Source of the DNA: Myxococcales bacterium
GTDB lineage: Bacteria > Myxococcota_A > UBA9042 > JABWCM01 > BTVJ01
DNA length: 64,000 nucleotides
Assembly: GCA_045863395.1 (NCBI GenBank)
Contig: BTVJ01000027.1
Span: 28,549-92,548, forward strand
Reading direction: 5' to 3'
A program made the translations under genes and the position numbers. Positions 1-64,000 of the stretch are shown piece by piece. The notes beneath the pieces are model-generated. The model was not told where the DNA came from. It was given only the letters and a program-made list of their open reading frames with translations, and made no database searches. Position 1 is the first letter of the stretch. The number at the start of each line of letters is the position of its first letter.

Positions 1-319
1 CCCCGCCCAGGCACTGCCCCCGGACGGCGGCGAGCAAGATGACGCCGCTGTCGACCATGGCCAGGATGAGGTCGTGGAAGCCGCGGAGCATGCCCTCTAC
101 TGACTCCGGGAGGTGCTCCTCCACGCTGGCGCCGAACGAGAAGTGCCGGCCTTCCCCTTCAATCACGATGGCGCGCAGGGCAGGGGCCCCGGCGGCGTCG
201 GCGATCACCCCCCGCAACGCCGCCATCAGCGCGGCGTCGAGGATGTTGCCCTTGGAGCCGCCGAGGGTGACGCGCCACAGCGCGCCGTCGTCGAGGGTCG
301 TGACCTGGAGCTGTGTCAT
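1..319 (-). CDS. dch: Cyclohexa-1,5-diene-1-carbonyl-CoA hydratase (crotonase family), 5' part; runs off the window
   Basis: Not in ORF track. My translation from ATG 319: MTQLQVTTLDDGALWRVTLGGSKGNILDAALM...IEGEGRHFSFGASVEEHLP...AAVRGQCLGG. Has the Dch-type KGNILD and HFSFGASVEEH motifs and lies directly after oah. Confidence 0.85.
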   Translation of the reverse strand, partial: MTQLQVTTLDDGALWRVTLGGSKGNILDAALMAALRGVIADAAGAPALRAIVIEGEGRHFSFGASVEEHLPESVEGMLRGFHDLILAMVDSGVILLAAVRGQCLGG

Positions 320-337
320 GCGGTGCCCTCTCGCAGC

Positions 338-1432
338 TCAGGCTCGCCCGTGGGCGCGGGCGAGGATCTCGTCGGTCAGCTCGTCTCCCCACACGGCGCC
401 CTCCGCCAGGCGCCGCCGCAGCAGCAGGAAGTCCACCTCGCGGCACGCCTTGCTGCCCTCGTGGAAGGCGCGGAAGCCCGCCCGCCCCTCGGTCATCATG
501 TTGAGGCCGAGCCAGGCCCGGTTGGTCTCCTTGTTCTTGTCCCAGTGCTCGAGCTTGTGCTTGCGCACGCTCTCGATGGTCTTGGTGAGGCACCCCGGCA
601 CGGTGTTGGCCAGCTTCCAGACCATGGCGTCCACGGCGTCGTCCAGCGGCGCGAGATCCACCGTCCCCCGCGCCAGGAGCGCCTTGCCCTCGTCGCGCGC
701 TGCCCCGGTCCTCGGCTCGCCCCACACGATCTGCCCACCGTCCACGTAGCGGTCCGTCACCACCAGCGGGTTCGGCACCAGCTCGCCGTCCACCCGCAGC
801 GCCGGCACGACCCGCGTCAGCAGCCCGAGCCGCTGCGCCTTGTGGGCGCTCCAGGGCTCGCAGGCGGTGCAGCTCTCCATGGCGGCCTCGACGCCCACGA
901 ACAGCGGCAGGAAGTCGGTGGAGCCGCCGTCCGGGGCCGACCCGTGGCGGGGGCCCGCCTGCCCGAACAGCGCCAGGTCCTGCGCGATGGAGTAGTCGCA
1001 GGCCATGCCGATCTCTTGCCCGCCGCCGATGCGCATGCCGTTGACGCGGCAGATCACGGGCTTGTCGCACATCAGGATCGCGCTGACCATGTCGTTGAAC
1101 AGGCGCATGTACTGGCGATACTCGTCCGGCTTGCCGGCGTAGTAGGTCGCGTACTCGGCCGTGTTGCCGCCGGTGCAGAAGGCGCGGCTCCCCGCCCCCG
1201 TGAACACGACGGCGACGGCCGCCCGGTCGTTGGAGGCGCGCCGCATCCCGAGGATGACTCCCTTGACCATCTCGGTGGTGTAGGAGTTGAGCTGGCCCGG
1301 GTTGTCGAGGGTGATGCGCGCCGTGAAGAGGCCGGGGACGGCCTCGCCTGCGGGGTCGCGCAGCGGCACGCGCTCGTAGCGCAGCCCGGGGACGTCGATG
1401 GCGGTGGTCAGGTCGTGGTCCTTGAACGTCAT
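338..1432 (-). CDS. oah: 6-oxocyclohex-1-ene-1-carbonyl-CoA hydrolase (Oah/BamA)
   Basis: Motifs LDNPGQLNSYTTEMVK, FCTGGNTAEYA, GSAPDGGSTDFLP and WDKNKETNRAWL; lies between had and dch. Confidence 0.93.
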   Translation of the reverse strand: MTFKDHDLTTAIDVPGLRYERVPLRDPAGEAVPGLFTARITLDNPGQLNSYTTEMVKGVILGMRRASNDRAAVAVVFTGAGSRAFCTGGNTAEYATYYAGKPDEYRQYMRLFNDMVSAILMCDKPVICRVNGMRIGGGQEIGMACDYSIAQDLALFGQAGPRHGSAPDGGSTDFLPLFVGVEAAMESCTACEPWSAHKAQRLGLLTRVVPALRVDGELVPNPLVVTDRYVDGGQIVWGEPRTGAARDEGKALLARGTVDLAPLDDAVDAMVWKLANTVPGCLTKTIESVRKHKLEHWDKNKETNRAWLGLNMMTEGRAGFRAFHEGSKACREVDFLLLRRRLAEGAVWGDELTDEILARAHGRA

Positions 1433-1436
1433 GGCG

Positions 1437-2507
1437 TCAACCTTCCGGTAGGAGGACGATGCGGCCCGGCGCCGAGCCGTGGTGGAGGGTGGCGAACACG
1501 TCGTTGATGCTCGCCATGGGCCTGCGGTCGATGAACGGCTCGATGGCGATGCGCCCGCTGAGCGCGAGGTCCACCACCGCCGGGTAGTGCTCGGGGAGGC
1601 AGCCCCAGTTGCCCTGCGCGGTGGCGTCGAAGGCCATCAGGTTGGACAGGCGCAGCTCCACCGTGCGGGGCGTGAAGCCGACGACGGAGAGGAAGCCGCC
1701 GTGGCCGAGGAGCCCGAAGGCGAGGGCCTGCCCCGCCGGGTGCCCCGATGCCTCGAAGATGCGCGTCCGCCAGGTGGGGACGTCACGGGCGGCAGCAAAT
1801 GCCTTGAGCTTCTTCTTGAGCGCCTTCGCGTCCTCCCCCGCGTTGAGGGTCAGCGCCGCGCCGTGCTCTGCCATACGGGCGAGGCGCGCGTCGTCTAGGT
1901 CGATGGCGATCACCGTCGCGCCGAGCGCCGCCGAGAGCTGCACGCCGAAGCCTCCGACGCCGCCCGCACCGACCCACACCGCCAGGTCGCCGGCTGCAAG
2001 GCCGCTGCGCACGATGGCCTGGTAGGGCGTCGAGACCGCGTCGGCGATGACGGAGAGCGCGGCGAGGTCGAGGCCCGCCACGTTGACCGTGGGGTCCCGA
2101 AGATCCGGCACCGGGCACAGGCCCCGCGCGGGCACACGGACGTGGGTGCCGAAGCCGCCGTGGACGTCGCAGCCGGGGAAGATCTGGCTCGGGCAGACCT
2201 GGCCGCGCCCGGCCCGGCAGGCCGCGCACGCGCCGCAGGGGAGCACGGCGGGGACGACGACGGAGCGGCCGACCCACTCCTCGGCCCCACTGCCCGCCTC
2301 CTCGACGACGCCGCTGATCTCGTGTCCGAGCGCCAGGGGGAAGCCGTGGCGCGTGGGCACCCCGTCGTAGAAGTAGCCGAGATCCGTGTGGCAGACGCCG
2401 CAGCCTGCGGTGCGGACGATGACCTCGCCGGGGCCGGCGACCTCCTCGCGCTCCTGCCAGGTCATGGGCCGGCCGGCCTCTTCGACGACCCACGATGCGA
2501 TGCGCAT
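1437..2507 (-). CDS. had: 6-hydroxycyclohex-1-ene-1-carbonyl-CoA dehydrogenase (Zn-dependent MDR)
   Basis: GCGVCHTDL, GHEISG, structural Zn motif CGACAACRAGRGQVC, and RLSNLMAFDATAQGNWGC. Start set at ATG 2507 after GGAGG. Confidence 0.92.
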   Translation of the reverse strand: MRIASWVVEEAGRPMTWQEREEVAGPGEVIVRTAGCGVCHTDLGYFYDGVPTRHGFPLALGHEISGVVEEAGSGAEEWVGRSVVVPAVLPCGACAACRAGRGQVCPSQIFPGCDVHGGFGTHVRVPARGLCPVPDLRDPTVNVAGLDLAALSVIADAVSTPYQAIVRSGLAAGDLAVWVGAGGVGGFGVQLSAALGATVIAIDLDDARLARMAEHGAALTLNAGEDAKALKKKLKAFAAARDVPTWRTRIFEASGHPAGQALAFGLLGHGGFLSVVGFTPRTVELRLSNLMAFDATAQGNWGCLPEHYPAVVDLALSGRIAIEPFIDRRPMASINDVFATLHHGSAPGRIVLLPEG

Positions 2508-2553
2508 GGCGGCCTCCGCTTCGAGTGTATCGGGTCCACAAATCCCGAATCCG

Positions 2554-2582
2554 GGTGTACGACACCGGTGCGGCCCCGTCAA
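2554..2582 (-). promoter_or_regulatory. Putative sigma70-type promoter of had-oah-dch
   Basis: Minus strand TTGACG-N17-TACACC, about 50 bp upstream of the had start. Confidence 0.4.
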
Positions 2583-2650
2583 GGGTCGTAGCGCAGCCAG
2601 AGGACGTCCGTCACGCAGGTGTGTCACCGACGCTCCGGGGCGAGCGCTGC

Positions 2651-2679
2651 TTGACCAGGTAGCTACCAGAGGCTACCTT
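2651..2679 (+). promoter_or_regulatory. Putative sigma70 promoter and operator palindrome of the toxin-antitoxin operon
   Basis: TTGACC(2651-2656)-N17-TACCTT(2674-2679). Perfect palindrome GGTAGCTACC (2658-2667) in the spacer. ATG lies 6 nt after the -10, with no SD sequence. Confidence 0.6.
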
Positions 2680-2685
2680 TGGCCC

Positions 2686-2973
2686 ATGCTTGCCGTCGGC
2701 ATCAAGACCCTGAAGAACAAGCTGAGCGAGTACGTGAAGCTGGCTGCGGGTGGGGAGACCGTCCTGGTCACCGACCGGGACCAGGTGGTCGCAGAGCTGG
2801 TGCCACCGCGTGAAGGGAGGAGCCCCGTCCTCGCAGATGCCCAGCTTGCCGACGCGGTGCGCCGCGGGCTCCTGACCCCACCGCTCCTCGTCACGGAGGC
2901 GCCCCCGCCCCGGCTCCCCGTTGCCCCCATCGAGGCGCTGCTCGCTGAGCTCGCGCAGGATCGAGACCGGTGA
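2686..2973 (+). CDS. Phd/YefM-family antitoxin
   Basis: MLAVGIKTLKNKLSEYVKLAAGGETVLVTDRDQVVAELVP is a typical Phd N-terminus. Overlaps the toxin start (GTGA). Confidence 0.88.
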   Translation: MLAVGIKTLKNKLSEYVKLAAGGETVLVTDRDQVVAELVPPREGRSPVLADAQLADAVRRGLLTPPLLVTEAPPPRLPVAPIEALLAELAQDRDR

Positions 2974-3356
2974 TCTACCTGGACACCTCCGTCGCGCTGG
3001 CGCACCTGCTGGCCGAAGACCGGCATCCCATGGACACCCTCTGGGCGCGTCCCCTGGTGTCCAGCCGTCTCCTCCAGGTGGAGTGCTGGGTCCGCCTCAA
3101 CGCCAGGGGCCTCGGGGCGTCACACGGAGAGGCGCTCCGCTCCCTGTTGGGGCGGGTCGCGTTCATCGAGCTGTCTCCGCAGGTGCTCGCACGAACCCAC
3201 GAGCCCTTCCCCATCCCCCTCCGCACTCTGGACGCCCTCCACCTGGCCTCCGCCGAGCTGCTCAGGAGTCTCGGGCAACAGGTCACCATGGCCAGCTACG
3301 ACGACCGGCTCCTGACCGCAGCGGTCGCCATGGGCATCCCCGCAGAGCCCCTGTGA
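2970..3356 (+). CDS. vapC: PIN-domain (VapC-like) toxin
   Basis: IYLDTSV, LRTLDALHLASA and SYDDRL PIN motifs; 128 aa; coupled to the antitoxin. Confidence 0.9.
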   Translation: MIYLDTSVALAHLLAEDRHPMDTLWARPLVSSRLLQVECWVRLNARGLGASHGEALRSLLGRVAFIELSPQVLARTHEPFPIPLRTLDALHLASAELLRSLGQQVTMASYDDRLLTAAVAMGIPAEPL

Positions 3357-3443
3357 CCCCCGGGGGCCACCTTTCGGCGGACATCCGGGCACGGATCCAC
3401 TACATTGGCGCCGTCGAGCGCGCCCCCCGCGCAGGAGGACCTC

Positions 3444-5462
<2,019 letters not shown>

Positions 5463-6042
5463 TCTGGCATCGAGACCTTGCCAGAGTGAGCCCTGTCCCC
5501 ACGGCGGCCACCACGGTGTTCCCGGCGTGCGGCGACGGAGCCCCGACGTGACCCGCGCTCTCTCAGGCACGCGCACCCTCGCAGGGCTCCTGGCTGCGGC
5601 GATCCTCCATGTGGTGGTCGCCACGGCGCTCGGCCTGTCCCTGCCCGCCACCGGCGAGCGCGGGGAGCACCGCGTCAGCGCCCACCTCACCGTCGCGCCC
5701 ATCCTGCTCCCGCCCACCGCCGACGAGTCGCGGTTCCCTGGGGCGGAGCCCGTCCGCGCCGTTCGCTCGCAGCGGACCGCGCCAGCCTCGCGCCTTCAAG
5801 CTGCGCTGGCAGCAACGGCCGAGCACCCGGACCCGCAGCTCTCCCCCATGTCCCGCCGCCAGGTGCTGCTCCCACAGCGCCTCTGCGCAACCGGAGACGA
5901 CGGCCCACCCACGTCCACCTCGTCCGCCGGCTGAGGCTGCGCGGAGGCCCGCTTGGGCGGGTCTCAGGCGCGCGGTGCGCCCCTCGCAGCGCTCGGCTCG
6001 ACGCCCAGCAGCGCGCACAGGCTGCGCGCGGAGGTGCACGTC

Positions 6043-6228
6043 ATGTCACAGGACGCCAGGATCTTTCTCGTGGTCGCGGTGATCGCGCTGGTCTATCTGG
6101 TCATCATCCCCTTGATCGTTCGTCGCAAGCGCATCGCGCTCCCCACGGTCCCCGAGGAGCAGGAGCAGAGCCCCAAGCCCGTCGCCGGCGGCAAGGCCGA
6201 GAAGCCGGGGTCGAAGCGGGCCGCGTAG
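6043..6228 (+). CDS. Small single-pass membrane protein
   Basis: GGAGG RBS; MSQDARIFLVVAVIALVYLVIIPLIVRRKR is one TM helix followed by basic residues. Confidence 0.6.
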   Translation: MSQDARIFLVVAVIALVYLVIIPLIVRRKRIALPTVPEEQEQSPKPVAGGKAEKPGSKRAA

Positions 6229-6243
6229 GGCAGGTGGGGGGGG

Positions 6244-7206
6244 TCAGGCTGCCCGTAGCTGCGCGATCTGGTCCTGTACCCGCCGAGCGCGCCCGGGATC
6301 GGTGCGCATGAGCCACAGGTACAGGATGTTCGTCGGCACCACCAGGAGCCCGAAGATCCACAGGGGAGCCGTTGGGTCCCAGTAGGCGAGGGCCGCGGCC
6401 ATCGCGAGGCTGAACAGGTGGGTCGCGAGGCCGAGGAAGCTCCAGAGGCGCATGGACAGCAGGTGCTCCTGGCGATAGAGGTCCCGCTCCTCGGGTGAGC
6501 GCGTGATCGCCTCGTCCGCCGGCAGCCCGTTGCGGTAGTTCTTCTGCTGCCCGCCGGAGTGGGCCAGGAAGAACGCGAGGGCGCCCACGGCAATCCACTG
6601 GCGGTTCCTGCGGGCCTCATCCAGCTCCGCGCGGATGGAGTCGAGGAGCACGAGCCCCGACACGCCGCCAGGCTCCGGGGGCTTGGTGTTGGTCAGGTAG
6701 GTGTTCTTGGCCGCGTCGTACAGGTACGTGTGCCACAGCGTGCTCGCGCCGGCCGCCCACGCGAGCGCCCAGCCCCACGGCCCCAGGTCGATGACCACGT
6801 CCAAATAGAACACCAGGCCAACGAAGATGCTGGTCGTGGTGAACATATCGGAGATGCCGTCGAGGACGCGGCCCAGCATGGAGCAGCCGCCTCGGATGCG
6901 GGCGAGCTGGCCGTCCGAGCAGTCGAGCACCATGCTGAACAGCAGGAGCCCTGCGCCGACCAGCAGCCACGAGCGCTCGCCGATGGAGGCGTACCAGACG
7001 GCGATGCCGGAGAGGACCCCCACGATCCCCGCTGCCAGGGTCACCTGGTTCGGGGTCGCGCTCGTCGGCGTGAGCGCGCGCACCACATAGGCGGCGAGGC
7101 GCCGGAACACGTAGAAGTCGAGGAGCTCGTCCACGTCGCGGGGCTTGAATGTCTCCTCGGCTCGCACGGGGCGGGGGGGCATGAAGTGCATGGGCTCCGC
7201 GTGCAT
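6244..7206 (-). CDS. CDP-alcohol phosphatidyltransferase family protein
   Basis: TPNQVT and the signature LDCSDGQLAR...GRVLDGISD; several TM helices. Start uncertain. Confidence 0.88.
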   Translation of the reverse strand: MHAEPMHFMPPRPVRAEETFKPRDVDELLDFYVFRRLAAYVVRALTPTSATPNQVTLAAGIVGVLSGIAVWYASIGERSWLLVGAGLLLFSMVLDCSDGQLARIRGGCSMLGRVLDGISDMFTTTSIFVGLVFYLDVVIDLGPWGWALAWAAGASTLWHTYLYDAAKNTYLTNTKPPEPGGVSGLVLLDSIRAELDEARRNRQWIAVGALAFFLAHSGGQQKNYRNGLPADEAITRSPEERDLYRQEHLLSMRLWSFLGLATHLFSLAMAAALAYWDPTAPLWIFGLLVVPTNILYLWLMRTDPGRARRVQDQIAQLRAA

Positions 7207-7469
7207 CGATCATCCGTGCGCAGGCTTGCCTGCGCTGGCTCCGTGCGCTGGGGGCCGGGGACCGGGCGTCGTCCGGCGGCTCGGGGCGCATGCACGGCGC
7301 GCTTCACCCCCCGAGCGGCCACGTAGGCTACTCAAGGGCGCGGCCCTGCACAAGCCCCAAGGGGCGCCGTGTTGCGATGGATCAAGGGGCGTGAGGTGGT
7401 CGAGTTCCGGTTGTCTCAGGCATCGATGGGGGTGTAGACTGCGACTCACCATCGGAACGGAGGTGAGAA

Positions 7470-9383
7470 ATGAAGCCCACGCTCGTGCTGGCAGCGGGCA
7501 TCTGCGTCGTCTTGGGGCTGGGGACTCCCGCCGCTGCCGTGCCAGGCGCCGTCCAGGTTCAGGGGACCCTGGCGACCTCGTCCGGCGTCCCTGCAGCGGG
7601 CGACTACACCGTGATCTTCAAGGTCTGGTCGGCGGAGACGGGGGGCACAGCTCTGTATACGTGGCCACCCCAGCCGGTGCAGGTGACGGCCGGACTCTTC
7701 GATGCCGAGCTGCCTGCGGCACCGGACGGGGTGTTCAACGGCGCCGAGCGGTGGCTCGAGATCGCCGTCCAGGGGGAGCCGCCCCTCCCTCGGCGCCCCT
7801 TCCGGTCCGTGCCCTATGCCCTGGTCGCGGGGCAGGCGGAGACTGCGATCATCGCTGGCAGCCTCGCGTGCAGCGGGTGCGTCGGGGCCTCGGAGCTGGA
7901 CGTGCCCTGGGCGGGCAGCTCGACCCCCGGGGGGCCCGCCCTGGACCTGGCGTGCACGGGCTGCGTGGGGTCGGCGGACCTGCAGGACGGGGGCGTCGCC
8001 TTCGCGGACCTCAGCGGGGCGGCCGTGTCGAGCCTCCGGGACTGGACCCAGCTCCTCAACGTGCCGGCCGGCTTCGCCGACGGCGTGGACAATGTGCTCT
8101 CCGAGGCCCAGGTAGAGACCTTCGTCACCAACGCCCCCATCAACCTGGCGGCGGGCTCCACCATTGGAGGCCAGCCCATCGGCAGCGGCAGCTCTTCACT
8201 GAAGATGGTCTCCGGTGAGGCGGCGAGTCTCGCCTCTGGCGCGACGCTGGACGTGGCGCACCCGAGCGGGCTCCTCTTGGCCGTGACGGCCTGGTATCAG
8301 CGGGGCGATGGGGTGTGGGAGGCCATCGGCGGCACGACCGCGGGCGGCTGCTCGGCGTGCGGAACCGGCAACGATGGCGCCTACGATGCGACCTCCAGCA
8401 CGACGCTGGCGGGCGGGACCTACAACTTCTCCAGCTTCCGGATCCGCCCCGGAGTGACCGTCACCGTCACTGGGGGAACGCCCCTCATCGTGCTCTCCAA
8501 GGGGGACGTGCTCATCGAGGGGACGCTCAACTTGAAGGGCGGCGACGGGGGCGTGGGACCGAGCGGCAACAGCCCGGGCGGGGCAGGTGGAGCGGGCGGG
8601 GGTGGGGGCGGCGGCGCTGGCGGCGTGGGAGGCGTCTACACGAGCACGTACATGAACGGGTCGCCGGGCAGCGGCGGCGCTGGCGGAGGGTCCGGTGGAG
8701 GCGTCCAGGCGCGAGATGACGTCATCGGCGGCGGTGGCGGCGGCGGTGGCTTTGCGAGCACGGGGGCGACGGCGAGCGCTGGCTACTGCTGCACCAGCCG
8801 GTGTGGGAGCGAGATCTCGATTCCGGGTGGGGCCGGGGGTTCCTCCTACGGGGCGGCTCCGATGACGCAGCTCCTGGCGGGCTCTGGCGGTGGCGGCGGC
8901 GGGTACGGTGGTGCGGACAACGGCTGCGGCGGTGGCGGTGGGGGCGGCGGTGGGGCCGTGAAGATCGTGGGGGCCACCATCAAGGTCACGGGGACCATCG
9001 ACGCGCGGGGAGGCAAGGGCGGCGATGCCCAGTCCGGAGCCGACGGTGGCGGCGGGGGCGGCGGCAGCGGTGGCAGCATCTGGCTCCGGGCCGCCAGCGT
9101 CCAGGTGACCGGGAGCGCGCTGGCGACCGGCGGCGGTGGGGGCACCACGACCGTCGGCGGCTCCTGCGGCATCGGCGGGACGGGCGGAGCTGGCAGCGCC
9201 GGCCGCGTCCAGGTGGACGCTGCCTCGATCAGCGGCTCCACCTCGCCAGCGTATGGGGTCGGCTCCACGTCGGACCTGGCCACCGCGTCCTGGGAGATCA
9301 CCCAGCCCAACGCGACCACGGTGCGCCTCCGCAACGGGTCGCAGACCGCGTGGCCCGTGAAGGTCGTCGTCATTCATCCCTGA
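7470..9383 (+). CDS. Secreted glycine-rich protein (fibre/adhesin-like)
   Basis: Signal peptide; QGTL...WLEIAV...SVPYAL N-terminal module; long GGGGGG/GGGSGGSI tracts; GGAGGTG RBS. Confidence 0.7.
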   Translation: MKPTLVLAAGICVVLGLGTPAAAVPGAVQVQGTLATSSGVPAAGDYTVIFKVWSAETGGTALYTWPPQPVQVTAGLFDAELPAAPDGVFNGAERWLEIAVQGEPPLPRRPFRSVPYALVAGQAETAIIAGSLACSGCVGASELDVPWAGSSTPGGPALDLACTGCVGSADLQDGGVAFADLSGAAVSSLRDWTQLLNVPAGFADGVDNVLSEAQVETFVTNAPINLAAGSTIGGQPIGSGSSSLKMVSGEAASLASGATLDVAHPSGLLLAVTAWYQRGDGVWEAIGGTTAGGCSACGTGNDGAYDATSSTTLAGGTYNFSSFRIRPGVTVTVTGGTPLIVLSKGDVLIEGTLNLKGGDGGVGPSGNSPGGAGGAGGGGGGGAGGVGGVYTSTYMNGSPGSGGAGGGSGGGVQARDDVIGGGGGGGGFASTGATASAGYCCTSRCGSEISIPGGAGGSSYGAAPMTQLLAGSGGGGGGYGGADNGCGGGGGGGGGAVKIVGATIKVTGTIDARGGKGGDAQSGADGGGGGGGSGGSIWLRAASVQVTGSALATGGGGGTTTVGGSCGIGGTGGAGSAGRVQVDAASISGSTSPAYGVGSTSDLATASWEITQPNATTVRLRNGSQTAWPVKVVVIHP

Positions 9384-9393
9384 CGGGGGGACC

Positions 9394-11967
9394 ATGCGTG
9401 CGGTGCTCTTGACGGCGCTCCTCGCGAGCCTGGCGGGTTGCGTGGATTCAGCCGCTCCAGCCTTGGCCGATGCCGGCGGCGGAGACTCTGCCGGCGGGGA
9501 CTCCGGGAGTGGGGACTCCGAAGCCGAGGACACAGCCATCGGGGTTGACGCTACGGACGTGGCGGTAGCAGTGGACGCCACGCCGGACTCTGCCGCGCCG
9601 GACAGCGGGGGACCGGTCGACGCCGGCCCTGGCCATGACGCGCCGGACGCCGAGGGGGCGGACACGGGGCTCGACGGGGCAACGGGGGATGAGGACACCG
9701 CTGACGGTGGGCCGGATGCCGAGGCCTGCCTCCCCGAGCCCTGCGATGACGGGTGGACCTGCACCGCCGACCTGGTGTCTGGCGGGGCCTGCGTCCACAC
9801 GCCCCTTCCCGGCTGCGTGGAGCCGTCGTGCGCGGACGGGTGCGATGACGGCGACCCTTGCACGGAGGACGTCTGCGCCCCCTGCCCGGAGGGCGCGACG
9901 GGCTGCTCCGGGTCCGCGTGCAGGCACCTCTCGCACCCCTGCGACGATGGGGACCCCTGCACCGCCGACACGGTCACGGCGGCTGGCGGCTGCGCGCACG
10001 AGGACCTGTGTGGCTGTGATGACGGGGATCCGTGCACCCTCGATCAGACGGGGCCTGCCGGCTGCACCTGGACCCCGCTTGCCTGCGACGATGGGGATCC
10101 CTGCACCGACGATGGCTGCGATGGCGGCTGCATCCACGCCGAGATCGACTGTGACGACGCGGACCTCTGTACGGTGGATGCCTGTGGTTCCGGGGGCTGC
10201 ACGCATGCGCCTGCCGACTGCGATGACGGCGACCCCTGCACCGTGGACGGCTGCGCGGGCGGCTGCACCCATGCGCCGAAGGGGTGCGACGACGGTGACC
10301 CCTGCACCGTGGACGGCTGCGCGGGTGGCTGCATGAGCTCGCTGTTGAGCTGTGACGACGGCGACGCCTGCACCGTGGACTCCTGTGGCGGCGGTGTCTG
10401 CGACCACGCTGCGGTTTCCTGCGATGACGGGGACGCTTGCACGGCCGACGGGTGCGATCCTGTCGCGGGCTGCACGACGGTCGCGCTCCCTCTGTGCGTC
10501 GTCTGCAGCAGCGCGCTCCAGTGCCAGGACGGGGACGCGTGTACCGCGGACGCCTGCATCGCTGGAGCGTGCGCACATGCGCCGGTCCCTTGCGACGACG
10601 GGGACGCTTGCTCCGTGGACTCGTGCGACCCGGTGGTGGGCTGCACGGCGGTGCTCGCGGGCTGCGCGGACGGAGACGCCTGCACGGTGGACGGGTGCGA
10701 CCCGGTACTCGGCTGCACCCACGCGCCGCTCCCCTGCAACGGAGACGCCTGCGCAGTCGCGAGCTGCGACCCAGTCGACGGCTGCACCCTCGGAGCGCTG
10801 GGCTGTGACGACGGCGATCCATGCACGCTCGACGCGTGCAGTCCCGCCACGGGGTGTACCCACGGCGCTATGGTCTGCGACGATGGCAACGCCTGCACCG
10901 AGGACGCGTGCGCTGGCGGCGTCTGCGCCGCGGTGGGGGCCGGGTGCGACGACGGCGATGCCTGCACGGCGGACTCCTGCCAGTCCGCGACGGGCTGCGT
11001 CCACGAGTCTGCCGCCTGTGGGGACGACGACCTCTGTACGACCTTCGCGTGTGATCCAGCGACGGGCTGCGACGCCACGCCGACAGCCTGTGACGACGGG
11101 GACCCATGTACCAAGGACGTGTGCTCGGTGCCTGGCGGCTGTGTGTCCACGCCGCTGTGCGACGACGGCAGCGCCTGCACCGTCGACCTGTGCAGCGCGG
11201 AGGGGGCCTGCACCTGGTCGCCCGATGGATGCGACGACGGCGACGCGTGCACCGCGGACCTCTGCGAAGGCATCGGCTGCGTTCACATCGGCAAGGACTG
11301 CGGCGATGGGGAGCCGTGTACGTGGGATCTCTGCGATCCGGCGTCAGGCGTCTGCACGCCTGTGGTGGCGCCGCTGTGCACGGGCTGCGAGGGCGACTGG
11401 GACTGTAGTGACGGGGACGGCTGCACCACCGACGTGTGCCTGCCGGACGGCTCCTGCGGCCACGCGGCGCCCTGCGACGACGGGGACCCGTGCACCGCCG
11501 GCCTGTGTGTCTCGGGTGGGTGCGTCTTCGTGGCGACCACCTGCGGTGACGGGGACCCGTGCACCGACGACCTGTGCGTCCCGGGGGCGGGCTGCACCCA
11601 CCTGCCCGACGGGGGCTGCGCTGGCTGCGTGGGAGGCCAGGACTGCGCCGACGCGGATCCCTGCACGCTCGACACGTGCCTGCCCGGCGGCGCCTGCACC
11701 CACGGTCCGCCCACGTGCGACGACGGGGATCCCTGCACGGCCGACGTCTGCGACCCCACCCTCGGGTGCCTCCACACCCCCGCCCTGTGCGGCGACGGCG
11801 ACCCCTGCACCGACGACCTCTGCGTCCCTGGGGCTGGCTGCGACCATGCGCCCGACCCAGGGTGCAGCGGCTGTGTCAGCGACATGGACTGCGCAGACTC
11901 CGACCCCTGCACGGCGGACACCTGCGCCACTGGCGGCTCGTGCGCCCACTCCCCCGTGTGTCCCTGA
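9394..11967 (+). CDS. Cys-rich repeat lipoprotein (CDDGDPCTxDxC repeats)
   Basis: Lipobox LAGC, acidic linker, then more than 25 C-D-D-G-D-[PA]-C-T-x-D-x-C repeats. Confidence 0.8.
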   Translation: MRAVLLTALLASLAGCVDSAAPALADAGGGDSAGGDSGSGDSEAEDTAIGVDATDVAVAVDATPDSAAPDSGGPVDAGPGHDAPDAEGADTGLDGATGDEDTADGGPDAEACLPEPCDDGWTCTADLVSGGACVHTPLPGCVEPSCADGCDDGDPCTEDVCAPCPEGATGCSGSACRHLSHPCDDGDPCTADTVTAAGGCAHEDLCGCDDGDPCTLDQTGPAGCTWTPLACDDGDPCTDDGCDGGCIHAEIDCDDADLCTVDACGSGGCTHAPADCDDGDPCTVDGCAGGCTHAPKGCDDGDPCTVDGCAGGCMSSLLSCDDGDACTVDSCGGGVCDHAAVSCDDGDACTADGCDPVAGCTTVALPLCVVCSSALQCQDGDACTADACIAGACAHAPVPCDDGDACSVDSCDPVVGCTAVLAGCADGDACTVDGCDPVLGCTHAPLPCNGDACAVASCDPVDGCTLGALGCDDGDPCTLDACSPATGCTHGAMVCDDGNACTEDACAGGVCAAVGAGCDDGDACTADSCQSATGCVHESAACGDDDLCTTFACDPATGCDATPTACDDGDPCTKDVCSVPGGCVSTPLCDDGSACTVDLCSAEGACTWSPDGCDDGDACTADLCEGIGCVHIGKDCGDGEPCTWDLCDPASGVCTPVVAPLCTGCEGDWDCSDGDGCTTDVCLPDGSCGHAAPCDDGDPCTAGLCVSGGCVFVATTCGDGDPCTDDLCVPGAGCTHLPDGGCAGCVGGQDCADADPCTLDTCLPGGACTHGPPTCDDGDPCTADVCDPTLGCLHTPALCGDGDPCTDDLCVPGAGCDHAPDPGCSGCVSDMDCADSDPCTADTCATGGSCAHSPVCP

Positions 11968-12281
11968 CAGGACGGCGTCACCGGCATCATCGAAGGCTGA
12001 TGCCGACCCTGCGCTGCACTGGGTGCAGCCCCGCCGTGGAGAGGGCAAGCTGACCCCCGAGCTCAACCGACGCATCCCTCGCGCGGACCTCACCGACGTG
12101 TCCGCCCCAAGCGCCGCAGCCGCGCCGGTCGGATGCTCCGATGTGCGCGGCTGGATCCCGCGCAGGGTCACCGAGTGGACGTCTACAGACGTGGTCTGGG
12201 AGGCGCCCCCCTGGGGTCCGGGGAGCTAGGGTCGTCGGGGGAGCCAGCGTGGGGTCCCGGCGCGCCGGGACCCCCAGACCG

Positions 12282-15200
12282 TCAGGGGAGCTGCCCGTCA
12301 TTGATCCAGGCCTGGATGGTGTCCTGGTCCTGGGCAGTCAGGCAGTTGGGCTTGGCGGCGTCAGTCACTGGGTTGCCGCTACAGCCGCCGCCGAGCGGCA
12401 TGTAGCCCGACTTGATCTGGACCAGGGCGCACTCGCCCTTGGTCTTGCCGGCGCACAGGTAGGACGCCTTCTGAGAGTCCGTGTAGCTGGTGCCGATGTT
12501 GTGGGCGCCGCTGTTGCCGCCCGTGTGGCAACCGCCGCAGTACTTGAAGAAGATCGGCTGCACGTCGGCCCAGACCGTCGCCGGCTCAGGGTCCACGCAG
12601 ACGCCGCCGCCGTCGATGCCGCCGTGGGGGCAATGCAGCGCAGAGGAGGTGGGCACGTCGGAGCCCGCCACGCCCAGGTGGTAGATGCGGCACTGGACCG
12701 TGTCGCCGTCCGCGTCGCCGGGCGACCCCGCCGCGCTGAACGCCGTGCACGCCGCCATGCAGGCGGGGGTGCTCGCGTAGAGCGCGTTGCCGCCCGTGCA
12801 GTTCATCGAGGCGAGGTGACAGTAGTTGTCGCACCAGGACCCGCAGACGGCCCCGCCGGTGGGGCCGGCGTGCGGGCAGTGGACCGCGGCCATGCCTGGC
12901 TGACCCGCGACCGTCGCGTGGTACGTGCGGCAGCCGATGGTGTTCCCGCTGGTGTCCGCGACGGTTCCCGCCGGGAGCATGGCCCACGTCCCACAGTAGG
13001 ACAGACACGCCTCCTTGCTGGCGTACTGGCTGTTGCCGCCCGTACACGCGGCGGTCACCTGGTCGCAGTAGTCCTCGCAGGTGGGCTCTACGGGCTCGGG
13101 ACCGACGCAGACGCCGCCGCCATCCGTTCCGCCGTGGGGGCAGTGGAGCGCCGCGGAGTCGGGCAGGTCGGAGCCGGCCACGCCCAGGTGGTAGATGCGG
13201 CACTGGACCGTGTCACCGTCCGCATCGCCCGGCAGGCCGGCCGCCGAGTATGCGCCGCAGGCGGTCATGCAGGCGGGCGTGTTGGCGAACAGCGCGTTGC
13301 CGCCCGTGCAGTTCATGCCGGCCAGGTGGCAGTAGTTGTCGCACCAGGACCCGCACACGTCGCCGCCCGTCGGCCCGGCGTGGGGGCAGTGGGTCGCCGC
13401 CATGCCCGGCTGCCCTGCCACGGTCGCGTGGTAGATGCGGCAGCCCAGGGTGTTGCCGCTCTTGTCCGCCGTCGTGCCCGCCGGGAGCATCGCCCAGGTG
13501 TCACAGTAGGCCAGGCACGCGGCGGCGCTGGCATACTGGGCGTCGCCGCCCGTGCACGACCCCATGACCGCCGTGCAGTAGTCCGCGCATGTCGGAGTGG
13601 GCCCGAGCGGATCGACGCAGACGCCGCCGCCGTCCAGTCCGCCGTGCGGACAGTGCATGGTGGCGGAGTCGGGCAGGTCGGAGCCGGCCACCCCCAGGTG
13701 GTAGATGCGGCACTGGACCGTGTCGCCGTCCGCGTCTCCCTGCGCCCCGCCGTCGTCCAGGCCAGCACACGACGCCATGCACGCGGCGGTGCTCCCGTAG
13801 ATCGCGTTGGCGCCCGTGCAGTTCGTGCTCGCGAGGTGGCAGTAGTTGTCACACCACGAGCCGCACACCTCGCCACCAGCCGGACCCGCGTGCGGACAGT
13901 GCGTCGCCGCGTTGCCGGGCTGTGCGGCGACCTGTGCGTGGTAGAGGCGGCACCCGATGGTGTTTCCGCTGGTGTCGCCGGTCTTGCCCGGGGGCAGCAT
14001 CGCCCACGTGCCGCAGTAGGAGAGGCAGGCCGCCTCACTGCCGTACTGTGCGTTGCCGCCCGTGCACGCGGCGCTGACGGTGGCGCAGTACTCGGCGCAG
14101 GTCGGGGGTGGGTCCACGCAGACGCCGCCGCCGTCCACCCCGCCATGGGGGCAGTGCTCGGCGGCGGACGCCGGCTTGTTGGAGCCGGCCACGCCCAGAT
14201 GGTAGATGCGGCACTGGACCGTGTCACCGCCAGCGTCGCCGGACGCGCCTCCGTCGCTCATGGCGGCGCAGGCCGCCTGGCACTGGGGCAGGCTGCCGTA
14301 CAGGGCGTTGCCGCCCGTGCAGTTGGTCATGGCGAGCTGGCAGTAGGTGTCGCACCAGGAGCCGCACACATCGCCGCCCGACGGGCCCGCGTGGGGGCAG
14401 TGTGCCGCGGCGTTGCCCGGCGTGCCCGCCACGGTCGCGTGGTAGAGGCGGCACCCGATCGTGTTACCCGCCGTGTCCGCATAGCTGCCGGCCGGCATGG
14501 ACGACGCCGTGATGCAGTACGCGATGCACGCAGCCTCGCTCGGGTACTGGGCGTTGGCGCCGGTGCACGCCGCGCTCACCGTGGCGCAATACTCGGCGCA
14601 GGTCGGGGGCGGCTCGGAGCACACGCCGCCGCCGTCGATGCCGCCGTGGGGGCAGTGGGACGCCGCGGAGGCCGGCGGCGCCGACCCCGCGACACCCAGG
14701 TGGTAGATGCGGCACTGCACCGAGTCGCCGTCGATGGCGTTCGGCGCGGCGTCGTCGGCGAAGGCGCCGCACGCCGCCTGGCACGCGGCGTCGCTTGCGA
14801 ACAGGGCGTTGCCTCCGGTGCAGTTGGTGCCGGCCAGGTGGCAGTAGTTGTCGCACCACGACCCGCACACGTCCCCGCCCGACGGGCCGGCGTGGGGGCA
14901 GTGTGCGTCCGCGTTGCCCGGCATACCCGCGACGGTCGCGTGGTAGAGGCGGCACCCGACGGTGTTGCCGCCGACGTCGTCGAAGGAGCCCGCGGGGAGC
15001 TGCGCCCAGTCCTCACAGTAGGCGATGCACTCGATCTCGCTCCCGTACTGTGCGTTGCCGCCCGTGCACGCCGCCTGGATGGTCTGGCAGTACTCCTCGC
15101 AGGTGGGGGTGGGCTCGGGCTCCACGCACACGCCCCCCCCATCGGCCGCGCCGTGCGGGCAGTGCGCAGCCGCGGACGCCGCGTCCGTGCCGGCGACACC

Positions 15201-16925
15201 CAGGTGGTAGATGCGGCACTGGACCGAGTCCCCGTCGGCGGCGCCTGGAGCGCCCGTGGCGTCCATGGCGACGCACGCCTCCAGGCACTTGTCGCTGTTC
15301 GGGTAGATGGCGTTCGCCCCCGTGCAGTTGCCCGTGGCCAGGTGGCAGTAGTTGGTGCACCAGGTGCCGCAGACGTTGCCGCCGGACGGACCGGCGTGGG
15401 GGCAGTGCATCGCCGCGTTGCCCGGCTGCGCTGCCACGCTTGCGTGGTAGATGCGGCAGCCGATGGTGTTGCCGGCGGTGTCCTGGAGCGTCCCCGCCGG
15501 CAGCTTGCCCTGGGTCGCGCAGTACGTGAGGCAGGCGGCTTCGGTCGCGTACTGTGCGTTGGCCCCCGTGCACGCCGCCATCACGGTGGCGCAGTAGTCC
15601 TCACACGTGGGCTCCGTGGGGCCCGGCTCCACGCACACGCCGCCGCCGTCCGGCGCCCCGTGGGGGCAGTGGGTGGTCGCCATGGCGCCTCCCTGGCCCG
15701 CGACGCCCAGGTGGTAGATGCGACACTGCACCGAGTCGCCGTCGGCGTCGCCGGGTGCGCCATCGGAGTTCAAGGCCTCGCATGCCGCGGTGCACTCGCC
15801 GGCGTCGGCGTAGATGGCGTCGCCCCCGGTGCAGTTGGTGATCGCCAGGTGGCAGTAGTTGTCGCACCACGACCCGCACACGTCGCCGCCCGTGGGGCCC
15901 GCGTGGGGGCAGTGCGCTGCCGCGTTGCCGGGGGTGGCGGCCACCGTCGCGTGGTAGATGCGGCACCCGACCGTGTTGCCGCTGGTGTCCGACAGGGAGC
16001 CGAGCGGCAGCTTGCCCTGCTGGCCGCAGTAGGTCAGGCAGTCGGCGTGGCTCGCGTACTGGGCGTTGTCGCCCGTGCACGCGGCGGTCACCGCATCGCA
16101 GTAGTCCTCGCAGGTCGGGTCCGTGGGGCCGGGATCCACGCAGACCCCGCCACCATCGGGAGCGCCGTGCGGGCAGTGGGTCGCACTGGACAGCGGCGGG
16201 TTCGTGCCCGCCACGCCCAGATGGTAGATGCGGCACTGCACCGAGTCGCCGTCGACGGCGCCGATCTCTCCGGCGTCCGAGAACGCGTCGCACGCGGTCG
16301 TGCACTCGGAGTCCAACTGGTAGAGCATGTGGGCGCCCTGGCAGTTCTTGGCGGCCAGGTGGCAGTAGTTGTCGCACCAGGAGCCGCAGACGCCGCCGCC
16401 CGTCGGGCCGGCGTGCGGGCAGTGGGCGTCCGCATTGCCCGGCTGCGCGGCCACTGTGGCGTGGTACGTGCGGCACGCGATGGAGTTGCCCAAGGTGTCG
16501 CCCGGGTCGCCGGCCGGGAAGGCCGCGATGGTTCCACAGTAGTCGAGGCACTCCTCGATGCTCGGGTACTGGGCGTTGCCCCCGGTGCATGCTGCCTGGA
16601 CCGCTGAACAGTAGTCGGCGCAGCTCGGCTCGGTCGGAGGGACGTCGGCCCCCGTGTCAGTGCCGGTGTCACCGCCGCCGGTGTCACCTCCACCCGTGTC
16701 GCCGCCAGTGTCGCCGCCCCCAGCATCGCCGCCGGTGTCGCCGCCCGTGTCGCCGCCACCCGTGTCGCCGCCGGCGTCAGAGCCCGTGTCCGCGCCGCCC
16801 GTGTCTGCGCCGGTATCTGCCGTCGTGTCCTCGGTCGTGGCCGGCGAGTCGCCCTCGTCGGGGCACCCGGCCAGAATGACGGCCGCCAGAAGCGCCGTCC
16901 CCCATGCTACAAGCCTCGTCCTCAT
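12282..16925 (-). CDS. Giant lipoprotein: 8 tandem double His/Cys modules plus a C-terminal monoheme cytochrome c
   Basis: Start ATG 16925 after GGAGG; lipobox LAGC; DTGG linker; 8 units of about 170 aa, each with two CRxYH...HCPH halves; C-terminal CGGCH and GYMP. Confidence 0.85.
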   Translation of the reverse strand: MRTRLVAWGTALLAAVILAGCPDEGDSPATTEDTTADTGADTGGADTGSDAGGDTGGGDTGGDTGGDAGGGDTGGDTGGGDTGGGDTGTDTGADVPPTEPSCADYCSAVQAACTGGNAQYPSIEECLDYCGTIAAFPAGDPGDTLGNSIACRTYHATVAAQPGNADAHCPHAGPTGGGVCGSWCDNYCHLAAKNCQGAHMLYQLDSECTTACDAFSDAGEIGAVDGDSVQCRIYHLGVAGTNPPLSSATHCPHGAPDGGGVCVDPGPTDPTCEDYCDAVTAACTGDNAQYASHADCLTYCGQQGKLPLGSLSDTSGNTVGCRIYHATVAATPGNAAAHCPHAGPTGGDVCGSWCDNYCHLAITNCTGGDAIYADAGECTAACEALNSDGAPGDADGDSVQCRIYHLGVAGQGGAMATTHCPHGAPDGGGVCVEPGPTEPTCEDYCATVMAACTGANAQYATEAACLTYCATQGKLPAGTLQDTAGNTIGCRIYHASVAAQPGNAAMHCPHAGPSGGNVCGTWCTNYCHLATGNCTGANAIYPNSDKCLEACVAMDATGAPGAADGDSVQCRIYHLGVAGTDAASAAAHCPHGAADGGGVCVEPEPTPTCEEYCQTIQAACTGGNAQYGSEIECIAYCEDWAQLPAGSFDDVGGNTVGCRLYHATVAGMPGNADAHCPHAGPSGGDVCGSWCDNYCHLAGTNCTGGNALFASDAACQAACGAFADDAAPNAIDGDSVQCRIYHLGVAGSAPPASAASHCPHGGIDGGGVCSEPPPTCAEYCATVSAACTGANAQYPSEAACIAYCITASSMPAGSYADTAGNTIGCRLYHATVAGTPGNAAAHCPHAGPSGGDVCGSWCDTYCQLAMTNCTGGNALYGSLPQCQAACAAMSDGGASGDAGGDTVQCRIYHLGVAGSNKPASAAEHCPHGGVDGGGVCVDPPPTCAEYCATVSAACTGGNAQYGSEAACLSYCGTWAMLPPGKTGDTSGNTIGCRLYHAQVAAQPGNAATHCPHAGPAGGEVCGSWCDNYCHLASTNCTGANAIYGSTAACMASCAGLDDGGAQGDADGDTVQCRIYHLGVAGSDLPDSATMHCPHGGLDGGGVCVDPLGPTPTCADYCTAVMGSCTGGDAQYASAAACLAYCDTWAMLPAGTTADKSGNTLGCRIYHATVAGQPGMAATHCPHAGPTGGDVCGSWCDNYCHLAGMNCTGGNALFANTPACMTACGAYSAAGLPGDADGDTVQCRIYHLGVAGSDLPDSAALHCPHGGTDGGGVCVGPEPVEPTCEDYCDQVTAACTGGNSQYASKEACLSYCGTWAMLPAGTVADTSGNTIGCRTYHATVAGQPGMAAVHCPHAGPTGGAVCGSWCDNYCHLASMNCTGGNALYASTPACMAACTAFSAAGSPGDADGDTVQCRIYHLGVAGSDVPTSSALHCPHGGIDGGGVCVDPEPATVWADVQPIFFKYCGGCHTGGNSGAHNIGTSYTDSQKASYLCAGKTKGECALVQIKSGYMPLGGGCSGNPVTDAAKPNCLTAQDQDTIQAWINDGQLP
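12590..16630 (-). repeat. Eight intragenic tandem repeats of about 500 bp
   Basis: Recurring DNA such as ggtggtagatgcggcactg and gcagtagttgtcgcacca at about 500-bp spacing; boundaries approximate. Confidence 0.85.
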
Positions 16926-17205
16926 GTGTCCTCCGGCTACAAGTCGATCTGCTCCGTGGCGCAGCGCGCGCCGCGGGGTGGGTCGCAAAGTCTCTACGCG
17001 CCCGACGGGGGAATCAGATCGGTTGGATCCGATCAGGGATGCACAATCCGCGGCGAGTCAGGGACGGGGCGCGGAGACCGTGCGGGCGGTGACGGGATTA
17101 GTAGCAGCACCCGCGGACAGAAGGCAACCCCAGCGAGCGGTATTGGCGCGGAATTGATGGGATACGACTACGATCTGCCCCCACGGACCTGCCGAAGGAC
17201 GTGGT

Positions 17206-19293
<2,088 letters not shown>

Positions 19294-19457
19294 CAGGGTC
19301 AGCAACGAATAGCTGCACGCCCCTCATGGCCGCCTTCGGGCGGCTCGGCCCCGCCCAACCCCGGGAGGTACCAGGAGTACATCCGCGGGGTTGGCCGAGG
19401 CCGATCCGCCGCGAACTCGGCGCATGAGGGCCGCGCCCAGATTTGTTGCTGACCCTG
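19294..19457. mobile_element. MITE-like element, 164 bp
   Basis: Terminal inverted repeats CAGGGTCAGCAACgAAT / ATTTGTTGCTGACCCTG match at 16/17. Flanking TGA direct repeats at 19291-19293 and 19458-19460. Nested internal stems; no transposase. Confidence 0.75.
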
Positions 19458-19464
19458 TGAGAGC

Positions 19465-21330
19465 CTACTGGCTCAGGTCGCTGGACGACTTGACGAGGTT
19501 CTTGGCCTGATACTGGTTCACGGTGAAGGTCTGGCGCCGCCACGACGCCCCGTTGGTCACGACCGCGTAGTTGTCGCCCTGGTACTGGTCGTCGCTGATC
19601 AGCAGCTCCGTGCTGGTCCCGTCGGTCAGCGTGACCTGGAGGCGGAACGCCTTGTCCTTGCTGAGCCCCGCCTCGTCTGCGCCCTTCTCGGGCACGAAGG
19701 CCTTGGCCTTCAGGTTGACCAGCGTGGTGACGAGCGAGCTGATCTTCGTGGCGTCGCCGCTCAGCCCCGTGGGCACCGCGATCTTCCACGCCTTGGTGGC
19801 GTCGGGCTCGGCCGGGTCCCGCTCCAGCTCCACGGCCTCGCCGCCGCTCCCCTTCTGGAGGACGATGCGCGCCATGGCCTCCCGCGTGAAGGGGAACACC
19901 TGCTTGTCACGGAGCTCCGTCTGGGTCCGGTCGAGCTTCTTCGCGCTGTAGGAGCTCGCCTGCCAGACCTCCGCGGAGTCACCCTCGCGCCCCACCCAGG
20001 TCTTGCCGTCCGCCTCGCCGCCGATGAGCAGGACCACGTCGGCTCCACCCGCCCGCACGACCACCCGCTTCGCCGTCGGACCGAGCCCCGTGGTCTCGAC
20101 GGGCGGGGGCGGCGCCACGAAGTCCGTGACCGCGAAGGCCTCGATGTCCCGCAGCAGGGTGTTGACCTCGTCGGTCCCCAGCTCGAAGCCCGCGGGCTTG
20201 ACGGCGCTCCACTGATCGCCGACCCGCTGGATGTCGACACCTGCCTCGGCGAACGCCACCCCCTCGATCTGGTCGGCCTTGAGCCCGAGCACCTTCTTCT
20301 CTCGCAGGTCGGACACGGTCTTCTTCAGCGTCCCCGCGGTGTACTTGGAGATCTTGTACGCCTCGGTGCCACCCCTCAGCGTGGCCCAGGTGTTGGCCCC
20401 GTCCTCCGCGCCGAGCGCCAGCGTCACGGTCTTGCCGTCTCGCAGCTCCGCAGTGATCTCGAAGGGCTTGTCGGACTCCGCGAGACCCCCGTCCGCCGCG
20501 GCGTCGAGCCCCACGTACTCCGCGACCCGCAGGCCCGCCAGGCCCGCCAGGAGCGCCGACGGGCTGCCGAGGACCTTGTCGGCGGGCACCTCGAACGCCC
20601 AGTCTCCGTCGCCCGCAGGCGCATCGCCCTCCGGCGGCGGTGCCCTGTCCACGAGCACGATCTGCGGATGCGCCTCGTCGGCCGGGTTCCGGAGCGTCAG
20701 CTTGCGGATGTCCGCCTTCTCGAAGTCGAACAGCTTCTTGTCCCGCAGGTCGTTCACCTCGATGGCGAACGGCGTGTGCAAGTCCTTGCCGCCCATGCGG
20801 AAGATCTGCCCGCCGCCCTTCTCCGTGACCCAGGTGTCGATCTCGTCGGCCCCCGCCTCCGGGTCCTCCGCCTTCTCGCTGCCGCCCACCACGAAGCTCG
20901 CCCAGGGGGCGCCGCCCTTGAAGATCTCGACGGTGGTCGCCTCGTTCTCGGCCAGGCCGTAGAGCGCGAGGTCCTCCTCCTTGTACGCCTTGGCGAACAG
21001 GCTCTCCGTGGGGGTCTGGAGCGGCATCAGCATCTGCTTGACCTTGAACTGCTCCACCCGCGCGTCCACGGGCTCGGACATGCGCCACACGTCCTCGTCC
21101 TTCTCCTTGGTCTTCGTCAACACGACGCGCCGCCCGGCCCGCTCGATGACGATGCGGTCGAAGCCCGGGTCCTTCAGGTCGGTGGTGGTCTTCGCCGCCG
21201 TCGCCGCGTCCTCCAGGAAGCCGGGGATCGTCAGCGTCGCCTGGCGGTCGTCGGTCTTGCGCTCCATGAGCAGGACGGCAGCCAGCAGCGCAGCGAAGGC
21301 CAGCAGAACGAACAGGGTCGTCTTCTTCAT
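19465..21330 (-). CDS. DUF4340 domain protein (about three repeats)
   Basis: N-terminal anchor; repeated LRDKKLF/LREKKVL/LRDKQVF and [YT]GL motifs; last gene of the Gld-like ABC operon. Confidence 0.8.
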   Translation of the reverse strand: MKKTTLFVLLAFAALLAAVLLMERKTDDRQATLTIPGFLEDAATAAKTTTDLKDPGFDRIVIERAGRRVVLTKTKEKDEDVWRMSEPVDARVEQFKVKQMLMPLQTPTESLFAKAYKEEDLALYGLAENEATTVEIFKGGAPWASFVVGGSEKAEDPEAGADEIDTWVTEKGGGQIFRMGGKDLHTPFAIEVNDLRDKKLFDFEKADIRKLTLRNPADEAHPQIVLVDRAPPPEGDAPAGDGDWAFEVPADKVLGSPSALLAGLAGLRVAEYVGLDAAADGGLAESDKPFEITAELRDGKTVTLALGAEDGANTWATLRGGTEAYKISKYTAGTLKKTVSDLREKKVLGLKADQIEGVAFAEAGVDIQRVGDQWSAVKPAGFELGTDEVNTLLRDIEAFAVTDFVAPPPPVETTGLGPTAKRVVVRAGGADVVLLIGGEADGKTWVGREGDSAEVWQASSYSAKKLDRTQTELRDKQVFPFTREAMARIVLQKGSGGEAVELERDPAEPDATKAWKIAVPTGLSGDATKISSLVTTLVNLKAKAFVPEKGADEAGLSKDKAFRLQVTLTDGTSTELLISDDQYQGDNYAVVTNGASWRRQTFTVNQYQAKNLVKSSSDLSQ

Positions 21331-21345
21331 GGTCGCCTCCCCGAA

Positions 21346-23742
21346 TCAGGACCGCAGGTCCAGCTTGCGCCGGCGGCGCAGCGCCCACCGGGCGATGCCG
21401 AACAGGATGAATGCCGCCGGGACTCCGATGATGTTCGCGTACTTGATCGCGCGCTTCGTCGAGTCCTCCAGTCTGGCCAGGGGCCGTTCCGTGTACTCCT
21501 TGGCGCGAATCTCCACCAGCGCGTCGTTCTGCAGCGACCAGTCCAGCACGTTGAACAGGAACCGCAGGTTCTGCTGCACGGTCTCCGAGATCTGCGAGAT
21601 CCGGATCTGCCAGTTCTGGAACTGTGCGTAGTACTTGCGGAGGTCCTTGAGGAACTCGATGCCCCCCTGCGACACCTGCGCGATGTCGAAGCCCGCGAAC
21701 ACGTCCTCGGGGTTGAGGCCGCCGATGCCCAGGTTCGACCCAAGCACCAGGAGCCGCACCTTGCCCGCGTCGGTCCGCTTGCGGTCCTTGTCCGCGTCCG
21801 CCTCCGCGCCCTCCTTCGCCGGGATGTCCTTGCCCTTGAAGAAGCTGTCGAACTCTCCCGCGACATAGACGGCCGCCGACGCAGGCTCACCGGTCGCGGG
21901 TGTCTCCTTCGCGAAGCGGAGCTGGTCCGGCGGCAGCAGCGGCAGGTTGGCGATGGTGTCCGCCCCCTTCACGATGGCCTCGCCGGACGTCTTCACGAGC
22001 ACCTCCCCCTTGCCCTTGGCCGCGTCGGTCAGGGACACCGTGCTCGCGTAGGGCAGCGTCAGGTGGTCGAGGCCCTTCATGAGCACGTTGTCTGTATTGA
22101 GGTCGGTGAACGAAGGGAGCATCGGGTACGGGAAGGCCTTCTGGGTCTGCCAGCGCAGGCGCCCCTGCTGGGTGGTCACCGTCACCACCACCGGCTCGTT
22201 GGCGCTGGGCTCCAGGATGACGTCTTTCCCCACCCTCGCGCCGTAGTGCTCCAGCAGGTCGCCCAGGTTGGTCGCGTTCTCGACGAGCGCCGTGTAGTCC
22301 GTCGCCTCCTCGTCGCCGAGATCGTCGCCGGGCTTGATGTTGTAGAGGCTCATGTCCCAGGTGCTCGCCAGCAGGACCACCGGCCGCCCGCGCAGCAGGA
22401 ACTGGTCCAGCTCGAACTTCTCTCGGTCCTTGAAGGGCTTGGTCGGCCCGTAGATGATCAGCGCCTCGATGTCGTCGCCCACCTTCTCGGTGAGGTTCAC
22501 CTGGCGGATGTCGAACCCGCGCCGCTTGAACAGGTTCTGGTTGATGCCCTGGTTGATCTGGTTGATCTGCTGCTCCACCTGGGCCGCCTGCCCGAGGAAC
22601 TGCTTGATCATCGGGTTCTGCTGCCCCAGCAGGACCGCCATGTCCGTCTTGATCACGGGGTCCATGCGCGGGAACGGGCAGAACTCCCCGTGGCCGCAGA
22701 CGAAGCCGATCTGCTTCTGGCCCGGGCTGTTGACCAGGTTGTCGTGGTCCTTGTCAATCTCGGTGTAGGCTTGGTGGAGCGCGGCCGCGATCTGGATCGC
22801 TGCCGCGGCCTTCTCTTTCTCCTCCGAGCCCAGATACTCCATGAGCTGGCCGTAGCCCTCCGCGTACTGCTCGATTCCCCCGAGCAGGATCCTCACGTAC
22901 TCGTTGTCGTGTCGTGACAGCACGGGACGCGCGGTCTCCATCTTCGCCTTGATGGGGTCGCAGGCCTTCTTGATCTCGTCGGCGCTCTGCTGGAAGCGGG
23001 CGAGATCCTCTTTGCTCTGCTCAGCGGCCGCCATCAGCCCCTTCAGGCTCGCGTCGTCCCCCGCCTCCGTCGGCTTGCTCACGGCCTCGAGCTTCTGGTC
23101 GCAGGTCCGGACCGCCTCGAAGACCTCCTTGCCCGCAGAGAGCATGTCCTTCATGAGGATGCTCTTCTCGTGCTTCTCCTTCAGCCGGAGCAGTATCTTC
23201 GTGATGTCGAGCTCGTAGGAGTCGGGGTTGATGGCGAGGGGGTAGACCTCCTTCACGTTCTTGTAGAGAAACACCGCCCCCAAGGCATACTCCTGGAACT
23301 CGATGCGGCCGCTCTTCTGGACCTTCGCCTCGTCGCTGGCGAAGAGCTGGACCTTGCTCTTCTTGGCCTCCTCTTCGACGTTGTCCGAGACGTAGTCGAG
23401 CTTCATCTGCCCGTCGGAGTAGGCCTGATACTCCTCCAGGCGGTCGCGGAGCTTCCTGTCCACCCCGCGCAGGCTCACGGACTGGCCGTAGCCGAGCTTG
23501 ATGCTGTCCGGCAGCGGGGAGGAGATATAGACCTGCACCGTCAGGTCGTCGAGGGCCTTGACCGCCTCCTTGGAGGCAGCGCTCAACGTGTGGATGCCGT
23601 TCTGCGTGAGGTCCACGCGCCCGAAGAGGCGCGGCGAGATGAAGAACAGCAGGAGGATGATGATCCCCGCCGCCGCCAGCACGGTGACCAGCGCGTTGGA
23701 CCCGGACCGGGTGCGCGCCTTGCGGTTCATGTCGGTCGCCAT
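21346..23742 (-). CDS. GldG-like ABC transporter auxiliary protein
   Basis: RVDLTQNGIHTLS, IGFVCGHGE, LDQFLLRG, FLFNVLDW, and a C-terminal TM followed by RRRRK. Confidence 0.85.
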   Translation of the reverse strand: MATDMNRKARTRSGSNALVTVLAAAGIIILLLFFISPRLFGRVDLTQNGIHTLSAASKEAVKALDDLTVQVYISSPLPDSIKLGYGQSVSLRGVDRKLRDRLEEYQAYSDGQMKLDYVSDNVEEEAKKSKVQLFASDEAKVQKSGRIEFQEYALGAVFLYKNVKEVYPLAINPDSYELDITKILLRLKEKHEKSILMKDMLSAGKEVFEAVRTCDQKLEAVSKPTEAGDDASLKGLMAAAEQSKEDLARFQQSADEIKKACDPIKAKMETARPVLSRHDNEYVRILLGGIEQYAEGYGQLMEYLGSEEKEKAAAAIQIAAALHQAYTEIDKDHDNLVNSPGQKQIGFVCGHGEFCPFPRMDPVIKTDMAVLLGQQNPMIKQFLGQAAQVEQQINQINQGINQNLFKRRGFDIRQVNLTEKVGDDIEALIIYGPTKPFKDREKFELDQFLLRGRPVVLLASTWDMSLYNIKPGDDLGDEEATDYTALVENATNLGDLLEHYGARVGKDVILEPSANEPVVVTVTTQQGRLRWQTQKAFPYPMLPSFTDLNTDNVLMKGLDHLTLPYASTVSLTDAAKGKGEVLVKTSGEAIVKGADTIANLPLLPPDQLRFAKETPATGEPASAAVYVAGEFDSFFKGKDIPAKEGAEADADKDRKRTDAGKVRLLVLGSNLGIGGLNPEDVFAGFDIAQVSQGGIEFLKDLRKYYAQFQNWQIRISQISETVQQNLRFLFNVLDWSLQNDALVEIRAKEYTERPLARLEDSTKRAIKYANIIGVPAAFILFGIARWALRRRRKLDLRS

Positions 23743-23752
23743 CAGTCTCCTC

Positions 23753-24490
23753 CTATGCCCGCCACTTGCGGCTCTCGAGCGAGTAGGTCGAGAGCAGCAG
23801 CGGGAGCGCGATCATGGACACGAAGAAGATCAGGTCCCGTGAGTCGAGCACGCCGCGGGAAATGTTCTGGGCGTGGGCCTTGACGCTCAGGAGCGCCAGG
23901 GACTGCCGGGTGGCCTCCCATGCGGCCCCGATGAGCTGGTCCACGTAGTAGAAGAACGTACAGATCAGCGCGGCCAGGATGAACGCGATGATCTGGTTTC
24001 GGGTCCATGTGGACGCCAGGAGCCCGATGGCCAGGTAGGCGCCGCCAATCAGGATGAGGCCCAGATACCCCCCGACGATGGGCCCGACGTCCGGGCGCCC
24101 GAGGGACATGACCGTGACGACGTAGGGGAGGGTCAGGAGCAGCGCCACGCCGAGAAACAGGAGGCCGCCCAGGAACTTGCCGGCGACGATCTCTCCGTCC
24201 CGGACGGGCAGGGTGGTCAGCAGCTCCATGGTCCCGGTCTTCTTCTCTTCGCTGATCATGCGCATGCTGACCGCTGGCATGAAGATGGCCAGCAGGACCG
24301 GCACACCCTCGAAGAGCCTGCGCAGGGAGGCCTCGTTCGCCTCGAAGAAGTCGCCCGCCCCGGCGCTCAGGAACCCGAAGAAGAAGTCCAGGCCCACGAG
24401 CAGCAGGAAGGTGCTCAGTGTGACGTAGGCGATCGGAGAGTCGAAGTAGCTCGCAAACTCGCGCTTGCCGATGATCCACGCTTTCTTCAT
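23753..24490 (-). CDS. GldF-like ABC-2 permease
   Basis: MKKAWIIGKREFASYFDSPIAY, MRMISEEKKTGTMELLTTLP, GVLDSRDLIFF. Start set at ATG 24490. Confidence 0.9.
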   Translation of the reverse strand: MKKAWIIGKREFASYFDSPIAYVTLSTFLLLVGLDFFFGFLSAGAGDFFEANEASLRRLFEGVPVLLAIFMPAVSMRMISEEKKTGTMELLTTLPVRDGEIVAGKFLGGLLFLGVALLLTLPYVVTVMSLGRPDVGPIVGGYLGLILIGGAYLAIGLLASTWTRNQIIAFILAALICTFFYYVDQLIGAAWEATRQSLALLSVKAHAQNISRGVLDSRDLIFFVSMIALPLLLSTYSLESRKWRA

Positions 24491-24504
24491 GGGGTCTCCT
24501 CGAC

Positions 24505-25440
24505 TCAGGCGGACTGGGTGAGGCGCCGGAAGATGCCCTCGAGGTCGAGCACGTCCCGGTGCAGATCGTAGATGACCCAGCGGTTGTCCACCGCGGCTCT
24601 GTAGATGTCGGGCCGCACGTCGACCCCCGGCGCGGTCTCCACCTCGATGTGGACCGTCCCGTTGGCCTTGCCGCGCTCCCGCACCGAGCGGACCCCCGGC
24701 AGCGCCCCCACGGTCGCCGCGACGGCCGCGCCGTCCACTCCGCCGAGCTGGGCCAGCACCCGCGGGTTGGTGGCCTCCCGGGCCTCCAGGTCCGCCGCGG
24801 TGCCGTCCGCGACGATGCGCCCCTGGTGGATGATCAGCAGGCGGTCGCAGGTCTGCATGACCTCGGGCAGGTTGTGCGTGGAGAGGATGATGGTCCGCTT
24901 GCGCCCGATCTCCTTGATGAGGCTGCGGATCTCGACGATCTGGTTCGGGTCGAGGCCGCTCGTGGGCTCGTCGAGGATCAGGATGGGCGGGTCGTGGATC
25001 ATGGCCTGCGCGAGCCCTACGCGCTGCTTCTGTCCCTTGGACAGGGTGCCTATCTCGCGCCCGACGAAGGCGTCGCAGCCGCACTCCTGGCAGATGCGGG
25101 CGATGGCCGCCCTGCGCTGGTCCTTCGGGATGTCCCGCATCTCGGCGACGTAGTTGAGGTAGTCGTAGACCACCATGTCGCCGTAGAGGGGCGTGGACTC
25201 GGGCAGGTAGCCGATGCGGCGGCGCACCTCGATGGGGTTCTCGAAGGCGTCGTGTCCGTCCACCGTCACCGTGCCGCTGGTGGCGCTCATGAAGCAGGTG
25301 AGGATCTTCATGGTCGTGGTCTTGCCGGCGCCGTTCGGGCCGAGGAAGCCCACGACCTGCCCCTCGGGGACCTCGAAGGAGATCCCCCGGAGCGCCTCCA
25401 CCTCTCCATAGGCCTTGCGCAGATCCTGGACCTTGATCAT
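24505..25440 (-). CDS. GldA-like ABC transporter ATP-binding protein
   Basis: GPNGAGKTT, LSKGQKQR, ILDEPTSGLD, STH. Confidence 0.93.
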   Translation of the reverse strand: MIKVQDLRKAYGEVEALRGISFEVPEGQVVGFLGPNGAGKTTTMKILTCFMSATSGTVTVDGHDAFENPIEVRRRIGYLPESTPLYGDMVVYDYLNYVAEMRDIPKDQRRAAIARICQECGCDAFVGREIGTLSKGQKQRVGLAQAMIHDPPILILDEPTSGLDPNQIVEIRSLIKEIGRKRTIILSTHNLPEVMQTCDRLLIIHQGRIVADGTAADLEAREATNPRVLAQLGGVDGAAVAATVGALPGVRSVRERGKANGTVHIEVETAPGVDVRPDIYRAAVDNRWVIYDLHRDVLDLEGIFRRLTQSA

Positions 25441-25557
25441 TGTCCCTCGCCTGGGCCGCGGGGGCCCGCTGGTCAATTCCGGGCCTTGTCAACCCGGTCG
25501 CCGGGTGTTTATTCCGCCGGTCGCGGAGCGCGAACCATAGTGCGACCTGGAGAACTG

Positions 25558-26289
25558 TCAAGCCATGTTGCGGATCGCCAGCAGCGCGCCCCCCGCCAGC
25601 AGCAGCACCAGGACCACGATGCGGAAGGTGGTCGCCGACACCCTCGCGTGGGCGCGCTCGCCGAGCAGCAACCCCAAGAGCAGCGATGGGAGGAGGGCGG
25701 CGGAGAGGGTGAGGGAGCCCGCGGTCACGAGCCCCTGGGACAGGTAGCCCACGAGCAGCACGAGCCCCAGCGCGAGCCACAGCGCGCTCAGCGTGGCCCG
25801 AAAGGCCCCCTTGTCCAGGCCCCGCCGCGAGAGCACGTAGACCACCAGGGGGCCCCCGGAGCTGAAGGCGCCGTGGACGGCGCCGGCCAGGACGAGCAGC
25901 GCGGCAGACGTGGCTCGCCCGAGGGGAGCCGGCGTGTGGCTCCTGCGCGCCAGCTCCACGACGGAGAGCGCCGTCACGAGCAGCCCGAAGGCGGCCTTGA
26001 GCGGCGCGTCGTCACCGCCCAGGGACGCGAACGCCAGGAAGCCGACCGGGAACCCCACGCCCATGAGGGGCAGCACCTCCCGCAGCAGCAGGCGCCGCGC
26101 GATGTGCCGACCGTGACGGGCGACCATCACCGTCGACAGGCAGAGGTTGACCGGCACGACGGCGGGCAGGAGCTGCTCCAGGGGCAGGAGCTGGGCCCCG
26201 AAGGCCACGGTCAGCACCGTGGAGCCGAAGCCCGTGAGGGCCTCGACGAAGAAGGCACCGGCGACGATGGCGCACAGGGCGGGCAACAT
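25558..26289 (-). CDS. TauE/SafE family membrane protein
   Basis: ALTGFGS and GAFSSGGP motifs; about 8 TM helices. Confidence 0.85.
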   Translation of the reverse strand: MLPALCAIVAGAFFVEALTGFGSTVLTVAFGAQLLPLEQLLPAVVPVNLCLSTVMVARHGRHIARRLLLREVLPLMGVGFPVGFLAFASLGGDDAPLKAAFGLLVTALSVVELARRSHTPAPLGRATSAALLVLAGAVHGAFSSGGPLVVYVLSRRGLDKGAFRATLSALWLALGLVLLVGYLSQGLVTAGSLTLSAALLPSLLLGLLLGERAHARVSATTFRIVVLVLLLAGGALLAIRNMA

Positions 26290-26401
26290 GGCGGCGCATT
26301 GTGGGGCCCGCCCCCTCCCGGCGCAAGGGCTGGCGTGGGCTGCCCGCCTGTGGCAGCTTGTCGGGCCACGAAGGCGGCTCGAAGCAAAGGAGGGTGACGT
26401 C

Positions 26402-27274
26402 GTGGCAAGGTCCCAATCCGTCGGGGGGCGGCTCGTCCGCGAGCCGCTCGTGCAGTTCCTGGCAGTCGGTGCGGCCCTGTTCGCCATCCAGTCGAGCGCC
26501 GGGGCTGACAGCGAGGACCGCCCCGCGGCGCCCGACACGCGGCTCGTGGTGGCCGCGTCCACCGTGGAGGGAATCGCGCGGGATCAGGCAGCCCGGACGG
26601 GCAGGGCGCCCCGTGACGCCGAGCTGCGGGACCTCACCGACCGCTGGGTGGACGACGAGGTGCTCTACCGGGAGGCGCTGCGCCTCGGCCTGGACAAGGG
26701 CGACCCCATCGTGCGGCGGCGCCTCGTGCAGAAGATGCAGTTCCTCTCGCAGGACCTCGCCCAGGTCGCCGAGCCCACGGACGCCGAGCTGGAGGCGTGG
26801 CTGGCCGCGCGCCCCGAGGTCCGGACGCCGGGCCGCGTGACCTTCGAGCACCTGTTCTTCTCACGGGACCGGCGGGGGGAGGTCGCCCGGGAGGACGCCG
26901 CCGTGGTGCTGCTCGCGCTCCAGGACGGGACGCGCGTGGAGGGGAAGGGCGACCCCTTCGTCCACGGCAAGCGCGCGGTCGCTCGTACCGAGGCGGACCT
27001 GGCGGCCCAGTTCGGCGCCTCCTTCGCTCGGGTGGTCTTGGAGGCCCCCGAGGGGGCGTGGTCGGGGCCCGTCGAGTCCAGCTTCGGGTGGCACGTCGTG
27101 CGCGTGACGGAGCGCTCCGACGAGCGGGCGGCGACCCTCGACGAGGTGCGGGGCCGCGTCCGGCGGGAGCTGGTCGAGGAGCGGCGCGCGAAGGCCAACC
27201 GTCAGACCGTGGAGAAGCTGCGCGGTCAGTGGGAGGTGGTCGTCGAGGCGCCTGCCTCGGGAGCGAGGCCGTGA
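26402..27274 (+). CDS. PpiC-type peptidyl-prolyl isomerase (rotamase) family protein
   Basis: REPLVQF, EVLYREALRLGLDKGDPIVRRRLVQKM, WSGPVESSFGWHVV; AAAGGAGG RBS before GTG. Confidence 0.85.
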   Translation: MARSQSVGGRLVREPLVQFLAVGAALFAIQSSAGADSEDRPAAPDTRLVVAASTVEGIARDQAARTGRAPRDAELRDLTDRWVDDEVLYREALRLGLDKGDPIVRRRLVQKMQFLSQDLAQVAEPTDAELEAWLAARPEVRTPGRVTFEHLFFSRDRRGEVAREDAAVVLLALQDGTRVEGKGDPFVHGKRAVARTEADLAAQFGASFARVVLEAPEGAWSGPVESSFGWHVVRVTERSDERAATLDEVRGRVRRELVEERRAKANRQTVEKLRGQWEVVVEAPASGARP

Positions 27275-28293
27275 GCAGCTCCTCGGGCACCCAGGGCGGG
27301 GCTCCCAGCCGCCTCTGCCTGCTGCTGGCCCTCGTCGGCACGGCGGTCGCCCCCGCCGCGGCGCTCGCCCACGCCTTCGACCCGGCGCTGCTGCACATCC
27401 GCGAGGGCGCGACGGGCACCGAGGTGGTGTGGAAGATCCCCGCCGCCCTCGGGGAGTCGCCGGAGCTGCGACCCGTCCTGCCCTGCCGCCCCGTCACGGA
27501 CGCGACCGTGGAGCCCGTGCCGCAGGGGATGCTCGAGCGGCAGATCGTCGACTGCGGGGGCCTCGCGGGCGCGACGGTGCGCGTGGAGGGGACCCCGGAG
27601 GTGCCGACGGACGTGGTCGTCCGCGTGGAGCTTGCCGACGGCCGGACCCTCAGCGCCGTGCTGCGCGACGAGCCGCGCGAGCTGGTCATCCCCACCCTGG
27701 ACGACCCGGGCGCCGTCACCTCCACATACCTGCGCCTCGGCGTGCACCACATCCTCAGCGGCTTCGATCACCTGCTCTTCGTGCTGGGGCTGCTCCTCAT
27801 CGTCGGCAGCGGCTGGTCGCTCGTGGGCACCGTCACGGCCTTCACCGTGGCGCACAGCATCACGCTGGCGCTCGCCGTGCTGGACGTGGTCCACCTGCCG
27901 TCAGCGCCGGTGGAGACGGCCATCGCCCTGTCCATCCTGCTCTTGGCCGTGGAGCTGGCCCGCCCCCGCGGTGCACCGCCGACCCTGACGGCGCGCTTCC
28001 CGTGGGTCGTCGCATTCGCCTTCGGCCTGCTCCACGGCTTCGGCTTCGCGGGGGCGCTCGGTGAGGTGGGGTTGCCGCCGGGGGAGGTGCCGCTGGCGCT
28101 CCTCTTCTTCAACCTGGGCGTCGAGGCCGGGCAGCTCCTGTTCGTCGGCGCTCTGGTCGTCGTGGCGGCGCTGCTCCGCCGCCTGAAGGCGCAGCGCCTG
28201 CTCGAGGTGTGGAGGCAGGCGGCCCCTCTGGGCATCGGTGGACTGGCAGCCTTCTGGTGCATCGAGCGGGTGTTGGGGAGCTTCGGCGTGTAG
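27271..28293 (+). CDS. HupE/UreJ family protein
   Basis: HILSGFDHLLF, AFTVAHSITL, FGLLHGFGFA, FNLGVEAGQ; overlaps the upstream stop. Confidence 0.9.
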   Translation: MSSSSGTQGGAPSRLCLLLALVGTAVAPAAALAHAFDPALLHIREGATGTEVVWKIPAALGESPELRPVLPCRPVTDATVEPVPQGMLERQIVDCGGLAGATVRVEGTPEVPTDVVVRVELADGRTLSAVLRDEPRELVIPTLDDPGAVTSTYLRLGVHHILSGFDHLLFVLGLLLIVGSGWSLVGTVTAFTVAHSITLALAVLDVVHLPSAPVETAIALSILLLAVELARPRGAPPTLTARFPWVVAFAFGLLHGFGFAGALGEVGLPPGEVPLALLFFNLGVEAGQLLFVGALVVVAALLRRLKAQRLLEVWRQAAPLGIGGLAAFWCIERVLGSFGV

Positions 28294-28294
28294 G

Positions 28295-28717
28295 TCAGGC
28301 CATCGGCGGCCCCGCGGAGGATGGGTGCCACCGCCCCGGGGCCCGGTGGGTGCTCGCCCACCGATAGAGCAGCGCCGACTCGCGCGTGGCGTGGCGCCGG
28401 ATCAGCTCCACCAGGGCGGCCGCGCGCGGGTCCGTGAGCAGGTGCAGGTCCAGCTCGACGCCCACCTCGAAGAGCAGCGCGCGGATGCGCTGGTGGTCCG
28501 CGAGGATCCAGGCAGCCTCGGCCGGGTGGTACTCGGCGAAGTCCACGAGCAGGCGGCGCTCCTCGAACTCCATGTGCGCGAGCAGGGTCTGTTCGAACAC
28601 CCTCCACCCCTCGTCCATGACCGCGCGGTCGCCGGTGTGGACCCGGTTGAGCAGCTCGTCGAACAGGTCCTCGATGTGATCGTGCTCCGCCCGCAGGCGC
28701 TCTCCGAGGTTCGTCAT
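28295..28717 (-). CDS. Hemerythrin-like (HHE) domain protein
   Basis: EHDHI, HMEFEE, DHQRI, HATRE; AGGAGG RBS. Confidence 0.8.
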   Translation of the reverse strand: MTNLGERLRAEHDHIEDLFDELLNRVHTGDRAVMDEGWRVFEQTLLAHMEFEERRLLVDFAEYHPAEAAWILADHQRIRALLFEVGVELDLHLLTDPRAAALVELIRRHATRESALLYRWASTHRAPGRWHPSSAGPPMA

Positions 28718-28790
28718 GGCGGCACCTCCTCGGTTAGTATGGGCACGGGGCCAGACCTGTCGACGGCGGGCGCCACCCGGAGGAGGAGCG

Positions 28791-29027
28791 ATGCTCGACG
28801 ACATCCCTGACGTGAGGGACGGCCTGACCCGCAAAGAGCGGGTCGTGCTGTGGGTGCTCTCGGAGACCCAGAAGGAGCTGGGAGGTCGCAACGTGCCGAC
28901 CGCCATGCTCTACGGGCGGGTGGTGGAGCACGTGGATCTGAGCGTGGACGAGCTGCAGCGCATCCTGCAGCGATTGACGGGCCTGGGGGGGGCGCACGAG
29001 CGGGGGCGGGACAGGGACGAGGACTAG
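28791..29027 (+). CDS. Small protein with a GyrA/ParC-like IPDVRDGL motif
   Basis: GGAGGAGG RBS; MLDDIPDVRDGLTRKERVVL; 78 aa. Confidence 0.7.
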   Translation: MLDDIPDVRDGLTRKERVVLWVLSETQKELGGRNVPTAMLYGRVVEHVDLSVDELQRILQRLTGLGGAHERGRDRDED

Positions 29028-30145
29028 CGCGCGGCCAGCTCCTTGTCGATCATGGCCGAGATGCCCTCGAAGTCACCCGGGTTCTGTACGCGGCTCCCGC
29101 CGATGAACAGCGTGGGCGTGCCGTTGACCCCGGCCTCCTCGCCGAGCTTCATGTCCGCGTCGATCCTGGCCCCGATGGTCGCGTCGGCCATGTCCGCCTT
29201 GTAGCGGTCCATGTCGAGGCCGAGCTTCTGGGCGTAGCCCTCCAGGTCCGTCGCCGTGAGCGCCTTCTGGTTCTCGAACATCAGGTCGTGGAACTCCCAG
29301 AACTTGCCCTGGTTCATCGCCGCCATGGACGCCTGGGCTGCGGGCTTGGCGTTCTGGTGGAACGGCAGCGGGTAGTGGCGGAACACGAAGCGCACCGATG
29401 ACGAGCCGTACTTCTCCTTGATCTGCTTCGCGGTCTTGGCGGCGATGGAGCAGTACGGGCACTCGAAGTCCGAGAACTCGACGATGGTGACCTGCGCGTC
29501 GGCCGGCCCGAAGGACGGCGCGCCGGGAGCCGTCAGCTTCGTGAGGACCTCTGGCGCCAGCGGCTGGTTGGCCTTCTCCATCTGCTGGAGCTCTGCGAGG
29601 ACCTTCGGGTATTCGGTCATCATCGTCGCGCACCTGTCCGGCGGGAAGGAGGGCGTCTTCTCCTTGACCATGGCGCAGGTCTGCGTGTCCTTGCCCAGGT
29701 CGTTGCAGAGCTTCTCCGCCAGCTCCGTGCACTTGCCCTTCAGCTCGCCGAGCTTGGCCACGGTGCCCGCCATGTCGGCGAGGCCTGCCGCGCAGGCCGA
29801 GGGGGCCATGATCTGCGTCGCCGAGGTGAACGCGCCGCAGGCCTCCGACTGCTCGCCGGCCTCCTTGCAGATGGCCTCCTTGTACTTCGCGCACGCGCCC
29901 GGGTCGGCCGCCGCCGACACGGTGCCGCCCGCCGCCGGAGCGCCCGCCGCCGGAACGCCCGCCGCCGGAGCCCCTGCCGCCGGAGCCCCTGCCGCCGGAG
30001 CCCCTGCCGCCGGAGCGCCCGCCGCCGGAGCCCCTGCCGCCGGAGCGCCCGCTGCCGGAGCCGCGTTGTCCTTGCCCTGCCCGCAGGCGCCCAGCAGGAG
30101 CGCCGCCAGCAGTCCGATCCCGCCCTTCAGTCCTGGATTCGCCAT
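29024..30145 (-). CDS. DsbA/thioredoxin-family lipoprotein
   Basis: Lipobox LGAC; EFSDFECPYC, FRHYPL, GVNGTPT. Confidence 0.9.
   Translation of the reverse strand: MANPGLKGGIGLLAALLLGACGQGKDNAAPAAGAPAAGAPAAGAPAAGAPAAGAPAAGAPAAGVPAAGAPAAGGTVSAAADPGACAKYKEAICKEAGEQSEACGAFTSATQIMAPSACAAGLADMAGTVAKLGELKGKCTELAEKLCNDLGKDTQTCAMVKEKTPSFPPDRCATMMTEYPKVLAELQQMEKANQPLAPEVLTKLTAPGAPSFGPADAQVTIVEFSDFECPYCSIAAKTAKQIKEKYGSSSVRFVFRHYPLPFHQNAKPAAQASMAAMNQGKFWEFHDLMFENQKALTATDLEGYAQKLGLDMDRYKADMADATIGARIDADMKLGEEAGVNGTPTLFIGGSRVQNPGDFEGISAMIDKELAAR
29931..30062 (-). repeat. 15-bp tandem repeat, about 9 copies (PAAGA linker)
   Basis: gccgccggagc[gc]cc[ct] units inside the DsbA gene. Confidence 0.9.
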
Positions 30146-30258
30146 GTTCCGTACATCTCCTGGATGGTTTCTCGCGCCGCGCTCCCTCCTCGGGGCGCCG
30201 GAGCCGCGACACTATGCTCCCGCCGCCCGAGAAAAGCACGCGCGAATCGCGGCGGACC

Positions 30259-33200
30259 TCACGGCCCGGCGCACCCGCTGAGCGCGGCGCACTCGGTGGC
30301 GCAGCGGCTGGCGCACGCGGCGTCCCAGGCGATGTAGCAGCAGAACACGTCCGCCTCGCACACGCAGGCCTCGCACGGGCAGCCGTCGCACCCGGCCCCC
30401 TCCAGAGGCGTGCAGCCCTCGGCGGGGACAGGCACGCACGACCCCGACGCGCAGGCGTTGCCGTCCGCGCAGTCGCCGCAGGACGCGCCGCAGCCGTCGT
30501 CACCGCACTCCTTGCCCTTGCACCCGCAGCCGCCACACTCGGCCCCCTTGTCGTCGCAGCAGTCGTGGAGGCTCGCGCACAGGGCGTCGCAGTAGCACCC
30601 GCCGGGGGACATGCCACCGCACTGGCTCTTGCAGGTCGGGTCGGCGTTCTTGCAGATGGCGGCGTAGTCCGGGCAGCAGTCGCCGTACCCGGTGCAGGCG
30701 TTGTCGCACCAGCAGCCTGCGGGGGACTGGCCCCCGCAGGCGCCCTCGCACGACGCCGGCGGCGGGCCGGCGGCGCACAGGGCGGCGTAGTCGGGGCAGC
30801 AGTCGCCGTACCCGGTGCAGGCGTCGTCGCACCAGCACCCGTCCGGTGACTGGCCGCCGCACGCGCCGGCGCACGAGGGCAGCGGCATGACGCAGGCGCC
30901 CCCGTCGCAGGACGCGCCGTCGGGGCAGGCGCCGCAGCTCCCGCCGCAGCCGTCGTCGCCGCAGAGCTTCGCGGCGCAGTCGGGGACGCAGGCGGCCAGG
31001 GGGGCGGCGAGGGGAGCCGCCTTCGGTGCGCCCGGGGCCTCCTCGCAGATCAGGCGCCGCGGGACGGCGCAGTCGAGATCGTTCCAGGCGCCGTTCGCGT
31101 ACATCTCGGTGCAGTCCTCGTTGCCGCCCCAGTCGTTGGGTTCACCCCCGGCGAAGCCCCAGAAGCCCGGCGTGGTGCCGTTCACCCACACGAACACGCC
31201 CTCGGTGGCCAGGTCGGACAGGCCGATCCAGTGGCTGTTGGAGGCGACCCCGGGAGCATTGGTCCGCAGCCAGTCGCGCTCCTGCACCGTCTCGATGGAC
31301 ACCAGGTCCGCGCCGAGGGCCTGGCAGTGCTCCCGGCCCGCCTGCCAGGAGCGCGGGGTCGTGCACACCAGGTAGCGCGTCGCGCCCCAGTACACCTCGG
31401 TCCAGTCGGGGCAGCCCGCGCCGTCATCTGCGACGCCGCTACAGTCCTGGTCGACGCCGTCGCCACAGAGGTCCTCCGCGCCGGGGTGGATGCTCGGGTC
31501 CCCATTGTCGCAGTCCGACGTGCACGGGTAGCCGTCCCCGTCGGGGTCCGGCGAGCCCGACACCAGGCACGAGAACGTGTTGCTCGCGTCCGCCTGCCGC
31601 TTCGCCAGGAAGTCGACGGTCCCCTGCACCGCGGAGGCGACCTGTGCCGTGCTGTATGGCTTGCGCGGGTCCGCCTCCACCCAGGGCTTGAGGAAGGCCG
31701 CCACCGACTTGGCGTACGCTCCGAGGTGCAGCGGAGGCACTGCGGCCACCAGCGTCGCCATCTGCTGGTCGTAGGCTTGCCGGCACGGCCAGGTCTCCAT
31801 GCACCGCTTGAACAGCAGGCCGTTGCCCCCGTGGAAGTCCAAGTGGGAGCCGAAGGTCTGGTCCGTGCCGCTGGTCAACATGGCGAAGCGCCCGTCCGCG
31901 TCGCTGTGCAGGTAGTAGTTGTTGATGGTCGGCGCGTAGCCGTCCCAGTGGCCCGTGTAGATCTCCGCCGCCCACAGCAGGCGCAGCTCGTCCAGGTCGG
32001 CGACCGCCCCCACCGCGTCGAGCCACGCCTGGCCTGCCGGCTTGGCGGCCGCCGCGATCAGCGCCTCCAGGTCCGACAGGTCCGTGGCGTCCCCCTCGTC
32101 CAGGTCGAACTGCGGCGCGGCCCCAGGCGTCACGTCCAGCCCATAGCCGCCTTCGTACAGGTGCTGCGTCGAGGGAAAGTGCTTGGCGGTGAACACGTCG
32201 TCGTAGGTCTCCAGGTTGAGATAGAGGCCGTAGTCGCGGTTGTTGAGCCGCACCCAGGCGTAGCCCGTCCGTGAGGCGGGCAGCCCGACCTCCCGCATCA
32301 ACGCGTAGGACAGGACCTCATGCACCATGGAGGTGTCCTGCACCATGTTGTTGAGGGTCAGCTTCTTGAGCCCGATCCACTTGGTGCCCTTGACCTTGTG
32401 GTTGAACTTGACCTTGAAGGCCGCCTTCTCGTTCAGCGTGCGGAAAGAGCCGATGCGCCCCTTGAGCCGCACACCGACGTCCAACACGGGCGACGTGTAC
32501 CCGTCCAGAGTGACCCGGATGCGCCCGTCCACATAGGTGTACGGGTCCTGCCACAGCGCCTTGAGGCCGGCGGCGTCCACCCACAGGTCCACCTCGGCGA
32601 CCCGCATGGGGTCGTAGAGCACGGCCTGCAGGTCCACCAGCGGCTCGTTGAGCGCGCCGGGGGTCGGCGACGTCTCCGTCCACGGGCCCGCGCCGTCGGG
32701 CAGGCGGCCCAGCGTCGCGCCGTCGGGGAGCACCGGCACCGCGACCTGGTCCAGGGTGCTGCCGTCCGGCCCGAGGAGCCAGATGGTGTCATCTCCGCAC
32801 TTGATACCGAAGGGGAGGCCGCCAGCGCCGCCGGGCACGAGGAGCAGGCCCTCCTCGGACGTCACGCTGCCAGCCGGCAGGGTCCAGGTCTTGGAGGCGT
32901 CCCCCGGGGCATCGGACAGTCTGAGGCCCCCGAGGTCGACGCCAGGAGCCGCGGCCAGCTCGATCCAATCGTCCCCCGAGCACTGGACCTCGTTGAGGGT
33001 CGCCTCCGGGGGCGCAGCGGTGTCGCCACCGGCGTCGGTCGCCTCCGTGGCGTCGCTGGCGTCCTCGCTGCCCCCGACGTCGCCAAGGGCGTCGCCAAGG
33101 GCGTCGCCGCCAGGAGCGTCGCCCGCGCTGTCGCCCGGAGCGTCCCCCGCGTCGTCGCCCGTGGGCGTGTCCGCTGCCTCTCCATCTGCGAGGTCGCTGT

Positions 33201-33441
33201 CAGGCAGAGTCGCGCCGGTGTCCCCGTCGCTAGCGCCCCCGGCGCCGGCGTCGCTGATCGCTGCACCGTCCTGCTCCGGCGCGCTGTCCCAGGCGCCGAG
33301 GTCCGCCGGCGCAGCCGAGCCGTCGCCCGGAGGCCCCTCGGCGTCCCCTACGTCGTCTCCACCCGCCACCCCCTCGGGTGCCCCCGCGTCGTCACCGCAG
33401 CCCAAGAGCACCACCACCGCGCACCACACCAGCCTTCGCAC
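30259..33441 (-). CDS. CotH kinase family lipoprotein with lamin-tail, MopE-like, C-type lectin and Cys-rich domains
   Basis: LLGC lipobox; NEVQ..DWIEL...TPGALN (LTD); GVRLKG, KKLTLNN, YGLYLNLE, HWDGY..NNYYL (CotH); WIGLSD...EPNDWGGNEDC..WNDLDC (CTL); CWCDxxCxxYGDCCPDY. Confidence 0.85.
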   Translation of the reverse strand: MRRLVWCAVVVLLGCGDDAGAPEGVAGGDDVGDAEGPPGDGSAAPADLGAWDSAPEQDGAAISDAGAGGASDGDTGATLPDSDLADGEAADTPTGDDAGDAPGDSAGDAPGGDALGDALGDVGGSEDASDATEATDAGGDTAAPPEATLNEVQCSGDDWIELAAAPGVDLGGLRLSDAPGDASKTWTLPAGSVTSEEGLLLVPGGAGGLPFGIKCGDDTIWLLGPDGSTLDQVAVPVLPDGATLGRLPDGAGPWTETSPTPGALNEPLVDLQAVLYDPMRVAEVDLWVDAAGLKALWQDPYTYVDGRIRVTLDGYTSPVLDVGVRLKGRIGSFRTLNEKAAFKVKFNHKVKGTKWIGLKKLTLNNMVQDTSMVHEVLSYALMREVGLPASRTGYAWVRLNNRDYGLYLNLETYDDVFTAKHFPSTQHLYEGGYGLDVTPGAAPQFDLDEGDATDLSDLEALIAAAAKPAGQAWLDAVGAVADLDELRLLWAAEIYTGHWDGYAPTINNYYLHSDADGRFAMLTSGTDQTFGSHLDFHGGNGLLFKRCMETWPCRQAYDQQMATLVAAVPPLHLGAYAKSVAAFLKPWVEADPRKPYSTAQVASAVQGTVDFLAKRQADASNTFSCLVSGSPDPDGDGYPCTSDCDNGDPSIHPGAEDLCGDGVDQDCSGVADDGAGCPDWTEVYWGATRYLVCTTPRSWQAGREHCQALGADLVSIETVQERDWLRTNAPGVASNSHWIGLSDLATEGVFVWVNGTTPGFWGFAGGEPNDWGGNEDCTEMYANGAWNDLDCAVPRRLICEEAPGAPKAAPLAAPLAACVPDCAAKLCGDDGCGGSCGACPDGASCDGGACVMPLPSCAGACGGQSPDGCWCDDACTGYGDCCPDYAALCAAGPPPASCEGACGGQSPAGCWCDNACTGYGDCCPDYAAICKNADPTCKSQCGGMSPGGCYCDALCASLHDCCDDKGAECGGCGCKGKECGDDGCGASCGDCADGNACASGSCVPVPAEGCTPLEGAGCDGCPCEACVCEADVFCCYIAWDAACASRCATECAALSGCAGP

Positions 33442-33632
33442 CGCTCACCTCCGGGGCCTCGTCGATCTCCCTGCGGACCCTCACCCTACCACAGTGCGCG
33501 GCGCCATTCCGCCACTCCAGCGTCGGGTCCATGGTGGCACTCCCCGTGGGGAGCGCCCCGCGCCACCCAACCCAGGCCAGAGCCTCGGAGACCCGACGGA
33601 GGCCAGCGATCCTCTCGTAGTGGGCGGAGCCG

Positions 33633-35192
33633 CTACGAGTCCTGCGACAGCGTCGCGTCGTACAGCACCTCGCCCGTCGGGCCGTCGGTGAACCGGACGC
33701 GGACCGAGTCCGTCGCGGGGTCGAAGGTGAGGGTCGTGGCGCTGTGGTTGTTGAAGGAGGCGTAGGCGAACTGCTCGGGCGGGTAGACCTCCACCCACGT
33801 GGCGGGGTTGTTGTCCGTCAGGAGCACGAGCGGGTTCTGGTTGCTGCCGCCCGGGCCACCGAGGATCTCCCACATGCGGCGGCGGGGCCCCTCGGTCTCG
33901 ACCCGCATCACGGCGCCGATGTGGAAATCGCCGCCCAGCCACCAGACGTTGGTGATGTCGTTGTCGACGATGTGGTCGAGCAGCTCCTCGCGCTGCTTGA
34001 CGTAGCCTTGCCAGCGGTCGTGCTCGAGCGCCCAGTAGATGTTGAGCTTGGAGACGGGGACCGAGCTCATCATCACCTTGAAGTGGCACGGGCTGTCGGA
34101 GAGCGCCTGCTTCACCCAGGCCATCTGCTCTTTGGAGATGTAGATGTCCTCCCCGCCGATGGTCTCGGGCTTGCGCTCGCTGCGGCAGTCCATGACGAAG
34201 ATCTCGACCGTGTGGCCCCAGCGGTAGCTCGCCCAGAAGCGGTCGCCGTCGCGCCGGGGGACGGGGAGCGCCTCGAAGAAGGAGTCCCGCGCGGCCTGCA
34301 GGCGGTCTGGCGGCAGGTCGAAGCGCTGGTCGTTGTTGGCGATCTCGTGGTCGTCCCAGGTCACGTACAGGCCCGCCGCCGTGAGCAGCTTGCGGTAGTT
34401 GGGCTCCGACAGGGTCTGGCGCCAGAGCGCGCGGTACTCCTCCAGGGTGGTCGCCTCGTCGTTGTAGCTGACGTCGCCCAGGTGGCACATGGCGTCGATG
34501 CCCTGGTCCGCCACGAGGCCGATGGCCGTGAACGGCTGCTGCACCCACTTCGTGCACGACGCGGCGCCGAGGGTCACGGGCGAGAGGTCCCCCGGCGCGG
34601 GAGCCATGCGGACCCGGCCGATGGCAGAGCGAGCGGAGAAGGGCGCGCCCGTGAACAGGGCGTAGCGGTAGACCGTGCCCGGGAGCAGCCCGTCGACGGC
34701 CTCCTTCACGTAGCCGTCCTTGCCCGACACCGCGCGGTCGACCGCGAGGGCCACGTGCCCGGGCGAGGCGCCGTCGCGCCACATGCGGAGCGTGCCCTCC
34801 CCGATGCCGCAGACCAGCGCCGTGCCCGCGCCCACTGCGCCCGCCGAGACCCCCACGGGGAACAGCGCGGGGTCCTCCGGGACGGCGTCTGGATCGAAGG
34901 CGGTCTCCACGGCCCCGTCGTCCGGCGGAGATCCCGGAGCATCCGTCGTGCTGTCGGTCGCGCCGTGCGTGTCCGCGCCCGTGGTCGTGTCGCCGTCTGC
35001 GCCCGCCGCGTCCGCGCCCGGCTCGCCCGCCGAGGTCCCGTCCGCCCCGCCGTCGCAGCCCAGCGCCCCGAGCAGCGGAACCGCGACCGCCGCCTCGATG
35101 CCCAGCGCCAGGAAGGTGCGCCGATCCAGGGAGCCCTCGCCAGCCCCTCGGCCTCGCCCCGCCCCGATCTCACCACCGGTGCGTCTCTTCAT
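33633..35192 (-). CDS. phoD: Alkaline phosphatase D family protein, Tat-exported
   Basis: DRRTFL Tat motif; ASC, HLGDVSY, TWDDHEIAN, DCRSER, GGDFH. Confidence 0.85.
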   Translation of the reverse strand: MKRRTGGEIGAGRGRGAGEGSLDRRTFLALGIEAAVAVPLLGALGCDGGADGTSAGEPGADAAGADGDTTTGADTHGATDSTTDAPGSPPDDGAVETAFDPDAVPEDPALFPVGVSAGAVGAGTALVCGIGEGTLRMWRDGASPGHVALAVDRAVSGKDGYVKEAVDGLLPGTVYRYALFTGAPFSARSAIGRVRMAPAPGDLSPVTLGAASCTKWVQQPFTAIGLVADQGIDAMCHLGDVSYNDEATTLEEYRALWRQTLSEPNYRKLLTAAGLYVTWDDHEIANNDQRFDLPPDRLQAARDSFFEALPVPRRDGDRFWASYRWGHTVEIFVMDCRSERKPETIGGEDIYISKEQMAWVKQALSDSPCHFKVMMSSVPVSKLNIYWALEHDRWQGYVKQREELLDHIVDNDITNVWWLGGDFHIGAVMRVETEGPRRRMWEILGGPGGSNQNPLVLLTDNNPATWVEVYPPEQFAYASFNNHSATTLTFDPATDSVRVRFTDGPTGEVLYDATLSQDS

Positions 35193-35205
35193 GCTCCCGC
35201 CTCGC

Positions 35206-36852
<1,647 letters not shown>

Positions 36853-36931
36853 TCACCTCCTGGCCGGCGACCGTACCACAACGCAGTGGGGTTGAGGAGG
36901 CTCGGGGAGCCGGGGCCGGTGACCGCGAGGA

Positions 36932-38149
36932 TCAGGCCGCGCGCTTGCGTCGCATCCGCGCCAGGACCACCGCCGCGAGCCCGAGGAGCGCCACTCCCGC
37001 AACGATCCCCGCCACCGTGGACGTCGGGACGTTGCCCGTGAAGCGGTCGTGGATGGGGTCGAACAGCTCGGCCGCGTCCGGCTTCAGCTCGCCGCGCGCC
37101 ACGCGCTCCATGTGGGCGAGCATGTCGCGGACCCGCTTCTCCTTGCCCTCGGACCAGAAGGAGCCCCGCGCGCGGTTCTCGTCCATGATCTTGAGGTACT
37201 CCTTCATGTCGTCGACGGCCTTCTGCGGGTCCTTGCGGTGCCAGATCTCGGCGCGGCAGTAGAAGGCGTCCGCGTCGTGGCGGCCGAGCGCCACGGCCTT
37301 CTCGATCTCCTCCTCGGCTTTCGCCTGCTCCCCCGTGCGGAAGTGGCTGACCGCCAGGTAGATCCAGACGCGGGGCTCCCGGACGTACTTCTCCTTGGCG
37401 CGCTCCAGCCACGGGATCGCCATGCGGTAGTAGCGCTGCTTCTCCTCTACGCTGCTGCCACTCTGGTGGCCGTAGTAGTGGGCCGCGACGCCGGCCACGA
37501 AGTTGGGGAGGGGGTCATCGGGGTTGGCGTCGGCGCGGCGGCCCAGCTCCTCCACCCACTGGGGGGTCGGGTGGCTGCTGGCGAGGGCGGCGACCAGGGT
37601 GCCGAGGACGCCCTGCTGGACGTGCTGGGCCACCTCGTACAGCAGCGCGTAGGCCTCCTCGGCCCGATCCTGCTTGTAGAGCTCCACGGCCTTCTCGTAT
37701 TTGGCCTGCTGCTCGTCGGTGGCGCCGACCAGGCGGAACAGAGGCACGCTCGGAGAGAAGCCGGCCGTCTTGCCCCCCCGACCAGGCACGACCTCGGCCC
37801 ACGCGAACTCCGCCTCTTGCTCCCGGATGCGGGAGAGGAGGCCCTCGACCAGCGGGGCAGGGGCGACGCCGGTGATCGCCAGCTTCTCGGTCTTGCCGAG
37901 GGGGGCCTCTGCCGCATCGGGATGCACGAGGGTCAGCTCGACGGTGTCTGCGCCGCACGTGTACTTCGCGCGCACCAAGGTCTTGTCGATGCTCGCCGTG
38001 TCCAGCACGCAGCCGCCTATCTCGCCCGCTCCGACGCCGAGCATCAGGCCGACGCGCTCGCCTTGTTCCGCGGGGATGACGCGGCTCGGAGGTTGCGCGG
38101 CAGCCGGGGACGCGAGGATGGCGACGACGATGAGGGCTCGGGTGATCAT
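36932..38149 (-). CDS. Exported TPR-repeat protein with C-terminal membrane anchor
   Basis: Signal peptide, TPR-like helices, C-terminal TM followed by RMRRKR. Confidence 0.7.
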   Translation of the reverse strand: MITRALIVVAILASPAAAQPPSRVIPAEQGERVGLMLGVGAGEIGGCVLDTASIDKTLVRAKYTCGADTVELTLVHPDAAEAPLGKTEKLAITGVAPAPLVEGLLSRIREQEAEFAWAEVVPGRGGKTAGFSPSVPLFRLVGATDEQQAKYEKAVELYKQDRAEEAYALLYEVAQHVQQGVLGTLVAALASSHPTPQWVEELGRRADANPDDPLPNFVAGVAAHYYGHQSGSSVEEKQRYYRMAIPWLERAKEKYVREPRVWIYLAVSHFRTGEQAKAEEEIEKAVALGRHDADAFYCRAEIWHRKDPQKAVDDMKEYLKIMDENRARGSFWSEGKEKRVRDMLAHMERVARGELKPDAAELFDPIHDRFTGNVPTSTVAGIVAGVALLGLAAVVLARMRRKRAA

Positions 38150-38181
38150 CGCCGCACGCTAGCCCGGGTGTGCTCCTACCG

Positions 38182-39780
38182 TCAAGGTTCGCCGTCCGGG
38201 TAGACGCGATAGAACCCCACCAGCAGCTCGGGCGCCGTCCCGTAGTAGGGGATCCAGACGTCTCCGTGGTTCGGGACCGTCCGCTCGAAGAGGGGCTCGA
38301 GGCGCATGGACGCGCGCAGCTCCGCGCAGGAGCGCCGCTCCTGTGTGCCCTCCGGCGCAGGCAGCCCCCACGGCCGGAAGCGGGCGTAGCACCGCAGCCC
38401 GAGGAAGGCGTAGACCGGGACGCGCCAGTCCGGGCGCTCAAGGAACTCCGTGATCGCCATGGAGTGCTGCTCGGGCCCCAGCCTGTAGTCGGGGAAGAAC
38501 AGGTGCGTGAAGCGCTCGTCCCGCTCCTTCGCCCCCGGCTTGAGCAGGGTCAACGGCCCGCCTGGCAGCAGCGCCGTCGCCTCCTCGACGAGCGCCTCCT
38601 CCGTCCGCTCGTTGGTCGGCTGCCAGAGCTGGATCGCGGTGCGCGCGGCGGTCCCCGCGACGAGCGCTCCGATCAGGCCCGCGGCCACCAGCCGCCCCGC
38701 TCGCACCCGGTCGACCACCCGCACGGCCCCCAGCGACGCGAGCATGGTCACGAACAGCGCCTCGGGCACCCCGACCCGGGCCGCGTTGGCCCAGTCGCAG
38801 TCCGACAGGGTCACCACGTGGGCGAAGAGCGCGATGGCGATGAGGGCGAGCACCCGGAGGCGGCCGATGGGGGACGGCAGAATCAGCGGCACCAGCGCCA
38901 GGACCAGGAGCGGCGGCGGGTAGAGCAGGGGGTGGAGCACCGCGTGCCGGTGCGGCTCCCAGGAAGGCATCATCAGGAGCGGGCCTGGCAGGCTCCCGCG
39001 GCTGCGCAGCAGGTCGATGGACTGGAGCACGTGCAGGACGTGGGGCACGAGCAGGGCCGCGCCCAGCAGGGCCGCTACGACGATCACCGGGTCCCTCCAG
39101 GGCGCGCGATGGACGCCGTGCATCACCGTAACCAGCGGCAAGAGCACCGTGAGGAACAGGGGCTGCTCGGGCCGCGAGATGGCGACCAGCATCAGCGCGG
39201 GCATGGCGGCCACGGCGCTCCACCGGCTCCCGTCCAGCCCGTCGAGCCACAGGAGGAGGCCCGTACAGAGCCACAGCAGCACGGGCACGTTGTTGGCGTC
39301 GGACGTGTCGTTGCGCACGAGCAGCGGCAGGAGCGCCACGATCCAGGCGAACACCAGCGCCGCCCGTGGCTCCCGCAGCAGGCGCCCGGCCAGCACCGCC
39401 AACAGCGGCAGCGTGAGGATCCCGATGACCGTGTTGGTCCACATCAGGGTGAGGTGGTCCGCGGGCAGGAACGAGAACACCAGGTTGTAGAAGGTGGCCG
39501 TCCCGATGCCGTAGTGCGGCACGGGGAACAGGCGGATGGCCTCGGCGGTCGCCCGGTAGCCGATGAACACCGTCGCGATGAGCTTGGGCGCCAGCAGGCG
39601 CAGGACCGCGCCCACGAGCACGGCCCCGGCCAGCGTCCAGACAGAGCGGCGCCCCCAGCCGGCCACCTCGCGGCGCACGACCATGAGAGCGAGGGGGACG
39701 CACGCCGCCATGAGGCCCAGCAGCGTGGCGGCCACCGCCCACTGGGCCATTGCGAGGTTCTGGGAGGAGAAGAGCGTCAT
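38182..39780 (-). CDS. Polytopic membrane protein, probable GT-C glycosyltransferase
   Basis: About 12 TM segments with an SRPEQ loop, like PMT/ArnT-type proteins. Start uncertain. Confidence 0.5.
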   Translation of the reverse strand: MTLFSSQNLAMAQWAVAATLLGLMAACVPLALMVVRREVAGWGRRSVWTLAGAVLVGAVLRLLAPKLIATVFIGYRATAEAIRLFPVPHYGIGTATFYNLVFSFLPADHLTLMWTNTVIGILTLPLLAVLAGRLLREPRAALVFAWIVALLPLLVRNDTSDANNVPVLLWLCTGLLLWLDGLDGSRWSAVAAMPALMLVAISRPEQPLFLTVLLPLVTVMHGVHRAPWRDPVIVVAALLGAALLVPHVLHVLQSIDLLRSRGSLPGPLLMMPSWEPHRHAVLHPLLYPPPLLVLALVPLILPSPIGRLRVLALIAIALFAHVVTLSDCDWANAARVGVPEALFVTMLASLGAVRVVDRVRAGRLVAAGLIGALVAGTAARTAIQLWQPTNERTEEALVEEATALLPGGPLTLLKPGAKERDERFTHLFFPDYRLGPEQHSMAITEFLERPDWRVPVYAFLGLRCYARFRPWGLPAPEGTQERRSCAELRASMRLEPLFERTVPNHGDVWIPYYGTAPELLVGFYRVYPDGEP

Positions 39781-39869
39781 ACCTTGCTCGGGGTGACCGG
39801 TCGGTGCCACTCTACGTGGAGTGCGCCAGCACCGTCCAGGCGCGCCGCTCGTCCACCGTGGAGCCACCC

Positions 39870-40238
39870 ATGCCCGAGCTGCCCCGACCCGACGCCATCC
39901 GCGCCCTCCGCTCGCGCTACGAGGCGCTCGGTGCCGTGGTCCAGGCGGAGCTGGACGGCCTGAGCCGCGACGGGTCCCAGGCCGTCCACGAGGCGCGGAT
40001 GCGGGGACTGGAGCGCCGCCGGCACCGCCTCATCGACACCATCGAGGCCTGCGCCGCCGCGGTGGAGGCCGAGTCGCCGGAGGCCCCGCGGCTCCTGGAG
40101 CGCCTCGACGTCGCCATCCGCGCCTTCGAGCCCGACGCCGCCGTGCTCCGCGGCGGACGCCTGGAGCCGCTGCCCGCGCTGCCTTGGGAGGCACACGAGC
40201 CCAGCGGGCGTCGCCCACACCTCCGCGTCATCCGCTGA
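39870..40238 (+). CDS. Hypothetical helical protein
   Basis: GGAG RBS, GC-biased third codon positions, ends in PHLRVIR. Confidence 0.55.
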   Translation: MPELPRPDAIRALRSRYEALGAVVQAELDGLSRDGSQAVHEARMRGLERRRHRLIDTIEACAAAVEAESPEAPRLLERLDVAIRAFEPDAAVLRGGRLEPLPALPWEAHEPSGRRPHLRVIR

Positions 40239-40308
40239 TAGCGGGTCGCTTGCGCCACTCGACTTCTGTATCATGGCGGCGTTCTGCCATGTAGCCCCGG
40301 AGGTCGCC

Positions 40309-43300
40309 GTGAGGATCAGCCGCTTCGCCGTCGGAGTCGCCCTGGCACTGCTCGCTTCTTGCACCGATTCTGGCCGCCTCGGCGGAGGCTCCAGTGACAT
40401 CCTTGACGCAGGCCCCGGCGCCGACGGGCAGGTGGACGGGGTCAGCGGCTCTGGTGACATCGGGACCCTCGGCGGTTCCAAGGACACGGGCTCCGCCACC
40501 GCAGACGCGGGCGGCGGGGACACGGGCGGTGGCATCGACATCGGCCCCCCGAACGAGTGCCCCGAGGCCCCTTATGCATTCGGGTGCGCCTGCGAGGGCA
40601 ACGACGACTGCGCCAGCGGCTGGTGCGTCGAGGCGATCACCGGCCACATCTGCACCCAGGAGTGCATCAGCGAGTGCCCGAACGGCTGGGCGTGCCTGCC
40701 GGTCCACAACGTGGGGGAGGACGTGGCCTACATCTGCGTGCCGAGCCTCCCCGAGCTGTGCGCGCCCTGCGCCGCGGACAAGGACTGCGGCGGCCCCGTG
40801 GACCTGTGCGTTGGCATGGGCGCCAAGGGCGACACGGTCTGCACCGGCGCCTGCGCCCCCGGCAACAAGTGCCCGGCCGGCTTCATCTGCGCCGGGGTCA
40901 CGAGCGTCGACGGCACCTCGGCGGCCCAGTGCGTGCCCGTGACCAACTCCTGCGAGTGCACGGACGAGCTGGACGGCACGTCGCAGCCCTGTGCGGTGCA
41001 GAACGAGCACGGCAAGTGCTACGGCGAGCGCGTGTGCAACGGCGCCCAGGGGTGGACGTCGTGCAGCGCCAAGCAGCCGGCGGTCGAGACGTGCAACGGC
41101 CTCGACGACGACTGCGACGGCGAGGCGGACGAGGATCTTGCTGACGAGCCCTGCACCGTCCAGAACGAGCACGGCGGCTGCCCGGGCACCGCCGAGTGCC
41201 AAGGCAAGAAGGGGTACGTGTGCCTGGGGACCGCGGCGAAGGCCGAGACCTGCAATGGCCTGGACGACGACTGCGACGGCCAGGTCGACGAGGGAATGCC
41301 AGACCTGGACGGGGACGGGACGCCGGACTGCACCGACGACGACATGGACGGCGACGGCTCCCCCAACGGCGAGGACTGCGCGCCGCTGGACGCGGCCATC
41401 CACAAGGGAGCGACCGAGTCCTGCAACGGCAAGGACGACGACTGCGATGGCCAGACCGACGAGGAGGGCGCCACGGGTTGCACCGATGCCTGGGCGGACA
41501 AGGACGGTGACAGTTGGGGCGCGGGCACGGCGGTCTGCGGCTGCGCGGCCTTCCCGGGTTGGGCGCTGAAGGGCGGCGACTGCAACGATCTCGATCCCAA
41601 GGCCAACCCCGGCGCCATCGAGGTCTGCGGCGGCGGCGACGAGGACTGCGACGGCGAGGTGGACGAGGGCGACGCCGCCTGCTTCGACGCGTGGAACGAC
41701 AAGGACGGCGACGGGTTCGGCGGCGGGACTCCCTCCTGCGTGTGTGTGCTGCCCGCGGGCTGGGTCACCAAGGGTGGCGACTGCGACGACCTCAACGGCA
41801 AGGCGAACCCCGACGGCGCCGAGGCGTGCGGCGGGGGCGACGAGGACTGCGACGGCCAGGTGGACGAGGGTGCGGCAGTCGGGTGCCTGACCTGGTATCT
41901 CGACGCGGACAAGGATGGATGGGGTATCGAGGCTGATTCTACTTGTTCCTGCAAGCCGGCCGGATCGCACACGGCGCCGCAGGCTGGCGACTGCGCCGAT
42001 GGCAATCCGGCGGTCTCGCCGGGGGCGGCGGAGTCCTGCAACGGTCAGGACGACGACTGCGACGGGCAGGTCGACGAGCCCGGGGCGTCGGGGTGCTCGG
42101 CTGCCTATCAGGACGTGGACCAGGACGGCTACGGAGACAGCGGGGCGACCGCCTGCCTCTGTGCGCCGGACGCGGTGTTCACGGTCAGCATCGGCGGGGA
42201 CTGCGCCGACGGAGACCCAAGCATCCACCCGGCCGCTGCGGAGTCCTGCAACGGCCAGGACGATGACTGCGACGGCAGCATCGACGAGGTCGACGCCGAC
42301 GGGTGCGAGATCTGGTATCAGGACAAGGACGGCGACGGGTACGGAAATCCAGCCGTCGCCCAGTGTCTGTGCGCTCCTTCTGGCGACTACACCGCCTCGG
42401 GGGCCGGCGACTGTCTGGACGTGAACGTGTCGATCCACCCGGGCGCCCCCGAGCTGTGCAACGGCCTCGACGACGACTGCAACGGCATCGTGGACGACGG
42501 CGCCCAGGGCGGCTGTCTGTCCTATTACGCGGACGAGGACGGCGACGGGTGGGGCGACCCGAACAAGTCGGCGTGCGTCTGCGCGGCGACGGCACCCTAC
42601 GTCGTCCTCCAGGGCGGCGACTGCTACGACCAGGACCCGTCCATCAACCCGGGCGCCCCGGAGGTCTGTAACGGCCAGGACGACGACTGCGACGGCATCG
42701 TCGATGAGGCAAACGCCGTCGGGTGCCAGGCGTGGTTCGAGGATCTGGACGGCGACGGGTGGGGCACGACCAACGCCCAGTGCCTGTGCAAGCCTGGCGC
42801 GGTGTTCACCTCGGAGAAGCCGGGCGACTGCAACGACTTCGACGCCTCCATCAAGCCTGGTGCCATCGAGATCTGCGACGGCGTGGACGACAACTGCAGC
42901 GGCATGGCCGACGAGGGCTGCGACCAGGATGGGGACGGGTGGTGTACGGCCACGAAGGTGGTGGTCATCTCCGCGGCCTGCCCGAAGGGCGGGGGCGACT
43001 GCAACGACGCGACCCCGTCCGTGAACCCGGGCGTGCCCGAGAGCTGCAACGGCATCGACGACAACTGCGACGGAGAGGTCGACGAGGGCGTCCAGGCTCC
43101 CTGCGGCGGGTGCTCCAAGGTCTGCCAGTTCAAGCTGGGCCCCGGGGAGACGGCGGAGTTCGACCCGGCGAGCGGGGACGGCACGGGCCTGAGTGACGAG
43201 GGCTGGATCAAGCTCGACAGCTCCAGCATCAAGTTCACGATGCTGTGGGTGGCGAACAGCGGCGAGGGGTCCATCTCCAAGATCGACACGGAGAGCGGCA

Positions 43301-44628
43301 AGGAGACCGCGCGCTACTGGGTCTGCTCAGACCCGTCGCGCACGGCGGTGGATCTGGACGGCGCCGCCTGGGTCGGCTGCCGCGGCGACGGCAAGGTCGC
43401 GAAGATCGCCCTCGATCCGGCGAAGTGCATCGACAAGAACGGCAACGGCGCCATCGAGACCAGCAAGGACCTGGACGGCAACGGGGTCATCTCGGGCGGC
43501 GAGCTGTTGCCCGCGGGCACCGACGAGTGCGTGCTCTTCGTCGTGCAGCCGGACGGGGCGACAGTCGCCCGCGCCCTGGCCGTGGACAAGGACAACTACG
43601 CCTGGGTGGGCTTCTGGAACTCCCGCAAGCTCCACCGGCTGCACCCGACCACCGGCGCCAGCGTGGCGTCCGTGGACCTGACGTCGTACGCCAGCGGCCG
43701 TCCGTACGGCATGGCGCTCGACCAGAAGGGGCGCATCTGGGTCTCGCTCCGGGACGGCTCTCCTCCGGGCCTCGCCATGGTGGATGTGACCCAGTTCCCC
43801 ATCACCCCGAAGGTGTGGGGCACACCAGGCAGCCACAACACCTACGGCATGGCGGTGGACTCCCTCGGGCGCGTCTGGCTGGCAGGCGGTGAGGGCAAGC
43901 TGGTCTCGCGCTTCGATCCGGACACGCAGGCGTGGAAGACCACGAACCTCGGCGCATACCCCAACGTGCGCGGCATCGCGGCCAGCACCGACGGCAAGGT
44001 CTACGCCGCGCACCACAACTTCGACTCGGACTGCAACACCGCGCAGGACCACTACGTGTCGGTGTTCGACGCGGCGAGCGGCAACCACATCAGCGTCATC
44101 GACACGAACACGGGCAACCCGAAGCTGGGCCCGACGGGCGTGGCCATCGACTTCGCCGGCTATCTGTGGGCCATCAACATGTGCTCGTCCAACGCGACCA
44201 AGATCGACCGGGCTACGGAGACGGTGGTGGGGCACTACCCGACGGGACCCTCACCGTACACCTACAGCGATATGACGGGGTTTGCGCTGAAGACGGTGGT
44301 GGCGCCGGAGGGGCTCTACCTCCACACGTTCACCGGGTGGGAGGACGCGCCTACGCGGTGGTACCAGATCCTGGCCAGCACCTCGACACCCAACGGGACC
44401 TGGGTGGAGCTGCGCTATCGGACGGCCAACACCATCGCCGGGCTGGACCTGGCGGCCTGGAGCCCCTCGAAGGGACCATATCCCCCAGAGCTGATGCCTC
44501 TCGATCTCACCCAGGAGGGCGACATCGTCGGCAAGCACCTGCAGGTGGAGGTCAAGCTGGTGAGCTCGGCGGTCGGCCAGACGCCCATCTTGAAGAGCCT
44601 GCTGGCCGTGGCGGCGCAGGGGCAGTAG
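40309..44628 (+). CDS. Lipoprotein with MopE-type putative metal-binding repeats and a C-terminal Vgb-like beta-propeller
   Basis: LASC lipobox; many DCxD..xxPGAxExCNGxDDDCDG repeats; WVANS, PSRTAVD, YTYSDMTG propeller motifs. Confidence 0.85.
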   Translation: MRISRFAVGVALALLASCTDSGRLGGGSSDILDAGPGADGQVDGVSGSGDIGTLGGSKDTGSATADAGGGDTGGGIDIGPPNECPEAPYAFGCACEGNDDCASGWCVEAITGHICTQECISECPNGWACLPVHNVGEDVAYICVPSLPELCAPCAADKDCGGPVDLCVGMGAKGDTVCTGACAPGNKCPAGFICAGVTSVDGTSAAQCVPVTNSCECTDELDGTSQPCAVQNEHGKCYGERVCNGAQGWTSCSAKQPAVETCNGLDDDCDGEADEDLADEPCTVQNEHGGCPGTAECQGKKGYVCLGTAAKAETCNGLDDDCDGQVDEGMPDLDGDGTPDCTDDDMDGDGSPNGEDCAPLDAAIHKGATESCNGKDDDCDGQTDEEGATGCTDAWADKDGDSWGAGTAVCGCAAFPGWALKGGDCNDLDPKANPGAIEVCGGGDEDCDGEVDEGDAACFDAWNDKDGDGFGGGTPSCVCVLPAGWVTKGGDCDDLNGKANPDGAEACGGGDEDCDGQVDEGAAVGCLTWYLDADKDGWGIEADSTCSCKPAGSHTAPQAGDCADGNPAVSPGAAESCNGQDDDCDGQVDEPGASGCSAAYQDVDQDGYGDSGATACLCAPDAVFTVSIGGDCADGDPSIHPAAAESCNGQDDDCDGSIDEVDADGCEIWYQDKDGDGYGNPAVAQCLCAPSGDYTASGAGDCLDVNVSIHPGAPELCNGLDDDCNGIVDDGAQGGCLSYYADEDGDGWGDPNKSACVCAATAPYVVLQGGDCYDQDPSINPGAPEVCNGQDDDCDGIVDEANAVGCQAWFEDLDGDGWGTTNAQCLCKPGAVFTSEKPGDCNDFDASIKPGAIEICDGVDDNCSGMADEGCDQDGDGWCTATKVVVISAACPKGGGDCNDATPSVNPGVPESCNGIDDNCDGEVDEGVQAPCGGCSKVCQFKLGPGETAEFDPASGDGTGLSDEGWIKLDSSSIKFTMLWVANSGEGSISKIDTESGKETARYWVCSDPSRTAVDLDGAAWVGCRGDGKVAKIALDPAKCIDKNGNGAIETSKDLDGNGVISGGELLPAGTDECVLFVVQPDGATVARALAVDKDNYAWVGFWNSRKLHRLHPTTGASVASVDLTSYASGRPYGMALDQKGRIWVSLRDGSPPGLAMVDVTQFPITPKVWGTPGSHNTYGMAVDSLGRVWLAGGEGKLVSRFDPDTQAWKTTNLGAYPNVRGIAASTDGKVYAAHHNFDSDCNTAQDHYVSVFDAASGNHISVIDTNTGNPKLGPTGVAIDFAGYLWAINMCSSNATKIDRATETVVGHYPTGPSPYTYSDMTGFALKTVVAPEGLYLHTFTGWEDAPTRWYQILASTSTPNGTWVELRYRTANTIAGLDLAAWSPSKGPYPPELMPLDLTQEGDIVGKHLQVEVKLVSSAVGQTPILKSLLAVAAQGQ

Positions 44629-44737
44629 GCCCGACCCGCGCCCGCCCGCCCCTCGACCGCGCACCGCCCGCCTGCTTCGTTTTCCCATTGGCGCTTTGGT
44701 GCTATGCTCCGCCCCTCCTGAGAGGTGGGCGCGCGGT

Positions 44738-47464
44738 ATGACCATCCCTGAGCAGTACCGGGCCGAGTTCGAAGCCGAGGTGCGCCAGCGCACGGCCAAG
44801 GCCATCTGGGTCGTCGGGCTCATCGCGCTGATCCTCTACCCTCCCACGATTCTCATGGATTGGGTGAGCTACCCGGAGCATCTGGGCGATCTCGCCCTCG
44901 TCCGCTTCGGCGCCACGGCGGCCATCGCGGTGTTCGTGGCCCTGCTGTGGACCTTGCGGCAGCGGGGGCTCGACGCACGGTTCGCCCGTGCGACCGTGTG
45001 GCTGTTCATCGTCGTCATCGCCACGAGCCTCGACCTCATGAGCTTGGTGGTGGGAGGGCCCGAGACCCCCTACTACGCAGGCATCACCCTGCTCTTGCTG
45101 GCCATCCTGGTGTCCATGCCGTGGGGGCTCGGGGAGATGGGGCTCGCCACGGGCTTCATCGTGATCCAGTACGACGTCGCGATGCTGATCTGGGACCCCG
45201 TGTTCGACATGCGTGGCTTCTTCATCGCCAACTACTTCTACTTCGCGACCATCTTCATCGGGCTGTTCTGGTGCGCCGCCGGGGATCAGCTCCGGCGGGT
45301 CGAGTTCCTCGGGCGCAAGCGCATCGAGGAGGAGCGCAGCCGCAGTGACCGCCTGCTCTTGAACATCCTGCCCGCCGAGGTGGCCGACGAGCTGAAGGAG
45401 CACGGCAAGGTGGAGGCGCGCACCATCGGGTCCTGCGCCATCCTGTTCACCGACTTCGTCGGGTTCACGAGGCTGGCGGGGCGCGCGGAGCCCGACGAGC
45501 TGGTGCGCGTTCTCGACGCGGCCTTCAGCCGCTTCGACGGCATCGTGACCAAGTGGGAGATCGAGAAGCTCAAGACCATCGGCGACGCCTACATGTGCGC
45601 CGGCGGAGTCCTCGGGAGACAGCCGGACCACCTGGTGCGGTCTGTCCTGGCAGGCCTCGAGATGCTGCACGCGCTGGAGTCGGCGGACTTGCGCTCCGTG
45701 GACGGCACGCCCTGGCGCATGCGCATCGGCATCCACACGGGCCCTGTCGTCGCAGGGATCATCGGGCGCAAGAAGTTCACCTACGATCTGTGGGGGGACA
45801 CGGTCAACACGGCGAGCCGGCTGGAGTCGACGGCGCTGCCCAACAGCATCAACGTGGCGACCTCGGTCTACAAGCAGGTGGAGCGCTTCTTCGTCGGCAT
45901 CGACCGGGGCTGGGTGCCCGTGCGTGGCAAGGGCGCCATGGCCATGACCCGTATCGTGCGCTTGAGGCCCGAGTTCTCGGCGGACGCCGCCGGGCACGCG
46001 CCCAATGCGCGGCTCTTCGAGGCACTGCCCGCCTGGATCGAGGCACAGGCGGAGCTTCCTCTCGCCTTGCCCCGGCCTGCACCGAAGGCGCGTGCGTCAA
46101 TGGAGAAGGACGGCCTGGATCCGCTCCACCTCCTGGCCCAGCTCACGGAGGAGGACAGGGAGCTGATCCTGCGCGCCGCCGAGCCCATCCGCTTCGAGGC
46201 GGGCCAGGTGCTCATCGAGCAGGGCCAGAGCCTGAGCGTGCTGTTCCTGGTGTTGGAGGGGACGCTGGCCGTGCGCATCGCACGTGAGCAGGTCGCCATC
46301 GACGTGGGCCTGCTCGGGCCCGGCGACATCGCCGGTGAGCTGTCCTTCGTGAGCTGGGAGCCGGCGAGCGCCACCGTCGCCGCCGTGGAGCCCGGCGCCG
46401 CGCTGCGCATCGACTTCGACTGGATGCAGGCGTTTGGCGCCAACCACCCGGAGACCGGGGTCCGCTTCTTCCAGTCCCTCGCCCTGGTCCTGGCCCAGCG
46501 GGTGCGGCAGGCCAACGCGCGGCTGTTCCTTCAGTCCGATGCCGGCGCGCGGACCGTCGGGGACCCCGAGCCGCCGAGCGACGCCGTGATGGAGCGGGTC
46601 GGGGTCTTCCAGGCCCGGCTCATCGAGGCTGCCTCGCTGCCCCCCGCTCGAGTGGACGCGACGGTCAGCGAGGCGTGCGACGCCCTGGTGGAGGTGCTGG
46701 ACGAGCCAGGCGCAGGGCCGGCCCTGCGCCGGGAGACGTCGTCCTTCCTGCTGCGGAGCGCCCTCATGGAGCGCTTGTGGGCGCGGCCCGCCCTGGACCT
46801 CGACGCGGCGGCCCACATCCTGCGCGGAGAGCCGAGGGGGCATGGGGCCGTCGGCGCGGCGGTGGACCGCTGGGTGCTGTCGCGGCCCTCCATCGCCGCG
46901 GTCCGGGAGGTCTTCGTGGCGTGCGGCCAGCAGATCGTGCGGGCGCGGCCGCGGCCCGGCGAGCCCCTTCGGGTGACGGTCCTCGGCGCGGCGGGGGCGC
47001 CGATGATGCTCGACGTGCTGCCCCAGATGGACGGTGCGGCGATCACGTGCGTGGACCACGACGTCTCCGCGCTGGCCGCCATCGGGCAGCGCGGGCGCAC
47101 CGCCCGCCTGTCCCTGGTGTGCAGCGACGTGCTGCGGACCGCCGAGTCCAGCAACCCCATGCGGCTGGTCCCGCAGGATCTCTTCGTGCTGCCGCACCTG
47201 GCGTCCCCCGTGGACGAGGGCATCCTGATGCGCGTTCTGGAGGATGCGTGGGCCGGGCTCGCGCCGGGGGGAGCCTTGGTCCTTGGGGCGCCGGCCGCGC
47301 CGGAGACGAGCCTGGTGGACGCCGTGCTCGGGCGCAGCCTGGGGGGAGTCCGGGCGACGGAGGTGCTTCAGCTCGCGGCGGCGACGCCCTTCCGGGACAG
47401 TCCGGCGGAGCAGATGGTGCTCGACGGGGGGCTGGGCACCGTGGTCGTGCTGAGGAGGGGCTGA
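44738..47464 (+). CDS. Membrane class III adenylate cyclase fused to a cNMP-binding domain and a methyltransferase-like domain
   Basis: About 6 TM; LFTDFVGFT, KLKTIGDAYM, YDLWGDTVNTASRLES; LIEQG...GELSF..ASATV; C-terminal Rossmann-like ITCVDHD...LAPGG. Confidence 0.85.
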   Translation: MTIPEQYRAEFEAEVRQRTAKAIWVVGLIALILYPPTILMDWVSYPEHLGDLALVRFGATAAIAVFVALLWTLRQRGLDARFARATVWLFIVVIATSLDLMSLVVGGPETPYYAGITLLLLAILVSMPWGLGEMGLATGFIVIQYDVAMLIWDPVFDMRGFFIANYFYFATIFIGLFWCAAGDQLRRVEFLGRKRIEEERSRSDRLLLNILPAEVADELKEHGKVEARTIGSCAILFTDFVGFTRLAGRAEPDELVRVLDAAFSRFDGIVTKWEIEKLKTIGDAYMCAGGVLGRQPDHLVRSVLAGLEMLHALESADLRSVDGTPWRMRIGIHTGPVVAGIIGRKKFTYDLWGDTVNTASRLESTALPNSINVATSVYKQVERFFVGIDRGWVPVRGKGAMAMTRIVRLRPEFSADAAGHAPNARLFEALPAWIEAQAELPLALPRPAPKARASMEKDGLDPLHLLAQLTEEDRELILRAAEPIRFEAGQVLIEQGQSLSVLFLVLEGTLAVRIAREQVAIDVGLLGPGDIAGELSFVSWEPASATVAAVEPGAALRIDFDWMQAFGANHPETGVRFFQSLALVLAQRVRQANARLFLQSDAGARTVGDPEPPSDAVMERVGVFQARLIEAASLPPARVDATVSEACDALVEVLDEPGAGPALRRETSSFLLRSALMERLWARPALDLDAAAHILRGEPRGHGAVGAAVDRWVLSRPSIAAVREVFVACGQQIVRARPRPGEPLRVTVLGAAGAPMMLDVLPQMDGAAITCVDHDVSALAAIGQRGRTARLSLVCSDVLRTAESSNPMRLVPQDLFVLPHLASPVDEGILMRVLEDAWAGLAPGGALVLGAPAAPETSLVDAVLGRSLGGVRATEVLQLAAATPFRDSPAEQMVLDGGLGTVVVLRRG

Positions 47465-47466
47465 CC

Positions 47467-48255
47467 GTGGACCCGCTGGCTGAGCTCCTTCGCTGCCCCT
47501 CGTGTGACGGCGCCCTCACGGAGGACCTCGCGTGCGGGTGCGGGCGCTGGGGGCGGTGGCGGGGCATCCCCCGTCTCGTCCGGGAGGGCGAGGTCCGCGG
47601 CACCGACCGCCTGATGCGCCTGTTCTACGACGGCCTCCCCCGACTGCACGACCCGGCGGTGCGGTGGTTGCTCCCCGTGCTCCAGGGGGGACCGGCGTCG
47701 GACATCCGCGAGGGGACCATGCGGCGCCTGGCCCTGGGGGGCCTCCGCGGCGGGCGCATCCTCGAGGTAGGCATCGGCGCGGGCGCGCACCTGCCCCTGA
47801 TCCGGCGCGACCTGCCCCGCGGCTCGGCGCCGCTGGTCGTGGGGGCCGACCTGAGCCTGGGAATGCTCGCCCAGTGCCAGCGGCGCCTCGACCGTGGCGT
47901 GGGCCTGGACGTCCGGCTGGTGCAGGCCGACGCCCACGCGCTGCCCTTTGCGAGCGGCGCCTTCGACCGGGTGTTCCACGTCGGGGCCATGGGCAGCTAC
48001 CGGGACCCGCGGAGCGCCCTGGCGGAGATGGCCCGCGTGGCGAAGCCGGGGACGCCCATCGTGGTCGTCGATGAGCAGCTCGACCCCGCGCGCCGCCACG
48101 GCCTGCTGACCCGCGCCGCCTTCCGGGCGCTCACCTTCTACGACCGGGCTCCCCACTGCCCGCGCGAGCTGCTGCCGCCCGGCGCCACCCACGTCCGCGA
48201 GGAGCAGGTCAGCCGCTTCTACTACTGCCTGAGCTTCTCGATGCCCCCGCGCTAG
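47467..48255 (+). CDS. Class I SAM-dependent methyltransferase with an N-terminal Zn-ribbon
   Basis: LRCPSC...CGCG, ILEVGIGAG, ADAHALPF..FD, RVAKPG. Confidence 0.85.
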   Translation: MDPLAELLRCPSCDGALTEDLACGCGRWGRWRGIPRLVREGEVRGTDRLMRLFYDGLPRLHDPAVRWLLPVLQGGPASDIREGTMRRLALGGLRGGRILEVGIGAGAHLPLIRRDLPRGSAPLVVGADLSLGMLAQCQRRLDRGVGLDVRLVQADAHALPFASGAFDRVFHVGAMGSYRDPRSALAEMARVAKPGTPIVVVDEQLDPARRHGLLTRAAFRALTFYDRAPHCPRELLPPGATHVREEQVSRFYYCLSFSMPPR

Positions 48256-49220
48256 AACTCGTCGAAGTCCCAGCTCAGCGAGATGAGGCCCTCCAGGTAG
48301 AACTCGTACTTGCGGTTCGGGTCGAGCAGGGCCACGCCCGGCATCAGCAGGAAGGTCGGGCGCGCGATTCCCCAGATCTGGTCCACCGGGGTGAAGGCGA
48401 CGAAGCCACCCAGGCGGTTGCGCAGGGTCTCGGTGCTCATGGTGTGGACCACCTGGTTGACGGCGCCGACGAGGAGCCGTGCCTCTCCGGTGTCGGTCCA
48501 GACCTCGCCGGCGAGGATGGTGCGGTTGGCGATGACGCCGTCGATCTCACCCCGCTTGATCAGGGTGTCGTAGAAGATGTCGTACCAGCCCTCGCCCTTC
48601 TCGCCGTGGACGAACCACGCGCCCAGCTCCAGCTCGTTGACCAGCACGATGGGCCCCGCCTTGGCCTGTACCGTGGGCCGGATGGACAGGCGGTGGCTGA
48701 GACCCAGCTCCTCCTCCCCCTTGCGGGCCTTGAGCGTGCCCCCGTCGTAGGGGGCGGACGTGGACGGGAAGCGCAGCCCGTAGCCGTAGCCCATGGCGAG
48801 GCCCGTCGTGGCGATGGCGTCATAGGCCAGGCGGAGCTTGAGGATCGCCAGCGGCTGCCACTCGACCCAGAGCTGCGCCCCGGGGGTCGACGGGTTCACG
48901 TAGACCTCGAAGCCAGTGGTGACGTTGGCCTTGTCGAGGATGATGCTGTCGTCGCGGTGGTAGATGTGCCGGTAGTGGATCCCGAGGAGCCCCGTGGCCT
49001 TGAAGGGACCCGCCGAGATGAACGCCAGGCCGCGCAGCGTCCAGCGGTTGTTGGGGAGCGCGTCCGCCGGCTCTCCCTCCGCCGCGACCGCCTCCTCGGC
49101 CGCCTCAGGGGTCGCGCCTTCGTCCTCGTCGGCCTCCTGGGCCAGGGCCGGCTGGGCCAGCGCCACGAGCGTCACGGCAAGGCAGGCGCAGAGTGCGGGG
49201 AGTGCTCGCATCGGGGCCAC
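48252..49220 (-). CDS. Hypothetical exported protein, probable outer-membrane beta-barrel
   Basis: AGGAGG RBS, signal peptide, amphipathic beta strands, aromatic C-terminus. Confidence 0.6.
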   Translation of the reverse strand: MAPMRALPALCACLAVTLVALAQPALAQEADEDEGATPEAAEEAVAAEGEPADALPNNRWTLRGLAFISAGPFKATGLLGIHYRHIYHRDDSIILDKANVTTGFEVYVNPSTPGAQLWVEWQPLAILKLRLAYDAIATTGLAMGYGYGLRFPSTSAPYDGGTLKARKGEEELGLSHRLSIRPTVQAKAGPIVLVNELELGAWFVHGEKGEGWYDIFYDTLIKRGEIDGVIANRTILAGEVWTDTGEARLLVGAVNQVVHTMSTETLRNRLGGFVAFTPVDQIWGIARPTFLLMPGVALLDPNRKYEFYLEGLISLSWDFDEF

Positions 49221-49377
49221 GGGTCACCTCCTGTCGGGGAGTCGGTGGGGACACCCGCAGGGTCAACCGAGGCCGCCGCAGAGGTCAAGGAAAATCGAGC
49301 CTGCGCATCGCATGCGCCCTGGGGGCGGTGCCACGAACACCTGGTCGCGCGCCGCGTGCTCCTGCACAATGGCGCCC

Positions 49378-50094
49378 ATGGGCGCGCCTCACTCTCCACT
49401 CCAGGCTTCCCTCAAGCAGGGCTTCAACGTCCTGAGCGGGCTCCTGTACCTGCTCGCCCTGATCATGGGCGTCGCGACGATCCTCATCTGGACCATCGAC
49501 GAGCAGGAGAACGCCACGGAGCGGGGGTTCCTGATGCTCGGGCTGTGCCTGGCCATGGTGGGGGCTGGGTACGGACTCCAGCGGCTCGTTGCCCGCCCCG
49601 TGCCGCCGCCCCCGCCCATGGACACCTCGGACTCGGCCGTCTTCCGGCGGACCCGGCTCGGGCCGGCGTGGACGGACTGGATCGCGCCCGCCGTGCCTGT
49701 GGTGCTCATCGGGCTGCCGCTCTGGTTCGCGTCTGCCCACCCGCCAGGCGAGACCGCGCTGATCGTCGGGGGCGTCGTCCTCCTCCTCGAGCTCCTGATC
49801 GCCCCCGCGCTCGTCGCCGCGCGCCGGGAGCGTGTGTCGCTCCAGCTCCACCCGGACGGCGTCCTGGTGCGCACCCGCAGCGGCCGCGAGCGCCTCGTGC
49901 GCCGCGGGGAGCTCCGCTCCGTCGCCCTCGGAGTGCGGCACGCCCGCAACTTCGTCTACGGAGTGCTGGAGCTCCACGTGGGTGAGAAGAAGCCGCTCCT
50001 CTTCCGGGAGCCCATGGACCAGCCGCTGCCGCAGATCGCAGCGCGGGTCGCTGCGCACATGGGAGCGCCGCTCCAGGACGGGACCGGGGGCTGA
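49378..50094 (+). CDS. Hypothetical membrane protein (4 TM)
   Basis: Four hydrophobic helices and a soluble C-terminal domain; start at 49369 or 49378. Confidence 0.6.
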   Translation: MGAPHSPLQASLKQGFNVLSGLLYLLALIMGVATILIWTIDEQENATERGFLMLGLCLAMVGAGYGLQRLVARPVPPPPPMDTSDSAVFRRTRLGPAWTDWIAPAVPVVLIGLPLWFASAHPPGETALIVGGVVLLLELLIAPALVAARRERVSLQLHPDGVLVRTRSGRERLVRRGELRSVALGVRHARNFVYGVLELHVGEKKPLLFREPMDQPLPQIAARVAAHMGAPLQDGTGG

Positions 50095-50127
50095 GCAGCG
50101 GGCTCCAGTGCTCGCGCCGTCGCGTCG

Positions 50128-51777
50128 TCAGAATGCGTAGGTCAGCGTCTTGGAGACGCCGTTGTCCGGCAGGGTCACCGTCACGGTGTCGACGACGCCC
50201 TCCGCGCCTCCGGGGATGCTCAGGGTCGCGGAGCCGCTCTCGTCGGTCTGGGTGTCCACCTCGTTCGAGTAGCCGTCGGTGCCCGTCACGGCGAGCGTGA
50301 TGCGGACCCCCGCCGTGGGCGGCGTGATGGTCCCCGTGACCAGCACCGCCTCGCTCGGGCCCGGGTCGGCGGGGGTGGCGATGACGAGCAGCGCGAAGGC
50401 GCCCTGGGCGTCGGGGCTCCAGACCGTGAGGTCCTCGCCGTCGTAGCTCACGTTGGGCGCCGTGTCCGTGTCCACGCCCTCGATGGCCTGCGGAACCTTG
50501 CCGTCGACCAGGATCAGCACGTCGGCCTTCCCCAACTGCGGGATCTTGACCGTGAGGTGGTTCGTGGGGTCGTCCACGCGGGTGATGTGGGTGCGGACGG
50601 GCACCTGCACGGTGACCGAGCCGTCCTCGTTGGTCACGGGCGCGAGCGCCGTGCCGGAGCGGACGATGGCGTCATGGGCCAGGGTGTCTGCCGCCGCGTC
50701 CTGGTCCGCGGCCGTGGCGGTGGGGGAGTCCATCAGGGCGCGGGCGTCGTCAACGGAGAGAGGGGACGGCGGCGGGACTGTGATCGGCGTCGTCTCCTTG
50801 CTGATCACCACCACGTCCAGGTGGTCGGCCAGGATGTCCAGGGGCTGGAGAGACTGCCCCGAGACCGTGCTGACTGCCGTGATTCCGAAGTCCGTGAGGG
50901 CCGCCGCGCTCTTGGTGAGGCCCACGGTCTGGAGCGCCTCCGTGTAGCCCTGGCCGCCCGTCGCCGTGGTCACGGCCGAGACCGTGGTCTTCACGGCAGT
51001 CTCTCCCAGCTTCACCGCGCCGTTCTTGACCGACTGGTTGATCGCCGTCGCGTCGACGTCGCTGACCCCGGGGGCGCCGTCCGTCTCCGCCAGGCGCAGG
51101 TCCTGCTCGACGGCCTTGGCCGCCGTCAGCTTGCCGCCCATCCCCAGGTTGTTGAAGTGCGCCTGGGTCTGTTCCTTGGGGGTATTCGCTGGCAAGGAGA
51201 GCGTCGTGTTGATCACCTCCAGCTCCTGCGGGGTCGCTGCGCCGATCTTGGCGTTGACCGGCTCGGCGCGGGAGTCCACGGCAGACTTCGCCCCCTTGTA
51301 GGCGCCGTAGGCCGTCAAGAGGAGGCTCCCGACCGCCAGCGCCGTGAACAGCAGGGGCCCTCGCTGCTGTCCAAGCTCCGCGTCCGGCGTGCGCGGGGCG
51401 CCAAGGGGGCCGCCGAGGAGGTGGGCCTGGATCGTCCCGTCCATCAGGGGGCCGGACGCCAGGTTCATGTCGAAGGCGGTCCCCACCCAGCGGGCCGCGT
51501 CGGTGCCCGCGAGGCCCAGGGCCGCCGTGACGGCGACGGCTGCGTCTGCGGAGGGGTCTGCCGTCGTGAGATCCACCGTGAAGTCGTCGCTGGCCACCCG
51601 GATGGCGTCGAGGGCCGCCTGGTGGGCCGCCTGCGCCGACTCGCCCTGCTTCAGAGCGGCCTTGGTGAATGCCTCGACGGCCTTCTGCGCCTCGCTGAGC
51701 TCGCCGGAGTCATTCGAGGAGTCGCAGGCGGTGGCGAGCGCCGCGATCAAGACCCATCGCACCCAGTTGATGGACAT
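50128..51777 (-). CDS. Hypothetical lipoprotein with a C-terminal Ig-like domain
   Basis: GGAGG RBS; MSINWVRWVLIAALATAC lipobox; beta-rich C-terminus. The longer ORF-track call is an upstream shadow of the helicase. Confidence 0.7.
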   Translation of the reverse strand: MSINWVRWVLIAALATACDSSNDSGELSEAQKAVEAFTKAALKQGESAQAAHQAALDAIRVASDDFTVDLTTADPSADAAVAVTAALGLAGTDAARWVGTAFDMNLASGPLMDGTIQAHLLGGPLGAPRTPDAELGQQRGPLLFTALAVGSLLLTAYGAYKGAKSAVDSRAEPVNAKIGAATPQELEVINTTLSLPANTPKEQTQAHFNNLGMGGKLTAAKAVEQDLRLAETDGAPGVSDVDATAINQSVKNGAVKLGETAVKTTVSAVTTATGGQGYTEALQTVGLTKSAAALTDFGITAVSTVSGQSLQPLDILADHLDVVVISKETTPITVPPPSPLSVDDARALMDSPTATAADQDAAADTLAHDAIVRSGTALAPVTNEDGSVTVQVPVRTHITRVDDPTNHLTVKIPQLGKADVLILVDGKVPQAIEGVDTDTAPNVSYDGEDLTVWSPDAQGAFALLVIATPADPGPSEAVLVTGTITPPTAGVRITLAVTGTDGYSNEVDTQTDESGSATLSIPGGAEGVVDTVTVTLPDNGVSKTLTYAF

Positions 51778-51960
51778 GGTCATCCTCCAAAGTTCAGAGA
51801 TCGCCTCCAACAAATAGCGTAGTCCCCCGCGCGACCTGCGGGGGGGGAACGATGGGCCGTGGGTCCACGCTCGTGTCCGCGTGTAACCCATCGAGGGCAG
51901 GCTCATCGCGCTTGCGCGTGGCGGCGGCCTTGTGGAAAGGTGCCGCGCTGGAGGTGCGCG

Positions 51961-54942
51961 GTGCCGCTCACGGCGAAGGAGGCCCTGGAGGTCGTGCGGT
52001 ATTGGGCGGCGGCGGTCCGCCACGCCGAGGGCCTCGCGTGCCGCCTGCGCGTCGAGCCGTCGAGGCCGAGGCAGGCCCCCATCGACGTGCTCAACCCGGA
52101 CTGGGGGGCGCGCTACGCCAAGCTGGTCCCGGGGGCTGGTGGTGACGACCCGGTCCGTCGTCTCCTGCTGCGGGAGGCGACCTCGCTGACCTTGCCCGTG
52201 TCGGGGGACGTGGCCTCCCTCTTCGAGGGCTGGCTGCGGGGGCAGTACCGCGCCTCCATGTACCGCGCCATGGGGCTGCCGACAGACAGCGACGACGGGT
52301 GGTACGTCGCGTTCCCCGCGCTGCATGATCGAGGGCGCGCAGAGCTGGACGCCCTGCTGCGCATCCCCGTGGAGCGCCTGGACTGGCGCGCCGCGGACGG
52401 GGCCCCGTGGACGGCGCCGTCCTATGCGGCGCGGCGGAAGGGCGCGGCCCTGGGGCCGCCCGCGACGCTGCGCCTGCACGTGGCGCCCGCCGAGGGGGCA
52501 CCCTTTGCCGTGTCCGAGCAGGTGCTGTCCCGGGCCCTCGCGGTCGGGGAGGACGACCTGGCCGCCCTCTCCGCGCGCCTCGACGGGGCGTCGGCGCCCG
52601 CGGTGCTCGACGCCCTCGCCGACGTGTTGGGAGGTGGGGCGGGCGGGCCGGTCGAGCGGCTCGTGGGGGCGATGAACGCACGGCTGCCGGCGGGGCTGCG
52701 TGCCTGGGACGTGGCGTTGCTCTTCGACGGTGGCCGGCAGGCGCCCACCGCCGGGCTGCTCGCGGAGCTGCGGTCGCTGCTCGACGCGCCCGACCTCGTG
52801 AAGGCGGGCACTCCGCTGCACGCGTACCTGACGGGGGCTCGCCCGAAGGCGCGGCAGGGCATCGTCCGCGCCCTGCCCACTGCCGAGCCGCTCACCCCGG
52901 AGCAGCGCCGCGCCTTCGAGGAGGCATCCTCGCCGCTGACCGCCTGCCAGGGCCCCCCCGGGACGGGCAAGACCCGGCTCGTGGGGACGCTGCTCGCCGA
53001 CGCCGTCGTGGAGTCGGCGGCGCGGATCGCGGCGACGCTGCGGGGGTGGCCGCGCTCCGCGCCGACGGTGGTCGCGTCCACAAACAACCGCGCGGTGGAT
53101 ACGGCGCTGGAGCTCCTGGAGCGGGGGCCGGAGCGCCTCGGCCTGACCTGGCGCATCGGCAACCAGGAGGTGGTCGCGACGGCGGCCTGCGCCCGGCTGG
53201 AGCAGACCCTGGCGTGGCTCGACGATCCTGATGTGGAGGTCGCGCCGCTCGGCGACGCGCGCCGCGTGTTCGCCGAGGCCCGGGCGCGGGTCGACGCCGC
53301 CTTGGGCCCCCTGGTCGCGGCGCGGCGGGAGCAGGAGCGGGCCGTCACGCAGGGGCAGCGTCTGGTGGACGCCGAGCGGCGGCTCGCGGAGGCGAGCGCG
53401 GGGCTGGCGGGGCTCTCCGGCGCCCGGGTGCCGCGCGGGACGGCGGAGGCGGCTGAGGCGATGAAGGCCCTCAACGCGCTCATGGGGCGCCTCTACCTTC
53501 ACCTGGACGAGCGGCACCTCGGGCGGGCCAAGAAGGCCGCCAAGAAGCTGGTGAACAAGGTGCTGCCGCGGGCCCTCGTGGCGCTCGCGGCCATCGGGCG
53601 CCCGCTGAAGCTCTCGCCACCGCCGCCCGAGCCCTTCGAGCCGGACGTCTGGGAGCCGTTCATCGAGGACCGGGGGCCGGAGCTGTTCGACCTGGGCGAG
53701 GAGCTGGCCGCGCAGAGCGATCCGGAGGTCCGGCGCCGTCAGCTCGAGGCGGCACGCGAGGTGGCGGAGGAGGACGTGCGGCGGCTACACGAGGAGAGGG
53801 TCGTGGTCCCACCCGTGGACGCCGACGCCCTCTATGACGCCTCGGTCGATCTTCGCGCCGCGCTCTTCGAGGCCGCCTGTGCCCTGCGCGAGTCGTGGGC
53901 CCGCTCCGAGCGCGACGCCCTCGCGCCGCTCCTGTCGGCGACCCTCGCGGCGCTGCGGGAGCGGGGGGCCCCGAGCCGCGTCCTGGAGGACCCGGCCACG
54001 GCCCACGCGCTGCTCACCTTGTTCCCGGCGGTGGGGTGCACGCTCCTGTCCTTCCGGGGCTCCTTCCCTCTGGAGGCGGGGTGGGTAGAGCGCCTGATCG
54101 TGGACGAGGCGGGGCAGTGCCACCCGGCCTACATAGTGCCGGCGCTCTTGCGCGCCCGCGCTGCGCTGATCATCGGGGATGTCCACCAGCTCGAGCCCAT
54201 CGTGGAGACCGACGACGCGGAGGAGGAGCGCGCATTGACCCGATCAGGGTGCGCGCTCGACGGTGAGAAGCTCGACCCCTACCGCGTGCGGGCGCGGCGC
54301 CCCCCCTCGGCGCAGGCCCTGGCGGAGCGCGCGACCGGCCGCGTCACCTCCCTGCGCGACCACTTCCGGTGCCAGGGGCCGATCATCGCCATCTCCGACC
54401 GGTTGTGCGGGTACGACCTGCGGGTGCGCACGCCGCCCCGCTCCTTCGGCGACCGCGTGCCGTGGCTGGAGGCGCCGGTGGTGCTGCTCCCGGCGCTCGG
54501 CGAGCAGGTGGCGGACGGCGGCTCCTGGCGAAACGACGTGGAGCGGGACCTGGTGCTCGGCGCCCTGCGGGACCTGCTGGACGCGGGCGTGCCGCCGGCG
54601 GACATCGCGGTGCTGACCCCCTACCGCGGCCAGCTCTACGCGCTGCGCCGGGGACTGAGGGGCCTGCTGGGCGGCCGCGGCGACGACTGGGCCGAGAGCG
54701 GGGACGTGGGGGGAATCGCCGTCGGGACGGTCCACCGATTTCAAGGGGGGGAGCGCGACGTGGTCCTCTTCTCGACGGTGATCACCCGCGACCGCTCGCT
54801 CCCCTTCCTCAACGAGCGCGTCAACCTGGTCAACGTTGCCGCGTCGCGGGCGCGCGTCCACCTGGTGGTCGTCGGTGATCCAGACGTGCTCTCACGGGGC
54901 GAGGTGACCCGGGAGCTGGTGCGGGCGGCGCGGGTGGGGTGA
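51961..54942 (+). CDS. Superfamily 1 helicase (DNA2/NAM7-like; AAA_11/AAA_12)
   Basis: GPPGTGKT, ASTNNRAVD, IVDEAGQ, GDVHQLEP, HFRC, TPYRGQ, TVHRFQGGERD, NVAASRAR. Confidence 0.9.
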   Translation: MPLTAKEALEVVRYWAAAVRHAEGLACRLRVEPSRPRQAPIDVLNPDWGARYAKLVPGAGGDDPVRRLLLREATSLTLPVSGDVASLFEGWLRGQYRASMYRAMGLPTDSDDGWYVAFPALHDRGRAELDALLRIPVERLDWRAADGAPWTAPSYAARRKGAALGPPATLRLHVAPAEGAPFAVSEQVLSRALAVGEDDLAALSARLDGASAPAVLDALADVLGGGAGGPVERLVGAMNARLPAGLRAWDVALLFDGGRQAPTAGLLAELRSLLDAPDLVKAGTPLHAYLTGARPKARQGIVRALPTAEPLTPEQRRAFEEASSPLTACQGPPGTGKTRLVGTLLADAVVESAARIAATLRGWPRSAPTVVASTNNRAVDTALELLERGPERLGLTWRIGNQEVVATAACARLEQTLAWLDDPDVEVAPLGDARRVFAEARARVDAALGPLVAARREQERAVTQGQRLVDAERRLAEASAGLAGLSGARVPRGTAEAAEAMKALNALMGRLYLHLDERHLGRAKKAAKKLVNKVLPRALVALAAIGRPLKLSPPPPEPFEPDVWEPFIEDRGPELFDLGEELAAQSDPEVRRRQLEAAREVAEEDVRRLHEERVVVPPVDADALYDASVDLRAALFEAACALRESWARSERDALAPLLSATLAALRERGAPSRVLEDPATAHALLTLFPAVGCTLLSFRGSFPLEAGWVERLIVDEAGQCHPAYIVPALLRARAALIIGDVHQLEPIVETDDAEEERALTRSGCALDGEKLDPYRVRARRPPSAQALAERATGRVTSLRDHFRCQGPIIAISDRLCGYDLRVRTPPRSFGDRVPWLEAPVVLLPALGEQVADGGSWRNDVERDLVLGALRDLLDAGVPPADIAVLTPYRGQLYALRRGLRGLLGGRGDDWAESGDVGGIAVGTVHRFQGGERDVVLFSTVITRDRSLPFLNERVNLVNVAASRARVHLVVVGDPDVLSRGEVTRELVRAARVG

Positions 54943-54948
54943 GCGGCA
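54830..54948 (+). repeat. 119-bp direct repeat, copy 1 (helicase 3' end)
   Basis: Matches 59007-59125 with 3 mismatches by my alignment. Confidence 0.9.
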
Positions 54949-55007
54949 CGGCCAGGCGTCCCCGGGATTCCCTGGCGCGCCGTCGGCTCCCTCCCAGCAC
55001 GCGGGGT

Positions 55008-57404
55008 TCACGAGTCGCCCGTTCCCTCCCCGAGGCTGTCGACATGGGCAAAGGCTCGATCCAGAAACTCGCGGTGCGCGAACTCCGCGGGAAGCGGCTG
55101 GCTGTTGGTCCCGAGGATCCTCTCTTCGATGGGCTGGCCCTTGAGGGCACGCGCCGCAAGGTCCGGCCGACCGTTGTTGCCGAGGTACTGGGCGTAGGTG
55201 TTCCGCGTGGGCCCTAGCTTCTGATTGGCCGAATACGAGGCGTACCAGTGCATGCCGGCCTCCTCGTCCCAGTCGTAGGCATACAGCAGGACGGCAAAGT
55301 TCGACTGGATGGCGGGTGTGTCTGCGTCGGGAGTCAGCCAGCGGCGCTCGAGGAGACGCCGATAGATTTCCATGGCCTCGTGTCGCGCCTCGGTGTCCTC
55401 ACGCCGCTCTGCCAGGGCATCCGCAAGTCCCCTCAGGCGCCGGTAGGCGAAGTGCGCTTGCGTGCAGCCGAAGATGGACTCCTCCAGCGCGAGCCAGGCA
55501 AGGTCCGGGTCGGAGAACTCCTTGGCGGCCGTCAGCGCCCGCAGGTAGCCCGTGTCTTCGTCCTCCGACTCCTCCCGGACCGCCTTCATGAGACTCTCCC
55601 TGAGCTCGGCCGAGCCCGGAAGGACCTCTCCCCGTAGCCGTGCCACCTGGGCCTCGAGGAGCGCCCTCCGCTCCGGCTTGTGCGACGCGTAGCGAGTTCG
55701 CAGCTCGGACAGGAGCGCGTCCGCCTCGTCGAGGCGTGCCTCACGGTGGTCCGCGATGAATGAGGCGTAGTTCATCATGTTGTTGGGGTGCCGGGGCTGC
55801 ATTCTCAGTGACAGTGCAAACAGAACGTCAGCGAAGTCATAGGCTCCGAACTTCTCGACCCAGAGGGCGAGGTTCCCGATCTCGTTGGCTCGGTCAGCAG
55901 ATATCTTCTCTCCATGCTGGCCCGCCACCTTGTAGGCTTCGAGGGCGTTCTGCAGGGCGCCCATCCGGTCGTCGTTCTGCTCGGCGGTCCTCGCTTCGTA
56001 GTACTTCGTCATGAACTGGACCTCGGAGTCGCCGCCCAAGACCGTGTCCATGTCGAACCGGAAGGGCACCTGTCTGCCAATGTCATCCCCTGCTGCCCTC
56101 TCGTCGCCGCCAAAGAAGAAGTGCGGAGCCAGCGCGATGTATCGGACCAGGTCGCGAGGAAGGGGCGCGTCAAAGAACGCGCCACGAAACAATGGCTTGA
56201 GGCGCGCCGTGAGGAAGTTCAGCTTCTCGTCGTCGCGTTCCTCCTCTCTGACGAAGGCGATGCACGCGGACTCCAGCTCCCGCCAACCTCGCTCGGCCCT
56301 GGTGTCCCCCTGAAGTGCGGGGGTCAGGAGCTGGTCGTGAAAGTCACGCCACGAATATTGTAGTACGCGTCGTTTGATGACGTGCTCGGGCGGTTCACTT
56401 CGGTCCAGCGCGCTCCGGATGTCGGGCCGAATCGTGTTGAGGCAGCGCTTCACTGCGCGAGGCGTCTTGATTCGCAGCCCCTTCTCGAGGAGCTGCACGT
56501 TGTCGGAGATGGCGTGCGAGACGGCGTCGTCGCCGTAGGTTGCGAGGAGTTTCGTCACGTAGCTACGAAGCCGTTGCGTGTCGAGGGGCGGCAGGGTGAT
56601 CGTGTGCTGAACGTACTTTTCGAGGGCGTGGTCTGGGTCGACCGTCGAGCCACCGTCCTTCTGTGCCCGATAGAGGAGAGCCTGCCGAAGCGCTTGGTGA
56701 TCGAGGGCCAGCACGAAGAACAGGTTGGGCACGCTGCCCCACTGCTGAGTGATGTCGAGGATCTCGGAGACCAGCGCCGGTGAGCACCGGTCCAGGTCGT
56801 CGATGAGAATAGCAAGCACGCGCGACGAGTTCGGTGTGCCGGTCTGACCCTCTCCGCGTATCTCCTTTGCCAGGAGCTCAGGAAAATCAATGACTCGCGC
56901 GAGTTCGTGGGACGTTCGGCGAAGCGTTTGATCCACGAGGACGGCCGCGGTCGACGGGTCCGAAGGCAGCGCCTCGAGACTGCCCACCGTTGCCGTCTCG
57001 AACAGCCGGAGCGCCATCCTCGGGCTCCCCGCCAGGCTCGTCAGGGCGCGCATGGCCAGGGTGCTGCGGACGTCGGCGTCCACGCCCACGTAGGCCGACG
57101 CCACATAGTCGCACTGAACCAGGCGATGTGCGTTGCCACCTGCGCTGCGGCGAGCGGTCTCGGCGATCATCCGTAGCAGGCTGCTCTTGCCGCAGCCCCA
57201 CTCGGCGTGAATGGCGAAGGTCATGGAGTCGCTGTCGGCCCTGGACGCATTGCCGGGCTCCTCGGACAGCAGGGGACGTGTGATCCGCTCCGCGACGTCG
57301 CGCACCTGGTCTCGAGTGCTGGCGCCGTCCTCGATCCAGAGAAGGTCCGAGTCCACTCCAACGGGTCGGTCCGAAAAATAGAGCCAGCGGTTGTTGGTCA
57401 TCAC
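55008..57404 (-). CDS. KAP-family P-loop NTPase with a C-terminal TPR-like region
   Basis: FSDRP, AIHAEWGCGKSS, ILIDDLDRC, LEKYVQ, TPRAVKR; C-terminal helical repeats (NNMMNYASF, SNFAVLLY). Confidence 0.88.
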   Translation of the reverse strand: MMTNNRWLYFSDRPVGVDSDLLWIEDGASTRDQVRDVAERITRPLLSEEPGNASRADSDSMTFAIHAEWGCGKSSLLRMIAETARRSAGGNAHRLVQCDYVASAYVGVDADVRSTLAMRALTSLAGSPRMALRLFETATVGSLEALPSDPSTAAVLVDQTLRRTSHELARVIDFPELLAKEIRGEGQTGTPNSSRVLAILIDDLDRCSPALVSEILDITQQWGSVPNLFFVLALDHQALRQALLYRAQKDGGSTVDPDHALEKYVQHTITLPPLDTQRLRSYVTKLLATYGDDAVSHAISDNVQLLEKGLRIKTPRAVKRCLNTIRPDIRSALDRSEPPEHVIKRRVLQYSWRDFHDQLLTPALQGDTRAERGWRELESACIAFVREEERDDEKLNFLTARLKPLFRGAFFDAPLPRDLVRYIALAPHFFFGGDERAAGDDIGRQVPFRFDMDTVLGGDSEVQFMTKYYEARTAEQNDDRMGALQNALEAYKVAGQHGEKISADRANEIGNLALWVEKFGAYDFADVLFALSLRMQPRHPNNMMNYASFIADHREARLDEADALLSELRTRYASHKPERRALLEAQVARLRGEVLPGSAELRESLMKAVREESEDEDTGYLRALTAAKEFSDPDLAWLALEESIFGCTQAHFAYRRLRGLADALAERREDTEARHEAMEIYRRLLERRWLTPDADTPAIQSNFAVLLYAYDWDEEAGMHWYASYSANQKLGPTRNTYAQYLGNNGRPDLAARALKGQPIEERILGTNSQPLPAEFAHREFLDRAFAHVDSLGEGTGDS

Positions 57405-58639
57405 CCTCCTCTCTGCCGTCTCGGTGACGTGGGCGTGGTCGCGCAGTCCCGGGATACGATGCTGGGCCAGATCTGGGTGGTGAGCAGGACGCTCAGGTCA
57501 TCCAAGGTGGCAACGCATCGAAATGAGATGGTCCTCGCCTGCGCCACGAACGGAACAGGGTCTGCGGAGATGCAGAGCTGCCCCTCGGGCTGCCTGTAGT
57601 CACCGCCGCAAACACCCCATGTGCCATCTCCGATTCGCACGAGCTCGTAGAAGTTCCCCACGATGTCGCGGAGGCCGATCAGGTTCTGAGGCGGAAACCG
57701 AGATACGGGGGTCGGTGCAAAGCGCCTCCTGACATCGCCATGGTTGCACCGGCTGGCCACGAACGCGCGTCCCCACGGGTAGTTCGGGACCGGGTCGACT
57801 CCCCCCGCGGCAGCCTGGCGCCACTGCAACAACGTCGGGAGGTTCTTCCCGTGCGCCGCGGCATAGGTCAGCGCGTCATCGGAGTTCAGCCCGCTCGCGG
57901 GGAACTCGCCCGAACCCGCCACTCCCTCCCAGGGGTCCTCCCAGAACAGCTCTCCGGGGCGACGGGAGAGGAACGTGGACCAGTCTCTCGCGGTCACCGG
58001 GTCGCGGTCCACGTAGAAACCGCCCGCGCCCGCCGGGACCCAGGCCATGACTCGCCCATCGAGGGGCCAGCGAATCAGCGGAGGGGTCCCTGCGGCGAGG
58101 TTCTCCAGGCGCGGCTCGGGAACCTCCGCAGGTGCCGCGGTATCGCCGATGGTGGCGGCTGAGTCGCCGGGGGTGGCGAAATCTCTCGTACCCTCGGCGA
58201 GGAGCCACTCGACGACGAGGACGAGCGAGGCGAGAGGGAGGTCCACATCGTCCCTGCTGACCTTTCCCCAAAGCGTCTCGTCCTCGAAGTGGCCATGGGT
58301 AGCCGCGTTTCCCCAGCGTTGGATGTTCTCCAAGTGCAGCTTGATGCGCAACGGAAGCAGGCGTCGCTTGTTGAGTTCCACGAACAACTCGTTGAACGCA
58401 GACCTCGACCAGTCTCCGGCGTCGTGCTCGGAGAGTGCAAGCCGCATGGAGCGCTCGGCCGTCTTTCGGATCTGGGTCAACGCTGCCTCGGGCTCGACGC
58501 TCAAGACTTTGCGGGCGACGTCCACAGCGTCCTGCAGGTAAGTGCGGTCGGTGTGCTTCACGCTGGCAGTCTCCCGCGAGAGCGCGGCCAAAGCCGTAGT
58601 AAGGAACACGTCGCACAATGCGGGGTGTTTGTCAACCAC
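57401..58639 (-). CDS. DUF4145 (HEPN-like) plus FGE-sulfatase domain protein
   Basis: IRKTAE...LENIQRWGNAATHG; FYVDRDPVT, LPTLLQWRQAA, YPWG, GLRDIVGNFYE, GG...SFRC. Stop overlaps the KAP start; own start uncertain (GTG 58639). Confidence 0.8.
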   Translation of the reverse strand: MVDKHPALCDVFLTTALAALSRETASVKHTDRTYLQDAVDVARKVLSVEPEAALTQIRKTAERSMRLALSEHDAGDWSRSAFNELFVELNKRRLLPLRIKLHLENIQRWGNAATHGHFEDETLWGKVSRDDVDLPLASLVLVVEWLLAEGTRDFATPGDSAATIGDTAAPAEVPEPRLENLAAGTPPLIRWPLDGRVMAWVPAGAGGFYVDRDPVTARDWSTFLSRRPGELFWEDPWEGVAGSGEFPASGLNSDDALTYAAAHGKNLPTLLQWRQAAAGGVDPVPNYPWGRAFVASRCNHGDVRRRFAPTPVSRFPPQNLIGLRDIVGNFYELVRIGDGTWGVCGGDYRQPEGQLCISADPVPFVAQARTISFRCVATLDDLSVLLTTQIWPSIVSRDCATTPTSPRRQRGG

Positions 58640-58721
58640 ATCGCCTTCGGCTCGCTGAGGCGGCCGGTGTGGAGTGGGACTGACGCAGGTGGCCCCGTAC
58701 ACGAAACGGCGCTTGCGGTCG

Positions 58722-59119
58722 GCGCTGATCATGGGCGATGTCCATCCGGTGGAGCCCGTCGTGGAGACGGACGACGCGGAGGAGGAGCGCGCGCACGGCC
58801 GCTCGGGGTGTGCGCTCGGCGCTGTGAGCCGCGACCCCTACCGCGTGCGTGCGCGTTCCCCTCGCGGCGCGGGCCCTGGCGAAGCGCGCGACGGGCCGCG
58901 TCACCGCGTTGCGCCGGGGTCCACGGGGAATGCTGGGCGGCCGCGGCGCCCACTGGGCCGAGGGCGGGGACGTGGTGGGCGTCGCGGTGGGAACGGTCCA
59001 CCGATTTCAACGTGGCCGCGTCGCGGGCGCGCGTCCACCTGGTGGTCGTCGGTGATCCAGACGTCCTCTCCCGGGGCGAGGTGACCCGGGAGCTGGTGCG
59101 GGCGGCGCGGGTGGGGTGA
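58722..59119 (+). pseudogene. Degenerate duplicate of the helicase 3' region
   Basis: Homologous to about 54163-54942 (ALIMGDVHPVEP...VAVGTVHRFQ...NVAASRARVHLVVVGD), with two internal deletions and frameshifts. Confidence 0.85.
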
Positions 59120-59125
59120 GCGGCA
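59007..59125 (+). repeat. 119-bp direct repeat, copy 2
   Basis: Matches 54830-54948. Confidence 0.9.
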
Positions 59126-59214
59126 GGCGCGAGTCCGTGGCCTTGGTGTCCGAGGGTCGGCGGCGTCTCCCTCGTGCCTTGCGCCGCGCGGGTCCGTTGG
59201 CTACGGTGGCCTCC

Positions 59215-60777
59215 ATGAGGTTCTTCAATACTGCGGGGCCCTGCATCGAGGGCATGCACTACATGCTCCCGCCGCTCGACCGCATCCCCGAGGCGCGCGG
59301 GCTCGTGGACCGGGGGGCGTACTTCGTCATCCACGCGCCGCGGCAGTCGGGCAAGACCACCTCGCTGCGGGCGCTGGCCGCGGCCCTCACGGCCGAGGGA
59401 CGCTACGCGGCGCTCGCCTTCTCGTGTGAGACTGCCGCCATGGTCGGCGACGACTATGCGGCGGCGCAGCAGGCAATCCTGCACCAGATCGGCGTTGGCG
59501 CTCGCCTCGACCTGCCCAGGGAGCTGCGTCCGCCTGCGCTTCCTTTATCGACGCCGCCTAACGGCCTCCTCACCGATGCGCTGGTCGAGTGGAGCCTCGC
59601 GTGCCCTCGCCCCCTGGTGCTCCTCTTCGACGAGATCGACGCGGTGCGCGGCGACAGCCTCCGGTCCGTGCTCAGCCAGCTCCGCGCGGGGTTCGTCGCC
59701 CGTGGGCGCGGGTTCCCGTGGTCGGTGGTGCTCTGCGGCATGCGCGACGTCAGCGACTACCGCACCGCGGCGGGCGCAGACCCGGACCACATCGGCCTGT
59801 CGAGCCCCTTCAACGTGAAGTCCAAGACCCTGAGCCTCGGGCGCTTCAGCCGGAGCGAGGTCGCGGCGCTCTACGCCCAGCACACGGCCGACACGGGCCA
59901 GCCCTTCGTGGACGGCGCCATCGACCGCGCCCTGGAGCTCACCGGCGGGCAGCCCTGGCTCGTCAACGCGCTCGCCCGCGAGGTCGTCGAGGAGATCGGA
60001 GTGCCTCCGGCGGAGCCCATCGCCGCCGCCCACTGCGAGGAGGCCAAGGAGCGGCTCATCCTCGCGCGGCAGACCCACCTCGACTCCCTGGTCGCCCGGC
60101 TCCAGGAGCCGCGAGTCAGGCGCATCGTGGCGCCGCTGCTCTCCGGCGACGCCCTCGGGGGCGACGAGTACGACGACGACGCCGCGTTCGTGCGCGACCT
60201 GGGCCTCGTCACCGACAAGCCCCTGCGCATCGCCAACCCCATCTACCGGGAGGTCATCGTCCGCGTCCTGGCCGGCGCCGCCGACGACAACATCCGGCTC
60301 CCCGACCGGGCCTGGGCACAGGCCGACGGCCGCCTCGACCTGCGGGCGCTCCTCGACGCCTTCGCGGACTTCTGGCGCGAGCAGGGCGCCGCCCTCGCCC
60401 CGAGGATGCCCTACCACGAGGTGGCCGCCCAGCTCGTGCTGTCCGCCTGGCTCCAGCGCGTCGTCAACGGTGGCGGCTTCGTGGACCGGGAGTACGGCGT
60501 CGGGATGAAGCGCATCGACGTGCTCGTGCGGTGGCCCCTCGGCGGCGGCTGGCAGCGCGAGGCCCTGGAGCTCAAGATGCGCCGCGCGGGAGAGGCAGAC
60601 CCGACGCCGGAGGGGTTGCGGCAGATCGAGGGCCATCTGACGTCGCTCGGCCTCCAGCACGGGTGGCTCGTCGTCTTCGACCGCCGCCCCGACGCTCCCC
60701 CGGTCGCCGAGCGCACCCGCTTCGAGGAGGGGCAGACGCCCACCCTCGGGCTCGCCGTGTCGATCCTGCACGCCTGA
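59215..60777 (+). CDS. AAA-type ATPase with a C-terminal PD-(D/E)xK nuclease domain
   Basis: MRFFNTAGPC, HAPRQSGKTT, LLFDEID, SPFNV, GGQPWL; C-terminal REY...RID...ALELK. Confidence 0.85.
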   Translation: MRFFNTAGPCIEGMHYMLPPLDRIPEARGLVDRGAYFVIHAPRQSGKTTSLRALAAALTAEGRYAALAFSCETAAMVGDDYAAAQQAILHQIGVGARLDLPRELRPPALPLSTPPNGLLTDALVEWSLACPRPLVLLFDEIDAVRGDSLRSVLSQLRAGFVARGRGFPWSVVLCGMRDVSDYRTAAGADPDHIGLSSPFNVKSKTLSLGRFSRSEVAALYAQHTADTGQPFVDGAIDRALELTGGQPWLVNALAREVVEEIGVPPAEPIAAAHCEEAKERLILARQTHLDSLVARLQEPRVRRIVAPLLSGDALGGDEYDDDAAFVRDLGLVTDKPLRIANPIYREVIVRVLAGAADDNIRLPDRAWAQADGRLDLRALLDAFADFWREQGAALAPRMPYHEVAAQLVLSAWLQRVVNGGGFVDREYGVGMKRIDVLVRWPLGGGWQREALELKMRRAGEADPTPEGLRQIEGHLTSLGLQHGWLVVFDRRPDAPPVAERTRFEEGQTPTLGLAVSILHA

Positions 60778-61018
60778 CGGGGCTCGCCGTGGGTCAGACG
60801 CTGCGAGGTGCGACGACCCGAGGCTTCCGCACGTCGTGCTGCGTCATGCCCTCCCGCCTGTGAGCCGACCCGCCGCTCGCTCCGGCTCGCTGTCCTCTGT
60901 CAGATCGGGACGTCTCGATGTTCCTTGGGGGGGACACAGCGGTCGGGTGGAGCGGTGTTTCCCGTTGACAGCGCCCGGATTCAGGACCGATTCTAGGCGA
61001 CACACAGGGAGGTGGCCG

Positions 61019-64000
61019 ATGGCGGGGAGTGATGAGGTGCGGGAGCTGATCGAGCGGCTGCCGTATCCGGTGGCTCGGGCGGCGGCGGTGGCGTTCGACG
61101 AGGGGGCGACACCTCAGCTCCGGCTGTGGAACGTACCGCACGCCGCGTACCAGGCGCTTCGGATGGTGACGCTCCCCGTCGTGGCGCAGTACCTGGACGC
61201 GCCGGTGGAGACGGCGGCCATGGCGGACCAGAAGGCCGTGGCAGACATTGCGGCGGCCCTGGCGGAGCTGCGGCACCCGTTCTACCCGTCGTGGGTCACG
61301 CTGCTCGACACGCTGGCGAAGAAGGTGACGCCCTCCACGGTGGGCATCGAGCCGTTGCTCCCGCTCCGGGACGTGAAGGCGGCCCTCGACGGGGCAAAGC
61401 AGACGGCGCCCGACCCGCTGTACCCGTGCCCCCGGGGTGATGGTTCGCACCCGCCGCACGCGCTGATCTGGGGGCTTCGCAATGGCCTCGCCCATGGCGG
61501 GGACCTGCCGCCCGATCACGAGTCGCTGCGGCTGCTCGCGCTCTACCTTCCGTTGGTCGCCGCCCTCCTGCGCGCCGTGGCGCCGCTCGCCGACGCCCGC
61601 CTCCTGCTCCTGGACGGCCCCATGGACGGCGAGTGGACGCGGGTGCGGTGGCTCAGAGGCCCGACCCTGGGCGGCGCCGAGGCCGTCGGGGACGACGAGG
61701 GGGCGGAGGAGGCGCTCCGCGGGAGCCCGGTCGTGCTGTCGCTGGGGCGGGGGCGGGCCGTCGGGCTCTGGCCGTTGCTGGTGGCGACCGAGGGGCAGGT
61801 CGTGGGCCTCTACGACGGGCACTACGACCGCAAGACCTATGACCCCGACGGCAAGGTCCGGGCGACGCAGCACCTGATCTACCTCGGCGCCGGCAGCGAA
61901 CGCTGGCGGGAATCCTTGGGGTTCGAACGCCTCGTGGGGCGGCTCGAGGCGCGCAGGGCGGCGTGGAGCACCCCGCGCGAGAAGGCCGCGCCGTGGACCA
62001 TCGCCGAGTGCGCCCGCTACACGACCGGGACGACGGTGCTGGCGCTGCGCGGCGTGAAGTACCTGCCCGACGTGCACGTGGACCGGCCGGACCTGGCCCG
62101 CTGGGTCGGGTGGTGGCTCGACGGCAGCGAGTCGCCCGCGAGCACACCCGCCGCGCGGCGCTACCGGAACGGCCTGATCCTCGCCGGCGCGGCGGGCTCG
62201 GGCAAGACGGCGTGGTCGCTCCACCTGGCGGAGCGCCTGCTCGCCGAAGGGGTGCCCCCCGAGGCGGGCGACGCGGCGGCGCGCGAGGGGCGCAACATCG
62301 TGCTGCTCCTGCGGGGCGACCAGCTCCCGGAGCGCCCGGCCCGCCGGGAGCACGAGGGGCGGCTCCTGCCGACGGTCCTCGAGCACTTGGGCCTGCGCAA
62401 CCAGGACTTCAAGGGCTTCGGCGACCTCTTCGCCCAGCTCGCGAGCCAGTGGGGCAAAGACCAGCGGCGTGACAGGCGCCTCGTGGTGTTGCTCGACGCG
62501 GTCAACGAGGCGCCCCTGCCCGTGGAGCTGCTCACCGAGGTGGGCGACCTCGTTGCGGCGGCCGCTGCGGTCCCGTGGTGCCGGGTGGCGGTGACGATGC
62601 GCGAGGAGCTGCTGGCCGTGGTGCTCGCCAGTGGGCACGGCCAGGAGCGCCCGCCGCTCTTCGCGTCGGACGCGTGGCTCTGGTCGCCGCCGGAGGCGGA
62701 GCTGCGCGACGCGGGACTCTCCCAGGCGCCCAGCCCCTGGACCCCGCTGCGGCTCCTGACGGTGGACGAGGCGGGCCTCGCTTACGAGCGCCTGCGGACG
62801 ACCCGCGGCGCGCAAGCCTGCACGACCCCGTGGGCCCACCTGGGCGCCACCGTGCGAGAGGAGCTCCGGTCGCCGCTGCTGCTGTTCGTCCACCACCGGG
62901 CCTACGCGGGCCGGTCCGCGGCGCAGGCGACCTTCAGCGAGCCTGGTGACACCGGCCTGGCGAGCACGAACCCCCGTCACGCCCTGCTTGGCGCCTACCT
63001 GGACCAGATCTTCCGCGAGTTCCCGCGCCTGGAGCGCGTGTGCATGGAGGTCGTCTCGCGCCTCGCCGAAGCCGGCCGCGCGCTGCTGTCCGACGCGGAC
63101 GCCCGTGATCTCGCGGAGCGCCCGGACCCCACGGGGCGCCGCGTGGAGCTGAGCCCGGCAGAGCAGCTCGTCCACGCGGGCCTGCTGCGCCGCCTCCCCG
63201 CCGGGGAGGGCAGCGGCTTCACCTTCGTCTTCGACTCCGTCCTCGAGGCGCTGCTCCACCGCCTGTGGTGCGAGCAGGCACCGGGGCTGCCGCTCGAGGC
63301 CCTGCAGGAGCGCGTGCGGCGCGGGATCGAGGCCGGCGCCCCCGAGGCGTGGTGGAACGCGTTCGCCTTCGTCTTCGACGACCTCCTGCGCGCAGGCAGG
63401 GCGGCCGACTGGCCGGCGCTGATCAACGGCACGTCGCCACAGGCGCTCGACGCGGCCGCCGCGCGAGCGTGGGCGCTGGCCGCCGCGACGTGCGGAGTGG
63501 CCTCGGACGCGCCGGCCGAGGCGCTCCTCGCGACCCCGGCCGGGCTCGTGGTGGCGGCCTTCGGCGCGCGCCAGGAGCCGTGGGCCGCAGGGCGCCTCCG
63601 CGATCTGGACGCGGCGCTCGCGCACACGGGGCGCCCGGAGTGGAGCGCCCTGCTCCACGGGGCGGCCCGCACGATCCTAGAAGCGGTGGTCGCGGCCGGC
63701 GCCCGCGAGCTGCGCAACGACCTCGCGATGGTCGACAACAACCTCGGCAACGCCCTGCGAGGCCTCGGGCGGCTCGACGAGGCCGTCGCGGCCTACGGCC
63801 GGGCCCGGGAGTTTTTCGCCGAGCTGGTCGAGCGCGAGGGCCGGCGCGAGCTGCGCAACCACCTCGCGATGGTCGACAACAACCTCGGCAGCGCCCTGCA
63901 AGACCTCGGGCGGCTCGACGAGGCCGTCGCGGCCTACGGCCGGGCCCGGGAGTTTTTCGCCGAGCTGGTCGAGCGCGAGGGCCGGCGCGAGCTGCGCAAC
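61019..64000 (+). CDS. HEPN-like + STAND/NACHT-like NTPase + TPR protein (NLR/Avs-like); runs off the window
   Basis: Not in ORF track because no stop occurs in the window. GGGAGG RBS, then MAGSDEVRELIERLPYPVAR. RNGLAH at 61478-61495, Walker A GAAGSGKT at about 62186, Walker B LVVLLDAVNE at about 62480, TPR repeats from 63704; all in one frame. Confidence 0.85.
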   Translation, partial: MAGSDEVRELIERLPYPVARAAAVAFDEGATPQLRLWNVPHAAYQALRMVTLPVVAQYLDAPVETAAMADQKAVADIAAALAELRHPFYPSWVTLLDTLAKKVTPSTVGIEPLLPLRDVKAALDGAKQTAPDPLYPCPRGDGSHPPHALIWGLRNGLAHGGDLPPDHESLRLLALYLPLVAALLRAVAPLADARLLLLDGPMDGEWTRVRWLRGPTLGGAEAVGDDEGAEEALRGSPVVLSLGRGRAVGLWPLLVATEGQVVGLYDGHYDRKTYDPDGKVRATQHLIYLGAGSERWRESLGFERLVGRLEARRAAWSTPREKAAPWTIAECARYTTGTTVLALRGVKYLPDVHVDRPDLARWVGWWLDGSESPASTPAARRYRNGLILAGAAGSGKTAWSLHLAERLLAEGVPPEAGDAAAREGRNIVLLLRGDQLPERPARREHEGRLLPTVLEHLGLRNQDFKGFGDLFAQLASQWGKDQRRDRRLVVLLDAVNEAPLPVELLTEVGDLVAAAAAVPWCRVAVTMREELLAVVLASGHGQERPPLFASDAWLWSPPEAELRDAGLSQAPSPWTPLRLLTVDEAGLAYERLRTTRGAQACTTPWAHLGATVREELRSPLLLFVHHRAYAGRSAAQATFSEPGDTGLASTNPRHALLGAYLDQIFREFPRLERVCMEVVSRLAEAGRALLSDADARDLAERPDPTGRRVELSPAEQLVHAGLLRRLPAGEGSGFTFVFDSVLEALLHRLWCEQAPGLPLEALQERVRRGIEAGAPEAWWNAFAFVFDDLLRAGRAADWPALINGTSPQALDAAAARAWALAAATCGVASDAPAEALLATPAGLVVAAFGARQEPWAAGRLRDLDAALAHTGRPEWSALLHGAARTILEAVVAAGARELRNDLAMVDNNLGNALRGLGRLDEAVAAYGRAREFFAELVEREGRRELRNHLAMVDNNLGSALQDLGRLDEAVAAYGRAREFFAELVEREGRRELRN
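63704..64000 (+). repeat. 141-bp near-identical tandem repeats encoding 47-aa TPR-like units
   Basis: Units start at 63704, 63845 and 63986; units 1 and 2 differ at 4 positions. Confidence 0.92.

Follow-up and report, generated by a model that had tools for sequence, protein, structure and literature searches.

A putative NLR-like receptor with a predicted HEPN head, a STAND NTPase and near-identical TPR repeats at a contig end of a Myxococcales bacterium

What is encoded by the long forward-strand frame that runs off the end of this Myxococcales contig and is missing from the track of open reading frames? The window analysed is a stretch of 64,000 nucleotides, the last of which is also the end of contig C27 (92,548 nt). 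The frame (61019..64000, +) contained 994 codons and zero stops in a frame check. It is read as a HEPN–beta–STAND–TPR protein (the query) with 994 residues visible, the 3′ end being lost where the frame exits the contig within 141-nt TPR repeats. Codon-position G+C (0.79, 0.52 and 0.94 for positions 1, 2 and 3) follows a coding pattern and resembles that of the host's other genes. The ORF lister gives the frame solely as 3′-open, from a GTG at 60836, which would explain the absence of the gene from the track. Judged from the sequence, the ATG at 61019 is the better start, because P0002, a database protein identical to the query over residues 1–931, begins there and alignments to the best relatives start at query residue 6–13. 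A ribosome-binding-site-like GGGAGGT, recognized from its sequence, lies just 5′ of this ATG (61005..61018, +); the open frame of at least 994 codons with a ribosome-binding site described in the first-pass annotation was thus recovered. No promoter was called within 60600–61100. A TTGACA is located approximately 50 nt upstream of the gene and the accompanying −10 element is poor.

The remainder of the gene had no match outside C27 in the genome by blastn of the tail or tblastn of the P0002 cap. One contig of the public DNA run X1, which may be where this DNA came from, spans 60509–63733 with 0 differences and likewise ends at the repeats. A 2-nt insertion at 63112, which X15 and X17 each show in a single contig, was discounted; the long pieces listed there are gap-free. 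P0002 is complete at 1034 residues and ends in a helical cap (modelled as all-helical) that also ends its close relatives P0009 and P0011. Retrieval of the full gene, as had been proposed, was therefore achieved for P0002 but not for this copy, the 3′ end of which is absent from the assembly of this genome. It had further been suggested that the gene might be disrupted downstream or that the real effector, for example CHAT, might be C-terminal. The missing 3′ end and the broken copies at four of 13 related loci would fit either situation. We consider both to be very improbable, as P0002 is complete with a cap shared by P0009 and P0011, the families listed for the 42 long relatives scanned include neither CHAT nor a caspase, and it is the assembly that truncates the gene, with no disruption visible up to 64000.

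At 50% identity the family falls into about 90 clusters, and many of these are fragments. HEPN, beta and STAND domains were found together in 45 of 50 proteins of at least 800 residues (a set that includes the query, its twin P0002 and one unrelated match), and TPRs were found at E ≤ 1e-6 in 24 of 31 long relatives. This bears out the effector–STAND–TPR layout of Avs and NLR-like proteins that was first proposed for the gene. The head is constant, with the same head present in 11 of 12 NTPase-only matches. Family members occur in 3 of 60 related genomes, in 5 of 400 genomes of the phylum, at one or more loci in a metagenome scan and in a named species, Allochromatium humboldtianum (P0111; HW932_02975). 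No relative was found in IMG/VR (pattern scan), PLSDB or GenBank phages. Pfam, NCBIfam and PADLOC contain no model for the family, which is consequently missed by PADLOC-type annotation.

The head is very probably an HEPN-type helical domain and is a predicted RNase effector (residues 11–192; 61049..61594, +). It was modelled using AF2 with a pLDDT of 95, and its fold matches cover approximately residues 12–192. HEPN-type structures account for 16 of the best 20 rows (Z 5.0–7.3, r.m.s.d. 3.1–5.5), a Z range that possibly means just a common helical arrangement; 12 of these rows were assigned by title or cited papers, and the other four are HEPN-type proteins. GPCRs and designed bundles also match the head (Z 4.5–5.9). 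Foldseek returned nothing at E ≤ 0.001 with the head, no viral fold match was found for it, the Pfam HEPN models gave no match to it even at E ≤ 1, and its profile had 0 matches at E ≤ 10 among PDB sequences. Weak matches to HEPN_RiboL-PSP or HEPN_Swt1 were present in four of the 32 proteins scanned (best E 0.0035), HEPN_Swt1 itself matching one (E 0.11, below the cut-off). In the ESM Atlas the head matched only unnamed clusters (0.82, within the chance range) and the whole protein matched generic TPR/NACHT clusters.

The Rx4H motif previously noticed in LRNGLAHG was located as RNGLAH (R154, N155 and H159; residues 154–159; 61478..61495, +) and is conserved in relatives. RxxxxH is kept in 61 of 65 aligned relatives in alignment A2 (R 65/65, N 64/65, H 61/65), four having lost the His; the unfiltered 98-row alignment gives R 80/82, N 74/81 and H 74/83. 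All three rank with the best-conserved polar positions in the head. The Rx4H pattern alone is weak evidence because it occurs in 30% of shuffles of residues 1–200 (RNx3H in 0.3%), and its weight comes from conservation.

The head is followed by a beta-rich domain of no recognized family (residues 194–312; 61598..61954, +), which was delimited from the secondary structure of the model and carries a conserved YDGH. Searched as part of larger models, it gave no fold-match row covering residues 194–312 well, a result that does not establish a new fold. D266 of the YDGH is present in 51 of 54 rows. Modelling predicts a head-to-head homodimer with the RNxxxH motif at the interface, on the twofold axis (contacts 154–158′, 158–158′ and 159–266′), so that D266 would lie beside and contact H159 of the partner chain. 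The dimer scored 0.57, the best control scoring 0.00, and the runs share at least 95% of contacts with a pLDDT of 89. Of 30 solved pairs, 20 reached the dimer mark, as did 1 of 23 single chains, and the pass may reflect likeness, as HEPN dimers have already been solved. The doubt raised earlier as to whether the N-terminus has a HEPN fold can be answered from these models: an HEPN-type helical bundle with a conserved and dimer-centred RNxxxH is predicted, and we regard the HEPN fold as highly probable.

Whether the head cuts RNA is a separate matter. Its best fold match is the N-terminal region of Roquin, which is RNA-binding and is not known to be catalytic, and the head might similarly be a non-catalytic RNA-binding or dimerizing adaptor, the protein then being a signalling or regulatory STAND. 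Such a role would suit the relatives with extra domains, C-terminal signalling or other (FHA and GGDEF in L006, a bifunctional-nuclease domain in P0027 and zinc ribbons in P0089). It would also suit the RNA-run contigs that span much of the gene (X15; 61084–62514 and 62833–63552, with few differences), although contigs cannot show transcription, and the inactive members among Swt1-like HEPNs (available part of PMC3710099). We judge it to be distinctly unlikely, because R154, N155 and H159 are highly conserved and on the predicted dyad, the query has no DNA-binding domain, and the scattered distribution and many broken copies would suit a gene that is costly to keep. By analogy, the head is likely to be an active RNase.

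The head and beta-domain are joined to a STAND NTPase module with a nucleotide-binding domain, a helical domain and a winged helix (residues 343–753; 62045..63277, +), assigned from motif counts and fold matches. Walker A (GAAGSGKT, residues 390–397; 62186–62209, +) and Walker B (LLDAVNE, residues 491–497; 62489–62509, +) were both found as first described, and the STAND motifs are conserved. Walker A is intact in 46 of 47 rows, D493 is present in 47/47 and the sensor-1 residue R528 in 46/47; R528 and P619 were placed within the module from motif counts over the same 47 rows. The best Foldseek matches of the NTPase are the STAND–TPR structure 6mfv, NLRP14 and NLRP3, and NLRC4 matches with a Z of 11.2 across 416 residues. 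Among solved chains, the best sequence matches are 9n00 (SeAvs7; E 1.4e-4) and 9o4e (EcAvs2; E 2.2e-4). The NTPase is thus of STAND type by sequence and appears, weakly, to be nearest to Avs2/Avs7. Pfam NACHT (PF05729) does not match the query, and a few relatives reach or approach its cut-off. A winged-helix His restrains NLRC4 and bNACHT25 (available part of 10.1101/2022.07.19.500537). The corresponding position is F in 25, Y in eight and H in just six of the 47 rows, and the switch may therefore be restrained in another way here.

A helical arm with degenerate TPR-like repeats (residues 754–895; 63278..63703, +) was assigned from the all-helical model and from TPR-type fold matches that begin at approximately residue 755. 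It leads into near-identical 47-residue (141-nt) TPR repeats, the predicted sensor (63704..64000, +), of which the contig shows two complete copies and the beginning of a third. Pfam TPR families exceed their cut-offs at residues 901–978, in agreement with the TPR repeats read at first pass. The 141-nt copies have 97% nucleotide identity; the two whole repeats (94 residues) agree at 43 of 47 residues, and the four differences are all non-synonymous and fall at TPR positions −1(33), 9, 12 and 13. All four lie on the seven hypervariable ligand-face positions (P ≈ 2e-4 by simple counting). In the arrays of 13 relatives, positions 5, 2, 9, −1, 12 and 13 are six of the seven most variable. These arrays are less alike internally than that of the query (0.51–0.78). 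The L036 array has pN > pS (0.38 versus 0.10), but with a GC3 of 0.98, and the L007 array is near neutral (pN 0.43 versus pS 0.40). P0002 has one repeat and the query has at least three, although the two are identical over 931 residues; sequencing depth is higher over the repeats, which is not a copy number. We infer that TPR repeats are shuffled in this family. The domain order, the catalytic and NTPase motifs, the existence of a family and the ligand-face repeat variation are all visible in the sequences.

A sensor as variable as this is hard to reconcile with the Avs mode, in which a single conserved phage fold is read. The same RNase-on-switch might instead respond to a non-phage trigger, much as fungal HET-type NLRs do when they recognize non-self: a polymorphic protein of the host or its kin, a protein from a plasmid or a competitor, or a host component under guard. 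Near-identical repeats with variation in number and on the concave face are a hallmark of fungal allorecognition NLRs (available part of PMC4986451), and like behaviour has been proposed for multicellular bacteria (available part of 10.1101/2020.01.06.895854). Among the fold matches of the TPR part is 4y6c, a Podospora structure of near-identical TPRs, at a Z of 13.2 that other TPR proteins equal, and 7 of 13 loci have no clear defence neighbour. Against this, the tested bacterial STAND–TPR families mostly sense phage proteins, as far as the available part of PMC13581612 describes them, Avs7 and Avs2 have the most similar NTPases among solved structures, and one relative adjoins BREX, directly after pglX–brxC–pglZ. 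We consider a non-phage trigger unlikely overall.

Several genomic features of the family resemble those of defence genes: its patchy occurrence, its broken copies, the relative next to BREX and two further neighbourhoods. The query gene is the last in a cluster that also contains genes for a KAP-NTPase and a Mokosh-like helicase, and a paralogue on contig C55 follows an MNT–HepT pair. Defence-, toxin–antitoxin- or conflict-type neighbours occur at only 6 of 13 loci, in a set of hand-picked ORFs without a background control. The upstream gene, encoding AAA and PD-(D/E)xK-like domains, was rejected as a partner; six further near-full copies (71–82%) occur in the genome. No match to the locus of any relative was obtained with the four neighbouring genes in the window. 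A one-protein system was assumed because of this and because the upstream gene is multicopy. By analogy, a defence role appears quite probable.

The account that we favour, with modest confidence, is a single-protein NLR-like receptor triggered by a phage protein and armed with a HEPN RNase head. The TPR repeats would recognize a foreign protein, probably one from a phage; whether a phage protein is bound directly is, taken by itself, evenly balanced. Ligand binding would make the STAND ATPase oligomerize, oligomer formation would pair the HEPN heads into the predicted RNase, and the paired heads would cut RNA (probably tRNA or rRNA) and arrest the infected cell. Autoinhibition, ligand-driven oligomerization, RNA cleavage and anti-phage function are inferred here by analogy with Avs and HEPN enzymes. 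A bolder proposal, which we hold only tentatively, is that this is an undescribed NLR family inverting the logic of Avs: a fixed HEPN head of a new subtype, the catalytic His of which is completed in trans by the beta-domain Asp, and a TPR array respecified by repeat recombination in the manner of fungal HET receptors. If true, the receptor would be an RNase that senses proteins and is reprogrammed in nature, as well as the first HEPN-armed STAND accessible to bench work, and how oligomerization would license a dimeric RNase would become testable. A protein-triggered RNase with modular TPR input would make a useful sensor chassis. That the sensors of bacterial NLRs shuffle their repeats rapidly has been proposed and not demonstrated (available part of 10.1101/2020.01.06.895854), and the query/P0002 pair offers a direct handle on it.

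Among known systems, the closest design is that of Npun_F6454, MED222_16016 and Desac_1927, which combine a Swt1-like HEPN with a STAND ATPase, TPRs and S1; HEPN–STAND–TPR was noted computationally in this 2013 HEPN classification (available part of PMC3710099). Both types have an N-terminal HEPN with Rx4H, a STAND NTPase and TPRs, and both are predicted defence RNases. The query family differs in having no S1 domain (the P0002 end is all-helical and none was listed in 42 long relatives), no query match to the HEPN_Swt1 profile at E ≤ 1 and an extra beta-domain after the HEPN, the three proteins being compared by description only. HEPN and Schlafen RNases were among the bNACHT effectors predicted in 2022, and the available part of that report contains no tested HEPN-bearing bNACHT (10.1101/2022.07.19.500537). 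The tripartite NLR-like architecture is shared with the anti-phage bNACHT proteins described there, whereas the query family has DAxNE as Walker B, mostly F/Y in place of the winged-helix His and no Pfam NACHT match in the query. In the literature found, HEPN-armed STAND proteins appear solely as predictions. The first-pass annotation had regarded the effector as foreign to Avs1–4; this stands in that PADLOC does not match the query, but HEPN on STAND–TPR was already in the 2013 and 2022 literature.

Avs2 and Avs7 share the effector–STAND–TPR layout, and their effectors are DNases or uncharacterized (available parts of PMC13601566 and PMC13581612). With E ≤ 1e-5, PADLOC Avs2 models match 12 of 31 long family proteins in the NTPase, the query not among them, and the matches cover only profile positions ∼208–536, not the terminase-binding sensor. 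Avs proteins keep the sensor and swap effectors according to the same sources, whereas the query family has a constant head and a simple tandem sensor array of variable length. HEPN and Swt1 are absent from seven supplementary files of PMC13581612, the clade and effector tables of which may list the family. Fungal NLRs, where high internal repeat conservation means 85% identity over 100 residues, likewise have near-identical TPR units with concave-face variation and varying unit number (available part of PMC4986451); here the host is bacterial, the head is a predicted intrinsic RNase and the repeat shuffling is putative.

A nuclease has also been joined to a STAND-like protein in human SAMD9, with an AlbA_2/Schlafen-like fold. 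SAMD9 is eukaryotic and its nuclease fold is different, not HEPN. Its N-terminal effector cuts tRNA-Phe on viral infection (available part of PMC10246899), which establishes the principle of an RNase gated by a STAND. Judged by sequence, the present family is unmodelled and uncatalogued and is new relative to the known HEPN–STAND–TPR design, its new features being a beta-domain with a conserved Asp, a fixed head and TPR copies that vary at ligand-face positions.

The gene at 61019–64000 (+) is best read as a one-gene NLR-like defence protein with a predicted RNase head, a reading that we favour with moderate confidence. It has 994 stop-free codons from the ATG at 61019 to the end of the window, G+C contents of 0.79, 0.52 and 0.94 at codon positions 1, 2 and 3 (a coding pattern) and GGGAGGT immediately 5′ of the ATG. 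The open frame, ribosome-binding site, LRNGLAHG-type motif, Walker motifs and TPRs of the first-pass annotation were all located in the query (Rx4H, residues 154–159; Walker A, 390–397; Walker B, 491–497; TPR families above the Pfam cut-offs, 901–978). The end of the window is the end of contig BTVJ01000027.1; the assembly breaks off within 141-nt repeats that are 97% mutually alike, and contigs from the public run halt at the same repeats (63733). Retrieval of the full gene succeeded for a complete relative, P0002 (GMU41974.1; identical over residues 1–931), and failed for the query's own 3′ part, which was not found in the rest of the genome assembly. P0002 has 1034 residues, a single repeat and a C-terminal helical cap that is also present in the relatives P0009 and P0011. 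Because the contig stops in repeats and these proteins share the cap, the query gene is truncated by the assembly and its true end is likely to be further repeats followed by the cap; that this copy is broken or ends differently is very unlikely. A C-terminal effector such as CHAT had been raised as an alternative; P0002 ends in the helical cap, and no CHAT or caspase families were detected among 42 relatives scanned.

An Rx4H motif occurs by chance in 30% of shuffled sequences. RxxxxH is conserved in 61 of the 65 rows of the selected head alignment (63 chosen of 91 matches plus two other relatives, with short or apparently frame-shifted ones omitted); in the unfiltered 98-row alignment, Arg154, Asn155 and His159 are kept in 80/82, 74/81 and 74/83 rows with a residue, respectively. 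Four relatives (P0014, P0016, P0017 and P0083) have lost the catalytic His and kept the Arg, and are possibly inactive or sensor-only forms. The model of residues 1–330 (pLDDT 95) is helical to residue 192 and β-rich thereafter. A fold search over 48,161 chains placed HEPN-type proteins in 16 of its top 20 rows, identified by title or papers for 2hsb, 1jog, 1wwp, 3o10, 4nqf, 1ylm, 1wol, 5yep, 5hy3 and three Csm6 entries; the remaining four, likewise HEPN-type, are Roquin (two rows), 2jpu and 1ufb. The scores were modest (Z of 5.0–7.3, with unrelated bundles reaching 5.9). Foldseek returned no match to the head model, and weak Pfam HEPN matches fell at the motif in four of 32 proteins (best E of 0.0035). 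A homodimer of residues 1–315 was predicted with a score of 0.57, the top one of three controls reaching 0.00 (pLDDT 89 for the dimer); the mark for this score was reached by 20 of 30 solved pairs and one of 23 single chains, and the runs share at least 95% of contacts. The predicted contacts 154–158′ and 158–158′ would match the expectation for a composite HEPN site. Asp266 of the β-domain, conserved in 51/54 rows, abuts His159 of the partner chain in this model, and the predicted dimer, including this placement, may echo solved HEPN dimers. The fold matches, the conserved motif and the predicted motif-to-motif dimer uphold the proposed HEPN-like N-terminus; a non-catalytic head is unlikely.

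Residues 1–330 were searched against 1.84 billion cluster representatives (E ≤ 0.001), giving 91 matches; many of these are fragments, and P0081 is spurious. Family-built profiles found HEPN, β-domain and STAND in 45 of the 50 proteins of at least 800 residues; the exceptions are two without a β match, one without a STAND match, one starting within the β-domain, and P0081. Head and STAND are both present in nine additional proteins. Of the 12 proteins recovered by an NTPase-only search, 11 carry the head and the remaining one is cut at its N-terminus. Judged from sequence, the HEPN head appears to be the constant partner of this NTPase within the reach of that search, a limit set by the 8000 candidates scored and the inclusion of proteins from its own alignment. 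P0076 (261 residues) has the start of the head fused straight to TPRs, without the NTPase. Pfam, NCBIfam and PADLOC hold no model for the query head; its NTPase gave weak sub-cut-off matches in Pfam and NCBIfam and none in PADLOC. The HEPN or NTPase part occurs in three of 60 related genomes, and the head in five of 400 genomes of the phylum (one match weak). A second member in the same genome (contig C55, locus L002, 6640–10948, −) has an N-terminal zinc ribbon, retains the winged-helix His and sits immediately 3′ of an MNT–HepT toxin–antitoxin pair.

The STAND NTPase between effector and TPRs was confirmed by its motifs and fold. Walker A is intact in 46 of 47 NTPase rows, the Walker B Asp493 in 47/47 and the sensor-1 Arg528 in 46/47. 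The full-length P0002 model (pLDDT 88) matched the STAND–TPR protein 6mfv, NLRP14, NLRP3 and Orc/Cdc6, with a Z of 11.2 over 416 residues for NLRC4 and BrxC on top at 14.9.

Long members span 980–1899 residues; most have a 46–48-residue periodicity in their C-termini, and TPR families were found in 24/31 long relatives (E ≤ 1e-6). The two whole repeats of the query differ at four bases, all non-synonymous, at TPR positions −1 (33), 9, 12 and 13 (numbered from Leu7-Gly8). These are four of the seven variable ligand-face positions (2, 5, 9, 12, 13, 33 and 34) given in the available part of PMC1261162, with a chance of 2e-4 by simple counting. Thirteen relatives have arrays of at least four units that are no less than 50% alike; in these, variation peaks at positions 5, 2, 9, −1, 31, 12 and 13. 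Surface exposure by itself also increases variation at ligand-face positions. There, pN exceeds pS in locus L036 (0.38 versus 0.10, with GC3 of 0.98 biasing pS down) and barely so in L007 (0.43 versus 0.40). Repeat number is one in P0002 versus at least three in the query, reflecting either real polymorphism or assembly collapse. The sensor appears to diversify through repeat exchange.

Relatives lie at 13 distinct loci, four of them broken (L004, L005, L007 and L034), in part perhaps through assembly errors. Defence-, toxin–antitoxin- or conflict-type neighbours occur at six of the 13 (hand-picked ORFs, without a background control): BREX pglX–brxC–pglZ directly upstream in L006, MNT–HepT in L002, a PD-(D/E)xK gene in L035, a PIN-like gene in L005, and a TCAD9–kinase-like gene after the family member in L003 (1–5846) and L007. 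The BREX-adjacent relative (L006, 1–12800) ends in fused FHA and GGDEF domains, which may provide a second output through signalling. L007 (3593–15079) holds two tandem frame-shifted copies, one of which has a TPR array of about 25 units. In the window, the genes preceding the query encode a Mokosh-like SF1 helicase, a KAP NTPase and a DUF4145-like–FGE protein; none of these genes is kept beside relatives. The helicase (51859–54942, +) has strong partial matches to MkoC and MkoA (E of 3e-57 and 1.5e-43) and no kinase match. Two overlapping genes (55008–58732, −), one DUF4145-like (weak, E of 4e-4) and FGE-sulfatase-like, the other a KAP NTPase with PifA/QatA-like matches and a long helical tail, form a candidate two-gene defence module. 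Duplicated helicase 3′ pieces (54150–54948 and 58709–59125; 80–97%) flank this pair, whose GC3 is 0.80 versus about 0.93, and which has the look of an insertion separating the duplicated ends. An AAA ATPase (59116–60777, +) has a C-terminal PD-(D/E)xK-like stretch, read by eye; six further near-full copies in the genome (71–82% identity) make this a lineage-specific expansion. A membrane adenylate/guanylate cyclase with a cNMP-binding domain (44696–47464, +) lies a few kilobases from the defence-like cluster. A trigger other than phage has a modest chance of being correct. Under the favoured defence reading, a foreign protein would bind the TPR groove, the STAND module would oligomerize, and the HEPN heads would come together as pairs that cut RNA, leading to cell arrest.

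The effector–STAND–TPR reading of the first-pass annotation is real and well supported, and the design is a variant of a known layout: the HEPN–STAND–TPR fusion is in Table 1 of PMC3710099, and NACHT effectors include HEPN (10.1101/2022.07.19.500537), as far as the available parts of both go. In those of PMC13601566, PMC12839542, PMC10853773, PMC8195603 and PMC13092281 no tested HEPN–STAND–TPR protein appears, and no experimental test was found in the literature searched, subscription papers being mostly outside its scope. In the accessible part of a survey of 589 STAND clades (2026; PMC13581612), the sole mention of HEPN concerns a Streptomyces protein bearing the Avs7-type sensor. Three features merit specialist attention: a HEPN subtype that lacks a model and carries a β-domain, the seemingly constant head and the apparently repeat-exchanging sensor. 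The nearest solved chains by profile are SeAvs7 and EcAvs2, weakly (E of about 1e-4); Avs2 models match 12/31 long family proteins in the NTPase part only. Loss of the winged-helix His hyperactivates NLRC4 and bNACHT25 (10.1101/2022.07.19.500537, available part); the aligned site is Phe or Tyr in 33/47 family rows. SAMD9 is described as an established STAND-gated tRNase in the part of PMC10246899 available. Fungal NLRs with near-identical repeats, as covered in the accessible text of PMC4986451, vary in the same pattern as the query sensor, a pattern also proposed for multicellular bacteria (10.1101/2020.01.06.895854, in part).
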